From contig OZ059895.1 in assembly GCA_964057225.1 (NCBI GenBank), positions 7,626,001-7,690,000 on the forward strand: a stretch of DNA of 64,000 nucleotides, written 5' to 3'. The translations under genes and the position numbers were made by a program. How positions within the stretch are numbered: the stretch's first letter is position 1; the number at the start of each line of letters is the position of its first letter. Source of the DNA: Auanema rhodensis. Its lineage: Eukaryota; Animalia; Nematoda. This document shows, piece by piece, positions 1 to 64,000 of this stretch. A model generated the notes under the pieces. The model made no database searches. It was not told the origin of the DNA and was given only the letters and a program-made list of their open reading frames with translations.

Positions 1-127
1 AATTGATTCTTGAAAATTCTGTATAAGAGCAAAATCACAAAATATTGTTTTGTTTCGAACAAACAATAACAATTTAAACAATAATGAAAACAAATTTAAC
101 AATAGCTAACAAGAAAACAATCTCATA

Positions 128-3100
128 TTATAACAAGTTTGAAAACCATGTATCAACTTTACGGTATACTTCACTTTCAGAAAAATTAATCTGAAAATAT
201 GTGTTTATTAAATATAAAAATTACAAATAACCTGTAAGAAAAGACGTAATCCTTCTGTCAATACTTGGTTCTTTTCCGGGGAAAGCGCTGGAGTAAAAAT
301 ACGGCGCAACTTTCCTTCTGGACAGTCTTCCAATAAAACAAAAACATGTCTTATTACACTCGAAATAAAGGAGTTAATAGAACCCCATTCAACAACCTAA
401 GAAATAATAAATAATTCTGGATAATTTAAAAAAAAATTTCGAACCTTCAGAACTGTAATGGATAAAACTTCATTTCGAATCAAAATATGTAATAGAGACG
501 CCAGATGTGTTCGCTGTTTTTTGGAAAGGTTATTACATTCCCTTATTCTATCCCATAAAGCATATTGAGAGGTTATCTTAAAATTTAAAATAACCCAGTT
601 AAAAACATTACGACTTACTTTAAACTTCCGATCAAACTCGCAAAATCGAGAAATAAGTGTCGCATAATATGGGTTATATGATTTTTCTTTTAGCATCATG
701 TGGATAATTACATAAATAATCTCTCTTTCTTGTTGTCCTGGAAGAAAAAAAAGTAAATATGTAGAATTTAGCAAAAACCTTTCAATGAAAGCCTCAATAA
801 CTTCTCAAATGCTTCATCCTCTCCTGATGAAACCGCTGAAATTAAAAACATTTTATCGAAATCTTAAAAACTAAAAAAACCAATTGAACAGAATATATTT
901 TTTCGAATAACAGTATTCATTTTAGCTTTTGCAGCTAGCTCTAAAACTTCGTTGGGGAACGAAAGAGCATTAGTTATTTTCTTGTTATCTGTAGCTAAGA
1001 CAGAGTAAGAATCTGATGGCAATCTGAACGCTGAACCAACAATCCACCTAGAACAAATTCAATGTCTTAAATATTATTTTACTTAGCTACCATCTTCCTC
1101 TATCTGTAGCATGGAGCAAATCATCAACACCCATTCCTAGCTCTTGTGAAATCTCAGTTTTTTCTTCTAAGCCCAGAGGATTAATATTAATAACAACTTA
1201 GTTTTAACAAACGTTTCAATAGTCCTCGGAACATTTTATAATGAGATTCAAACATAGAATAATCAATATGTCCTGGAGCAGCTTTTTTCAAAGCAAGTAT
1301 ATTTTCTGCTATAAATTGAGCACGAGATCTAAAAAAAATAATACTAAAAACATGAAAATAAATACAATTACATTTCGACTAAAGGAGAGTTTTGATACTG
1401 AATATGAATTTGACTCAAAATTTCAGCAAATGGTACCCAACAACATCTTTTAGCAGTTTTATAAACATCTGAATATATAAAAGTTAAAAAATGGAAATAT
1501 ACTTGAAAACCATACATGAAGCAAATGTATAAATAATTTGTAAGTTATCAATATCCAAGTTATCACTTAAATTTTTAAGAATATCTATAGCAAATTCAGG
1601 TTTCACAATCTATAATTAATAAACATATCTGAAATGAAAAAAGAAACAACCTTGTAGTTTATTATGTGAGATAATGTAATAGTCTTATTTTCAACGGACT
1701 TGTCATCTTGTACTTTATCAGTTTTTATAACCTTAATATAATCGCAAACAAAATATTCAACGAAATGAGATGCTAAAATAGAAATTTAACTTATACATTT
1801 ACTAACAAATTATTTGAACATACATATCTCTGTATCCACAATTCCATGGATTAAAGCTAGAAACATTCCATATGTTGATAGCATATTATCTGGCAAACGA
1901 TATGGAGCTCCAATCATTTTCCATAATACTGTAGCCAAGCTGGATTTGACATCTATAAAAACAAATTTTTGGGGAAATAAATAAATCAGAATAACCATTT
2001 TTTGGGCTAGAGGCATAAATCTCTTGGAAGGCAACTTTACTCTTGATTAAGGTAGCTTCAGATAATCTAAATTAATTAGTAAAAACAGGAGCCATTGTCC
2101 ATAACAAATATAAATTATATATGTGAAAAACTCATACCTGTTGATTATTCCTGTAACACTTCTGTCAACTTTTCTTTTCGATTCCAAATCCAAAGACCCT
2201 TCCAATTCGACAAGTTTCTTATTAGCTGCCTTTGGATCAAATTTTATCAACTCTCCACTCTTACTAAACCTTCATGTATTGAAAAAATACAAATATTATA
2301 CTAACGTGTCAAGTCTTCTTCCATATATGTCCTCTTTTACATTTGTTATATCACCGTCATTCTCTTCCAGATCTTCGTCGTCTACATCATCGTCACAATC
2401 AGTCTACGAAAACTATTTTATGGCAGATAAAATTAAGGTACGATTACCATTAGTTCTTCATATTCTTCGTCTTCCTCACTCGAATCCATGGGAGGTTCTT
2501 CTAGATCACTGTCTTCATTGAGATCAATTAAATCTTCATTTTCAGATTCACTTTCATCCGGTTCTTCCAAATCCTCGCCTTCAAATATTACTTAAAACAA
2601 GGTTTCAGGCATTCACTTTTACCTGCCATAGCGGCCTTGGCATTCACTTCAATTAAGTCAGAACGATCTTCAGCATTACAAAACTCGAGAAGCACTGAAA
2701 ATATCAAAAAAATAATTAATCACACAAAAAAGAGCCCACTGTCTAGCCCATCATCGGTAAAAGCTTTCGGTACTTTCTTGGACTTTGGTTTCAACCCAAG
2801 AAGCTTAGAATAACGACTTATGGCTATATCATCTTCTTGGTCCTGTTCAGAACCCAAATTAGAGCTTTTCTTCTTTTCCTAATATATATTATATATAACA
2901 AACTGCCTATCATGTTTATAACTTACTGCAACGTCCTTCAAATATTGTTCATACGTCAAGCCATCATCATCAGACTCCTCTTCGAACTGTCGTTTTCTTT
3001 GTTTAGCTGCTTTTGAAAGATGAACATCATCATCCTTATCTTTTATTACAGATTTCTATATGTATGTTGATAATTTAATAACATGAAAGTTAAGAAAGCT

Positions 3101-3354
3101 ACCTGAACTTTTATATCCATAGGCTCTTGTTCTACGGGATCTTGATTTTTGCTCTTTTTCTTTTTCTTTTTCTTACTAGCACCAAGAACTTCTTTCATAA
3201 CGGTTTCTATCTTCAAAAAAGAAGAATCAATAATTTATTTTAGGTGAAGCTGTCCTACCTTTTGTCTTCGTGCATAAGCAACATTTTGTAACTTTTTGAT
3301 CTGCTTTTTCTGTTTCCTTTTTTCTTTCCTTGATACAAATGAAGAAGTCTCCAT
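128..3354 (-). CDS. NOM1: Nucleolar MIF4G/MA3 domain protein (NOM1/Sgd1), multi-exon
   Basis: Starts METSSFVSRKEKRKQKKQ (ATG 3354). Has the YSKLLGLKPKSKKVPKAFTDDGLD and DIYGR motifs, MIF4G start KVDRSVTGIINR, and MA3 region QQEREIIYVIIH..EKSYNPYY..SQYALWDRIRE. Ends VDTWFSNLL* (stop 128-130). Many short GT-AG introns. Confidence 0.9.
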
Positions 3355-4466
3355 TGTATTTTCTATAATACCTTTTTACGTGTATGTCACAACTGAGTTC
3401 TTAATATTACATGCAAAATAAAGCAACTGTAATCAACAATTTAACAAATTCAAATCGAGTATCAAGAAAAAAAAGGATATGCTATTGGCGCAATTAGCGT
3501 GCAACTGAAGGAATGCGTATCAATTCAAAAAACTGAATTGCAGCTTTAAACTAAAGATAATGCTTATATGAAGACTGTTGCATAGAAAAAGTTTTATGTA
3601 ATTGTTATAAGTATTTTCAAGTTAAATTTTACGGTTCTGTGCTTTCATAATTTTTGAGTATTTTAAGTTTTTTTCATTTCTGTAGACCAAAAGCTAGCTA
3701 TTTCATTTTAGTTAAAGACGTTGGCCTATATTAACTTATTGATTGTTATTATATCCCTAAATTGAAATGTTTTTAAAGCACGTAAAAGTAATGTAAGTCT
3801 TGAGACCAAGGATTGATTCAGCTTTCGCAGTGAACCTCTTCTACCTTCAATAAATTCAAAATCCACTGGTGGGATGCTGAATTTCATTTTAATTTCATTA
3901 TATAGATTTAAAAATAGCTCCAATGAAGATATACGATATCTCTTATTATACATATAAATATAAAGGCTGAGCAGAGAACGAGAGTAAAGTAATTCCCGTC
4001 ATTCATATAAGAGCTCTTCCATCACTCATCTCGACTTATCCAGGTGTTATCTCTTCCAACCAATCATTTAATTGTACATTTGCTTTATTTCAATATTAAG
4101 CTAAGAAATCTTATGTTAAACGATTAATTTTACAATCTCTAGCCAGCAGCTTAGTTCAAACGGACAAGAATGTTCATTTACATAGATCACATAATGATGA
4201 GAAATCAGTGTAAAAGAACTTATGAAATCATTGTTGATCAGAGATGAGAAACACAAGTGTTGACTCATCTCTTACGCATATTATATAAAGTTTAAAATAT
4301 TTGATATCTTCTCTCATATCTAACTACAGATTAAAAATAACAAAAACGAATAACAATTCAAAAAGTTTTATTGAAACGTTTTAAACAAGTATAGCAATTC
4401 TAGACCCATAAGCTAACAATCTTTTTAACAGGAACATAAATTGTATTCTTACAGGGTGTGAGAATA

Positions 4467-6062
4467 TTAACGGCTCTTTAGCTTTTTTGTAATCTTAGCC
4501 AAACTATAGATGATGCTGTTCGTCAATCCGGCTGAAAATGCATTTTTGGCAGTTTGGGTCAGCGCAGGTCTTTTGACAATATTGGCAATTCCTTGTTCTA
4601 CTGTAGTAGTTACATCGTGTCTATGAGCTAGAGAAAACAAAACCTAAATTAAAAGTTTAAATTTTTAATTAGTAGTAGAAAATGCATACTTCTTCACAAT
4701 CTTGCTGACGTCGATGTTTTTTATTCCAGTCACGTTGGATTTTGCCGAGGACAGTAGATGGCAACAGGTTCAGTCTATGATAGATAGCCGTTCCAGAAAC
4801 GTCTTGCAACACCTGACAACAAAATAATGAAATCATTGAGTGAAAAGAATGCAATACCTTGCCATTCTGCAGTACTAATCTAGCATCTTCGCTAAGCAAT
4901 GGCTCATAAACCTTTTGAAAGTCTTCATAGCTTCCGTCTACAATTTTTTTAATCTAAACATCAAATGATGTCATTGGATTAGTGAGCACAACTACCTTAT
5001 TACTATCTTCGGCAATTAGCATTCTGAAATCACCAGAGTATGATAACTTGGTAATATTTTGAAAAAGATCATAGAGTGGAAATACATCAGGTAAGAGTAG
5101 GAGTGCAGCCTACAACTACGTTTTCATAGACACTGCGATGTTACCCAATTATGAGAAGATTGTTCTTCTTTTTCTAATGAAAAAGGAGAAAGCAATAAAA
5201 AGTATTCTAGTGCTCTAATAAATGTCTTTTTGCCATCTTTTTCTTTTAAAAAAACAAGAACAAATGTGCTCATGTATAAGAAAAATGACCTGCAGCGCGC
5301 TCCGTCGATTTTGTGTAACATTTTCTGAGATTTGATCAGTAGGAGTGATCACCTGAACAGCTGATCTTACAATCATGACATAGGATTACTGAAACTACAT
5401 CAACAACTGGCTTATGAAGACGACCTGCCACGTATAGCCAATTCCAATCAAGCAAATCTTTCTTCAAACATTCTGTGCCAATAACTCCGTACTTAATTAC
5501 ACGTTTTCCAACTGCAAAGTTTCAACTTTGAGCATTGCAGTGCAAAGTTGCAAGTTTTGTGAATATAATTTGAATATTAATCCCGTTAGTTATTTAATTA
5601 GAAAATGAACTCATAAAATCGAATATATAGTCAGAGCTTATAGTATATATAAAGAATATTCATATTCATAGGTTTCATGTAAAAACACCAACCTCTAACA
5701 TTTGTGTTATAATATACATGTGCTCCTAATTTTGTTTGTATACCAGCCAAAAATTTTGCACCTGCAATCCTGTAAACTTAACTAATATCCACGAATATTA
5801 TAGTCAATATTTAAATATTTGCTTTGTATTAAACGAAGTCATCACTTCTTAAAAAAACTCACCGAACCAAACTATAATGACTTGGATTAATTTTAATATT
5901 TTCATGATGAAAGCTCAATGGGTCATTAGTGCAAATTATGAAATCAACCATCTTTTCTGCTTTTACTTCATCTTTTTGTTGAATGGCTCCAGAGCCATAT
6001 GCAAAAGCATACTCTACACTTTCCAAAGGCAAACCCGAAATTAATTCGTTACAATCGTCCAT
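4467..6062 (-). CDS. TAM41: Mitochondrial phosphatidate cytidylyltransferase (Tam41/Mmp37), multi-exon
   Basis: Motifs [62 protein letters not shown]. Ends [16 protein letters not shown]. Confidence 0.93.
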
Positions 6063-6410
6063 CTCATCTAAAAATGTTTTTATTAGTCACTTAGAAATCT
6101 GACAACAATGTTGTACGCAATATGATATGTAAGCCATATCAGAAAACGAGAAACACTGGGAAATTGCACCGGAATGCCAAATAAAAATTTAAGAATTAAA
6201 AAAAAACAAGACTAGAACAAGTCTAATATAATATGTTTTGTGTGTAAGTTTGCGTCGAAAACGCGCGGTCTGATAAAAAAAAGCTGTTCTGACGAGATCT
6301 GAGACTAGACAATAAGAATAAAGCTGGCAGATTGCAACCAACGTTGAAAGTAATAAGATATATAAGTATAATATAAACAACATTCGAGAAAAAACATAAC
6401 AAATTATCGT

Positions 6411-7694
<1,284 letters not shown>

Positions 7695-7871
7695 CTATAG
7701 TCTGAAAACATTCAAAAATCAAAAAAAATCAGGCAAAAACATGCTTTCAGAAAAAAAGATTAATGTAGAAAACAATAACGACTTAGCCAAAACGAGGTGA
7801 AAAAAAGAAAAATAATTAAACAACGCATCAAAAAATGATGTACGAAACAAAAATAATATTATATGGATAAT

Positions 7872-9179
7872 TTACGTCACAGAAGTAATGATGATCAACA
7901 ATAAGTCACCTAATTCACTCGAATATCAGAATGAGTGAATTAGAATTAAAATGAATAAGTGAAAAATTGATAAAAGTTGGTTTGAGTTTCGTTCAATAAC
8001 GGCAAATGAGATGAATCAACACTAGGTAGCGTGAACATATGGAGAGCACAGACGGAAAAGAAGACAGACATAAAACATTTTTTGTGAAAGTCATCACGGC
8101 TAATCAAAAGATCTAATGTGCAGAGAGCCATTTCATAAAAGCAGATGAGGCACCACGACGTTTATACTGGAAAGAAGGAATGCCGATGTAAAGCAGCGAG
8201 AAAATCAATGAACACAGAGATGCAATTCAGTATTTCAGACCAGCAATCGCTTACTACCAGTCAAGACCATAGAAGCTTTCATATCAAGACAGGCAAAAAC
8301 GCAATCACAGACCCGTTAACATGATTGAACACAGCTTAAACCGACCAAAAGTAAATATTCGCAATCGATACCAGCAGAGGTAGCTTGCGCAGCAATTGCA
8401 GATGCAAGAGAGGTTTTAGTTATCGAGTTATACAAACTTTAGAATCAATTCCGAAAGTCAAATTTAACTATGTTTTTTCAAGGGGGGATTATAATGATAG
8501 GTTCAATGTGACCTTTCGTAGCCGATAGAAAGAGTTTAAAAAACAAAAAATGGAGAGCAACCGAGGCAGCTGCGACCAATGTCAGATCTCATTAATGAAA
8601 ACGAAAAAGAGCTTTGATAGGAGAAGAGAAGGACCTTCAGGCATGACGATTGGAAAGGAAAGAAAACGGCTCTATAATAGAATCAGTAAGTGACGGCGGA
8701 CGACAACGTACGGGGCATGTGAGGAAAAAGATGAGTGGGCGGCCATGGCAACACGGCCCACGCGTCAGCATCGGAAAAACTGACGTGCGCTCAGCGGCAC
8801 GGCAAACACGTCAATTCCCTTTATGATTTTATTTGAGACGTATACCCACGGATGCCCTCAAGCTTTGAATGAACTTTTGAAACGTTTTTTAAGCTTTAAT
8901 TAGTAAATTGCCGCCAAAGTTGTCTTACTGAAGCGTGAAATGCGCATATTCTGACTTTCGGACGTGATCGTGCTTGCTTGATGATTGCCATCACGAGACT
9001 CAGAGGGAGAGAGGTTGAGCGTGAATCATAGAGCGTGTTGAACAAAGAGACTGATAGGAAGCAAGAGAACATACATGCATACGCGCACGGCTGGCTGGTC
9101 GTAGACTGAGCACAGAGTGGCTTGATGAAATAACCGGCTGTGTGGTTGTTGCATGAGATGCAAAGCCATTTTGCCGTCA
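7872..9179. promoter_or_regulatory. Cluster of CRE-like TGACG half-sites upstream of the EGR-family gene
   Basis: TGACG/CGTCA at about 7875, 8691, 8763, 8781, 8809 and 9175; four fall within 125 bp of a GC-richer island. An AP-1-like TGACTCA is at about 9272. Confidence 0.4.
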
Positions 9180-9447
9180 ATGTTTAATATCAATGTAGCT
9201 TGGCGTGAGTTAAACGGTCTTTTTAGGACCCGATCAACTATTTTTGATTTTACATATCTTTGTGATATGCATGACTCACGAGTAGAAAAGATTCTTTTGT
9301 ACTGTCTGCTTAATATGTAATTATTTATTCGTCCTCACGGGGTATAAGAGGCTCATTACATTAAACAAATTTTACCCTTGATTTTATTGCCGGGATAATT
9401 GGTTTTTCTTTTATACAAAACTTGTTCGTAATGCCTAGTTTGAGCGA

Positions 9448-10514
9448 ATGGAAGACATTGGAATCGTTGTTGGTATACAAGACCTCAATAGGTTTATGAT
9501 ATACAGTTTCCAAAATTGGACTTTAACCAGCGAGCTCATGAGGGTGAGCCATGTGGCGGTACTTTAACCATGGAATTTAATCGCAAAATAAAATTTTACA
9601 GCTGGGTAGTTGGGTCCAAAAACAACAGCCGAATAGTTTGTATGAGTCAATGGAACCTTTATATCCTGTAGAAGTAACTGAAGACATGATTATGGTGATT
9701 TTTTAATATGAGGATAAACAAAACCATAATTATAGGTTGAAGTTCATATTTGTAAACCACCAAAAAGCTTCATAGAACTACCCAGATTTCGCTACTTAAC
9801 AGCACAATATGAAAATTTAGCTGTTGCTCCAAATTTTGGTGTAAGTTTCATGTTAGATTTTGGGTTGTTAGTTTACCTTTTTTTCAATTGCTGTTTCTTC
9901 TATTTGGAAACTTGGAAAGTATTTTCAGACTATATTTTCCCAATTTGCTTTAGAAGATAGGAAACTATATAAAGCTGTAATTGTTTGGTATACTATTTTT
10001 TTTAAACAAGACTTATTATCGTTTTAGTCGACAAATTAAAAATGAAGAAATAGTTTCCATACCTGCTTTGGAAAAAATGAAGACATGTTGGAATATTGCC
10101 TCAATATTGGGTACTGAGGAAAATTCTAGTATAATTGAATTGCACGCCAAAAAATTAGTAAGAAACACTTGATTTCAATGAATCTCAACTATTTAATAAA
10201 TTTCTAGGAAGAAATGTACAATTTACCTTTCCCTTTTCAAGATGGCAAGGTATGCACTTTTCCAATTTTTCATTCTTTCCTTTCAATTGAAGTCTGTTCA
10301 ACGAAGAGTACCCATTTCCAATCTCGAAGATGTTCCGAAATTCCCTCAAGACGAATTAATTCAGCATTCCTTGAATGCTCTTAAATGCTCTCAGAAGGTT
10401 TGCGTTCTTAGTTGGAAAAAACAAAATGATACCTAACAGATAATGGCGGTAATTAACGAAATAGATCCCGAAGCCTACTCTTACATTAATCAGCAAGAGA
10501 AATTCTTCGACTGA
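9448..10514 (+). CDS. Uncharacterised nematode protein, multi-exon; possibly related to the DEPS-1/MUT-8/RSD-2 repeat unit
   Basis: Spliced frame: MEDIGIVVGIQDLN..VALGSWVQ..EPLYPVEVTEDMIMVEVHICKP..LAVAPNFGTIF..KLYKAVIV..KTCWNIASIL..INEIDPEAYSYINQQEKFFD*. Phases are consistent across canonical introns. Confidence 0.7.
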
Positions 10515-10760
10515 TTTCAATCGAATGACTCTCCTTTCAAAATATGAAAGCAACTCAAACACAAACATCAAGAGAAATAAAAAAGAGGATGAATCATCCA
10601 TGCATTCTATTTTAAAAACAGAAAAGCTTTAATAAATATTCAACATTTCTCAATATGATTAATAAAATCTGAATACATCAAAGATGAGAAAACAACCAAA
10701 AAATTAAAAAAAGTAACAAAAAAGTATTATTCTAAAAATACTATAAAAGAAAAAGAAAAA

Positions 10761-13700
10761 TTATCTTGACCCCAAAAAATGATTTCGACATAAAGGACAA
10801 GTTTCCTTGCCACTTGATTGGAACCACGTGTACTGAAAAAGAAAATGTGTTGTATAGATTAGACTTGGAAACTTACAAGGCAATTAGAATGGAACTTGTT
10901 CTTGCATTGTTTACATTTAGCCTGAAATAGCAATCAAACATTTGATATTGCTTATATTTTCAATACCTTTGGTAATTGATGACTAGTTGAGTGAACAATC
11001 ATCAAGCATATAGAACAGGCTTCAGTGCCTTCAACATCCTTATCCACATTGTTTCGCCAAATTAAAATTCCATCCACAACGGGACCATTCTGAAATTATA
11101 AGTATATTTTGTAGAAAGTGTGTATAGGTACCTGGAAATGTAAGAAGCTGATAAGTTGAAGAAGCCATTTCTTCGTTCTCTCACTTGGTACGACAGACTA
11201 GAACAAACTGTTTTTAACTGAAGGAGATATGAACAAAACCTTTTCTAGCTCTACATGAGCCAATCCTAGAGGATAGTTCAAAGGCAAAGTAAGAATAAGT
11301 CGCATTGTTGTTTCATCAACAATGTACTCGGCAACTACTTGTCTAGCTACAGGTATTGTCTTGATCTGAATGTATATTGGTTAAAATCCAGAGAATAATA
11401 ATAAGACAACCTTCAAACTATCATTACTAGCTTTTTTAGCTTGAGCAGAAACTTTAACGGTTCTCAATTCATCATCAATTAGATAACTAGTGAACAGCTC
11501 TTTTACATATCTGAAGAACAATTTTTAAATTTCGATATTAACAGTATCAAATAACTTGTTGACATTACTGGCAATATTTCCTGGTAGCTTGGTGTACCAT
11601 CCCCTAATGACAGCTGGCATACTTCGGAATAACCTATCGTAAAGTAAATACCACGCAAAAATTTTATGATATGATACCTATAAACAACATTATAGACTAA
11701 ATGTTTCGTTTCTACACCATTTCCATTATGAAGTGTTCGATTAATAAATTCTTCGCGATGAGAAGGCCCTAAAAATTGTTTTAGCATTCACGAATTACTT
11801 TTAAGAACCTTTTACTACAAAACTATTGCAGTAATCTAATAGTTTAGCCATGTACTCCATTACTTTCACTCCAATTGCATCGCAACAGGCTACTCGTTCT
11901 TCATTAACCTCAGCAAACGACTAGAAAATAATTTCTCATGAAATCCGCAAAATTAGCATCATACTTCTATTATAGCAAGCATAGCATCTAACGTTCCGCA
12001 TAAACTGAGTATTTCATCAGCTTTGGAGAGCATATGCAACAAAGCAATTGGAATTTTGATTTTCCGTTTTTCATTGCATATATCCTAGAACAATGTGGTT
12101 AAAACAGAAAATTATGAAAAAACTAACCTGATCATCATTCCAGCCCTTATTCTCATGTTTATACATAACTGGTGCGAGTCTATAATGAAGATAATTAAAA
12201 TGTATGAATAATGTTAATTCACTTACATTCTTAAAAGATGAATACCAGCATGCTGAAGAGCATTATTACCAGCCTGTACACACATGAGTGCAATACTAAT
12301 CAACTGCCGTTGTTTTTCTTCATATCTAAATATCTAGATTAACTTTAAATAGAAATTTTAAAGTGGCTTACCCAGCAATATCTAATTCCTCGAAATTCCA
12401 AGTTCCTGTTTTGACAGTAATATAATCAGGAACAACATAAGTTTCAACAACTGCACGGACTAATGCAAAAGTGACAAAAGACCCAATATATTGAACTAAA
12501 ATATTAATAAAAAGAATTAAAGAAAGTGAAAATTTTTTAATTTGTTTAGTTAACTTACGTTCTTGAGAATGTGATAAGAATTGATAGATTATAGGAGCTA
12601 TAGTAGGTAGATAATAATCGTTCCACTCCTATAAAAATATTTAAAAGTTAATGTAAGTTAATAAAAGGATAACATACTTTATACATGACCGATTCGGAAT
12701 TTAGCTTTTTTAAGTGATATGCACACTCGCTATATAATTCAAATACAAGTGAAATATATGCTCTTTCAAAAATATCCTCTGGGAAGACATTTTTATATTG
12801 TTCACCAAATAACTAAATATTTTCTGATCACTATAAAATAAAATAAAAACGCACTGTTAATGATGTAACTAAGCCACATAATATAAAATCTAATTCGGGA
12901 CTTTGTTCACCTGCTGATCTAAAAAGCTATCATGAAAGAAAGTTTCCTTATAATAATAGAATTACTCTTCGTTCACTTTATCCTTTATAAACTCCTTCGC
13001 GGCTAGAACAGCGCAAATATTCAAATTAATTAATTTCTCATCTTTTCTGAAAATTACAAAATTAGGAAGAAAAACATTTAATAAACCTACGAGATACTAA
13101 ATAAATCTTTCAAGGCATCACAATCTTTGCTCTCAAACAGTATAGATATATAACTTGATTTACACTTATAATAATCGCAATGATACCTGTAAAATATATT
13201 AGATTGAACACAAATAATAAAGAATATCTTTCACATTACGACAAAATGCTCTTTAGGATCAGTAGAAATATATGGAGCATGTAAGGCAAGTTTAACTTGA
13301 TTCGGCCAGCTTTTATTTATGTTTTTTTTATATTCTTCTAAAAAACCATTAGATGAGCTAAGTTTTTGTAGCTAAGTTTTTTACCTTCTAAAAATTCCCA
13401 AGGCATACTTCGTATTACCTGACATGTAGTTGGTGAATCAGGTGCTATTTCCAAAAGGTGCTGCACAGCAAGTCTAATCAAATATGGCTACAAGTTAAAT
13501 TTTAATACAATATTTCAAACTATCAATACCCATTGTTGAATAAATTCCTCCATTTTTGCCAATACCAAGTCTTCATGTTCCATTTTCATGTTGGGATGTT
13601 CCAATTTGATAAATTTCATTGCTGTATAGGTAATCACAAGAATGGTCGAAAGCAGTTTTCTTTGATCGTCGGTAATAGCTGTAGTTATTGATACATTTAC

Positions 13701-16700
13701 ATTGTAAAAAATCAGGTGTGTAACTTACTTTCCATATCGACATACGAGGTAACTAATGAAATGAAACTAAAACTGTATATTTTCTCGGTAAGTAAATCGA
13801 ATTTTGTCTGAAATTTCAATGATTAAAATCGTACAAAGAATAGAAGTTGTACTTTACGAGAAGCAAAAGAGTTCTCATCATCATCCTGCAATTTCAAGAT
13901 ATAAGTTCTATTTCACACAAAGAATACTCACAGGCAAAGGTAGTTCATTGGTGTGTGCAAAAATACCTTCATAGACAGGCAATGATCGTAAAAAGAGCTT
14001 AAAAATTCAAAAAGTATATGATTAAATATAGTGAGCATACATTAGCTCCAAGAAATTCGTGATATTCATTAAGTTTGGTGGTCGAACATATAGTATGATT
14101 GAATAACTCCTGATAGTTTTGAAACATAATTTCAATTACGCTAGAAAATTCCTCAAATCTAAAAATTATTAATTGTGAACAAGATTTGCTTTAGCTTCAA
14201 ACTTCTCCCATTCAATGTAGCAAGAAAGAACATCTGGTATCACATCTTTTATAATTCCTAATACAGGACATTTTGCTAGGGTGTCGATTATTGATAACTG
14301 TTCTAAAATTTTTTTTGCATATTTTTCAAAAAATATTAAATACTTACCGTCAAGGGTATACTTTAAATCGAACAATGAAGTAAAGATTCTGATCCAAATA
14401 TTCCTTAATGTTATCGGTTTCAAAGAGAATTCATTCAAACAACGAGAAAGGAAAGGAATGTTTACAGAAGTTATTTGTAAAATTATTGAAAACACATTCT
14501 CTCTAACGTTCTCATCCAAAAAATCGAAAAGAACTTTGAAAGCTTCTAAATCTTCCTTCTTGAAAAGAGCAACACAATTTAACGCAACTGTTGTAAATAT
14601 GTTCTTTTCACTGTCTAAACAAAAACAATAATACAAATATTATATATATATATACCTCTTATCAATCTTTCAATTTGATTGAAAGGCTTTTCTCCTAGCT
14701 TAGCCATTTCAACCAAAAGGATAGTTTCAAATTCAAAAGCATCAGCATATGTCACACGAGAATTCAAAACCTAAAAATTTTTAATACTTGCAAGATAATT
14801 ATATATACCTGCGGTAATCTATTAGTAAAAAGTATAATCCTGAGAGAAACTCTAGCTAATAATGTTACTTTAGTTTTATCTAAGTAATGATCATCTTGGT
14901 AAGAAAGATTATATAAATCTTCAAGCAAACTTGGCAAACTCTAAATTCAGTTCATATGCAATGATATGATATACCAATATAGTTTTTTACCTCAAGAACA
15001 CTTTTAAGATAGTCATCTGTGCAAGTTAAAAGACCTTCGTAAAAGTTCACATTCAAATTTCGAAGTCTAAGAGTTCCAATATGGAATTCCAAAAATTGAG
15101 GTTTACATGGTAAAAACAATGCACTCAGGAACTGATCAGATTCTGGACGCTATAACAAAATGTTATGAAATATGTTTCCTTAAAAACAAACTCTATTGAA
15201 GACATTGAATTGAAGAATGTTGAGAAACTTATTAAAAACATTTCGAGGAATCCAAGCTAAATCCTGGATTAGATTCGAGAATTCTCCTATAGAAACAAAA
15301 TCATCAATTACATAGTCAATACCATTAGTAATCTGATAATCATAATATATACAAAATATGAAACTAAATTTATAACTTACTAATCCCAAAACCGCATCTA
15401 TAGTTGATTCATTCTCGAAATTCTTTAGCAAATACTTACAAGTTTCAACAAAGGATTTCGTCCAACTTGGAATAAACGCAGCATTCTGAAAAAAACGTTC
15501 TAATGAGTAAAAAAATCATACTTTGTTACCTGTAAAGGCATGTTATCCATAAAAGATTCAAGAGCACGAAGAGAAAAGGTTGATTTTTCTTCTTCGTTTA
15601 AAAATCGGTTGATCAGCGCAATAGCGGGTAAGTAGTAATGATAACAATTATACCTCATGCTATATTAATGAAATAGTTAAGTTATTTGTAATAAAACTAA
15701 CGATGATTTTATTCGTATTAAATGGAGAAGCTTCGGAGTCAGCTCTTTTCTTATACTAATCTTTGTTCCAAATCTGAAGTCATATTTCAATAATAATACA
15801 AATTAGATGATATACCTTTCATTTTGCAAAAGACTAAGTAAAAGTTCAAAACAGCATTTTCCTATAGTTTCAGAATCAAGATTTGCAACAATATACTTAG
15901 GAAGCAAGCCTTCGAGAATGCTCTTAAATACAAAGTATAATAGAATTATTATAAATTCAAGTTGCTTACCTCTTCGAACGATTTTGATAGCAGACACAAG
16001 TGCAAGAAAGAATTTTGAACCTTTAACACACATTATCAAAAACTAAACATTTAAGTGTTGATCTACCTGTGTATTTCCACTTAAAATTTGCTTTAGAGCC
16101 CCATTATTCTGGAAAAGCTCCCCTAGTAAGTTCAATGCTTCTTGATTCTCACAATTATTTTCCATTAATTTACATAAGCACTGAACAATTATAATAGCAG
16201 TATTCAAAAAAAATTAAAATTCATACTCGCGCTGATTGACTCAAAATTCTGTGATCACGTTGAATTTGAGATTCATCTTCATCGAATCTTAAATGTACAG
16301 TTCGAAAAAATTTACTATGATTGAATATTACTTTTGTGGAAGATTCAAAGGGTGTCTTTGAGTTACTAATGATACCGCGATTTCAAATGCTTTTCCCGAA
16401 AATAATTTTACAACCTGAAATATATCAAAACATAGAAAAAATTAAAGCATTTTAAAACTTCATTCTAATCAACGCTTTCTAATTAAAAAACTAACTTTCT
16501 CGGCTTTATCAGGGAAGCAAGTTTGTAGCAAGTTATCACTTGCGTTCACAACACTGGTCAAAGGATCGCAAGATGCTAATAATACAAAGGGAATCACCTA
16601 GATGTAAAGAAATTATCTCGTCAAAGATTATAAATAATCAAATACCTTCTCCAAATTTTTTTCAGCACTTTTTTTCAATACTTCAATGTAAAATGAAAGA

Positions 16701-17260
16701 ACTTTCAATGAAAGTGATCGTACAGAAACACTGCTATCCTTCAATATTTCTATTTAACTTATATAAAATGTCATAGTACTCACTAATGAAAGTTTATCGA
16801 ATATTGTACAATAATAGTCATAAGCAGCTTTACTATCTTTAGGGTCTTTCGAAAAACTGACAGAACAAATTTCTCTTAAAGCCTGAACTGATTCACAATT
16901 TTTGAACATTTGACAGACAGACAAACCTTTTCGCGAGTTTGTGGGTCTTTTTTAGCCAATTTTTTGAAAATTTGAATTAATTCAGGTTCAATTTCATTGC
17001 CTGGTTCAAAATCATTTGAATCATTTGTGGCAGCCAAAGCTTAAAAATATATATGAACTTTTATGAACAAATTCAGAAATAGTACATCCATCTATTCCTA
17101 AAAACGACAGGGTATGTCCTGATGAAGAAAGTAACTCTGCTGCACGAGCACTACTAGCTGACTGCAAATAAATATATATATATATATATATATTAATAAA
17201 AAACTAGAAAGTATAGTTTAAACTTACTGAAACATTTTTTTTTCTACGATTTCCGCTCAT
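10761..17260 (-). CDS. LTN1: E3 ubiquitin ligase listerin (RNF160/Ltn1), many exons
   Basis: N-terminus MSGNRRKKNVS|SASSARAAELL..FKKLAKKDPQTREK. C-terminal RWD region (KTIPVARQVVAEYIVDETTMRLILTLPLNYPL), ILIWRNNVDKDVEGTEACSICL, RING ending TWFQSSGKETCPLCRNHFLGSR*. Confidence 0.95.
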
Positions 17261-17565
17261 TACACAATGTTGTGCAATATTTAAATTAATAAAAATCGAA
17301 AAGAGGACCCCTACTAATTATTTTTGATGGGCTCAACTTGTGAAAACCTTAAGAATAATAGTAAATAACAGCAATAATTTACAAAAGTAATGCTCGAAGA
17401 AGGTTAATTAAGTTGTTACTGAAACATAACGAGAAAAGTTTACCCAGCATTTAAAAAGGGGCGTGGCGTACGTAACGATATGACCGCGGGAGTGTGATAT
17501 TTTTTTGCAATTTCAAAAACTGTATTGCAAGCTGGAAGTCTAATCAGTATTTGAGGCTTCGCGAG
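17261..17565. promoter_or_regulatory. Short bidirectional promoter between LTN1 and the FLASH-like gene
   Basis: Head-to-head ATGs about 305 bp apart, with a single GC/CpG patch at 17458-17491 in AT-rich DNA. Confidence 0.55.
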
Positions 17566-20500
17566 ATGGTAAGTGGGACAGTTTCAGAAAATCAAGAATC
17601 TAGGACCTATAATGAATGGAGCTGGCTTGAAGGTATAAATATTTTTTTGAATATGTTAATGAAACTTGATTTGTTAGATTCTCCAAATGAGAACAACGTA
17701 CCTTTGAAAAATGTGAATAATCCTGTTAAAGTGAATGCTACACCTGAAAAACCTAAAAACAAAGTTGTTGCAACAAATGTGGGTGCTTTTGTTATCTTAT
17801 TTTATTTTTGTTCTACATATTTTAGCAAAGAAAGCAAGCAGAAGAAGTTTTAGCAAACTATGCTAATAATATGCGGAAGCTTATTATTACAGCTAGACAA
17901 CAAATAAATAGTTTAAATTCTGAAGTAATTGAGTTGAATCAGAAGTAGGAATCTTTATTAAAATAATTAACATATGTTGAATACAGGTTAGAATCAAGTG
18001 GGATAATTCAGTGCCCAGCATGTTGCTTTAGATTTAAAGAAAGAAATCATCGACAAGTTCCAAAATATATTAAGGTGTTGCATTAATCATACTTTAAACT
18101 GAATACAACAATTTTGGGTTTTTCGAGGAAAACTGTCTATTGAAATGGAGTTTGGCTCCCTTGATCTTTTATCCGAATATCTTACACTGAATGGATTGGA
18201 TAAAATGGCTGATGGTTTACCAACATTGATGGCACCTGAAGTAGCTGAAGAACCATCATTAGCAAATACAGGAAGCATTCTGCCAACCCTGGAAACTGAA
18301 GTTAGTATTTTGAATTATGTACGAGTTTATTTATTACTTCATAGAAATCAAAAAATAATACCGGTAAATTCCAAAAGAATGTAACTTCAAATTCCCAAGT
18401 TGAAAAAAATTCTTCAGCCAAACCTAAATGCAATCCCAAAATTCGAAAAGAACCTGTGCCCTCTGCGAGCAACAGGTATCACTTTTCTTTTATATAACCT
18501 TAATTGTATGCATTTTTAAGATGTGAAAACAAAGCTGTTTCAAAATCTCTAAGCGTAGGCCAAAAACGAAAAGCTTCTCCAATAAAACATCCTCAATCTC
18601 GAAGACGATCGCCTGAAAATGTTTGAAAATATTCAAATAAATAAAGTTTTTTCTGTACTTTCAGAAGAAAACCAGAGTTGAGGAATGCTCAAGTAGTAAA
18701 ATGAGAAATGTAATATTCACATATTCTGGTGTTTTATCCGAATCAGTTTTTTTCTTAGGGTGCTTGTGATGTCCGTTTGAATTCTAGTTCATGTCGTCGA
18801 ACTCGGGATGAAGATAGAAAAGAAATGGTTTCATTCAATGTTTTAATATGATTTAGGTTATTGTTGTTCAGGACATCGTGCCACGTTCTCGAAAATGTTC
18901 TCGGGACAATGATAAATCTGTTCAAAAAAGTTCACGAAACGATGAATCTTATAAGGAAAAGGACAAGAATAACAGAAAACAGGAAGAAAAAAATTCCACA
19001 AAGTTGACACGAAAGAGCGCTCGACATTGTTTGAATAATTCGAATGAAACGACCGTAAGCAATTTCACCCGAATAGTTTTCGTTTATACCGTTTTTAATT
19101 ATCAGACGCACATTTCTAGTAAAGGATCGCGTTCTGAGAAAATAGAAATAGTTAAGGTTTGTCGCTTAAGTGCTTCTGATCTAAAATATTTTTTCGGAAT
19201 TTTTCAGAAAGATCGAACTCAAAAGCGCAGTTTTCCCTCTCCCGAGAAATCTACCAATGTTGAGGTTTAACTATTTGAACTATATATTTTTAATTCTTCA
19301 TTTAAGAATAAAAAGATCGACGATAAGTCATACGGATCCGGAAACTCTTCCAAGCTTGAAAATAATTCTATAGCCTTAGAAGATGGTGAAATCGACGATA
19401 ACTTTGTTATGAAGAGTGATCAATCTAAAGATCAACTTCTAATAAATTCAGGTGATTATCAACAGTCAAAAAATACAATTGCTAGTAAAATAAATTCTGC
19501 ATTAGAGGTGAGCTTCTATAATAAAAATCTTAGTATATCTTTATATTGAAGAATTTATCCGATCCGTGTACTTCTCATAATAGATTATGTTGGATAGATC
19601 CTAATGAACTTTCTTTCTGTGAATTGAACGAAAATCAACCTATGTATTTCCGTCATGTGAACATTGGTGCTATTAGTGATAATCAATTTTTAAATTCTTG
19701 TGATACTCTTGTACCCTGTGATAATAGAACAGGCAATGTTCTTCTCCCTAATGAGAGCCCGTTAGTTATTTCTTAAATTTGCTCACTTTATTTCGAAATA
19801 TTTTTAGCATTGCCTTGTTAAATTGTGTTAATAACTCGAAACAAAACGCGCAGTTCGATCGATTTAATGAAGAAGATCCTATTCCACAGCAAACACATCC
19901 AGAAGCTCGAATTAGTTTTGCGAGGTTTTTTTATTTTTAATTCCATATAAACTATTCATTTATTTAATTTCTAGTGATGAACCATCTAGTTGTGGGAGAA
20001 ATCTCATTCAAACTTTTCCTAAAAAGAAAGAAAAAGAAGTTGCTGACCGAATCGCCGTTATTTCAGAAAATTCTAAAAAAGTAAAATTAGTTGAAGATGA
20101 TCAAAACATATTTGTTGAAAATCTCCAGCCATCATGTATCATCGAGGCTCCCAGTACAATAGAAGCTCCCAGTACGATAGAAACTCACAGTACTATCAAT
20201 TCTCCCAATGTTGTCAAGGCTAGCAATATTGTCGAGGCTACTAATGCTGTTGAGTCTATCAGTACTGTTAAGTCTACCAGTAGTATCAAGGTTCCCAGAT
20301 TTATCCAAGCTCCCAGTACTGTTGAATCTACCAGTACTGCCGAGTCTACTAGTAGAATTCCTCAGAATCATAAGACTATGGAGAATCCCAAGATTATGGA
20401 GAATTCCAAGACTATGGAGAATCCCAAGACTATGGAGAATCCCAAGACTATGGAAGATCCAAAAACTATGGAGAATCCCAAGACTATGGAAGATCCCAAG

Positions 20501-21131
20501 ACTATGGAAGATCCAAAAACTATGGAAGATCCTAAAACTATGGAAGATCCTAAAACTATGGAAGATCCTAAAACTATGGAAGATCCTAAAACTATGGAAG
20601 ATCCTAAAACTATGGAAGATCCTAAAACTATGGAAGATCCTAAAACTATGGAAGATCCCAAAACTATGGAAGATCCCAAAACTATGGAAGATCCCAAAAC
20701 TATCAAGACTCCCAGTAGTATCAAGGTTCCCAGAACTATAAAGGCTCCCAGCACCTTCGAAACTCATAATACTGCCGTTAGTTCTATAGAAGCTTCTAGC
20801 GTTGTCGAGGTAGCTAGGTCAATAAAGCCTAGTGCTGTGGATGTTCCTAGGTCTATAGATGCACCCAATAGTGCGGACGTTCCAGAAAACAACAAAAAAT
20901 TGGAAACTACTGCGATTTCTGATGATGAAATGGAATTTGGTGTTGTTGTTTCATGTGAAGAGGACATTCTAAGTGATAATTTTGAAAGTGATAATGAAAG
21001 CTGTAATAGTATGATTTCGAATATGCGATTAGACCTTATGTCCTATTTTAGATTTTGAAGTTGTTGATTCAGAGAATGATATACTCGACGAACAATATTC
21101 AGACCAAGAAGAGGAATTTGAATCATCCTGA
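17566..21131 (+). CDS. Uncharacterised protein with FLASH/CASP8AP2-like N-terminal coiled coil, CxxC motif, basic low-complexity middle, (EDPKTM)n repeat and acidic tail; multi-exon
   Basis: Exon 17826-17944 reads QRKQAEEVLANYANNMRKLIITARQQINSLNSEVIELNQK, followed by LESSGIIQCPACCFRF. Later exons are in the ORF track (18145.., 18878.., 19546.., 20378..). Ends EEEFESS* at 21131. The start codon is uncertain. Confidence 0.7.
20372..20701 (+). repeat. Coding 18-bp minisatellite (GAAGATCCTAAAACTATG, about 18 copies; EDPKTM)
   Basis: Directly visible tandem units. Degenerate 6-aa units flank it on both sides (about 20141-20880). Confidence 0.97.
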
Positions 21132-21718
21132 TAATACATAATGTGAGCCCTTATCTTTGATCTTATATATCTATATATATGAACTTATAAATAATAAAGC
21201 AGCTGTTATTGTCTGTATTATTTTAAAGCACCGTAATATGAGAAATTGCAAGATATCCAATGATATCATAGTGACTAGACTATAAAAGAAATGAGAAATA
21301 ATTACTCTAATGTAGACATTAGCCACGAAATACTACAAATAGAAAGAAAGGATGAACGAGAATCAGAAACCAGAACAAAAAGCGTACAAGAGTTACACAA
21401 AAGTACCAGTTTAGCGATGTCAGCAACATCTATGAGCAAAAGCAAATAAGGGCAATAATAAATTTCAAATATAGTTTCAGTTTTTCGCACATTATAATAT
21501 TGGATATAGCCTATCAGTGAACATTAGTGTCTCAAAAAATAATCTACAAAATCTTGGTTCTGAATGAACAAAAGTAGAATAAGAGCTAATGTACTAACGT
21601 TCTATTTCGGATCATTGGACACATAGAACATAAACAAAAGATTTTCGGTGAAATATTAAAATAGCATAAACGATGAGAAATTTGAGAAAAGCGTCTTTAG
21701 AAGCGAATGAGCGGTATT

Positions 21719-23268
21719 CTACAAACATTTATATTCGATAGATAGTTCTTCGCCGCCCCAGCTTGTGGCTGGCATCCTTCGGTAGCCGAGCGGGCAATTA
21801 CAGAAAACAAGCGTTGAAGAGATTGATGAAACTGCTTTTCCTGAAACAAACAACAATTATCAGCAGAAAATATAATAAAATATCTAATCAGACTGCCTGT
21901 TCTCCTAACACGTGGCAAAAAATAAGTGGAAGTGCCGTTAAACTCTGAGAACATATTCCAACGAGGCAATAAAGATACTGATAAAAGGAGAAGACGCGAA
22001 CAAGAGATGGGATAAATGACTGTGAACTGCAGACAAAGCACAAAAGAGAAAGAAAAAAAGGAAAAGATACACGACAGAACAAAACAATGGAGGAGGACAA
22101 AGAAATTAAATGAGTCATCGGCGCTGTAACTAAAAACAGCAGCAATCAGGCAAAATTTGATTTTTTTGTGGAACAGCAGACTTCACGCAATGGCAGTTGG
22201 GATAAGTTGCTGTTCATTTTACCCTATGAACTAGCAAGTTTGCTGATTTTAAATCGAATGTAATTATTAACACATCTTAATTGTCCTTTTCTCTGAATTA
22301 GTGAATAAATCTCTGCTACTCTCTCTTGATTTCTCAGTCACTTGCAGACATAATTCTGCCTCGGGGTGTCGATCAATCCCCCTTTACCCTCTATCAATGA
22401 GCCACACAACAGTTGTCCTGACCCACGACAGAAAAGTCTGCAACAATAAAGCTCCAATGCACGATGAAGAACAGAAGAAGCGACAGAATGAGATGAGGTT
22501 GAATAACTCAATAGAATGCTAACTAATAAATATCACAACCAAAACTTTCTTAACTTCCGGTACACTTATCTTTCAATATATTTAAAATGTTGTTAATTAG
22601 ACAACTGTTACTTGTCTAAACTAGATGGACCACCCCCATGCATGCGCGAACTCCCTTTTCTTAGTTTCACTCAATTGCAAGCAGAAGAAAGTCTTGAAAA
22701 AAGAGAAAGAAAAAAAAACTTGCCGGTATTCTCCGCGGGCCCGATCACACGAATTACTCCACGCCGTCCCTAAAAAAAACTTTTTCAAATTTTCGAACGA
22801 ACTTTAAGACATACCGTGCATGGCAATGCAATTTGTTTACTGACATCCTCACAAAATGTGAGTTGAATCGTTTCATCTAACTTCATGCTTCTTGAATCAA
22901 TAGAAGAATCACATGTAGCGTTTCCTGCACATTCACAAAGGTCGAAACTAAAGAAAGCCACTTTAAGAATAAAAACAGAAAGATAGCTATGTGATTTCCA
23001 GAGTCTACTTACTTATCAACATCCGGTGTTTGACTGTAGTCGAAGGGCACTGTATCAAACACTTCATCATATAGAGGAATCATTCCAGATCCATAACCTG
23101 AGGCATCCTAGAAGATATTATTAAAAATTTGAATAAGCATCGTAAACATACCTCCTCGATTGCTGGAAAAGTTCTGAGCTGTGCAGAGCAAGCTTGTACT
23201 CGGGTACAAGTAGCAGCCCAGAGCGGTGACACTAAGAAAATTGAACACAACAGGTAACTTTGCAGCAT
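21719..23268 (-). CDS. Secreted cysteine-rich Argos/giant-lens-like protein, 170 aa, 5 exons
   Basis: Exons 23268-23152, 23107-23013, 22947-22815, 22769-22724 and 21840-21719 (513 nt, in frame). Signal peptide MLQSYLLCSIFLVSPLWA, then 10 Cys in a 6+4 arrangement. Intron 4 needs a GC donor. Confidence 0.75.
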
Positions 23269-25039
23269 TCTCCTCTAAAACAAGAAAATCAAGTTAAAAA
23301 ATCGTAGGATACACAAAAGAATGGTTATGAATTTTAAACATAAGATTAGCATGATATTAATATTGTTCTTTAGTTCAGCTTAAATGTGAAACGCTAATAA
23401 AAACATCAAATAATATAACTTTGTAATCTACAATTAATTACAAAAATCATATTAAACACAAACTTGTCAAACGATAAAATGGAAACGGAACATTCGAATG
23501 TTTAGGCTGTCAAAAAATTGAAAGCTGCCAAACATCAGCTGGCGTTTTTATCAGCTTGATAAGTTTACTAATCACAATGAAAGAAAAATATAAGAATTTA
23601 GCAGATATGACAGATAAAGAAAATTCAAACATGGTTATAAATCACAGTAGAATAAACTGTGATGAAGTAATCAATTATCTTGGAAGAGAAGTGAAAGACA
23701 TCAGTATTATTGCAAAGTACAATAACTCTGATTACGAAGAAAACAAGGTTGGCAATTAAACTATTGGATAAGTCCGAAATGAAAGATAAATGGTAAAAAA
23801 GAGCTTGACACCTTTCAATTCCGCAGGAATTTCATTATCACCCCCCGTCTCCATCAATCCGCCTGGAGAGAATCGAGTGCACAACGGGACCCCGAGCAAA
23901 TGACTGAGATAGCTGGTGTCTTTCAATGCCTCCGCCTCTAATCTAACCTTATGACCCCTCTGGCCATCTCAATAGAGACACTATTAAAAGAGATATTGAG
24001 AGGGGTGAGAGATACCGGCAATACAAGATAAAGACATATCACAAAGTAGCAGATTGAGGGGAGAATGAGAAGAATGGAGAGGAAACACATATCTGACAAC
24101 ATAGGAAACTCACAGATTTTCTTCTTCGGGGCTTCGAAGGTAGATCAGTAAGACGAAATAGGCGTCAACTCTAGAATAACAAAATAGTAAGAGTTCTAAT
24201 AAAACAATAATATTCTAAAATCGGATTCTTAATATTTCAAACATAACAACATAAAAATGTACATTCAAATTTCTGGTTTTACTAAACAATATGCCACTTC
24301 AGACATTCTGATTACAAAAGCTAATAAAAATCTTTACCGGAAATATGATCTCCTCTGATTTTCCTAGATACAGGAAGTGTGTTACCAAGTTCGCTGCTCT
24401 CTTACGCTATTATTCTGGAAAATCAAATTCCCAGGATATAAATAAAGCAAGCAAAAAAATTATATATTTATAAAAAAAGATAAAATAGCATACATTTCGA
24501 GATCTAAAAAAATCGAATATTAATATAACACTTTCATTTTGGTTGCAATTACAAAGAAACTACTATCTTATAGGAAAAAAACAATTAATAAGGACGAAAA
24601 CTACGATCAACACAATGACGAATGGGAAAACCCGTAATTATTTCAGGCATGCTATTAACTATTTGTTTTAATTCAGCAGGAGGCAACCAAGAATATGGTG
24701 AAAGAGCATAACGAATTACCTTAAATTAAAAATAAATCAATATAAATTACTAGATGATTGATACTAACAAGATTTCTGTCATATTCTACACGCATGTACC
24801 GATTTCCATTTTGTCCTGTACAGTACTCTATTTTACCGCCATCTCGAGACATCAATGAAGAAACTACCAGCATATCTACAATTATTTTTATAAGCACCTA
24901 TTATAGTATCATACTAGAATTGAAAAGATTTACTTTCATTTACTAACTTAACCAATAAATTAGAAAAATTTAGAAATATATATTAGCAGAGAATTAAATC
25001 AATTGGTTGTGAGAAATTCGTCACTGGGTTTGTGTATTG

Positions 25040-25095
25040 TTCACGTGACGTTCTATTAGCATTTTACGTGTTAATTTCACGTGAATAACGTGAAC
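25040..25095. promoter_or_regulatory. E-box cluster (two TCACGTGA plus two ACGTG)
   Basis: TCACGTGA at about 25041 and 25077, TACGTG at about 25065 and AACGTG at about 25087, all within 55 bp. Confidence 0.4.
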
Positions 25096-26063
25096 CATGT
25101 TATCTTAAAAGAAATGTATTCTAGACATGTCAACTGAAGTGATTATTTTGAACTTCTAATCTTTTTTAAATTTCTACACTGATTAGCATTGTTAATTTCC
25201 CCAAAGGATTCCTTCAATTTGTTGTCGACAAATGTTTTCAATTTTCTGTAGCTTAGGCATACACTATACAGCATTGTTTTATTTTTAACCCAACTGCACC
25301 AGTACTTCTTAATTATTTTCTAAGAAACATTGGGCATAAAGCAATATGCAATCAACAGTTTAATGTTTATCTCTGTTTATTTATCAGTTTTTATACATTC
25401 ATTAAAAACAAATAAGAATTAATATGGTTCATTATATTCCTGATTATAAACCATGAAACTAAGATTTAATATGGTAAGATGTTGTACAAAGAACCAATTT
25501 ACACGAGACATAAGGATGTCTGAGAGAAAATACGAATGAGATATAATTGGCAGTAAAACAGATGTATCTAACTATACACTGGGGAAAGACGGTGATTATC
25601 AGACACCTGTCCTAGATAAGCACTATATACAAAGTGCCTTTCGAATAGTTCGCTGAGCAAACTTGGAAAAAAATTATAATGAGGAAGAGGAGATACTAAT
25701 TAATAGAACGGAGAATATCAATGCGAACTACCCCATCGAATATAGAAATCTCGACCCGATTTCCCAACGCGCATCTGCAGTACACCGAACAAAGGTAGAC
25801 GGCGTCAAAGAAGCAAGCACAACCAATAATAAAGAACTTCACAAATAAATAAATAGATAGATCCGATAAAGTAGAGGTTGGGGTTTCGTGAATAAGACTA
25901 CATACATAAATAAAGTGAGAATATAATTAAATAGCCCACATAAAAAATTATGATAAAAAAACCGGATTAGAACCTTAACGAAGGGGTCGGCAACGCAGTT
26001 TGACCCTACCGGTGCTTATCAATACCTAGCTAGTAACTAACAGTAGTATAAGAATTTAAAACA

Positions 26064-29000
26064 TCATGCAACAACTGCCATCGACCCATTATCAGATCTG
26101 GTGTCCTTGATTTGAAGTGGACTCTTTTCGATTATGCCATTCTTTTTATCACCGAAGCCATTTTCAAGACAGGTCCTCTTTGATGGAGGGCTCTAAAAAT
26201 ATTACTACGTAAACAGCTAGTTGATAAATAGTTACGTCGTCTCGGCTTGTTCCTCTTTTTCCTCCTTTACCTACTTGAGCTACAGGAACAACATGTGTAT
26301 CTCCATTTATGTTAGCTTTATCGCTTCCGGTATCTACGTTATCAGCAGAAACATCGCTGGATTCCTCTTCGAGCTCAGATTTTACCGATGACTTTTTACC
26401 TAAAGTAATTAATAAAACTTTTTCCAATCAAAAATTTTACTTACAGTTTTTATTCTCAGTGTTGGAAGAATTTCCAGATGCCGCAGATACTTCTAATTTA
26501 CTAAGAGCTCCTTGAATTTCATAGAGAATATCAGCGAACATTCCTGCTACACGAGAATCCATCTAGGAAAAAAAGTAAAAAAATTAATGTTTTGAAAATA
26601 ACTTACCAATTGACTCATTGTAAATTGTAGTAGTCGTTGTTGATGCTTTAAGTAATACTTATACGCTTCAGGCACCTTGATCAAATTCCGAAGAATGGTA
26701 GCTGCCCTTCTTAGCATTCCTACAGATGTACCCATCATTTCTGGATTCTCTCTAAGAGCAGCGATTCCATGACTTTGCATAACTTGATGCATTGTTTGAT
26801 CGGCATGCTCGATGAAGGCAATTAAATGTGGAATGACAGTTGTATCATGAGCAGTGACAAAGCAAACTGCTTCAGATGCATTACATAGTGCGTTGAGAAT
26901 AACTATGGCGAATTCTCTGAAAACTTATCATATACACAAATATATCTTACTCTTTTACCTGTTATGAGAATCTTCTGACAAGTTCACCAACTTCGTCAGG
27001 ACATGGGCAAACTTTTCTAACCTGGGCCATGATCCCGTGGATATTAACATGTCTACATTTCTTTCCAAAACAGACATTTTACAAAGAATTTCCAAACAGT
27101 AGTTTCTTCAAAAAAAAGTTATAAGTAACGGGTATTCACAACAATACTTACCTCACAGAAGTTGCTGCAGGTGGAATAGGGTCAATAGCTTCGGGAACAC
27201 TAGATACACTCCACCTCAACAATCCATCGTAAATTGGATAAGACAGGGTATCGTCGACATCAAAAAGATCAAGCTGGAAGTACAATATTTATCGACATAA
27301 TCAATGAAAATACTTACCGAAGCACTCATATGGCACAACATAACAAAAGCATCATCTCTAAGTTGTTGAGCAGTTTCAACCAACAAACGCTCCCTATTGT
27401 CATCATGTTCCAAAAGAGCTACTGCTTTAGCACGAGAAACCTCATAGGATTCGCGTTCAGGAAGAGATCCATCCTAAGAAATAAAATTTCATGTAAAGAC
27501 ATATCATCTTTGAACGTACCGGTTCAACTTTAGTAGGCTTAATTCTAGTTACACGAACTTCCTGTGCCATCAAAGACAAAAACCTGCCAATCATAAAGAG
27601 TACACCATTATGTCTACAGAGAAGTTGTTCATTTCCAGGTAAGAAAGAAAAACCCCGTAAAATGTTAGAAAGAGCTAACGCTCTCATTGCCTGAATAGAG
27701 ACAAAACATAAAATAAATACTTAGAAAATATTCTCACAAGTCTATAGAAGAATTCATCCTTCTCACTAAGAGCACTATGGCGAGGCCATCTAAGTTCATA
27801 TTCTATAGGTACATCAGATAGTTCGACTTTTTTAGACCTCCGATATAATAAAATCTCAGGAACATCCTGCAACAGAAATGATTGTTAAATAAAAGTTTTT
27901 ATAAAACTACTTCATCATCATCTGGGACTTCTTGCTTAACGTTAATATCCGTGGGGACAACTGCATCCGTACTCTCATCAGAGGGATGCAGTGAAAATCT
28001 TGGTCCTGGTTCAGCGCTTGACGCCTCCCATTCAGCCTTTAATCTTGAGGCAATTCTTTCAGCAAGGCCACCACCAAGACCTAGTTTAGATCTTTCTTCA
28101 ACATAAGATGTAGTTAAAGATTCTATAATTAAATAATTCAGTAAGAGAAAAATAATAGATTCAAACCGTCGCTTTCGACACTTGTGCTTTGTTCTAACAT
28201 TATTCGACGTTTTAGCGATTCAGGCATCTCGGCTTCTTTTACTTGAACTTTCCGCCCGTTTCGAGATTGCTAGAACCAAAATTTACAAAAATTATTCAGT
28301 GAAAATACACTTACCTTGGTATAGTTTACTTTCTTTTCAACGTTTTTTACATTAACAAGATGTTTTACTTCTTGCCGAATAGTTGAAGCCAGTATAGTCA
28401 TCATACTATCAGATAGAGTATCTTGAGCGAAAACTTGTTTACGAGTCGGTTCCGTTAGCTAAAAATTTGATTTAAAAATTATTTGACTCAATAAAAAAAA
28501 TCAAGTGGGCTTACTGGGAATGTTTCGGGATAAAGTAAAGATAATGTGGCCCAGAAGTGTTCAATAATAACGTTCAAAATTGATGGTATTTGAGCAAGCG
28601 ATGGATGAGGATTAGTATCGTCATACAATAACACGTTTAATGCATTAATAGCCCAGATTGCTTCTGTCTCAAGTCCACTTCTAAGAGCCATAACCAAGCG
28701 CCTTGGAGTAGCCTTCAAATGAAATAAAAAATTTATATTTCTAAAAACTAACTCACATTTATTAAATCCCTAGCTAATAATTTCCTTCGTCTTTTTTGGC
28801 TTATAGTAGTAGCTTCAATGCTGCCAGCAGGGAATGTGTGTAAATGTGAAAAAGATGAAGTAGTTTGTTGAACTGACATAGCCTAAATAAACGGTTCAAA
28901 AAACGAAGAAAAAAAATCTGTACAGCTGATGGATATCCTGCTGGATGAGCCTGAGGACCCGGACGATGAGGGGTGGCAGGGGAAGGTGCATGAACTACAG

Positions 29001-30186
29001 GAGGAGCTGGAGCAGGAACTGGAGTAGGCGTTGCCATAGGTGGCGGTGGGTGCTAAATTGTTATAGTGAATTAATAAAATGGAATACAATATTCCTTACT
29101 CTCATCTTTTGTCCACCTGGGGAAGGAGCACTTGGCTGTGGGATTCGGGCATAGCCAAACCCTCTTTGCATTTGTTGAGCAGATCCCGGAGGAGGTTGAT
29201 TCGGATAACGATGCCACATCTAACCAAACTGTTTTATTAACATAAATGAATTATATAAAACCTGCTGTTGCTGTAGGTATTGCTGATGATGAGGGTGAGA
29301 TGGATGAGCAGCAGGATGAGGAGAGCTATAATGACCCGCAGGATGTCCAGGATGATACGGAGGATTTCCAGGATAGTTAGGATAGCCAGGAGGAACTGAA
29401 AAACGTTAAGTAAAAATTTAATAAATAAAATAAGGTACCTCCTGGGCGAGGAGGTCCACCACTGGGATACATAGGTGGTGGTTGTCCGTAATATTGTCCA
29501 TGAGGACCAGGTGGCCCACTTGGAGTTCCGGGAGCAGCTCCAGGATGATGAACATTAGCAGGACTAGGAGTTGGATGAGAAAGTGTAGATTGAACCGGAG
29601 TTGAAGACGACGCAGTCGGGGCGACGGGTGTGCTGTAGGTTAATAATTCTGATTTATATTGTTATACAAAAAATTACCTAGTAGATGGTTGAGTAGTATG
29701 AGTTGAAGCAACAGGAGCTGGAATAGGTGTACTAGCACCACCGGAAGGTTGTGGAGCCGATAAAGACTCTGACTGAATATCAGTAGCGCTAGCTTCACAA
29801 CCAGCACTCATTCGCGAAGAACTATCCGGAGTAGCTGCGCTAGGAGGTGGCCCAGCACTTGGAGCCCTACTACCGCTTTGACTGCCTGTGTTTTCAATCT
29901 ATAATAAATATAATTTTTAAACAATAAAAAATATTTTACCTGAGATGTTTGAGGAGTTGCAGGCTGAACAGACGAAGGTCCTGCATGACTACTAGGAGTA
30001 GCAGGTTGGCTATTTTGAGAAATAGCTTGAAGGTTTTGCTGCGGTAATAGAGGTTCTGATTCAGAAGGAGTGGATGGTTGCGCTGGTGTAGGGATTTGAG
30101 ACTGTTGTTGATGCTGTTGTTGTTGTTGCTGTTGTTGTTGCTGTTGTTGTTGCTGCTGTTGCTGTTGGTGCTGTTGGTGCTGCTGC

Positions 30187-30229
<43 letters not shown>

Positions 30230-33200
30230 GCTGTTGTTGTTGCTGCTGCTGCTGCTGAGATTGTTGAGCTTGTTGCTGTTGAGCTTGTTGCTGTTGAGGT
30301 AGTTGCTGTTGAGGCTGTAGATTTAAAAGTGATTAGTTTTTAAAATGTTTAATCAAACCTGCATTGGAGGACCCATATGTTGTTGAGGATGAGGGGCACG
30401 CATAGGCGTAACTCCAGGCATCCTTTGATAATGTCCGCCAGAAGGGTAATGTCCAGGAGGACCACCTGGATAGCCTGGAGGTGGTGGACCGTAGCTTTGA
30501 TGATAAAAGGGATGTGATTCCATTCCTGGATGTCCAGGAGGAGGCGGATATGATCCTGGCTGACCGGGCGCACCTTGAGGCGCACCAGGATGCTGAGCAG
30601 CACCTGGGGCACCAGGAGGTCCAGGAGGTCCAGGTTGAGCACCTACAAAAGTAGATTTATAATCGCATAAAAAAGATTTTATTTTATTTGCTTGAATATA
30701 CCATATATTCTCCAATCGGGAATCATATATCCCCGCGAACGCAGATAAGCTTCTTTTTGCATATATTGTTGATGTAATATATTAGAAGATTGGAATGGAG
30801 GATTTGGCGAGACACTAAGGTTCGTAGGATAGCCAGGAACGTTATATGTTGGTATTACATGAGGCATATTATATGGATTAGGTACGTAATTAGCATTCGA
30901 GTACGAGTCTGAGTACCACATAGCCGGTGGGCCCGTATTACAACTTCCACTACTGTGTTGCGGAACTACATGCGTAAAAGTAGGTACCGAGCTAGCAGCA
31001 GAGCTGCCAGCATTATCGTTTGCACCTGACTGCGAAATGTTGAAGCAAGTCTAAAACGTTCCCTTATGATATAGATTACAAACACAAAAAGAGCCGAATA
31101 ACGACCTAACAATCTACATAATAAGAAAAATTCTGCGCTCAAACTAACTATCAAATGTGAATAGAATTATCATCTACTGAATAATATTGGCAAGATTTTG
31201 AGTGAGTGATGCAGACATAGAGAGCAAGGCCTCGCTTCATAATCGTGGAGACGCAGGGAAACAAAGCTATGATTAGAGAACCCAGCAACGCGAGCTAATC
31301 AAGAGAGGGTTTCTATTGGCAGCAGGATTGCACATCGGAAACACCTAATATGCAGCTGGCATGAAAGCAAGAAGAACATAATCTTCAGAAGGCCTTCAGC
31401 CTCCTAATGATTTGTAACAAATCCAGGCCGTACCAGAGAATACACATATTTTATATCATACATTACATGAAAATTTTTTTTTTTCATAAAATATATAATC
31501 TCTGATAGGGTCTAAGTGAAATCATGATAAAATAATTAGCGCATTCATCTGTTAATTAATGAAACAGAATTAATCTCATTAACAGAAAATAAATAGTAAT
31601 ACAGTACTAGAATTTTTAAAATCATGGTTATTCGAAGTAAAAGTCTTGGATAAATATAACAGAACAAAATTATGACGTGATCTTAACTAAGGCAGCATGA
31701 TTATGCTTCTATTTCTGTATAATAATAACAGTGGGCAGAAGCTGCTATCGTTGCCATAGAGACCTTGATCAGTCACGTTGTCCACCTATGCTCATATCTC
31801 ATTAGCGTCCGCCCCGGGACTCGTCGAAATTCATAGAGGATTTTTAGTTATTGTTTTAAAACATTCGCTGTTTGTCTTTAAAAATTACCTGCGAAAGTTG
31901 GTGTTTGAGAAGCTGCAGCAGGTTCTTTTCTCCTTTGTCTTTTTAATTTATCAGCAAATGCAACCGCGTCGTCAGCGTTCTTGCCAGTTTCTACACATTC
32001 TAGTAGAAGCAAATGCTTCTGATAATGCTTTCTCAATTGATATCCTGCTGCTGATGATTCAGAGATATCAGGATTAGCTTCGGCACAAACATTCTTCCAT
32101 GCCTTTTCTTTGGTAACCTGGAATAATCTTTTGATAAATATGACAAGACAAAATATCTCACCTGTTCAAATCCTCCTCTATTCCTCACGGCAATGTACAG
32201 TCGATGCAGATCAACATTTTGCTTGGATACTTGCGGTACCATAGTAATAGGTTCACCGGTTTGTTCACAGAATGATACTAATCTTTCAAAAAAAGCACGC
32301 CTTTCTGGCATAACTCTAGGTGGGTTGGCTGCTGTGGGAGGCCCAACCTATCAAGAATTTTGATATAATTTTTTAAGAATACTCACACAAACCAATTTAT
32401 CTATAATGCTATCCTTCCTCTGCATCATTGGGGGTGGTACAACTGGGGCTTGCATTATTACTGGGTGCATTGCTTGATGAGCAGGAGGTATTCCTGGATG
32501 ACCTGGTGGCATCATTCCTTGATGCATGCCAGGTGGCATCTGTTGAGAACCTGGAGGACCAGGAGGGCCTGGAGGTGGCCCTGCTATTGGCCTTTGAGGT
32601 TGCGACTGCTGAAGTTCTATTTTATAGAAGTGATAAATACAAATTCAAACCTGAGCATGATTCTGCCATGAAGGTGATTCCATTCTAGATTTTTCATCCA
32701 TACTTTCGTCCGCAATTGATGAAGGAGCTGGACTGGGAGCTGGCATGTTAGAAACAGGTGTCGATGCATTAGTTTGTGATTCCTACAACATAATAAGAAT
32801 ATGATTTCAGTTAAACGTTCGTACCATCATTTTCTTTTGCTGTGGCCACTCCATAGGTCCTGGTCCAGGGGGCATCCTTCCAAAATCTGCTTGATGCATG
32901 GCCCCTGGTCGAACCATTTGCTGATACGGTGGATATCCTTGTGGTGTTGGTGCGTGCCCGTAAGTTGGGGGATATCCTGCATAAGCTGGATGAACGCCAG
33001 GCCTGGGAACCATATATGGATGAGGATAGCCTTGCGAGGGATATCCTTGTGGTGGAGGCTGTGGGGGCATACCCTGTGCTTGTGGGGGAAGTTCACCGCC
33101 TTAAAATCAAAAGCATTAAAAATTTGATAAAAGAATAGTGATACCTGCTTGTGACGGTGACCGAGGTTGCTGCCATTCTTGATTTTGTACTCCTGCCACT

Positions 33201-35503
33201 TGTGGATGCACTTTTGGTGTAGCTCCATTGTGCAACCCATCCTGTAAAAGAAAATTAAGATAAACGTGACGATTTTGTTAGCCAGAAGCTGTAGTAGTAG
33301 AAATGATCTCACACATTTTATTAAAGTGACATTTGTAAGCCCACACAATATAGTAAAGGCCAATAACTGAACACGAATCGTGTCATTCAAGAGAGATGAC
33401 TTTTCTTTTTTCGATCATTTTCCCATGATCCCACTTCGCGTACAAACAATCTATACTCAACAAACCGTTGTGCATAATTGGTTTCAAATGTATAACTTAT
33501 GTTTACATATAGAAGACCTCTACGTACTCCGACGTGTTTTACATAATTAACTTTCCACTTTCGTCCTCTTCAACTTCATATATAAAATGTAATTACAGAT
33601 ATAACGTGTGAAAAATTGATGAACAAATTTCACAACTTATCTACCAGTCAAGATATTCATTTCATGCTTTCAAGCAATGTTTCTCTGTAGTTTTTTATGC
33701 CTCTCAGCCTATTATCATAAATCAGAATCCATTGTTTTGAATGGCACGTAAGAAAGACGATATAGACGCATCTTGTCATCAGTGCATTTATTCGGTCCCT
33801 GTCCGTACTCTCTTAGTTCGAAGCGCTATCTAACAACCCTCGCGTCCGCTTTCCATTCTTCCCCTTGCTTCTTTCAATCGCATACGGGTTAGCCTCAGAC
33901 AGAAGGGTCAGGCGATATACAATGGAAGAGACATGGCAGGCAAACCACACAAATAGCGCTAGAGACGCAGATAGGAGAGTTATTTGCATTCGCTCGCCAG
34001 GCCTTGCTACGATCGATTGGAAAAGCAGTTATGTGGCGCTCCAGCATGTGTCCTCTGAAGTAGAAATGCTATTTCACTCCAATGCATCTATACCCTCCAC
34101 CATCTCACTTCTATCATTTCTGTACTCAAACGAAATGTTCAGGAAAAGGACAGCTCCAAGAAAATCAGAGTAAAGAGCATATATTTCTTGAAATAAATTT
34201 TCATGATATATTTAATAACTTCTAAATCATCATAAAAAATATACCTAAACCGTGGGAGAGATCATACAAATCGTGAGACTTAGAAAAAGAACTAGGTTTA
34301 TTCTCCCTGAATCTGGTACCGCACAAACATATAGTCAAGAGCAAGATGTAAATCTTCTAATTGTTGTCTATCATGTCTATTATCACATAATGCGCAAACT
34401 ATCTCTAGTTGTCGAGAGTGGACCAGTGACGTCATTCACGACACCTTCTCGTGGGAAAATATCATAGAACAGACAATACCACCCTAGTAGTTGTTCTGAA
34501 ACCCACGTGAACAGCATATCATAACATAAATAATGGACTTCATCACTTCCTTTAAAGACAGGAGAACACAGTGACAGCTTAATTCATACACAGCAACATG
34601 CAATGCCAAGCGTTAAAAAACGGAACACGATTCAACAGATACTCCTCAAAAAGAGATATCTATATAAAGCTTAAGATAATCCTTTCTATTTGCGTGACAA
34701 AGTCTCCCACGTGTTGTCTATGTTGTGATGTGAATTTGTCATCGAGGGAATTCCCCTATCCCTTGGGCAGATTAAAGATCGATGTTTGTTTGCGGTTGCA
34801 AAAAAGAACACGTGGGATGAGCAAGGTGGGTCTTTTATCATTAGTAAATGATACCAATTTGATCACGGAAATTGAATGCCCAAGATCAGTGCAAGCTCGC
34901 CCGTGTTTACTAAGCCATGGTTGCACCACGCTAAGTCAGTAGGCGTGCACCAGTCAAAAACAGTTCCTATATTCTCCAGTGATAGAAATCAAACCAACTA
35001 CACACAAAGTTTAAAAAACTACTGATATTGTGCAACAATGGATTTCAACAATATATTAGCTTGACTGTATTGCAATATTCCTATAACTAAGACAAATAGA
35101 AGATAAACTATTTCAAATAATTATTTAGCATAAAGCAAAAAAGGACAAATATAATGCTTATAATAAGCATTTTAATTTAAAGTAAAATTGCTAGATGAAT
35201 TATCCCCTACAACGCAGTAAAATCTACGCAATAATGTTCTCTATCAAGCAAATTATAATGACGACTAAAACAATCTACTAACCTGACTAGGATGGGGGGA
35301 AGGTGAAGCAATATCTCCACTACTTGCTGGTTTGCTGCTAAGAAGAGTGTTTAACGTTGGAGTTGTACCAGCCTAAAATTAAATTAATATTTATCGATAA
35401 AATTAGATTTGATGATAGAAAATTTTTCTTAAGACTGTAAGGTCCATAATGTAAATCATCCTACATTTGTATTGTCTTGGTGTCCGCCTTCGTTCGCAGA
35501 CAT
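26064..35503 (-). CDS. let-526: SWI/SNF BAF subunit ARID1/Osa (let-526), multi-exon
   Basis: Exon 1 MSANEGGHQDNTN (ATG 35503); exon 2 TPTLNTLL, the Osa/ARID1 LxxLL motif. ARID domain ERRAFFERL..VDLHRLYIAVRNRGGFEQVTKEKAW..SSAAGYQLRKHY. Pro/Gln-rich regions and a BAF250_C region (RRLVMALRSGLETEAIWAINALNVLLYDD; SNILRGFSFLPGNE; MMGTSVGMLRRAA). Stop at 26064. Confidence 0.95.
30102..30316 (-). repeat. CAA/CAG trinucleotide tract encoding poly-glutamine in ARID1
   Basis: About 200 bp of TTG/CTG on the + strand, in frame as Q with A/H/S/P interruptions in the ARID1 exon. Confidence 0.95.
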
Positions 35504-36593
35504 TTTTCCACAAGAAAATTCACGATAAGTCAGCTATTAACATGCAGATAACGCAGCTGAAACAAACAAAATAGAGCACTAATTTTATAAAATTTTTAGA
35601 ATTGAAAATAAAAAGAATAATTGAATTGTAAAATTAAAAATATTAAAAGAATAAAATAAAAATAACTAAATATAAAATAATTTAACCCTAATTCAGATAA
35701 AGGACATAGAGCGAGATTTGAATATAACGCACGCCCCCCCGCGACATAAACCTCGACCCGTTAAAATTTATTGCGTACTGCGTACGCCAAAAAATATTGT
35801 AGTAGAAAAATAGAAATATCATTATTTCTTCCTTTCTTTTCATGTTAACTTACTATTTTAAAAAGTTAGTTATAGTTACTTTTAGATTTGCGCGTTTTTA
35901 ATTAGTTTTGTATTAAATATAATAATATTTGGTAAGTAACGTGGATATAATCCTAATTACTTCCACATCTCAATATTTCTGCCAAAATGAGCATCAACAC
36001 AATAAGAATGTTATGTATTGTGCAGATTGAGCATTCGTGGGATATTTAAAAGCGTGAGAGTCGTTTTTCTGTTCGAATAATCGGCGGCATCGGGCGAGGG
36101 CCGTTCGACCGCTTATTAATGAATAGACTTGTGCGTAAAGAGAGAGATAGGTCGTCTACGCAATATCAGCCAGAAAAAAAAAACATATAAAGTAATCGAA
36201 GAAGACTTGTATATAGAGAAGAGGCAGGCCGAGAAGGGGAGAGCGGTGGTTCGTTGGTGGCGGCCTCAGTGGGAGCGCGAGCCAGCCCCTCCCCCTATCG
36301 ATCGGTGGTTGGCGACCCCGATCGGCCGCTATTTTGCCCTCTAGCGCCCTATAGGGCATAAGCATTTTTTTCAATTTCTTCCACTTGTTGCCCTCTTTCT
36401 CATTGGTCACTATCTTCAATAACAGATTTGTAGTTTGCTCGCATCTCATTACTAGCGTCGCGACGCTACTCCGACCGCACCGCGTTGATACACAACTAGG
36501 CGTCATGTGCGCGCTCCTATCTAGAATCCACTCCGTCATCGGCCCTCCGCGCGATTCACAAACAAAAGGACTCGATGGCCTCACTCCATCTGT

Positions 36594-36749
36594 TTTTCGT
36601 CTGCGTCTCTGCATTCAACAACTATGTCGTTAACTCTCTTTCTAATACGCTATGGGCCCTCCATAAATAACATAGTCTTTCGCATGTGTCTAGCTAAAGA
36701 AAGAGAGGCAATAAATTTGAAGTCACAATTGTTTTTCGTCTGCGTCTCT
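36594..36749 (+). promoter_or_regulatory. Two ESRE motifs (TCTGCGTCTCT) in the ARID1/DDA1 divergent promoter
   Basis: Perfect TCTGCGTCTCT at 36600-36610 and 36739-36749, both preceded by TTTTTCG. Confidence 0.6.
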
Positions 36750-36925
36750 AAGCAGTCTTCTTTGATTATACCAGTCTCTCATGGCTGCTAGAAAAAAAAA
36801 AGAGATGAATCTTCAGAAACTTATGAAAAATTAAGGAAAAATTATAAGTAGCTATTTGTTATATGAAAACAGTTAATATGTGCTTCTAGCTCGAAGTTTG
36901 ATAGACCATGTTTTCTCTTTTCTAG

Positions 36926-37292
36926 ATGTCTTTCCTGGAAGACTTACCTTCGACTGATCCCAAAAATTTTAGTCAGATGACTGGATCGAAGATAGTTGTA
37001 AGTTCAACAAATGTGTCAAAAAACTGCTGATTTCAGACAGGTGATCCTAAAGTAGCTCATCACGTTCCTATCAGAAGTAATGAAATATCCATTACAAACG
37101 AGAAGAAAACTTTCGTATTACGCTACTTGGAGAAACACTATCGTGCTCGTGAGGTAGTTTATCCAATTGGTAAAATGAAGCATGATATGATCTTTGAAGA
37201 TTAAAGCCGCTGAAAAGGAGAAAAAATCTAGGAAACGCGCGGATGAAGAACCATCTAGCCCTAATCTACAGACAAAACTTAGAAAGCGTTAA
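36926..37292 (+). CDS. DDA1: DET1- and DDB1-associated protein 1, 3 exons (absent from the ORF track)
   Basis: MSFLEDLPSTDPKNFS..ITNEKKTFVLRYLEKHY..KSRKRA matches the DDA1 pattern FLxxLPxxxxxNFS..I.TEK..LLRYL. The ATG directly follows a TTTCTAG acceptor. Confidence 0.85.
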
Positions 37293-38547
37293 ACGACACC
37301 CTGTAATATGATTACTTCCTGAACGGGTTTTATTTCAAAAGAATCTAACAATTGTTAAAATTTGCCTCTTGTCTATGTTTTAAGCAGTTGAAAATCTTAA
37401 CAGTTTTATATTGTTATTTGTTTTCGCCAAAATAAAAATGCTAAGGAACATTGAGTTCCTATATTAATTGTTAGCCTGCGGTCTTGATACGATGATACTC
37501 GATTCAGATTCAAAGTCATGCTATCTATGCTTAAGGGCAGCGGAATGTTTAATTGTACAATACGTAAAGGACTAATAATGAAATGTTTCCGAAGAACAGT
37601 TAAATCTAAAGTTCTAGTGATAGATAAGACAAACAGAACCCTTGCCTGATTAAAATTATTTCGAAATAAAATCCGATAACTTGAAGAATTAATTTTATCA
37701 AAAATGAAAGTTTTTTTAGCGGTAAAAATAGTTTTGAGAAACTTAGATACTCTTATACTATGCAAGAATATTAAATGTATTTAAGGTAGTATACGTATGA
37801 CTCATAGTCAAATTATTATCAGAAGCTTTAATCAACATTACAAAATCGGCCGGTTAATTAACTCAAATAAATTGAATATGATTTTTGTTAGTATTCATAT
37901 ACAAATATAATCGAAGAAGGCTCAACAGTAAGATTAGTGGCTCGCGAAGGCTCAATAAAGTGCTACAAACTGAATTAGAAACCAAATTTTATACAACACA
38001 CTTTTAGTAGTACAACAATGAGAAATGTTTCCTCAGATTCCTACTTGTTGAAGTAATAACAATATCGTTTAAAATAAACAGTAACTTAAATTTACTACAG
38101 TATGTTTTTGTAGAAATTAAATTCCTACGTATTATAATATTACGTACACCTTTATAATTGAACGAAAATAATTTAATTTTTAACGATTGACAGTAATCTT
38201 ATGAATATCATCTTAATAATGATGAATAACTCTTTATGAGTGTTGTGTTTTATGCAAATATCAAAAAAAAACTAAGTGGTAAAGTTTATAGTTTTAGAAT
38301 AGACAAAAAAATTGAGAAACTAGCAGTAAAAGTACGCATTCAAATAGACGTATCTATTTTCATGGAGACGTTACTGACGTCAGTAAATTATATTATATCA
38401 ATGATTGTAAATTACCTGGCTTTATTGTATTTTTAAGAATCTAGTATATTCAAAAATTAAATTAACTTATGGCTTTTTTGTTGATATATATTTAAGATCT
38501 TTCAATTTTAGTTTTTTAAAATATGATGTATTCAGGGGTTAAACGCA

Positions 38548-41500
38548 ATGGGCGATTTGGAAATTGCAGTAAAGCCTGTAGGCCCACCTACAGTAACAGG
38601 CTTATCACCAACCGAAGGTAGATAGGAGCTTTTGTTCTCTAGCGCAATTATCTCTTACAGGAACACCAGGCACTCAAATTACAATAAGAGGAGAAAATCT
38701 AGGAATTGATCAAAATGATCTCTTAATGTTATTTATTTGTGGAACAGACTGCCTACACACTGCAAAGTGGGCTTTCTCTCAATTTAAATTTTCTCAAGAT
38801 TATGATTTAGATGGAAATCACCCTCGAAAATTGTAGCAAGACTTGGTCATGCAACAAGAGGCTTAGGGGAAGTAACTCTAAGAACAAAGTCTGGAGGACG
38901 AAGTATTTCCCATGTTAAATTTCGGTATGTTCTAATTTTTTACTCTTATATATTTTTTCTTCCAGGGTGTTTATAGCCCAAGTAGGACCTCTGGAAGAAA
39001 GTGCAGTATGGGTTGATGAGACAAGAACTGTTCCTGGTCGAGAAGTAAGGTAGAAATCCCGTTCTCAATAGTTCTCGACTTTAGGCTGTGCGAGTAATTG
39101 CTAAAACCGATGAAGAAGTTGATATCCTGGGATTGATACCAACAAAGAAGTTTGATACAGCTACCCTTCAAAGATGGTTTCCTGAAGGCTCTGGTAATAT
39201 CAGAATGGAGTTGTTTAGTCCTCAATGGTATCTCTTGGAAAATCATGCTGACGCTACGTGAGTTCTAAAATATCTTTTTGGGTTTGGCATAATAATCCCG
39301 TTTTAGTGTTGAAGAGTTGCAGAAAGCAATCAAGTACATGAAAACTGATAGAGATAACGAGAATAAAAAAAGCGAAGAACTTCACAAGGTTTTTAATTGT
39401 TTTTCTTATTGGTGTTCATTTGTTATTTTAGGCAAATTTATATGCTTTAATTAATTGTGTCGACACACTAGCATCTCTTCATGAATTATTAGAAAATAAT
39501 AACCAAGCAAGAGAGTTTGATGTAATAGACCGCATCGCAGAAAAAGTATGTGTTTTTGTAACTAGCTTATTAATTCAATATATTTAGATTTCTGAATCTA
39601 AAACGAATGCTGAAAAAGTTTTCAAAGATGTTTTAAGCCGGAAGGATCAAGCTGATTGTACTAGAAATGCGCTGTCCGTTCTAACCCGTTTCAAGTTCAT
39701 ATTTTTCCTTTCTAAGTCAATAAATGATAATATGCAAAAGGTTAGAGATTTTTTTGTAATTACTTTATTATATTGTATGCAGGGAGAATATTTAACTATT
39801 TTGAATGATTACACGCGAGCTAAAGCTTTATACAAGGATACAGACGTGCCATTATTCAAAGAAGGTAGTTCTAATATAGCAACTTATCTATTATCATTAT
39901 TTAGTCATGGCTCATTTGGATAAAAAAATGGAACGTTTCAAAGATGAAATGAAGCATAAGTTAATTGATACCCCAGCCTCATTTGAAGAGCAAAGCAAGC
40001 TGATTAAATATTTGAAGGTTTTGTTTGTTTTTATTGTCTTATTCAATATTTTGTTTGCAGATTTTGGAGCCTAACTCTGATCCAACTTGGGAATGTATAA
40101 CTGCTTATCATTGTTATCTGGAAGATATTTTATGGAAGTTGCAAGAGGAGCATTATCATAAAGGTTTATAATATTATCATAACATTCTCTATATACATTC
40201 TGTTTTAAGCCATGGCATCTAATGCAAATGAGCTTAGATTAACAATTGGCGCTGAAGGAAATGAACGATATCTTTTTGTTTCGAATCTGGTGAAAGTTTT
40301 AATGGACAAGCTTCAGTCATTTTGGAAACTTTCCAATACTTATAACACTAATGATGAGAGATGGAATCAAAGGCAGGAAGATATAAATGTAAAGCAAAAG
40401 CTTTATTTTGTGCCGATTATTTTATTTTTTTCAGCAAATGCTTATCAATACTATTAATGTTTCTTCTTGGTTAATTTTGAATGCATTAGTTGCTAATGCT
40501 TTACCAGATGATGTTTTAAAGAAGTATGCCAGTTATATATATATATATATATATAATTCATGTTTAGATACCAAACTCAGTTTGTTCCTTGGCCACCGAT
40601 CCCTACTCCATTACATAGAACAGTCCTTCTCGCCAGTTTGAAAACTGTCAGGTATGTGCATGGAGTAAATAAAAATTTACTTATTTTATCTTACAGATCA
40701 TTTATATCTTCATTATTGGATTGTCATTTCACAGTAGCTCATATACAACCATTAGTTGAGCTTTGTATGACTATCCGGTTAAAGTCTGTGTCAGTTATCA
40801 TAGATAAAGGAGTTGAAAGTGAATTTTGAACTAGATATTTTTAAAACAATATTCTTTATAGGCATTATTCTTCTTCAAAAGAAAGAAGATTGGAGGCAAG
40901 AACTAATTGAACAATCTGTTTCAAAAACATCATTGCCTGATTTTCTGGAAAATGAGGTTAAAATTTTGATCTTTCATATTGAATAAAATATTTATAGATT
41001 TGTGACTGTCTTTCTATAGTAAAAGACGTTTTAATGACCAACGGATTCTTTGGAGAAAGCTGTCTGTTCTCAAGAGAGCGATTTCGGTCTACTCTGCTTG
41101 ATCTTTTTGTACATTTAGTAATATCAGTAAGAATCTGCTTTGATAGGTATATTTAATTTTTTTTTCTTAATTTGTTTTTTTTTTCAGACTTTTAAACACG
41201 AAAAATGCCCCATTAGATATATCCGACGATAAAGAGAGATCGAATCAAGTATGGTTATATGTATTTTTGACATGAATTCTAGTTTTTAGGGTTTGACCAA
41301 AAAATTTCTAATTGCTGCCTGTAATATAGATTATATTATTGATAAGACAATGAAAGTAGTAATTAGACGAATGAACGAGTGTGGTGTAAAGATGGTAGCT
41401 GAAATAGAAAAGGTTTGCATCCATAATATAAATACCCTTCAAGTTTGTGATATCAGAAATGCTGTGACAAATTAACAGCATATAGAGCTTTCCTAATGGA

Positions 41501-42223
41501 TTGTTATATAAAAATTAAATGCAGTGCTTTCAATACATTGATTGAATCAGCAGACTATGATTTATTACCAGATGAAGGTGGTTTTTTAAAAAATTTATTG
41601 TTTTCATACTTAGCTCTGTAGATGTATCAAATTATGCTAAAGAAATTATTATGTGCTGCGTTCTGCAACAAGCCGAATTGGATTTGTATGCACCACATTT
41701 ATCTTATTCTTGCCTTCAGGTTTCTATTGTTAAAATGTACTTCGTTATTATTATATTTAGGCTACAATTCAAACAGTCTTTGACTCTTTAGTCAATCATT
41801 GTTCTAATATCGGACCATTTACTGAATCTGGAGCTACTCAGTGCGTCATTGATTTATGTGCTTTAGAGGAAGCACTATCATCATATTCGAAATTGGAAAC
41901 TAGGTGTGTGCTATTCTATAGTAAGAACTTCTTATACCACTGAATTAGTGAATGAGCTTGTTATCTGAGATGACGCACATACTCGCTCCAATTCCTATAT
42001 GTTTAATTTAATTACTTACAGAGCTCATTTGAATTCTTATCGTGCTCAGTTAGTCGGAAAACTCGACCAATCGTAAGTTTTCTGTTTTGGTTTTTTTTAA
42101 ATATTTTTCTCCTTTAGGAAAGTAACACCTTGTTTGACAAAATTGCGAAGGTCAATGTTCATGGCTCTAGACAGTCTAGATGTTGGCGGGGAAGAAGACG
42201 ATCTCAATACTTCGAGTGTTTAA
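38548..42223 (+). CDS. sec-5: Exocyst complex component 2 (Sec5), multi-exon
   Basis: IPT domain PPTVTGLSPTEGTPGTQITIRGENLG..ICGTDCL, ESAVWVDET, DILGL..FSPQWYLLENH, RNALSVLTRFKFIFFL, ILNDYTRAKAL. Ends DLNTSSV*. Confidence 0.95.
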
Positions 42224-42448
42224 TATCTTAGGCTGGAAACTAATTATTATTTAACTTGATGCTTTGTACATTCAGATTCTTAATTAATTTATAATTAATT
42301 TTAATTCAATGTGATACATTCTACGTGTAATAGATTTTTATTAAGTTTTATTGTATTTAGATCTGATACTTTGAAGGTTAACCACCGTTTACCTCTTTTT
42401 TTTAAATATGGTTGCGACTATTCAGCTAATATATTTTTTAAGAGAATC

Positions 42449-44218
42449 ATGACATCTTCGCCATGGATTAGCTCAATTATTGTTTTTCTTCTATTTTGTT
42501 ATGTTTTGGTATGTTTATTTGGAAATAGATGGGTATGATTTCTCAATTTTAAGTAAATACTGGAGAGTTATTACAGGCGACTTCAGTTTCCGACTATAGT
42601 GTTGGAAATCGACGGCGAATACTTTCAATTTGTAGATTAGAAATAATAATGACATTATTAAACATTTTTGCATATCATCAGTTAATTGTATATTTTGACT
42701 ACGAGAATCAAACTGAGTACTGTGATCGAAGGAAACAGGCGGTATATATTCATTGTATATCTTTGTAATTGTTTTATTTAGAAAGTCAAAAGTAGAGTAT
42801 CAATGGGCCTTGTAATCTTTTTTATATTATCTCAGCTTGTATATTTAATGTATTATGCTCCAGACTGGCTACAGGTAAAAGTCATCAATTTTACGTTCTA
42901 ATAGAAAATGTACAGTGGCTTTTGTTCGATGTTACCACCTTAGCTGCTGGAATTTGGACAAATTTATTGGCATTTGTTTGTGGCTTTTTTGTGGTGAATA
43001 TTGTGTTTTGGTTGTTTAAGGTAAATATATTCTCATTTAGATTACATATAACTTTATTTTTTAGAAAAATGAATTAACTACAAGGATTTTGAGCTTTATT
43101 ATAAATATCAAATATATTGGAGAGCTTTTAACCAATCGAAGAACTCAAATTAAATGGACGGTTATAATTACATTCATTCTATCTTTTATTATGTGGATCT
43201 CGTGTGATAATATAAGTGTAAAATATAGGAATATCCCCATCAAGGTAAATTATTAATAATTGAGACAAGTCACCAAATTTTCTTATAGAATTTCTCGGGG
43301 GATATGAAATCACTCACCTTTGCTGTGATATCTGATGTACATATTGGAGCTAGTGTACATGAAGAACAAGTCTTGACAGTTTCGGATAAGCTGCTAAAAC
43401 TTGATGTCGATGCTGTGTTAATTGTTGGGGACATGGTAGATGGACCCAGATCATTGCTGGAACCTCGTCTACGTCCTTTCTGGTAATACTAGTATCAGAT
43501 TTAATAGTATATAAAATTTGTGATAGGAATGTGGTCCGGAGATTCCCCACCTATTTTGTTACAGGTAACCACGAATATTATTATGGTGATGTTCGTGAAT
43601 GGATAAAACTGTATCAAGAGCATGGTATAACGGTTCTCCAGAATGAGTATGTACCATGAATTTGTTTGTTTTTTCAAATTAGCCGTTTTAGACATTCAAT
43701 GTTTCATGGCATATGTCTTGCTGGAGTCAATGATATATCAAGTGGAAAGACGGGGTAAGCAAGGATTAGATTGCCCACTCAGAATTTTTTTTTTTTTAGA
43801 ATAAAAAACCATTTTATGAAAGCTTCGCATGCTTTGCAAGGTTGTCCAAAAAATGCTACCAAGGTTTTAATGGCTCATAATCCAGCTTCTATTCGTGATT
43901 TTACGAACGAAGATTTGAATTCAATTGATTTAATTCTATCAGGTATATTTTTACAGGCTGCATGATTTTTAGCATTTGTATTTTCAGGGCATACTCATGC
44001 TGGACAGTTTTATGTTGTAGTGCCGTTAGTTTATTTATCTTTACCTTATTATTATGGTATGTATAATCTTGCCCATGGAAAACTCATGGTTTCTGCTGGA
44101 ACTTTATATCAGGTATAATACTTGAATATAGCACTTTTAACCTTTGTATTTATAGGGTCCTAACATGAAAATGGTAGGAATGTCTGAAATTTGGGTTGTG
44201 AATTTGATAGAGTCATAG
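42449..44218 (+). CDS. TMPPE: Transmembrane protein with metallophosphoesterase domain (TMPPE/YkuE-like), multi-exon
   Basis: N-terminal hydrophobic helices, then calcineurin-like motifs SDVHIG, VGDMVD, TGNHEYY, MAHNP and SGHTHAGQ. Confidence 0.88.
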
Positions 44219-44376
44219 ATACCGGTCAAAAGTTACGGGGAAAACTAATAAATTAATACTAATAATTCCAAATAATAAATTATTTACTGTGTTATAAAGT
44301 ATTCCTTTTTTTGAGTTTTATCTCATACTTACTTTATAATAATATTGAATATTTTACTAATGTCCAATCTGTTCAG

Positions 44377-45849
44377 ATGGGGGATTTTAGTGAATTCCTC
44401 GAAAAATTCGAAAAATGGGATGCTAGCTTGAATATGTCGTACAATTGGGAGTCTTTTCAAGATGAAACTTCAGTCCCAGTTATTGCACCTAGATTATTGG
44501 AAGGACCGACTGTATGTAAGTATAATAGCTTCGGCTGACAAAGGTATTTTCAGGTTGTCGACGCAGTCTCGTATGCTTATTATGAACTTAACTGCTTAGT
44601 TTATGCTTACCCTGCTCCTGAAATTAAATGGTACATTGCTACCGGGAGAAGACGAATTGCACCTTTGTCGAGTAATTTAAAAATTTAGATAGCGCCTATT
44701 TTATAATACTGTTCAGAAAAGTTCGTATCAGAAGTTATTCCACAGAAGGATGAGGGCACGCATCTTTGTACTTTGAAAATTAATTATCCTAATCAATATG
44801 ATTCAAATGCATATATATGCAAGGTAATTTTAAATTTAATTGTTATAATAGGCGTATATTATAATCAAATTAAACCTAATGAAACTATAATTTGTATTAT
44901 AGATATCTAATTCTGCTGGAACTATTGACTGCAAATTTCCAGTTTATTTACCTAAAAACTATAGCTTTTTAAATATTATGTCAATACCTGCTATTGATTA
45001 CATAGGAAAGTCGAGGTTTTACAAGATTCTTTTTGATTTATTCACCCAATACTTGTGTATAGTTGTAAAATGCATGTAAATGTTTCTGGTGTTTCAAGTG
45101 AATCTAAGGTATACTGGCGAAGAATTGGACGTACTGATCCAGATGTACCTTTACCTTCAAATGGATTGAGTAAGTTATTTTTTATGTATTCAGATTTTAA
45201 TTAGTTTCTAACAGTTTTTAGAAACGAGTATGTTCCTGATTCAAAACCACTAACTATGAAACTTTCGTTAACTATGAATAATTTTGGCTATCGCGATACC
45301 GGTATTTATGTGTAAGGAATAGCCGTATCTACATGCTAATAAGCTATTCTATTAAGGTGTTACGTTAAGAATATTAAACAAACCGCTTTGCGATTCCATT
45401 TTCCTCTCATATATGACCCTAGAAGCAGAGATATGCGACCCGAACAATTTTGCGCTCCCAAAGTCGCTCTTTGCGTTAGTGCGAAACTGATTGCTCTAGA
45501 ATTTTCCTAATTTTTAGCATGATGGAACATTAATCATGATATTCTGGATAACAACTGAAGAAATCCCCTACTTCCGTTGGCGAATTCCTAATGGAGATTT
45601 CATTGATAATAATAATGTCGAATTCGCGACTTCCTCATCGCGTCATATTACGATAAAAAACAAGACTATATTTGAAGGAAAACTGAAAATTCATAATGTT
45701 GAGTAAGTTTTAAAATATTTAAAAATTTATGTTATTTGATGTTCTGCAGAACAATGCCGCTAGGAACATATCGTTGCCTTGCATCAAATGGCTATGGGTC
45801 ACTTGTAGTACCCTTTCGTATTGAGAATAGAACACCTAATCAAGAATAG
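44377..45849 (+). CDS. Intracellular protein with three Ig-like domains (DIM-1-like), multi-exon
   Basis: No signal peptide. I-set-like motifs APRLLEGP..LNCLVYAYPAPEIKW..DSNAYICKISNSAG, a second D.G.Y.C unit (RDTGIYVCY) and a third GTYRCLASNGYG. Stop at 45849. Confidence 0.7.
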
Positions 45850-46102
45850 ATTTATTTTTTGCTGTTTTTTTCATTTTCCTTATTTACTAAATACTTACTT
45901 GCTTTCACTCTATTGATCTTTGCATCTACTTATCTCATAATTCACTTGTTGCCTTTTTCTGTTATAGCATTTAATGTAATCCATACTGTTCGTTTTAAAC
46001 GTTCCAAACGTTTGTTTTTTTAATCTTTTATTCGTGTTCGTGCACATATTATTATCTTTTAATTGGTTTAATTCACTTATACAAAATGACAAATTATTCA
46101 GA

Positions 46103-47351
46103 ATGTCCATTCTTGCTGAGCCACGTCGTCGTCAAAAGATCAGCATTGACCCCCAAAACTTGGAATGGAAAAATAATGAGCAGGTAGTTGTTTATTTATT
46201 TGGATGATCTCTATTTGAACATTTAGACATTTTCAAAAAAACTTATGAAAAAAATGGGGTGGAACGACGGCGATGGATTGGGAAGAAATAGGCAGGGTAA
46301 TTCAGAACATGTAAAATTGAAAGCTAACTATTCTGGAAAAGGTATGCTATGAAGCAAGAAAAGTTCATATTAAATCGAGTAAGTTTAGGTCTCGGTGCTG
46401 ATAAAATAGCTTCCTATGATAGTACATGGATTGGTCATCATGATGATTTTGCTGATTTACTTAGTGCCCTGAATAAGAACAAAGAAGTTATAGCTAAGAA
46501 TGACGACAGTGTTGAGAAGGAGGTTCAAAAAATATCGATGGAGTTGAAGAGTAAGAGCATTAGGAGAAGAATTCAGTAAGATTATTTATTGGAAATTCGT
46601 TCGTATAATATTATTTTAGCTATCAAAAATTTACTAGAGCTAAAGATTCAGCCAATTACACTGATAACGATAAGTCAGCTATTTTGGGACTTGGATTAAA
46701 ACGTAAAAAGGAGGAATCATCCGACTCTGAAAAAGAAAAGGAACCTGTTAGCTATTTATAATTTTTTTTTTTGACTTGTAGGTAATTTTAGGAAGAGTCA
46801 TCGAAGTTTGAAACAGATACGAAACACACTGTAAGTAATGTATCTGTAGCTGATTATTTCGCAGCAAAAATGGCTGCTTTCAAAGCAAAACAAGTCAATA
46901 ATAACATCGAGGTTTTAATATATAATTTTCTCAGCATTTGCATTGTATATTTAGGTTAAAACCGAGGTTTGTGACGAGAACATAACCGATAAAGTGATCA
47001 AGCAAGAAGTTGAAGATACGGAAGATATAGTGAAGAAAGAGATTAAGGAAGAAGTTGAAGATCCAGAGGAGACTGAGCGCCTCAGGAAAGAAAGAAAAGC
47101 TGCTAAGAAATTAGCAAAATTGGCTAGAAAACAGCAAGAAGCTGCTGAAGCTGAATCTGAGGAAAAGAAAAGTGATGAAGGTTCGAGTGATCTTGTTGAT
47201 TAAAATATATGAAATGTGTTCAGAACCGATGGAAAAAGAAAAAAAGAAGAAGAGAAGTCGGGAAATAAAAGAAGAAGTACAGGAAGAGGAAGAGATACCT
47301 GTAAAAAAAAGTAAGAAGGATAAAAAATCTAAAAAAGCTGATCAAGAATGA
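46103..47351 (+). CDS. PINX1: PIN2/TERF1-interacting G-patch protein (PinX1/Gno1), multi-exon
   Basis: MSILAEPRRRQKISIDPQN, G-patch KKLMKKMGWNDGDGLGRNRQG..GLGA, WIGHHDDFADLLSALN, YQKFTRAKD, SVADYFAAKMA, and a Lys/Glu-rich tail. Confidence 0.93.
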
Positions 47352-47579
47352 TTTGTTGTTATCTTCCGAATGTTATTGTTAGTACTAATTGTTTCTACTT
47401 TTTGTTCTCCATTATATGTTGGCATATACATGTTCATTGTTATTTCTCTTTGTTGAAGTTGATCATTCTCCTAATATTCACAATATCAAAGCTATATAAT
47501 TATATCTGGGATGAATGAACTGGGAATGAAGATAAGATAGTATACAATGAAACCCGATTCAGAAAGGAAGGTTTAAAAG

Positions 47580-49466
47580 CTATAAATTAGTATTACTTAA
47601 ATAAAATATTGGTCTAGAGGAACATGGGTCTTCGTCTGGAGTAGGTGGTAATATTCGTCTAACTCGTCCTAGACGAGCAACATCTTGAGCTCTTAAACTT
47701 CTGTTCTCAATGGAATTGGCATGTAGGGGAGTAGCTATGATGATTGGTGCATGAGGAGCCGAACAAGAAATATCTGATTCTGAATTAGACAATGTTTCTG
47801 GTGATCGTGTCGTTGAATGTGCATTATCACACTCATCGACAACTGATAGGGGAAATGAAATTTGTTCCTTTGGTATCATTGGCTTATCTTTGCGAGAACG
47901 ATTATTAGCATTCCGAACAATTTGTCCAAAACGAACACGAATAGCCGTATTCCACATTGAATCCACATGCCAGTACCAGTGCCATGACACATAAAGCTGT
48001 AAGTAGGAAATATGTTCCATATATTTGATATTTACAAACCAAGAAGAAATTTCCTGTCGTACCAGCAATGTAAAACACTATAGCGATTAAAGGAGCTGAC
48101 ATAGGTTCCGTAATAAGTGGTAAAATTCGTGGCAAAGCTGCCAGGAAAAGAATTAGTAAACCTATCCCGTAAACCGATTGCTAAAAAGAAAAACATTTTT
48201 ATGGTGCGTATTAATTGTAAATCGTATAAAAATACGATAAGTGTTTTGGCATTATTCATAAACTTCTTTAAACGATCTATGTTCTGCTAAAAAGGAAGAA
48301 GTTCAATTCTCCCGAGACGACAAGTGGCTTGACCCTTGTCGCTTAGAAATATACTTCGACGGGATGCAAGTAGAATTGTCCTACAAGCTCAAAGATAATT
48401 CTTTCTTCGGCATTTAAATACACACTGGAAGGCTTGAATGTTTTGTGATGTATTAAAGACATATCCACCAGATTTCTAGTGTAATATCTATTTCGTATAT
48501 ATGCTTGTACATAGACAACAAATTTAAAGAAAAATTTAGGAAAGTTTTATGTAATCGTCATATAGCTCACGATTTGTACGTTTTTGTTAGTTTTTACTTA
48601 AAATAAAGTACAGCAGATTTGCTTTTAATTTAATTTCAAGAATAATATTCAATTGTTGATTATTTTGATAAAAGTCACATCTATCTCACTTTAATCTTGA
48701 AAATTCACATCAGATAAAGATGCATTTGTCAGTGTTTTCTCTTCATAGATGCTCTACGGACTGCTATAGACTTTTCGATGTTGCTTTCAAATCGATTAAT
48801 TAGATAGTGCACCGGGCCTTTTAATTGGATATACGAGGTTTTTTCGTAGTTCAAATTATGCTAACTGTGAGGGAATATAAACATAGATTTGAAAAAAAAC
48901 AAAAGTTTACCTGAACTAACAGTGGCCATAAGCAATACGGGCGTGGTCGAGACGCAAATGCAAATGGTAAACTAAACATGAGTGACATGCAGTGTGATAT
49001 GCACCACAGTAATCGTCCGAAGCCTCCATCCAGATATTCAGCTACACATCCACGAATTCCCCACAACGAGTGCAATAAACCCACATCGAATATGACAGCG
49101 TCGGCAGCCTCAAGTGGTAAGGTACCAGAGACAAAGTCACATTTGAGAATCTGTAAGTTTTTTAAATTTTTCAGATTTAGCTAGATGTCCAAGAGATTAA
49201 AACATAGTTTGATGCTATCAAAGAATTTTATCTAAGCCTACGAATAAAAAGTTTGCCTTTCTATTAAATGAAGCTAACTCAAAATCTTATTAGTAGCGAT
49301 TCTAAATACTAACCTTGTTATGTTGAGTGTACGAATGACCATGTTGAGCTACTCCCCATAAGCAGACAACCACCTGACAACATCCGATCCAAACACAGAT
49401 TTGAGAATTTAAAAAACGATAGCGAATACATTTAGTAGATTCATCTTTCACGGATATCAAGCCCAT
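47580..49466 (-). CDS. Uncharacterised nematode 4-TM membrane protein, 4 exons
   Basis: MGLISVKDESTKCIRYRFLNSQICVWIGCCQVVVCLWGVAQH..|ILKCDF..FDVGLLHSLWGIRGCVAEYLDGGFGR..WPLLVQ|QSVYGIGLLIL..|LYVSWHWYWHV.. All introns are phase 0. Confidence 0.75.
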
Positions 49467-50092
49467 GAAGGACACAGAAAGGATACCGGACAGGCCGGAC
49501 CTTAAACCCGACTATGGGAACCCTTAATGTTAAAGAATGAATTTAATGTAAAAGATGACAGACAAGAATATGGTGAAGTGAGTGAGACTTCTTTTTTTAA
49601 CGAAAAGTTTCACTTTGTGAGTCTGCTCTCATCTCTACTTCTGCATTGCTCGAGCCGAAGCTTCTAGCAGCCCTGCCATAGACACTCCCTTCTCAGGCTT
49701 TTGTTTCCGATGGCCATCTCCTAGACCAACGAGGCATTCTGTCAGATCCTTCGTTCATTTCTCAGGGGAATAACCTAGCGGCACAAAATTTATCATATCA
49801 AAAAAAAAACAAAATCGTTATGAACCTATTAGTGAAGCTAAAATAAAGTCAAAGAAAAATCGTATAGATAACAATCAAGAATATAGTTTTTAAATATGAA
49901 AATAAATGTAGAAGGTTATATAAATTGAAAAAAAATCAAAATCATTCATTATTTTTGAAGATTTCTCAATAACAATCTTTCAGACAGAATGATCTGTTAT
50001 GGAGATTTGATTTCAGAAAATAAATTTTAAAATATCAATATAAAGACTACAGGTACATACATATATTCAGTAGTAGTATAGGAAATTTATAC

Positions 50093-51071
50093 AATAGGGC
50101 AGTTACTAACTCGAAGGAACTTTCTTCTCAAATAGAGCATAAGAAGGCTGAATGTAAAATTTAGCTGGCTTTTATTTAAATAGACGGCAATGAATTTCTT
50201 ATTCATTCACATCTTATAGAATACATTGCTATTTACTAGATCAATGCTAATATATATTTTAATTTTTTGTATACATGCCTACTTATTGTAATTGTGTACA
50301 AAGAAATAATATAAAGTCTATCTAAGTTTTAGCTTAGAATAGCAGACCCAATGAGTTTCTTTATTATTAGAAGAGTCTAAATTCACAATTCGTACTTCTG
50401 TTTCTTTAATTTGAGTAGGCAAAGTGTCTCTCGTTAAGATTTCACGGAAATTCTTGTTTCCCAATATTTCTACCAAAGCAAGGAAATCAATGTTGGTTAG
50501 TGGCTTCAGATTTTTATCAAAATGCATTTATTGAGCATTATTTTAATGATGAATGAGATAAAAATATAACATTTAACATACATTTAAACATGAAAATAGG
50601 AAATGAAAAATGAAATCAACATCTCAATCTACCTCAAGTGTTTCTATCTAAATACACTATATTTGATCAGATTAGATTAAGGTTGTTGAATTTTAAAATA
50701 TTAACGAACTATTAAACTTAAAAAATATTTAAATCATTAGCTTTTAAGAACAGTATATCATGAAGATTTGTTTTAGTTTTATATGCTTTGCAAATATGAT
50801 TTATTGCTGTTGTTGTGCAGATTTTTGGCTTTTTTGGCTTGTATTTTCTCGATCATTTCTTTTATTTTAAAAGAGCATGATTATAAACTTCCCGCATGAT
50901 CTAGTAAATAGCAATGTATTCTATAAGATGTGAATGAATAAGAAATTCATTGCCGTCTATTTAAATAAAAGCCAGCTAAATTTTACATTCAGCCTTCTTA
51001 TGCTCTATTTGAGAAGAAAGTTCCTCCGTTTTGCAGATTTTTCAGAAAAAAAGATTAGTAACTGCCCTATT
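50093..51071. repeat. Inverted repeat: 129-bp arms 50115-50243 / 50897-51025 plus outer 17-bp arms 50093-50109 / 51055-51071
   Basis: By manual comparison the arms are exact reverse complements, around a 653-bp spacer. Confidence 0.93.
50318..50527 (-). pseudogene. Maverick adenain-like cysteine protease, 3'-truncated copy
   Basis: KPLTNIDF..NFREILTRDTLP..IVNLDSSNNKETHWVCY, truncated just after the catalytic His. Confidence 0.75.
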
Positions 51072-51157
51072 AGGAGAATAACTTATTTCTTAAAGTTGAA
51101 AAAATAGAAAAAGAAATGAATACAAAATCTAAGATTTCTAGTTCTGAAGGAATGACA

Positions 51158-51420
51158 AAATTCCAAGTAGGAGACACTGTCAGAATTACAAAGTATAAAG
51201 CTATTTTCGATAAAGGATATCTTCCAAATTGAAGTACTGAACAATTTAAAGTTTCTGAAGTTCATCTAAGTGAACCAATAATGTATTTTATAAAAGATTT
51301 AGCAGATGAAAAAATTAAAGGTAAATTCTATGAGGAAGAACTTACACTATATATAATAATGTTACTCGGGAGTACAAAATCGAAAAAGTGATAAAACGTA
51401 GGACAAGAAAAGGTGTTTAA
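51158..51420 (+). pseudogene. Maverick integrase C-terminal fragment with start of a chromo-like domain
   Basis: KFQVGDTVRITKYKAIFDKGYLPN*STEQFKV..PIMYFIKDLADEKIKGKFYEEEL (TGA at the conserved Trp), then after a frameshift EYKIEKVIKRRTRKGV*. Confidence 0.85.
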
Positions 51421-51460
51421 AATTTAAAAAAATGAGATTAAAACAGATATTCAACAAAAT

Positions 51461-51799
51461 TTAAATTAAATATAACACAGCTTTTTGAAAATCACAAGTT
51501 TCAAGCATTTTTAAAACCAGAAGGCAGTAATAGCCACGATTATGTGTACCAAATTCTTGTATTTGAAATGTCGAACATTCAATTATATTATCTTCTGCAC
51601 CTTTATTTTTGAGATAATTATCAATTTCTTGAGGTGGATCTAATCCGAAAGAATCAAAGTAATAACTTTTTTCCTTCATATTTTTATAGCAAACCCAATG
51701 AGTACCCTTATTATTACTTTTTTTTAACTCCTTCTCGAGCTCTTGGAGGTCAAGATTTGTTAGACTTGGTAGGTATTTTTGGAGACTAAGAGTAATCAT
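51461..51799 (-). pseudogene. Maverick adenain-like cysteine protease, internally deleted copy
   Basis: PSLTNLDL..SNNKGTHWVCY..YYFDSFGLDPP..FQIQ..HNRGYYC. His, Asp and Gln are present; the expected catalytic Cys is Arg (CGT). Confidence 0.8.
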
Positions 51800-53622
51800 T
51801 TAATAACCTCAAAAACATTGAAAAGGTTGAAATAACAAAAAAATGTGGAATTATGGGAAATATCCTAACACAGATTTTTGACCAATTTTCCCAGACCTGT
51901 GAAAAGAGCCCATAATTGGAGATTTTTCAAAAATGACAAGTTTTCCGTTAGCTAAGACATATTTTTGCTTTGCGAAAGCATGAAAATTGCTGAAAAATGC
52001 AGAAATTCGAGATTGGGCAAAATGCTGTCCCAGCGTCAACCTTTATAATACTACTCTATTGTATAAATTCTTTCTATCGTTTAGTCATTTATTTCGAAGA
52101 TTTCCTAACTGTATCGTTTGAATTGAAATTACGTATTAATTTTTTGATTCAATTTACTATAAGTTTTTTTATATACCTAATTTAGAGTTCAACAAGCTTT
52201 TCAAACTTTCTGTTATTTCATTTCAATCGAACTTTCTTGAGCATCTAACATGTTTGAGAAATGTCACTTCATTTTCAACCAATAAGCTGATCTAGTAATT
52301 AAATTTAAGTGAATTCTAATCAAACTTTGCTCAATGTCCTGATATGCCTGTCAAATCATTTCGAATAGTTACAGCTACTTTTTTAGAATAAATGAAGATT
52401 ACTACTTTGGTTTTCAAAGTATATTGTTACTAATATCTAATCTCAGTTGATTAATATCGGTTATTATGATAGTTTATGATTATTAAGTATATTTCACACT
52501 TGATTTAAGGGGAAAAAAATATTTATAAAGAGTAGAATCAAAATGTATATCATAATAAATTTCCTACCGTGCGTTCAATTATTTCATTTGGATATGTAAT
52601 TGGACTTAATACCAAATTATACAATATCATTGCTTTGGAAAAATTTAAATGCAGATAAACAACAAATTAAGAAAAAAAAATGTTTTCTTATCACAAAATA
52701 GAAAAAAATCTTATTTATACAATATTTTTTTATCTCACATTTCATACTTTGATGCCCCTTCCCGGTGTTAGTACAACAATGTTTTTTTGTCTTTCATCTG
52801 TCTGACTACTTAAACAATTTATGAGTACACTAACTTCTAGAATGATGTTCTGAACGATTTTCTTGTTATATTGAAAAAAACATAAAGACGAGTTAAATTT
52901 CCTTTATTTTTTCTGATAAACTATGTGACATATAGGAAAGCTATGTAGTGTAGCCTGTTAAGGCCAAAACGAGTGAAGCAAATATGGAGTGTTGAATTTA
53001 TTATGTAAATATGAGATGATAAGAAGCTGGGCAATTGGCACTTTAAGAGAAAAAAAAATGGGAATTAAAATGTTTGAAAAAAAAAGGCGTTAGAGAAAAA
53101 AATTAATGATTTTAAAAACATTAGAAATACCAACAAATATTGTGGAAAAATCATCGGCTTATAAAGATGGCCCGTTTAACCACCGAGTTGTCTTTGAACA
53201 AGATAAATGTATGCTTTCAAAAAGTAATAAACAACAAACAAAACAAATAGTTGCCTAGAAAGAGATTGATAGTCACCGAACAGATCTGGCAGGAGAGAAA
53301 GGAGGAAATAATGAAATACCACGGGTAGTTGGCGAGGAAAAGTATGTGAGACGACAACATTCAAATTTACAATTATTTATATAATTATATTATAATTAGG
53401 GTCTAATTATTACTGTCCACTAGGTGAAGCTAAAATACGTCCACATGAATTACAATTATGTATATATATAACCAGCAGATGTTTATATATATTTGAGATG
53501 GATAGAAGAAGAGCTTTAGTTTTAGCACATCTTCAGTCTTCAGCTCTAACAAAGCTTCCAAGTGAACGGCCCTAGTATGACCGCTTCGATTCGCAAAGGT
53601 TCACTTTCATACAAGGAAGATA

Positions 53623-56600
53623 CTATTCAATGCGCTGTTCCAACTTAAACACCGGCTGATCCAACTTCACTAAGGGACTTCGAAGTTGATCATATGCCAT
53701 GGCTAAATTTCCAAGATCAAATTGTTGTTTTGTAGTTTCATTGGCCATTAAACTAAGAGCGGGGTGCAACATTGCTAAAGATGTGGCTAATGAGACCTAA
53801 AAAAATGATCGTAAAATTCATCATAACATCTATGAATCACCTGCTGGTTGTTTAATAAATGATTTGCAATTGCGTCAACGTCAGTATGTGAAACTGAAGA
53901 AGTTGTAGTAGGAGGAGTAGTGGATGTAGTAGTAGATAACATTGAAGGTGTTTGATTAATTTCAGGAGATGCTGATCTGGTCTGAAAATTGGCTCGTATG
54001 ATGAAACTTCAACAACATGCTTACTGGACTGGACATCATGGTGGGCATCCCAGAGAGTTGAATACCCAATCTTGAAGCTAATGTGATCATGTCCAACGGC
54101 TGTGAGGCACCGAATCCAAATACATCAGAGAGAGATCGTTCCCCGTTTATCTCACTCATGTTAGTATCTTCCATAGAAGGGGAAGGTGTAGAAGCACATC
54201 CTGAGCTCTGAAAAAATATTTTTAGTTGAATGCACCCGTTCTGAACGTTGTTTTTTTCAAAAGACTATATTGAAACAGGTTTTTGATGTCTAACAGTTAA
54301 TGCAGGTATATTTCTTTATATTAAAAAAACTAACGCCCTCATCATGCAGAGGAGTAGAAGGTTGAGCAATTATAGGATGAGTATTAAGTATCTAAAAAAA
54401 CAAATAAGCTAAATATTTTCCTGTATACATTACCTGCGGTTTATTTTCTTGATTTTCTTGAGATCGTCTGCGAATTTCTTTGCGTTTATTGGCAAACCAA
54501 TTAGCGACTACTTGAGGTGAAACTACTTCTTTAGGCATTAGTCCAACTCCTAAAATTGAGCAAGCTTTAGTATTCAATATTCCCGAGTTTCTGTTAAAAG
54601 TAAAATATTTTCAAAATGTACCCATGCGATTGATATTATTTATTGAATATGACTATCTGTCACCGGAAACCGTTTTAAGTTACGATATTCAGGAAATCAG
54701 ATAGAAGATCATATTTCGGAAAAGGTTTCAAATTAAAATTCATTATACTATACCTTTTTTATCCAGTTGAAGAACGTGATTGCAAGCTGTGGCAATTTCA
54801 ATCCTTCTATTAAAATCTGGGAAAGGTGTTTGCGCGAAGAAGTTTTCCAACATGCGAATAAGAATAGGACGAAAAACATAACGCTCGCGTCGTTGTGGAA
54901 TGAGCTCCCCATCTCCATTTGTCTCCAGACGAGTTGCAGGATCTGACAGAAAAGCTGCTAAAAAAACAAAAATAAGCATAAGAACTATGAATATTTTTAG
55001 TTATCAAGGTGGTCTAACATCATAGTCCCTAATCTCGGCAAGTCTTCATTTTTACAAAATCTTTCTAATAGTGACAACCCCCTAACTAGACTTTAACCTT
55101 CTCACATGGTTCACAATATGTAAGAAATAAAAATCAAATATGAATGTAGCAATGAATATTTGATAAACATTAAAACTACTGGCTCTATGCGTGCTCCATA
55201 TAGTTGTAGACGAAGCCTACGTCGTAGCCCATAATGGAACAGGCTCATTACGCAGGGTCACTAAGTAAGCACAAAAAGTCGTTTATTTACTTTTTTAAAT
55301 CTTATTCTTCATTTACCGCATAGTGAGAACTAAGAAGAAGGCGAAAAAAAAAGAAAAAGAGGATAAGCAAAAATTTAGATGAGAGAGAAAAGGTATCGTC
55401 TACTTATTCTTCTCCACCTACTCTCTTCTTCTGCACTTTCAATGTATCATCACTCATACACACACATACGCACAAGCGGCTTAGCTTAATTTCTTGTCTT
55501 CGTTTGCCAGACTGATGTTGCTGGACTTCAAACAGATGAACGAGGACATCTTAAATAAATAAAACCTTGACAAATAGTATAAATTCATATAGTGAACTAG
55601 GTAAATAAACCAGATGAACTGATTCAGACTCTTTGAAATCCTCCGCGTCTCGACATAACGGTTAACTCTTTTTTCATCATCTTACATAATGACAAAAAAC
55701 TGAGCTAACGCTCGATACTATCAACCAATGAGCAGATTCATCTTGGCCAATTTTTAAAGGATTCAAAGTACATTTCAAATCGGTTTTGGTATACTTAAAA
55801 ATTTTTAATCTAAGCTAAGAGTGGGCTGGAAGGTTGGCTTCATAATAAATAATGAAGAGCTAATAAGACATATATTTATGTTAAACGAAACATTGCATAC
55901 CTAGCTTTTCTGGATGCTTTCGGCAGTTCAGATACCAACAGTAAATATTTTTCCGACATCTTAATGAAAGCTCACGATGATTCCCATTTAATAATTTTGA
56001 AATGTATGGTTGAGATACACCTAAACTTTGAAATTGCAATTTTAGTAGTTTGTACCACACCAACCTGTCATCATAGCGACAGTAGTCTGTCGAAGAGAAT
56101 ATTGATTGATAAATTGTTTCATATCAGATATACAACCCTCTTCGCCTTGTTCCATGAACTCTTCCAGTTCAGTAGGATCGTCAAGAACAATAATATCGTT
56201 TATTGGAGTTCTCTGGCTCCTAATAGGACGTCCGCCTGCATGGTTTTCGTATTTGGGAAGTTGCATTACTGATGTTGTGGAACACGGTGTTGAAGACATT
56301 GATGATCCCGGAGGTGGAGATATAGGTGGTACAATAGGCGATGTTGTAAGTGCGCCACAAAACTCCTTTTTGCAGTCAACGGCGTTTTGTATTTGTGCCA
56401 GTTGCTGACTTAGCTGTTGTTCTGCAGATGATGGAGGAGGAACAGTTTGTACGCTAAAGCCTTCAGGAGAAGGACAGACAGCGGGTTTTGATGCAGATAT
56501 GGTGACGGGAACAGGCGCCTGCGCCTTCAGATGCTGTAACAGGATTGGAGAGGTAATAGAGTCGTCGGCTGACGTCGTGGGCACGGATACAGGAGACGCG

Positions 56601-59600
56601 TGCATAAGGGGTAAGACAAGAGCAGATTCGGCAACGCTCGGTTTCATCAGATCTGTGTCAATCTGTTCCATCTGCTCAAAAGCCTGTAAAATAGAAAAAA
56701 AGGTACAATGAAGAAAAATTCCAAGTACCTCAACAACTTGCTGAGCAGTGATACCCGTGGTTCTAAGCCGTCGTATCAGTTCTAGCTGTTCTACAGTGAA
56801 TAGGCTCATACCTGTAAGTGATGAATAAAAAAAATATTGGATATTTCAAGAAAGGGTTATCAAAAAGGCGCATTTCAGATTGAGACTCATAAATATCAAA
56901 TTTCTATAGTCATTTGACTATTCATTAAATAACATGTTCACAGTAACCTATAGATTGATATGATTAGAGAATATGATTAGAGTCTATAGTAGGAGATCGA
57001 GCGGTGAATGTTGAAAAATGATAAATGGCTTCCTATTTGAGTTTCATAAGGTCCGACAATGAAAATGTCATTTGCAGTATGTTGAGAAACATATATTTGT
57101 TTCCGGATAAAAATATAGAAAATAGAAAAGAGAAAGACCTTTCGAGCCCCTCTCACAAAGAAACAAGAACGGAAGTAGTGACTAAGGATGCGGTGTTCTG
57201 GCATCTGAAGTTCAATTCATAATCGTATTTAGAAACACGAGATTATGAAGAAATGACGGCGAAAGCAACATTACACATAACTAATGCAAATTCTTCATAT
57301 TTTAATATTATAATATCAGACATCAGCTGGAAACAAATAGAAAGTTGCAATGAAGACTGTCGGTAGGCAGCAGCAAGAAATACACTCACTTCAGCTGAAT
57401 CAGAAGTTCATAGAATCGCAAAGATAGGAATTGATTGATGTTTAGTTGTTTATTGAAAAAAACAACTTTATGAAATGAAAAATACTTTGTTAGTTGAAAC
57501 TACATATATGAGAGAGAGAGAAAAAAAAGAGATATGGTAAGTCTTGCGAATTGGTTAAAACCAAATGAAGTAAGAGTAAAAAAATAAGATTAATATAAAG
57601 ATAAAAATAATTAATCTTAAATATTATAACTAATCACAAGTTATGCTGACAGTTAGGTAAATTATGTTAACAGGTAAATTCGTTAGGTTAAAAATCGGTA
57701 CGTAATTTAAGGAAGAAGCTCTAGAAGACTAATTATCTATTATAACTAAAAGTCAAAATAACAAATCACATATGACCTCCCACATTGATAAGTATTGAAA
57801 AAAGTGCTAGTTGCCTTCGGCAATGAAGTCATTACCACTGTGATTCTTTTCTTTTCTTTCAATCTCTTTTTTCAGTTTGTCTGGTTGTTTAGGAAAGAGG
57901 GCGGAGTTTACGCTTTTATTGAGACTGACTACTTTGGATAGTAGACGAGAAGAAGGTTGCATTTATAAAAGTGGAAATGGAAAAATTAAAAAATCGAAGA
58001 AATGGAAGAAGAACAGGGTTTTAGGTCAGTACGAGAACAACAATCGGTTTGGAAAAGTGCAAGAAAGCCTGAAGGTTAGATAGAGAGAGAAAGGAGAGTA
58101 GGATTGCATGGTGGTGTGAATCTTTGCGTCTTCAGTTTCTATGATGAAGATGATGAAGGTGATGTTGGTAGTTCTGCTAATGATGTAGATACGACAGTTG
58201 TCCAGTTGTGTGTATGTTTCATTAAGTTTCTTCAGAAAAAAGGAAAAGAAGAAGAGGGGAGAAATGATAAAAAGAAATGGATATCTATGTGTATTATTAA
58301 CTGATTAAGCTGGAAAAAAAGATGAATCTAAAGCATTGCAAACAAATGTGATACAACGTAAAAATGACCAGAACGAAATCAAAAAATAGCTTTGTTTCAA
58401 ATATAGAGCAGAAGGATTAAAGCATATTGTTCATCAGTTATTACGTTTAAGAAGCTAGAATGGGAGAATCTATATTTACGCCGTCATCTATGTGATCTCT
58501 CTGAGCTTTTTCTCCACGAAATTTTTCCACTTTTAAGATATTTAAATAGCTTCTTTTCCACCTCATTGAGCACTTTCAATATTTTTTCAACGTTTTCCAC
58601 TTTTTCCAAACAGTCTGAGATTGGTTTTTTATGCGATAGACAACACGCACAAAATACATACAGTTTCATCTTGTCGTCTGAGTCCTCTCCGACAACTGCG
58701 ATGGCGACGAAAACGACGGGCCGACATTCGACAGTGACCACACACACAAAAAGGTCAATTGTACTTTCGGAAAATAGACGACACAATGAGGCTGACCGGG
58801 TGGTGATGTTAGTTGTGTGGGTAGCGACGGTCGTGTGGAACAGAGAAAGCAGACGAGTTAAATAAGAAGGAAAACGGTGTGAAGGCCAGTAGACCGAAAT
58901 GGTCTGGTATTCCCTCCTTCTCGTAATCTCTCTCTCTCTTTCTCTTTCAACGGAGAGAAAATTATTGACAGTATATAGTCAATCTTAATACGACTTTTTT
59001 TCTTTTTTCCATTCTGAACATGGATACTTCTCACTATGAAAAATCGAAGAACAAGATATATGCTGGCGAAATTAATGTTGAAACTTAACGACGACAAAGG
59101 GAAACATTAAGCGCATGTATGCTCATATTCAATTTGAATTTTAATGAAGTTCCATCATTTCCTTTGATAAAAAAAAGAAAAAACAGTGCAATCAGTGTTG
59201 TATCATATAGTAGTGGCACATCACAAGTAGCAAGATATACGTACAAGAGATTAAGCAGAGTATCTTTGGTTGATAATGGCTGAAATGAAGTACACGGCCT
59301 CGTGTTTGAGCATTGACATCAATCACTAGCGATGAAGATCGAAAGAAAGAGGTGAATAGATGAAAATGAGATAGTCTAAGAGTTTGATAGAGAGACAGAG
59401 AGACAGGTGAGCCAAAAAGCTTTATAGTTCTCTCACTTATATTCTTCCAATATCGTTTTTTAAGCATTTCTTTGTCGATGTTATATATACGTACATATAA
59501 TAATCACAAAGCGGAACAGATAAACCTTAGGCAAACTTGATAATTGAATAGTTTAAAAGATTTAAGAAAATGGAAAAAAAATAATTAAAATCTGGTATCA

Positions 59601-60840
59601 ATCTTTCAATAAAAAAATTAACTCTAAATCATTCGTGTCAGATTAAAATGTTCCGATGAATGACCTAATTGAAACAAAAAATGGTGCCTTACTGACTGGC
59701 TGGCAGATACACGTGAAGAGGTTGATATCGCCGCATCATCCAACTTCAATTTCTAATTATTACAGCAAATCCTCTAAATCTCTTGGAATTAAATTCAGCT
59801 ATACCGCGCTATATATCAGACATTGATGTTGTTTCAAGTTAATAGCTTATATAAACAGAATTTAATCGTATATATAGGTAATAATGCCATACAGTCTTCA
59901 ATCAAAAACATTATTTTCCTATCTTGTAGTCATTTTTTGTTAGTTTGACATAAAGTTTACAACGAAGAAACAAGAACTATGCCAGTATGTGCTCATTAAA
60001 TTGACGTTTCATATAGATTATAGTTAATATTACGCCCTGCTCGGTTATCAGTTCACGATGAACTGATCACATTTAAGGACGAAGAGTCCTTAAACTTGAG
60101 AAAAGAGAAAGAGAAAAGTGATCAGGTGTCCATATAAATGGTTGAAACGAGAATTAACTATTAACATATAAATAAGTATAAAAGGAGAAAAAAGTATTTA
60201 AAAACGAATTGAATTGAAGTGAGCAGCGATCATTTGCCGTTTCATATTAACGGAAGAGTCATTTTAATGTTAGAGAATAGGATGATCGGATAGGTTTAAG
60301 TCTCATTTGCACGGTAAAACATAGTTCGACATAGAAAAAAGTTCGCTCAACCGAATAAGTAGCTGTGTTTCGAGAGAATTGTTAAGAAATTAAATAAGTT
60401 ACAGTAAAATAAAAACAGCGTTTTAACATTTAGAGAGTTATACAATGCTATTTTTTTAGAAAAAAAAAGGGACAGCATGAGTCAGTTATGTCCACAAACG
60501 CGAAAAATGATAAACGGATAACCGGACAAAATATATGTATATAGCGAATATATGTATGTTCAGACTAGTATAAATCGACAATATTTTATATTTATGTTAT
60601 ATATAGTTAACGGTTTGGCAGATCCCTGTATCGAGAATGACTAAATATGTATTGAGTGTTTGGAATGTATTCGAAAATTTGAACACAATATAATGAAAAA
60701 CAAGAGACGATGTAACGCAAAGAATGATGCAATTAACTAAGAGTTTTCTTACCTGGGGAGCACAGATTACTTAATGAAGACATAGATCCGACGACACCAA
60801 GTGGAATGGTTGTCGTTGGTTGAAGGACTAAACAAGACAT
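53623..60840 (-). CDS. hmbx-1: HNF1-class homeobox protein HMBOX1 (hmbx-1), multi-exon
   Basis: MSLFTVEQLELIRRLRTTGIT (HNF1-like N-terminus), POU-like QTTVAMMTG|VSQPYISKLL..WYL, extended homeodomain RRERYVFRP..RRIEIATACN..VVANWFANKRKE, stop at 53623. An upstream exon 60878-60753 (ATG 60840, phase 1) joins in frame to the acceptor at 56811. Confidence 0.88.
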
Positions 60841-61506
60841 GTTAGTCTTAGTGTAGTTCTTCAGAATTATATTCTAGGCTAAAACTCGAGTTTCAGAGAA
60901 GTATTAGCTAAGAATAACTGTTTATGTGTGGGTAAAGGAGAAATAGCAGAAATCAGTTAATAGATAGCTATAATGAGTATAACTAACTAACGATTCTCAG
61001 AAGCTTTCGGAGGAATATAGTTGTCGTGTTTCGTTTGGTTCCAAACGACTTGACAAATGACGATCAGCTAATATGGAATAGTTAGTGAGATAAGCTGATA
61101 TCAGTGTTGCCTGTGGATAGTTCGCTCCGAACTTTTTCAATGTTATCGCATGGTATGCTCTCCTCATGACACATACTATTTAATAATATTTCGCTTCTTT
61201 TTTCCGTTCAAAATTGTTAAGTGTTTATGAACAGTTTGTAGCATTTCAATTTAATTTTATAACAGTCTTAACTATAAAAATAGTTGATATAGAATTCTTT
61301 TGAATCTATTAACTTTCGATTTTCCAAAATCAACATAAAGAAGGCTAAAATCAGTTAAAGTTATTGCTTCATCTGAACAAAAAGTACGCGGCGAACTGAT
61401 AACCAATTGGAAGACTGATAGCATTGAAAACTACATATGTGAAGGTTTCCGGAATTTTCAACAAAATATAGTATAAGATTTATATATCTATATTATACAT
61501 ATATAG

Positions 61507-61508
<2 letters not shown>

Positions 61509-61555
<47 letters not shown>
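61509..61555. repeat. (TA)n microsatellite
   Basis: About 23 TA units. Confidence 0.97.
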
Positions 61556-61558
<3 letters not shown>

Positions 61559-63178
61559 GGTTTAAAAAAATTTTGTATTTAGAGAATAAGCTATGTAAGA
61601 AGCATAGCTGAATGCAACTGCGTTAAAAGTACCATAACCAAGTTTATATATTTAGCATATATTTATAATCTTAATTATATTCAAATTAAGATAAAATTAT
61701 AAAATGAAATATGCTAACTATATATTACAGTATGCTTTCATATAATGGTTATCAGAGAAATGAAGTGAAGCTCTTCATAATCATTTATAGTTTTGAGTTT
61801 TGTGTGAGCAACAAATGAACGATGGATCACTAACTATACCATATACATATGTCTCTTATCAAATAATGTTATCGAAATAGCATTAAAATGGCAAATAAAT
61901 CTTTGGAAAGTATGCACCGTCCTTATTCTGCTCTTCATCTCTGCTGACCTTGTGAAATGGTTATTTTTTCTTTTCCTATACAACTCACCCCTTTTATTTC
62001 CACTTTCCTCCCTCTTCTCACTTCTCTTTTTCATCGCCGATTATCAGTTTCATTTATAAGCATACACAATCAGCTCATTGTCATTCTAATTTAAACGTAT
62101 TTGTAATGTATTGTATTTAACAAATTCGGTAAAAAAAGGTCATTTTTGATTGAAAATATTTAAATAATATAATATGAAAATGAGATCAAATATATAAAAG
62201 CTGTATATATATACTATATAATTGAAATATACTAGAAGAAGTTTTCTTTAATTCTTTAGATTTAAGAATTATTCTAGGATGATGCAATAGAAAATAAAAA
62301 AAATAAATGAATGAAGCTTTTGAGAAAGTGCTATAACCTTGATCAGAGATTACAGCATACGCGTATGTTGCATTAGGAAGTTGGTAAAACTGTTACTAAT
62401 GCATCATACAGCCTTCATAACATAGCTTAGCCATCTCGGTATGATGCTTTTGTCAAAGGACAACTGTAACTAGCAATGATGAGGCTGTTACAGAAAGAAG
62501 TAGCGAGAATAGACCATGGTTGTGGTTGTCTCAATGCTGGTATTGAAGCTGACGTGGTAGCGACGTCTGAAGCCTGGGCCTTGAGGCTGATTGCATTTCG
62601 TGTAGTCCAATTCAATGCATTCTAGATGGATTTCTGTCATATAATCATACATCTAAATAGAATATGCATACACAAAGGACACCTCCATATCGTTTTCTTT
62701 TCTTTTTCGATTTTCGTTCTAGCAAATTTTTTTAGCTCCTGTCTCTGACTACATTCACATACAGCACTCTCACTTCTATTTCTTCATTTCCTTCCTCATT
62801 TGCCTAGTGACTCTCTCATATACACATATATTCTTATACAATTTTTATCTTATTCTCTCTATTCATTCGATGTCTCACTCATCATGCATATGATCTTTAG
62901 CTTTTCTGTATCTCATTAATAAATGCTTGATCTTGAATGATGAATAAGTACAGAATCACAGAATAGACTTGTGGAGCTGATGATGATGATGTTGGTCATC
63001 TTAAATTCTATATGAAATATGGTCTTTGAGCTAAATATCGTTGGCATGCTTTATGTCTGTTCTATTCTCTTATCATACGTAGCATTCCTCGTAGTTCATG
63101 GAATAATATAATTTGGAAAATAGCAAAATAATACTATATATTTTACAAAAAACATTATATAAATATATATAAATACAC

Positions 63179-63182
<4 letters not shown>

Positions 63183-63247
<65 letters not shown>
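63183..63247. repeat. (TA)n microsatellite
   Basis: About 32 TA units. Shorter TA runs also occur at about 17172-17193 and 40534-40554. Confidence 0.97.
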
Positions 63248-63250
<3 letters not shown>

Positions 63251-64000
63251 TAAATATATACATACATACATCTTTAAGTGAATAAAAAAAGAAGATGAGT
63301 GGTTATGGAAAAATGCAACCGCTGCACATTGTTTGGTTAAAAAAAATGAAGTTCACGCAACTTCACGCTTGGTTATAACAATTGATTGATGTAACTATAT
63401 AATATTCATTGAATTAAAATCAAGATTATAAACTATATTGATATGATAAATCATTTGCAGTTTGGCAACACAGCAAGTTCAGAATTTTTTTTTCATATAA
63501 AAAATTACTATATACATTTGCAAATCAAATAATCTGATTATGCGATATATCTTTCTCGATTGTTCTCGATCAATTTTTTGTCATGCTCTTTCTCTCTGAA
63601 ATATTATATATGTGATAAATAGGTTTATATTACATTGATATGTTGCCTAGTTTTTCTTTGTTTTTTTTATAAATAAGTTCTTGTTACGCCTCATTCACTT
63701 TGTTTGGTTCAGATTCAATTGCGCGATAGGTTTTCTCAACATCACTCTCTAAACTTTCTATCCCACATTAGCCCGGAAAGTGCAAGACCGACGGATTATG
63801 GGTATAAATGGAATTGTAAAGAACTAGATACAAAAAAGTGATAGAATGATAGAGAAAAGAAGAAAGTGGGAGGAAAAGTGGGTGGATAAAGATGTGCGAG
63901 AGAAAAACAGAGGTATAGAAAAGGCAACGGCTATCTAGATCCAGGTGTGGTTCAAAACTGTGGCGACTTTTTTCCCGGAACAATAGAAAAAAAGATGATG

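Follow-up and report, generated by a model that had tools for sequence, protein, structure and literature searches.

FLASH (CASP8AP2) is conserved from fly to human over residues 55-137, the Drosophila protein being CG4616, and its C-terminal SANT/Myb-like domain (PF21227) is shared with GON4L/YARP. In the coil of the human protein, Leu118 and Ile119 are needed for Lsm11 binding and Arg128-Lys129-Asp130 contribute an interface ion pair (PMC5636114), and an LDLY/LDIY motif located N-terminal to the coil recruits the cleavage complex (PMC3884669, PMC5636114). Human FLASH further contains the ARS2-binding FARB peptide, 931-DELEEGEIRSDSE-943 with the core LEEGEI (PMC5923425), an instance of the ARS2-recruitment motif (ARM) as defined in 10.1101/2023.07.25.550453 and PMC9402713. 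No such binding to Ars2 occurs in the case of Drosophila FLASH (PMC3884669); the FARB peptide is a mammalian feature, and thus the ARM is not a family-wide feature of FLASH.

C. elegans has been stated to possess no FLASH, NPAT or U7 (PMC4896052, PMC10846616), and an siRNA/CSR-1 route is currently proposed for the 3′ ends of nematode stem-loop histone mRNAs (PMC4896052, PMC10846616, PMC4841609). For the making of these stem-loop mRNAs without a U7 snRNP, the protein described here represents a testable candidate adaptor. No report of an ARM-type ARS2 effector from a nematode was found in the literature searched. The window analyzed, a stretch of 64,000 nucleotides from contig OZ059895.1 of Auanema rhodensis, contains a gene that a preliminary description had proposed to encode a FLASH homologue, retained or repurposed in a setting without U7.

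Gene Structure and Genomic Context

The gene was modelled by hand (Table 1); its reading frame closes, and its introns follow the GT-AG rule with lengths of 41-51 nt except for intron 4. The LTN1 (listerin) gene is its head-to-head neighbour. The syntenic locus of Auanema sp. JU1783, reached via the neighbouring EGR gene (73% identity, closest annotated relative), carries, on contig CALQYR020007257.1 and extending past position 327,931, a gene of 903 residues which is likewise arranged head-to-head with LTN1 and which, within the first 40 nt of the gene that were seen, starts with MVNVKGGNDYDEW compared to MVSGTVSENQESRTYNEW in A. rhodensis. A TACGTAA...CGCGGGAA pair in the promoter region common to the gene and LTN1 has a similar counterpart, read by eye, in the same place in this second Auanema. 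Judged by its similar length and same position, the 903-residue gene is the orthologue. E, D, S, K and N abound in the A. rhodensis protein, which is laden with repeats; those of exon 16 match the Pfam model LED_rpt below threshold (27.9 bits versus a cut-off of 59). The protein appears to be largely disordered and would be an adaptor of the nuclear type.

Table 1: Positions of the gene, its exons and its motifs within the window.
Feature	Position	Strand	Description	Basis
Promoter region common to gene and LTN1	17250..17565	.	CGCGGGA (E2F-like) element	direct reading
Whole gene	17566..21131	+	17 exons, 933 codons plus stop	hand-built model
Exon 3, coiled-coil helix	17826..17944	+	residues 57-96; FLASH-like stretch from 17868	
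Exon 4	17987..18074	+	end of helix (K-LESSG), then CPACC and basic stretch; no Pfam family	translation
Intron 4, 76 nt	18075..18150	+	weak acceptor GAAATGGAG	splice-site table and frame analysis
Exon 5	18151..18300	+	GSLDLLSEYL, an acidic amphipathic helix with LDLY-like motif, followed by disorder	
Exons 6-12	18345..19264	+	Lys/Arg/Ser-rich linker, no recognisable domain	translations; Pfam on exons 6, 7, 10
EDGEI, exact ARM	19379..19393	+	residues 412-416, exon 13; context SIALEDGEIDDNF	
Tandem PKTMED/PKTMEN six-residue repeats, ~20	20378..20700	+	within exon 16	ORF translation
Acidic C-terminal tail	20910..21131	+	two SUMO-interaction-like cores, GVVVS-CEED and FEVVD-SEND	pattern recognition only

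Intron 4 is the sole long intron and the sole one with an acceptor that is not T-rich, and the predicted junction between the coil exons and the remainder of the gene depends on this one weak acceptor. Only two AG acceptors are present in 18075-18150. Splicing to the T-rich one, whose last position is 18127, would begin the exon at 18128 and lead to a stop after 20 codons, and only an exon start at 18151 leaves the frame open. The stretch VFRGKLSIEME, formerly read as protein, lies within intron 4 and is for this reason most likely intronic. These peculiarities of intron 4 would also be expected if exons 1-4 and 5-17 did not form one protein, as use of the acceptor at 18127 would make for an intron of typical length (53 nt) and a coil-only product of 145 residues, and an in-frame ATG at 18145 (MEFGSLDLL...) could serve as a second start. 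We consider two separate products improbable, however: the annotation gives 903 residues to the Auanema gene that begins with the counterpart of exon 1, the remaining twelve exons close in frame, and there is no space for a terminator and a promoter between the two parts.

The N-Terminal Helix and Human FLASH

Translation of 17826-17945 results in a peptide of 40 residues ending in NMRKLIITARQQINSLNSEVIELNQK, which exon 4 continues with LESSGIIQCPACCFRFKERNHRQVPKYIK; the peptide originally described was thereby reproduced from the translations of exons 3 and 4. Exon 3 and the beginning of exon 4 together encode a helix of 45 residues (57-101). Exon 3, which is single-copy in the genome, was modelled by AlphaFold2 as a single helix (pLDDT 97.5). 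The hydrophobic 3-4 spacing is regular over approximately three heptads, from I76 to L97, in a helix of only ~45 residues, and dimerization would occur through a parallel coiled coil.

No other sequence in the window matches the Lsm11-binding segment of FLASH as well as this helix. Of the 27 residues given for the human segment N114-L140 in the preliminary description, 24 were confirmed in PDB entries 6AOZ_B/6ANO_B ('CASP8-associated protein 2'), whereas the last three are located outside the crystallised construct. The ungapped alignment with 12 of 27 identical residues, the last three human residues being those of the preliminary description, was obtained again, as were 10 identities out of 24, likewise ungapped, over the verified part (N114-H137). 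The BLOSUM62 score was 43, rising to 50 when the 26 residues of the described segment located inside exon 3 were counted. The equivalents of L118 and I119 are kept, aligning to the L-I in ...RKLIITAR..., whereas R128/K129/D130 are not kept and correspond to S-L-N in the worm helix.

As a single pair, the match is above chance, its score being reached by 2 of 20000 plain shuffles and by 5 of 6000 shuffles preserving the heptad classes. On the scale of the genome it is not: 1.4% of composition-matched 24-mers reach an equal score in at least one place across the window's six frames (64 kb), which scaled to 181 Mb amounts to ~40 six-frame matches by chance, ~1-2 of them in real proteins. With this genome-wide expectation, the coil match alone is not significant.

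The earlier observation that LDLY is missing upstream of the coil was correct, exons 1-2 containing no LD[LI]Y. An LDLL is located in exon 5, 27 residues past the coil, and represents the only LD[LI][YLF] of the protein, the LDLL-type motif having been sought after the fact. For the region that had been described as a small globular segment, AlphaFold2 instead gave a pair of short, moderately confident helices (exon residues 3-13 and 16-26; pLDDT 72-79) with disorder after them.

Searches for Homologues

All searches were run exon by exon. Scanning 13 of the 17 exons singly against Pfam (all but exons 8, 9, 11 and 12) yielded only the subthreshold repeat match; as Pfam holds no model for FLASH's N-terminal part, this blank is uninformative there. 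Using phmmer, exon 3 did not return FLASH at E<=10 from the PDB, which holds FLASH 51-137, and no true relative was detected among 1.84 billion representative proteins. Conversely, the human 27-mer searched against the whole genome did not recover exon 3 and gave nothing at E<=10. The ESM Atlas, a language-model search, returned with exon 3 only generic coiled coils, for example TACC, HOOK and Rab5-binding proteins. The profile-search test of the FLASH link, which had been set beforehand, thus went against that link, with generic coiled coils as the only hits in the atlas and no connection by phmmer/HMMER in either direction. Exon 3 did not even match its Auanema orthologue, presumably contained in the library, at E<=0.001, which indicates that the helix evolves fast. 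Neither the exon-5 ORF nor the opening 135 residues of exon 16 returned anything in word searches, and a look-up of contigs encoding the exon-16 ORF gave no entry.

Several candidates were rejected in the course of these searches. A bacterial protein of 2307 residues, the one phmmer hit of exon 3 among the 1.84 billion representatives, owed its score to the summing of 11 weak repeats and is an artefact, and two metagenome loci from the exon 5 scan are chance matches lying antisense to a microbial IMPDH-like gene. A Rad50-type zinc hook (CPxC) was dismissed as there is neither a second coil nor an ATPase, and a Shugoshin N-terminal coil was dismissed on account of a missing Pfam match and an unsuitable length and architecture.

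Taken by themselves, the searches are what would be expected of a disordered protein that is confined to its lineage, evolves fast and contains a short coil of the ordinary sort, whose likeness to FLASH and whose EDGEI are coincidental and which has no tie to ARS2 or histone mRNA. No homologue was found in any search, about 40 six-frame matches of this score are expected per genome, and by our own reading of the alignment the identical or similar positions include eight from the heptad core. The hallmarks of FLASH are absent, and the many repeats of the protein, together with its wealth of E, D, S, K and N, are consistent with coincidence. We regard this account as possible, and the motifs described below bear on it.

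An ARS2-Recruitment Motif and the Worm ARS2

Exon 13 encodes LEDGEIDD at residues 411-418, in which L precedes EDGEI and DD follows it. No other [ED][DE]GE[LIV] occurs in the six frames of the window (128,000 residues), and 0.008 are expected in this protein, for a motif that was sought after the fact. The five-residue ARM occurs in many human proteins. An exon of the worm ARS2 (C7:6879760-6880014) aligns to human ARS2 (8PMP_D) with an E value of 6e-30, and lysine occupies each of the positions corresponding to human K719, K722 and K734, which have a role in motif binding (PMC5923425, PMC9402713). As judged from these residues, this worm has kept an intact docking surface on its ARS2, and with such a surface ARM-bearing effectors should exist here. 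The protein of exon 13 would bind ARS2 through EDGEI.

Multiplying the expectation for the coil (~1-2 proteins per proteome) by that for the ARM (0.008) gives, as a rough estimate with the ARM sought post hoc, ~0.01-0.02 per proteome. The presence of the coil match and the window's sole ARM in the same 933-residue protein therefore counts against coincidence, as do the LDLY-like helix adjoining the coil and the intact docking surface of ARS2.

The protein might alternatively be the counterpart of another ARM effector, namely ZFC3H1/Red1, ZC3H18, ZC3H4 or NCBP3. The combination of ARM and coiled-coil dimer is also the design of Red1/ZFC3H1 (PMC9402713), and exon 4 contains a Cys-rich CPACC...H stretch. 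Nevertheless, no zf-C3H1, CCCH, HAT/TPR or NCBP3 domain was detected on the scanned exons at E<=10, and these effectors carry their ARM at the N-terminus, often in tandem, as opposed to the single central copy found here. We consider such a counterpart very unlikely.

Likeness to FLASH

The proposal of a FLASH homologue fared differently in its parts: a profile link, an upstream LDLY and the SANT domain were not found, whereas the ARM, the ARS2 surface, the conserved L118/I119 and the LDLY-like helix speak in its favour. These latter four are independent evidence, beyond that of the preliminary description, and point the same way. In its strongest form, the protein would be a true, much-diverged FLASH/CASP8AP2 orthologue, kept after the loss of U7 and Lsm11 but no longer with LDLY in its place or with the SANT domain that binds NPAT. 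Three elements argue for this orthology, the coil with L118/I119, LD-L-x-x-E-x-L and LE[ED]GEI, the coil being N-terminal and the ARM at mid-length in both proteins; moreover, the C-terminal motifs are SIM-like, and FLASH carries SIMs (PMC12305476). Against it, neither profile nor reciprocal searches gave support, the order of the motifs is not collinear and the Tyr is replaced, and there is no SANT-like domain, the PF21227 profile having had no match anywhere in the genome in a search without positive control. The reported absence of FLASH, NPAT and U7 from C. elegans (PMC4896052, PMC10846616) and the fly FLASH that does not bind Ars2 (PMC3884669) also argue against it. Overall, true orthology appears doubtful.

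Histone mRNA Processing in A. rhodensis

SLBP is present in this genome, tandem histone arrays are located on C3 at about 5.26 and 18.5 Mb, and a stem-loop is seen in eight distinct histone 3′ flanks, which share no purine-rich downstream element. The Rfam U7 model had no match in the genome, the control of this search being void, and no Lsm11/U7 partner for the protein came to light. The setting without U7 assumed in the preliminary description is consistent with both observations; the accompanying absence of Lsm10 from C. elegans, in contrast, is not watertight, as K07A1.15 has been annotated as an LSm10 orthologue (PMC5737717). The LSM Pfam model detected 15 loci, unclassified by type, a number that equals 7 Sm plus 8 Lsm.

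Proposed Function and Comparison with Known Systems

We propose that the protein is probably a dimeric ARS2 effector built on the FLASH plan (probability approximately 0.5). The proposal builds on the exon structure, the helix, the motifs, an ARS2 with its binding lysines and the orthologous Auanema gene. Two copies of the N-terminal 45-residue helix (57-101) would pair in a parallel coiled coil, and the central LEDGEIDD would dock on the zinc-finger 'leg' of ARS2, thereby tying the protein to capped nascent transcripts of RNA polymerase II. The N-terminal module, consisting of the coil and the acidic helix SLDLLSEYL, may recruit an RNA-processing partner. For FLASH this role falls to Lsm11 together with the cleavage complex; in a worm lacking U7 another partner would be required, possibly the cleavage factors directly. 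The repeats and the acidic SIM-like tail might help the protein to gather in a nuclear body. A nuclear location is presumed, and a role at histone genes is conceivable.

As to whether the FLASH plan arose by descent or by convergence, FLASH ancestry is at present a tentative option at best. Rather unlikely, in our view, is the more specific scenario that rhabditids, regarded in the field as devoid of FLASH, NPAT, U7 and histone locus bodies, kept a stripped-down FLASH descendant, comprising the coil, an LDLY-derived helix and the ARM, which would bring the cleavage machinery together with CBC-ARS2 on histone transcripts still being made, no U7 snRNP being involved. If it were true, the protein would be a missing link in how histone mRNAs acquire their 3′ ends independently of U7. 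If the protein is not derived from FLASH, the design of coiled-coil dimer plus EDGEI would have arisen again, and if both likenesses are due to chance, it would be just another fast-evolving disordered protein.

Generic coiled-coil adaptors (TACC, HOOK, Rab5-binding) were matched by exon 3 in the atlas and the regular heptad pattern from I76 to L97 is in line with them, but none has the non-core N, T, R, N, E and Q common to the worm helix and FLASH, nor the ARM context. With the ARM effectors ZFC3H1/Red1, ZC3H18, ZC3H4, NCBP3 and PHAX, the protein shares an exact [ED][DE]GE[LIV] in acidic disordered context, for which the docking lysines of ARS2 are kept in this worm, and with Red1/ZFC3H1 in particular a dimerising coiled coil, here predicted. 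The zinc fingers, HAT repeats and RNA-binding domains of these effectors are all missing from it, and its motif is single and central instead of N-terminal or tandem.

From FLASH, the worm protein differs in a coil of ~45 residues compared to 67 (human 71-137), in the lost ion pair R128-K129-D130, in an LDLY-like motif that has Leu for the essential Tyr and follows the coil instead of preceding it, and, on the scanned exons, in lacking the C-terminal SANT/Myb-like NPAT-binding domain. Common to both are an N-terminal helix of the parallel-coil type with N-x-x-x-L-I-x-T-A-R-x-x-I-N in which L118/I119 are kept, an acidic LD-L-x-x-E-x-L helix nearby and a long disordered K/R/S-rich body. SIM-like acidic motifs are located near the C-terminus, as FLASH carries SIMs (PMC12305476), and the central LE[ED]GEI ARS2-binding motif is shared with human FLASH, at position 412 of 933 here and 931 of 1982 in the human protein.

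Gene model and neighbourhood

The region 17826-18073 comprises exon 3, intron 3 and exon 4 of a predicted gene arranged head-to-head with LTN1. Apart from intron 4, every intron is of the GT-AG type and measures 41-51 nt. Exon 3, which is single-copy across the 181-Mb genome, is translated into a 40-residue peptide ending ...NMRKLIITARQQINSLNSEVIELNQK, and exon 4 continues with LESSGIIQCPACCFRFKERNHRQVPKYIK. The model is at its weakest at intron 4, which contains only two AG dinucleotides; the T-rich acceptor ending at 18127 leads from an exon start at 18128 to a stop after 20 codons, and the open frame is kept only by a weak acceptor giving an exon 5 start at 18151. The segment VFRGKLSIEME, read as protein following the coil in the preliminary description, is therefore most likely intronic, and FGSLDLLSEYL is the start of exon 5. 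Splicing at the T-rich acceptor would yield a 145-residue coil-only isoform. The long form is supported by one observation from Auanema sp. JU1783, the nearest relative found with an annotation, in which the gene at the same head-to-head position is annotated with 903 residues and starts MVNVKGGNDYDEW, compared with MVSGTVSENQESRTYNEW in A. rhodensis.

The order EGR gene, LTN1 and gene under study is kept in Auanema. The EGR gene is most similar to its JU1783 relative (73% identity), followed by those of strongylids (46-47%) and Caenorhabditis (37-39%), a ranking that puts the genome close to Auanema within the rhabditids. The CGCGGGA(A) element of the LTN1-shared promoter resembles an E2F site, a hint at possible cell-cycle control.

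Features of the window and of the histone arrays (window positions unless a contig or locus is named)
Feature	Position	Strand	Remarks
Predicted gene	17566 (start codon)-21131 (end of stop)	+	17 exons, 933 codons; modelled by eye and script
Intron 4	18075-18150	+	76 nt, sole long intron of the gene; weak acceptor
Promoter shared with LTN1	17250-17565; L018:40-340 (JU1783)		TACGTAA and CGCGGGA(A) elements in this worm and Auanema
Tandem repeat	20378-20700		~20 near-perfect copies of an 18-nt unit encoding PKTMED/PKTMEN; antisense frames also open, hence spurious long ORFs on both strands
EGR-type three-zinc-finger gene	6414-7655	-	single ORF, 414 aa
BAF250/ARID1-type gene exons	26164-29000	-	...VMALRSGLETEAIWAINALNVLLYDD...; past the "Argos-like" gene of the preliminary description
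Tandem histone arrays	C3:5255500-5262700 (L015); C3:18511000-18518500 (L016); C1:3376000-3385999 (L017)		repeat units ~3.5-3.7 kb with H2A, H2B, H3, H4
Sm/LSM-fold exon	C3:5234844-5234948	+	~20 kb away from where the C3 histone array starts

Similarity of the coil to FLASH

AlphaFold2 modelled exon 3 as one unbroken helix (pLDDT 97.5), with hydrophobic residues in clean 3-4 spacing from I76 to L97; the coil spans ~45 residues compared with 67 in FLASH (CASP8AP2). Exon 5, previously taken for a small globular segment, was modelled as a pair of short helices (pLDDT 72-79) and then disorder. Exon 3 gave no match to the JU1783 protein at E<=0.001; we infer that identity between the two worms falls below roughly 60% in this helix, provided that this protein is in the library like its neighbour P0002.

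The human FLASH segment of the preliminary description is correct: PDB chains 6AOZ_B/6ANO_B, which carry the name CASP8-associated protein 2, agree with it in 24 of 27 residues. By published numbering these are N114-H137 and fall within residues 100-137, the portion of the coil that binds Lsm11 (PMC5636114). Recomputation reproduced the gap-free alignment, with 12/27 identities overall, 10/24 in the verified part and a BLOSUM62 score of 43. L118 and I119, replacement of which abolishes Lsm11 binding (PMC5636114), align to L-I, and R128-K129-D130 to S-L-N. For the single pair, the score was reached in 2 of 20000 plain shuffles and in 5 of 6000 shuffles keeping hydrophobic positions. Among composition-matched 24-mers, 1.4% are matched equally well somewhere in the six-frame translation of the 64-kb window, which scales to ~40 six-frame matches in the 181-Mb genome, roughly 1-2 of them in real proteins.

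Profile searches, run one exon at a time, revealed no link to CASP8AP2. FLASH was absent from the phmmer results of exon 3 against the PDB (E<=10), the human 27-mer found nothing in this genome (E<=10), and the language-model atlas returned generic coiled coils. Against 1.84 billion representatives phmmer detected no true relative of exon 3, the sole match being a bacterial repeat artefact; the word search was confined to proteins 0.55-1.75 times as long as the query. An exon-5 pattern scan returned two metagenome loci (contigs Ga0247610_10005773 and Ga0247611_10011543), false positives lying antisense to a microbial IMP-dehydrogenase-like gene via the word EYLTLNGL; their good-looking E-value arose from being computed relative to the candidate set. 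Given the scaled estimate and these searches, the coil similarity alone is, as judged from sequence, within the chance range at genome scale.

True descent of the protein from FLASH appears unlikely. Two defining FLASH features were looked for and not found. As initially noted, the stretch upstream of the coil has no LD[LI]Y; exons 1-2 are Pro/Asn-rich and non-helical in character. The sole LD[LI][YLF] in the protein, SLDLLSEYL, forms part of a predicted helix, 27 residues beyond the coil, and resembles C54-LDLY-EEIL of human FLASH (5/9 identical), but Leu replaces the essential Tyr and the motif is on the opposite side of the coil. FLASH binds NPAT through a SANT/Myb-like domain, PF21227. No Pfam family, PF21227 included, matched any scanned exon (all but the four shortest, exons 8, 9, 11 and 12), nor was PF21227 found elsewhere in this genome in a search without positive control. 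Two SIM-like cores can be read in the acidic C-terminus, by pattern recognition only; FLASH carries SUMO-interaction motifs (PMC12305476).

Histone genes and U7

Large tandem histone arrays are present on C3, near 5.26 and 18.5 Mb, with clusters on C1 too, in contrast to C. elegans, for which small, dispersed clusters have been described. All histone genes end in the stem-loop CCCAACGGCCCTCTTTAGGGCCACA, and the genome encodes SLBP. No shared purine-rich element as a possible U7 binding site was seen in eight distinct, AT-rich histone downstream flanks, and Rfam U7 had no match, with a void control. The LSM Pfam model matches 15 unclassified loci, as many as 7 Sm plus 8 Lsm proteins would require. 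In C. elegans no U7 has been identified (PMC4841609, PMC6509145), and FLASH, NPAT and U7 are reported to be absent (PMC4896052, PMC10846616). With these caveats, flanks, Rfam search and literature are consistent with the proposed U7-less setting in this worm; the reported absence of Lsm10 from C. elegans, cited in the preliminary description, is made less certain by the annotation of K07A1.15 as LSm10 orthologue (PMC5737717).

A putative ARS2 effector

Exon 13 encodes ...SIALEDGEIDDNF..., containing EDGEI, a canonical ARS2-recruitment motif (ARM). Effectors bearing the consensus (E/D)(D/E)G(E)(L/I/V) dock through it on the ARS2 zinc-finger leg (10.1101/2023.07.25.550453; crystal structure PMC9402713), and human FLASH binds ARS2 via such a peptide, 931-DELEEGEIRSDSE-943 (PMC5923425). 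The consensus occurs once in all six window frames (128,000 residues), within this gene; 0.008 copies are expected from the protein's own composition. The genome has ARS2, one exon of which matches human ARS2 with an E-value of 6e-30; all three motif-contacting lysines (human K719, K722, K734) are lysine in the worm. With these residues in place, ARM-dependent docking should, as predicted from sequence, work in this worm.

Multiplying ~1-2 chance coil matches per proteome by 0.008 gives a joint expectation of ~0.01-0.02 per proteome for coil match and ARM in one protein. That both are coincidental and unrelated to FLASH is conceivable, as the ARM and the LDLL motif were both looked for after the fact; this low expectation speaks against it and makes coincidence a somewhat doubtful explanation. 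Weighing these points with the missing hallmarks and the comparisons below, we favour a dimeric, ARM-bearing ARS2 effector on the FLASH plan, with binding and dimerisation predicted (probability about 0.5).

Both in this protein (412 of 933) and in human FLASH (931 of 1982) the ARM lies about halfway along the chain. On the other side of the balance, FLASH of the fly lacks Ars2 binding (PMC3884669), which means that the ARM is no trait of the whole FLASH family, and in Red1 and ZFC3H1, too, an ARM is paired with a coil that dimerises (PMC9402713).

What the first reader, a model, noticed from the sequence alone, without database searches (positions are those of the whole stretch)
21719..23268. 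Secreted two-domain Argos-like protein: candidate nematode EGF-ligand trap
Seen in sequence: a 170-aa spliced protein, SP-ATCTRVQACSAQ..NFDLCECAGNATCDSSIDSRSMKLDETIQLTFCEDVSKQIALPCTGRRG..LVFCNCPLGY..IEYKCL*. Its Cys spacing (C-x5-C..CxC..C..C, then C..CxCP..YxC) mirrors my recollection of Drosophila Argos domains 1 and 2 (CAPNAVCS..QCRCP..C..DKTRHYKMC; LPVC..IVHCRCP..LFAC). It also has an insertion in domain 1 at the place where Argos carries its long insertion. Argos domain 3 is missing. The insertion contains EEDASGYGSG, a typical acidic Ser-Gly glycosaminoglycan attachment context. Established: Argos inhibits EGFR by sequestering the ligand, and I know of no characterised Argos for the nematode LIN-3/LET-23 pathway. 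Inference: a matrix-tethered ligand-binding protein with three-finger-like folds. It could instead be a scoloptoxin-11-like secreted protein.
Basis: partly seen in the sequence, partly recalled or inferred. Interest (0 to 1): 0.78.

Follow-up and report, generated by a model that had tools for sequence, protein, structure and literature searches.

The report
Nematode two-domain Argos-fold secreted protein
This roundworm gene really does encode a small secreted protein whose predicted shape matches the first two of the three domains of the fly EGF-trapping protein Argos, but it lacks the third domain Argos needs to clamp its ligand, so it is an uncharacterised member of a recently described protein group rather than a demonstrated EGF trap.

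Summary
A five-exon minus-strand gene (23268-21719) encodes a 170-aa protein with an N-terminal hydrophobic leader and 10 mature cysteines. The doubtful exon 4-5 join uses a GC donor. It is supported because the Auanema orthologue has the same five exon sizes with a GT donor at that position, and the Loa loa orthologue is one uninterrupted genomic ORF. The gene is single-copy, under strong purifying selection (dN/dS about 0.03), and belongs to a family of at least 22 uncharacterised proteins from rhabditid, strongylid, ascarid, spirurid, filarial and steinernematid nematodes.

So this is a divergent two-domain "two-finger toxin" (2FTX) fold protein. Khilji et al. 2025 already described that superfamily, including nematode members and the three-domain C. 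elegans M6.4. D3, on which Spitz binding relies, is absent, so the EGF-trap reading is untested and unlikely as stated.

The D1 loop carries the C. elegans chondroitin-attachment motif (12 of 22 members) and an invariant P-x-Y-D-E. Strongly conserved non-coding blocks lie in intron 4 and upstream.

The parts
23152..23268 (-). Exon 1 (39 codons): ATG, hydrophobic leader (about residues 1-19), then the first Cys pair, C21-x5-C27. A ttttag acceptor-like site lies 8 nt upstream of the ATG.
   Evidence: The exon length is identical in Auanema. The leader is read from the sequence and from the model's helix 2-12; no signal-peptide predictor was available.
23013..23107 (-). Exon 2 (95 nt): the flexible acidic insertion loop of domain 1.
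   Evidence: pLDDT is below 50 at residues 40-46 and 50-53 of the orthologue model. The family profile matches here (E 0.086).
23096..23107 (-). D-A-S-G (residues 40-43), which matches the C. elegans chondroitin attachment motif E/D-G/A-S-G.
   Evidence: The motif is taken from PMC8418075. It is present in 12 of 22 family members. Occupancy was not tested.
23063..23077 (-). P-L-Y-D-E (residues 50-54), an invariant linear motif in the disordered loop. It could be a sulfotyrosine or docking site (inference).
   Evidence: P-x-Y-D-E is present in 22 of 22 members.
22815..22947 (-). Exon 3 (133 nt): core of domain 1 with C75-x-C77, C83, C103 and C114, and an N-A-T sequon at 22914-22922.
   Evidence: all five Cys are invariant. 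The N-x-T sequon at this position is present in most members.
22724..22769 (-). Exon 4 (46 nt): start of domain 2 (G-R-R-G...R-V-I-G), ending in phase 1.
   Evidence: G116, R118, R122 and G125 are invariant.
22722..22723 (-). Non-canonical GC donor of intron 4 (G|GCAAGT).
   Evidence: Auanema has GT at the homologous position. Loa loa has no intron at all.
21719..21840 (-). Exon 5 (122 nt including TAG): rest of domain 2 with F-C144-x-C146, W158 and Y167-x-C169. The protein ends one residue after the last Cys, so there is no domain 3.
22352..22653 (.). Conserved non-coding block A inside intron 4. It is 73% identical to Auanema over 309 nt, with a core of about 100 nt that is nearly identical (visual estimate about 95%) and has 1-nt and 4-nt indels.
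   Evidence: There is no Rfam hit and no stable fold.
21931..22091 (.). Conserved non-coding block B inside intron 4. It is 81% identical over 161 nt and contains an ACTGATAA GATA-type site at about 21977-21984 on the + strand.
23484..24078 (.). Conserved upstream block, 72% identical over 629 nt, with eight WGATAR sites. It is the probable promoter or enhancer region.

Best explanation
The gene encodes a secreted, disulfide-rich protein made of two 'two-finger' (2FTX) beta-sheet domains that correspond to domains 1 and 2 of Drosophila Argos. It is the single-copy member, in this rhabditid genome, of a strongly constrained family found across nematode clades III, IV and V.

Shown here:
- the gene model;
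- conservation and purifying selection;
- the unique predicted-fold match to Argos D1-D2 and to the two-domain conotoxin Tx33.1;
- ten invariant or near-invariant cysteines;
- absence of domain 3;
- a disordered acidic loop inside D1 that carries an E/D-G/A-S-G motif and an invariant P-x-Y-D-E.

Inferred mechanism: after signal-peptide cleavage the protein acts outside the cell as a binding module for a protein partner, as Argos, three-finger toxins and Ly6/uPAR-type domains do. The acidic D1 loop may carry a chondroitin chain and possibly a sulfotyrosine, and may serve as a matrix tether or as a second contact site.

Because the D2-D3 clamp of Argos cannot form, the protein most likely does not sequester an EGF ligand in the Argos manner. 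Its partner is unknown. Conserved non-coding blocks in intron 4 and upstream suggest tightly regulated expression.
For: - Gene model and join.
- Selection: dN/dS about 0.03, with 4-fold sites 38% identical.
- Family: 22 nematode proteins, mean column identity 46%; eight of the ten mature cysteine positions are invariant, C27 is nearly invariant, and C21 is conserved where the N-terminus is complete.
- Fold: model pLDDT 82.6 and pTM 0.74.
- Foldseek finds only Argos, at E 3.9e-4 to 4.9e-3 and prob 1.0.
- The exhaustive VIA search gives Argos at 10.0, Tx33.1 at 6.3 and the next chain at 3.6.
- The Toxocara model again has Argos as its top four hits.
- For exon 3, the three best ESM Atlas clusters all carry PF11581 in part of their members (a lead only).
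- D3 dependence of Spitz binding and the existence of two-domain 2FTX clusters: PMC12514838.
- Chondroitin motif: PMC8418075, with counts.
Against: - There is no sequence-level link to Argos. PF11581 finds nothing in any exon, in the six-frame locus or in 22 relatives, and the family profile does not hit Argos chains in the PDB. Common descent therefore rests on predicted structure, cysteine count and about 20% structural-alignment identity.
- The models come from a shallow 22-sequence alignment, and both use the same alignment.
- The window's own spliced protein was not folded; an 84%-identical orthologue stood in for it.
- Disulfide connectivity and the exact loop that carries the insertion could not be compared residue by residue.
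- The chondroitin motif is lost in most filarial members.
- No expression or binding data exist.
Confidence: 0.65

Rival explanations
1. One reading: a matrix-tethered EGF-ligand (LIN-3) trap that antagonises LET-23/EGFR signalling as Argos does with Spitz.
For: The only structural relatives in the PDB are Argos and a 2FTX toxin. Khilji et al. speculate that some protostome Argos-like proteins modulate EGFR signalling. The acidic SG motif could localise the protein in matrix.
Against: Domain 3 is absent in every family member. According to PMC12514838, D2 and D3 form the clamp and Spitz binding relies on D3, and those authors judge growth-factor binding unlikely for two-domain 2FTX proteins. 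A better nematode candidate already exists, the three-domain M6.4. No Caenorhabditis orthologue of this family was recovered, though the search sensitivity is limited.
Confidence: 0.1
2. Primarily a structural or matrix chondroitin proteoglycan core protein. In this reading the Cys-rich domains merely provide a stable scaffold and the glycosaminoglycan chain is the functional part.
For: The window protein has an exact E/D-G/A-S-G match followed by a second SG. The motif is present in 12 of 22 members from several clades. It sits in a disordered, exposed loop.
Against: The motif is lost in most filarial members, while the folded domains and P-x-Y-D-E stay invariant. Selection therefore acts mainly on the protein fold and on the other motif. 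Motif presence alone is a poor predictor of occupancy (PMC8418075).
Confidence: 0.15
3. The Argos resemblance is convergent or a modelling artefact. In this reading the family is an unrelated nematode-specific disulfide-rich protein.
Confidence: 0.1

Closest known systems
Drosophila Argos (giant lens), PDB 3C9A / 3CGU
   Different: This protein has no domain 3, so no D2-D3 clamp can form. It has no long N-terminal region, and the D1 insertion is about 30 residues rather than 119. It gives no Pfam PF11581 hit. Ligand binding is untested.
Two-domain 2FTX proteins: conotoxin Tx33.1 (PDB 9FRQ), turripeptides and clusters A and D of Khilji et al. 2025
   Different: This is a single-copy endogenous nematode gene under strong purifying selection, not a fast-evolving venom gene. 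It has 10 cysteines rather than 12. It has an acidic SG / P-x-Y-D-E loop.
C. elegans M6.4 (UniProt Q21577), the Argos-like protein named in PMC12514838
   Same: It is a nematode secreted 2FTX protein of unknown function.
   Different: M6.4 is reported as three-domain, whereas this family is two-domain. M6.4 was not recovered by the family profile search. No direct comparison was possible because no reference to its sequence was available.
Centipede scoloptoxin-11 / kappa-scoloptoxin Ssd1b
   Same: It belongs to the same 2FTX superfamily according to PMC12514838.
   Different: It is a three-domain venom protein from arthropods. No direct test was done here.
C. elegans chondroitin proteoglycan core proteins (CPG-1 to CPG-24)
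   Same: The window protein has an exact match to the stringent E/D-G/A-S-G attachment motif in an acidic disordered stretch.
   Different: There is no sequence relationship to any listed CPG. The modification is not demonstrated.

Membership tests
Pfam Argos (PF11581) | Score at or above the curated 25-bit gathering threshold of the 129-position HMM | tested here: not met
   There was no hit at E up to 10 for exons 1, 2, 3 and 5, for P0001, P0004 and P0005, or for any of the 22 family members. A six-frame search of the whole genome with PF11581 gave nothing at this locus.
2FTX (two-finger toxin / Argos-like) fold superfamily, Khilji et al. 2025 | Two or three beta-sheet domains, each with two fingers, structurally similar to Argos or Tx33.1 | tested here: met
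2FTX (two-finger toxin / Argos-like) fold superfamily, Khilji et al. 2025 | Conserved cysteine framework: five disulfides shared by Argos D1-D2 and Tx33.1 | tested here: inconclusive
   There are ten mature cysteine positions; eight are invariant across the family and C27 is nearly invariant.
2FTX (two-finger toxin / Argos-like) fold superfamily, Khilji et al. 2025 | Secretory protein with an N-terminal signal sequence, found in protostomes | tested here: inconclusive
   A hydrophobic leader is present in the window protein and in most relatives, and all hits are nematodes. No signal-peptide predictor was available.
Functional Argos (EGF-ligand sequestering antagonist) | Three domains, with D2 and D3 forming the clamp around the EGF domain | tested here: not met
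   The protein ends one residue after the last D2 cysteine in the window. Nearly all 22 relatives end the same way; two run slightly past it, and none has a D3-sized extension. The structural alignment stops at Argos residue 346.
Functional Argos (EGF-ligand sequestering antagonist) | Direct binding of an EGFR ligand (Spitz, or LIN-3 in nematodes) | not testable with these tools
   No complex prediction or binding assay was available.
Nematode chondroitin proteoglycan core proteins | E/D-G/A-S-G attachment motif | tested here: met
   D-A-S-G is at residues 40-43 of the window protein. The motif is in 12 of 22 relatives. The motif definition is from PMC8418075.
Nematode chondroitin proteoglycan core proteins | Chondroitin chain actually attached | not testable with these tools
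   This requires glycoproteomics.

The most novel reading that the evidence does not exclude
A chondroitin-tethered, two-domain Argos relative that still captures a growth-factor-type ligand through a binding mode different from the Argos D2-D3 clamp. The ligand could be LIN-3/EGF or another cystine-rich ligand. The invariant acidic P-x-Y-D-E loop would replace the missing third domain as the second jaw. This would give nematodes, including filarial and hookworm parasites, a previously unknown extracellular signalling antagonist.
Probability: 0.1. Interest if true: 0.8.

Novelty: new member of a known kind. Interest (0 to 1): 0.42.

Why it matters
The family is single-copy, strongly constrained and present from free-living rhabditids to human parasites (Brugia, Wuchereria, Loa, Necator, Toxocara), yet every member is annotated as uncharacterised and none is caught by Pfam. 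Placing it in the 2FTX/Argos fold gives it a first structural annotation and a testable idea, that it is an extracellular binder. It also adds a two-domain endogenous lineage from nematodes to a superfamily described only in 2025.

It does not by itself answer whether nematodes have an Argos-type EGFR antagonist.

Tried and rejected
- **Pfam scans.** Scans of the single exons and of all relatives found no Argos hit, only sub-threshold noise such as DUF4418 and cEGF.
- **PF11581 against the whole genome in six frames.** The one candidate, on contig 6 (E 1.9, with stops inside), has no Cys-rich ORF and was judged noise.
- **Word-based protein search with exon 3.** It returned nothing, because of the length window.
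- **HMMER hits P0002 and P0003.** These are long repeat proteins that give matches to many unrelated Pfam families, such as Calx-beta and Spiralin. They are compositional false positives.
- **P0004.** It is a real relative, but its C-terminus diverges after exon 4. It is probably a mispredicted gene model and was left out of the profiles.
- **Family profiles against PDB sequences.** Only noise was found, such as LubX and IL-2R alpha at E of 0.1 or higher.
- **The Logan contig L004 as transcript evidence.** I first took its uninterrupted ORF as evidence for the splice. I rejected that because the Loa loa genomic gene is itself intronless, so L004 may be genomic. It still shows collinearity of the protein.
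- **A Cys-rich ORF inside intron 4 (22338-22511) as a missed exon.** The conserved core there has 1-nt and 4-nt indels between species, and the family profile has no gap at the junction.
- **Conserved intron blocks as structured RNA.** There was no Rfam hit, and fold z-scores were -1.6 to +0.5.
- **Literature.** Klein et al. 2008 (PMC2526102) is not held, and the supplements of PMC12514838 are not held. I therefore could not check whether this family is among its roughly 1800 hits. No paper mentions any family member by locus tag.

Full report
**Observation**

The window is low-GC eukaryotic DNA with nematode-type splice sites.
- exon 1: 23268-23152
- exon 2: 23107-23013
- exon 3: 22947-22815
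- exon 4: 22769-22724
- exon 5: 21840-21719

A script that read the window file showed that these give 513 nt, which is 170 codons plus one terminal stop. The protein begins MLQSY and ends EYKCL. It has 11 cysteines, one of them in the leader.

Introns 1-3 (44, 65 and 45 nt) are GT-AG.

I searched exon by exon, by reference. The joined sequence was built only inside scripts, to check length, frame, identity and substitution rates. For whole-protein analyses I used natural orthologues returned by the searches.

**Is the model right, and is the gene real?**

The word search with exon 3 found nothing. The full HMMER scan with exon 3 then returned three relatives:
- a 170-aa Auanema sp. JU1783 protein, 89% identical over the exon, which aligns at residues 72-115;
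- a second 170-aa relative;
- a 180-aa Mesorhabditis protein.

The Auanema genomic locus (L005) has exactly the same five exon lengths (117, 95, 133, 46, 122). At the position of the window's GC donor it has a canonical G|GTATGT.

A profile of 22 relatives searched against the window's own 181-Mb genome hits only this locus. It covers profile positions 46-82 on exon 2, 81-142 on exons 3-4 and 140-180 on exon 5. No coding piece is therefore missing between exons 4 and 5, and the gene is single-copy.

The Loa loa orthologue is one uninterrupted 630-bp genomic ORF. The junction region (R-V-I-G...S-G...F-C-x-C) is therefore genuine protein sequence and not a product of gene prediction.

The window protein is 143/170 identical to the Auanema one. 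pN is 0.083 against a saturated pS of 0.74, which gives dN/dS of about 0.03. Four-fold degenerate sites are only 38% identical.

**The family**

A profile search found 22 proteins of 145-227 aa. They come from:
- Auanema and Mesorhabditis;
- Necator;
- Toxocara and Anisakis;
- Gongylonema and Thelazia;
- many filariae (Brugia, Wuchereria, Loa, Onchocerca, Litomosoides, Setaria, Elaeophora, Cercopithifilaria);
- Steinernema.

All are named uncharacterised, apart from two automatic names that look spurious. The alignment has these invariant residues, in Auanema numbering:
- C75, C77, C83, C103, C114, C144, C146 and C169;
- P50, Y52, D53 and E54;
- L94 and D95;
- G116, R118, R122, G125 and G131;
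- W158 and Y167.

C27 is nearly invariant. C21 is conserved wherever the N-terminus is complete. Nearly every member ends one residue after the last cysteine; two run slightly past it. No Caenorhabditis protein was recovered, but the search depends on shared words, so absence is not shown.

**What is it?**

Sequence methods give no family. Pfam has no hit for any exon or any of the 22 members. The Pfam Argos model PF11581 finds nothing at the locus in six frames. The family profiles do not hit Argos among PDB sequences.

The first positive lead came from the ESM Atlas. For exon 3, the three nearest clusters all carry PF11581 in 14-31% of their members, but at a score of 0.84, which is only a lead.

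I then folded the Auanema orthologue with the 22-sequence alignment. The model has mean pLDDT 82.6 and pTM 0.74. Low confidence is confined mainly to the leader and the loop at residues 40-53. The fold searches gave:

| Search | Argos | Other matches |
|---|---|---|
| Foldseek against the PDB | 3CGU and 3C9A only, E 3.9e-4 to 4.9e-3, prob 1.0 | next E 0.44, prob 0.04 |
| Foldseek with the Toxocara model, pLDDT 77.3 | top four hits, E 7e-3 to 1e-2 | next E 0.53 |

Argos and Tx33.1 are the two solved structures with this fold that Khilji et al. describe. The Argos range 111-346 is what precedes domain 3, so the match is to D1-D2.

**Literature**

Khilji et al., Protein Sci 2025 (PMC12514838) solved Tx33.1 and named the 'two-finger toxin' (2FTX) fold. 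They showed that it equals Argos D1-D2 with five shared disulfides. They also report about 1800 protostome 2FTX proteins, nematode ones included, in 12 clusters, two of which are two-domain.

They single out C. elegans M6.4 as a three-domain Argos-like protein. [quoted passage not shown] They state that Spitz binding relies on D3 and that growth-factor binding is therefore unlikely for two-domain members.

I could not check whether this particular nematode family is among their hits, because the supplements are not held. No paper names any member.

**Mechanism**

Shown here:
- a secretion-type leader;
- two 2FTX domains, D1 at about residues 20-114 and D2 at about 115-170;
- ten conserved cysteines;
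- no D3;
- a disordered loop of about 30 residues inserted between the first two strands of D1.

That loop carries D-A-S-G-Y-G-S-G in the window protein. This matches the stringent C. elegans chondroitin attachment motif E/D-G/A-S-G reported by Noborn et al. 2018, as summarised in PMC8418075. The motif is present in 12 of 22 members but is lost in most filariae. The loop also holds P-x-Y-D-E, which is invariant in 22 of 22. An N-x-T sequon between C77 and C83 is conserved in most members.

Inferred: the protein is an extracellular binding module. The acidic loop may bear chondroitin and perhaps sulfotyrosine, and it acts as a tether or second contact. Without D3 the protein cannot form the Argos clamp. 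I put the Argos-type EGF trap at about 0.1 and a mainly structural proteoglycan role at about 0.15.

It could not be checked at the level of the loop.

**Side finding**

Synonymous sites are saturated, yet non-coding DNA around the gene is strongly conserved with Auanema:
- Intron 4 holds block A (22653-22352). It is 73% identical over 309 nt, and a core of about 100 nt is nearly identical (visual estimate about 95%) but has frame-breaking indels.
- Intron 4 also holds block B (22091-21931). It is 81% identical over 161 nt and contains an ACTGATAA GATA-type site.
- An upstream block (24078-23484) is 72% identical over 629 nt.
- An 89-nt element (21280-21192) is 89% identical.

Neither Rfam nor folding suggests an RNA. 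These blocks are probably enhancers and UTR elements.

**Verdict**

The Argos-like fold is supported by predicted structure only, and Pfam membership fails. The EGF-trap function is untested and disfavoured by the missing D3. The superfamily, its presence in nematodes and a better C. elegans Argos candidate are already published. This is a new, unannotated member family of a known kind, of moderate interest.

Noticed in passing
window 22352-22653 and 21931-22091 (intron 4); 23484-24078 (upstream): Non-coding blocks are 72-81% identical to the Auanema sp. JU1783 locus, although 4-fold degenerate coding sites are only 38% identical. Block A has a core of about 100 nt that is nearly identical (visual estimate about 95%) and has frame-breaking indels. 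Block B carries an ACTGATAA GATA-type site. There is no Rfam hit and no stable RNA fold, so these are likely enhancers.
   Followed up: partly
window 21192-21280: An 89-nt element is 89% identical to Auanema. It lies about 440 nt beyond the stop codon, between two convergent genes. It has no open frame and no codon-like mismatch pattern, so it may be a 3'-UTR element.
   Followed up: partly
window 22722-22723: This is a GC-AG intron. The donor is G|GCAAGT here, where the Auanema orthologue has G|GTATGT. The Loa loa orthologue has no introns at all (L009 1501-2130).
   Followed up: yes
window 20375-20703 (ORF 20378-21058, + strand): An 18-bp tandem array of 18.3 copies at 94% match encodes M-E-D-P-K-T hexapeptide repeats in an open frame that converges on the Argos-like gene.
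   Followed up: no
window 6411-7655 (- strand): A 414-aa open frame ends in three C2H2 zinc fingers of the EGR/Krox type. It is probably a single large exon of an egrh-like transcription factor gene.
   Followed up: no
window 25415-26402 and L005 1127-2132: A 1-kb stretch is 82% identical to Auanema. In Auanema it overlaps the 3' end of an ARID/BAF250 gene, so synteny around the Argos-like gene is preserved.
   Followed up: no
proteins P0013 (Loa loa) and P0023 (Anisakis simplex): UniRef calls these family members 'Phlebovirus glycoprotein G2 fusion domain-containing protein' and 'GP2'. No such Pfam hit was seen in the scan of the family, so the names look like automatic mis-annotations.
   Followed up: partly
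protein P0004: This relative has a family-typical N-terminal two thirds and an unrelated C-terminus without the D2 cysteines. It is probably a gene-model error that reads into the long intron.
   Followed up: no
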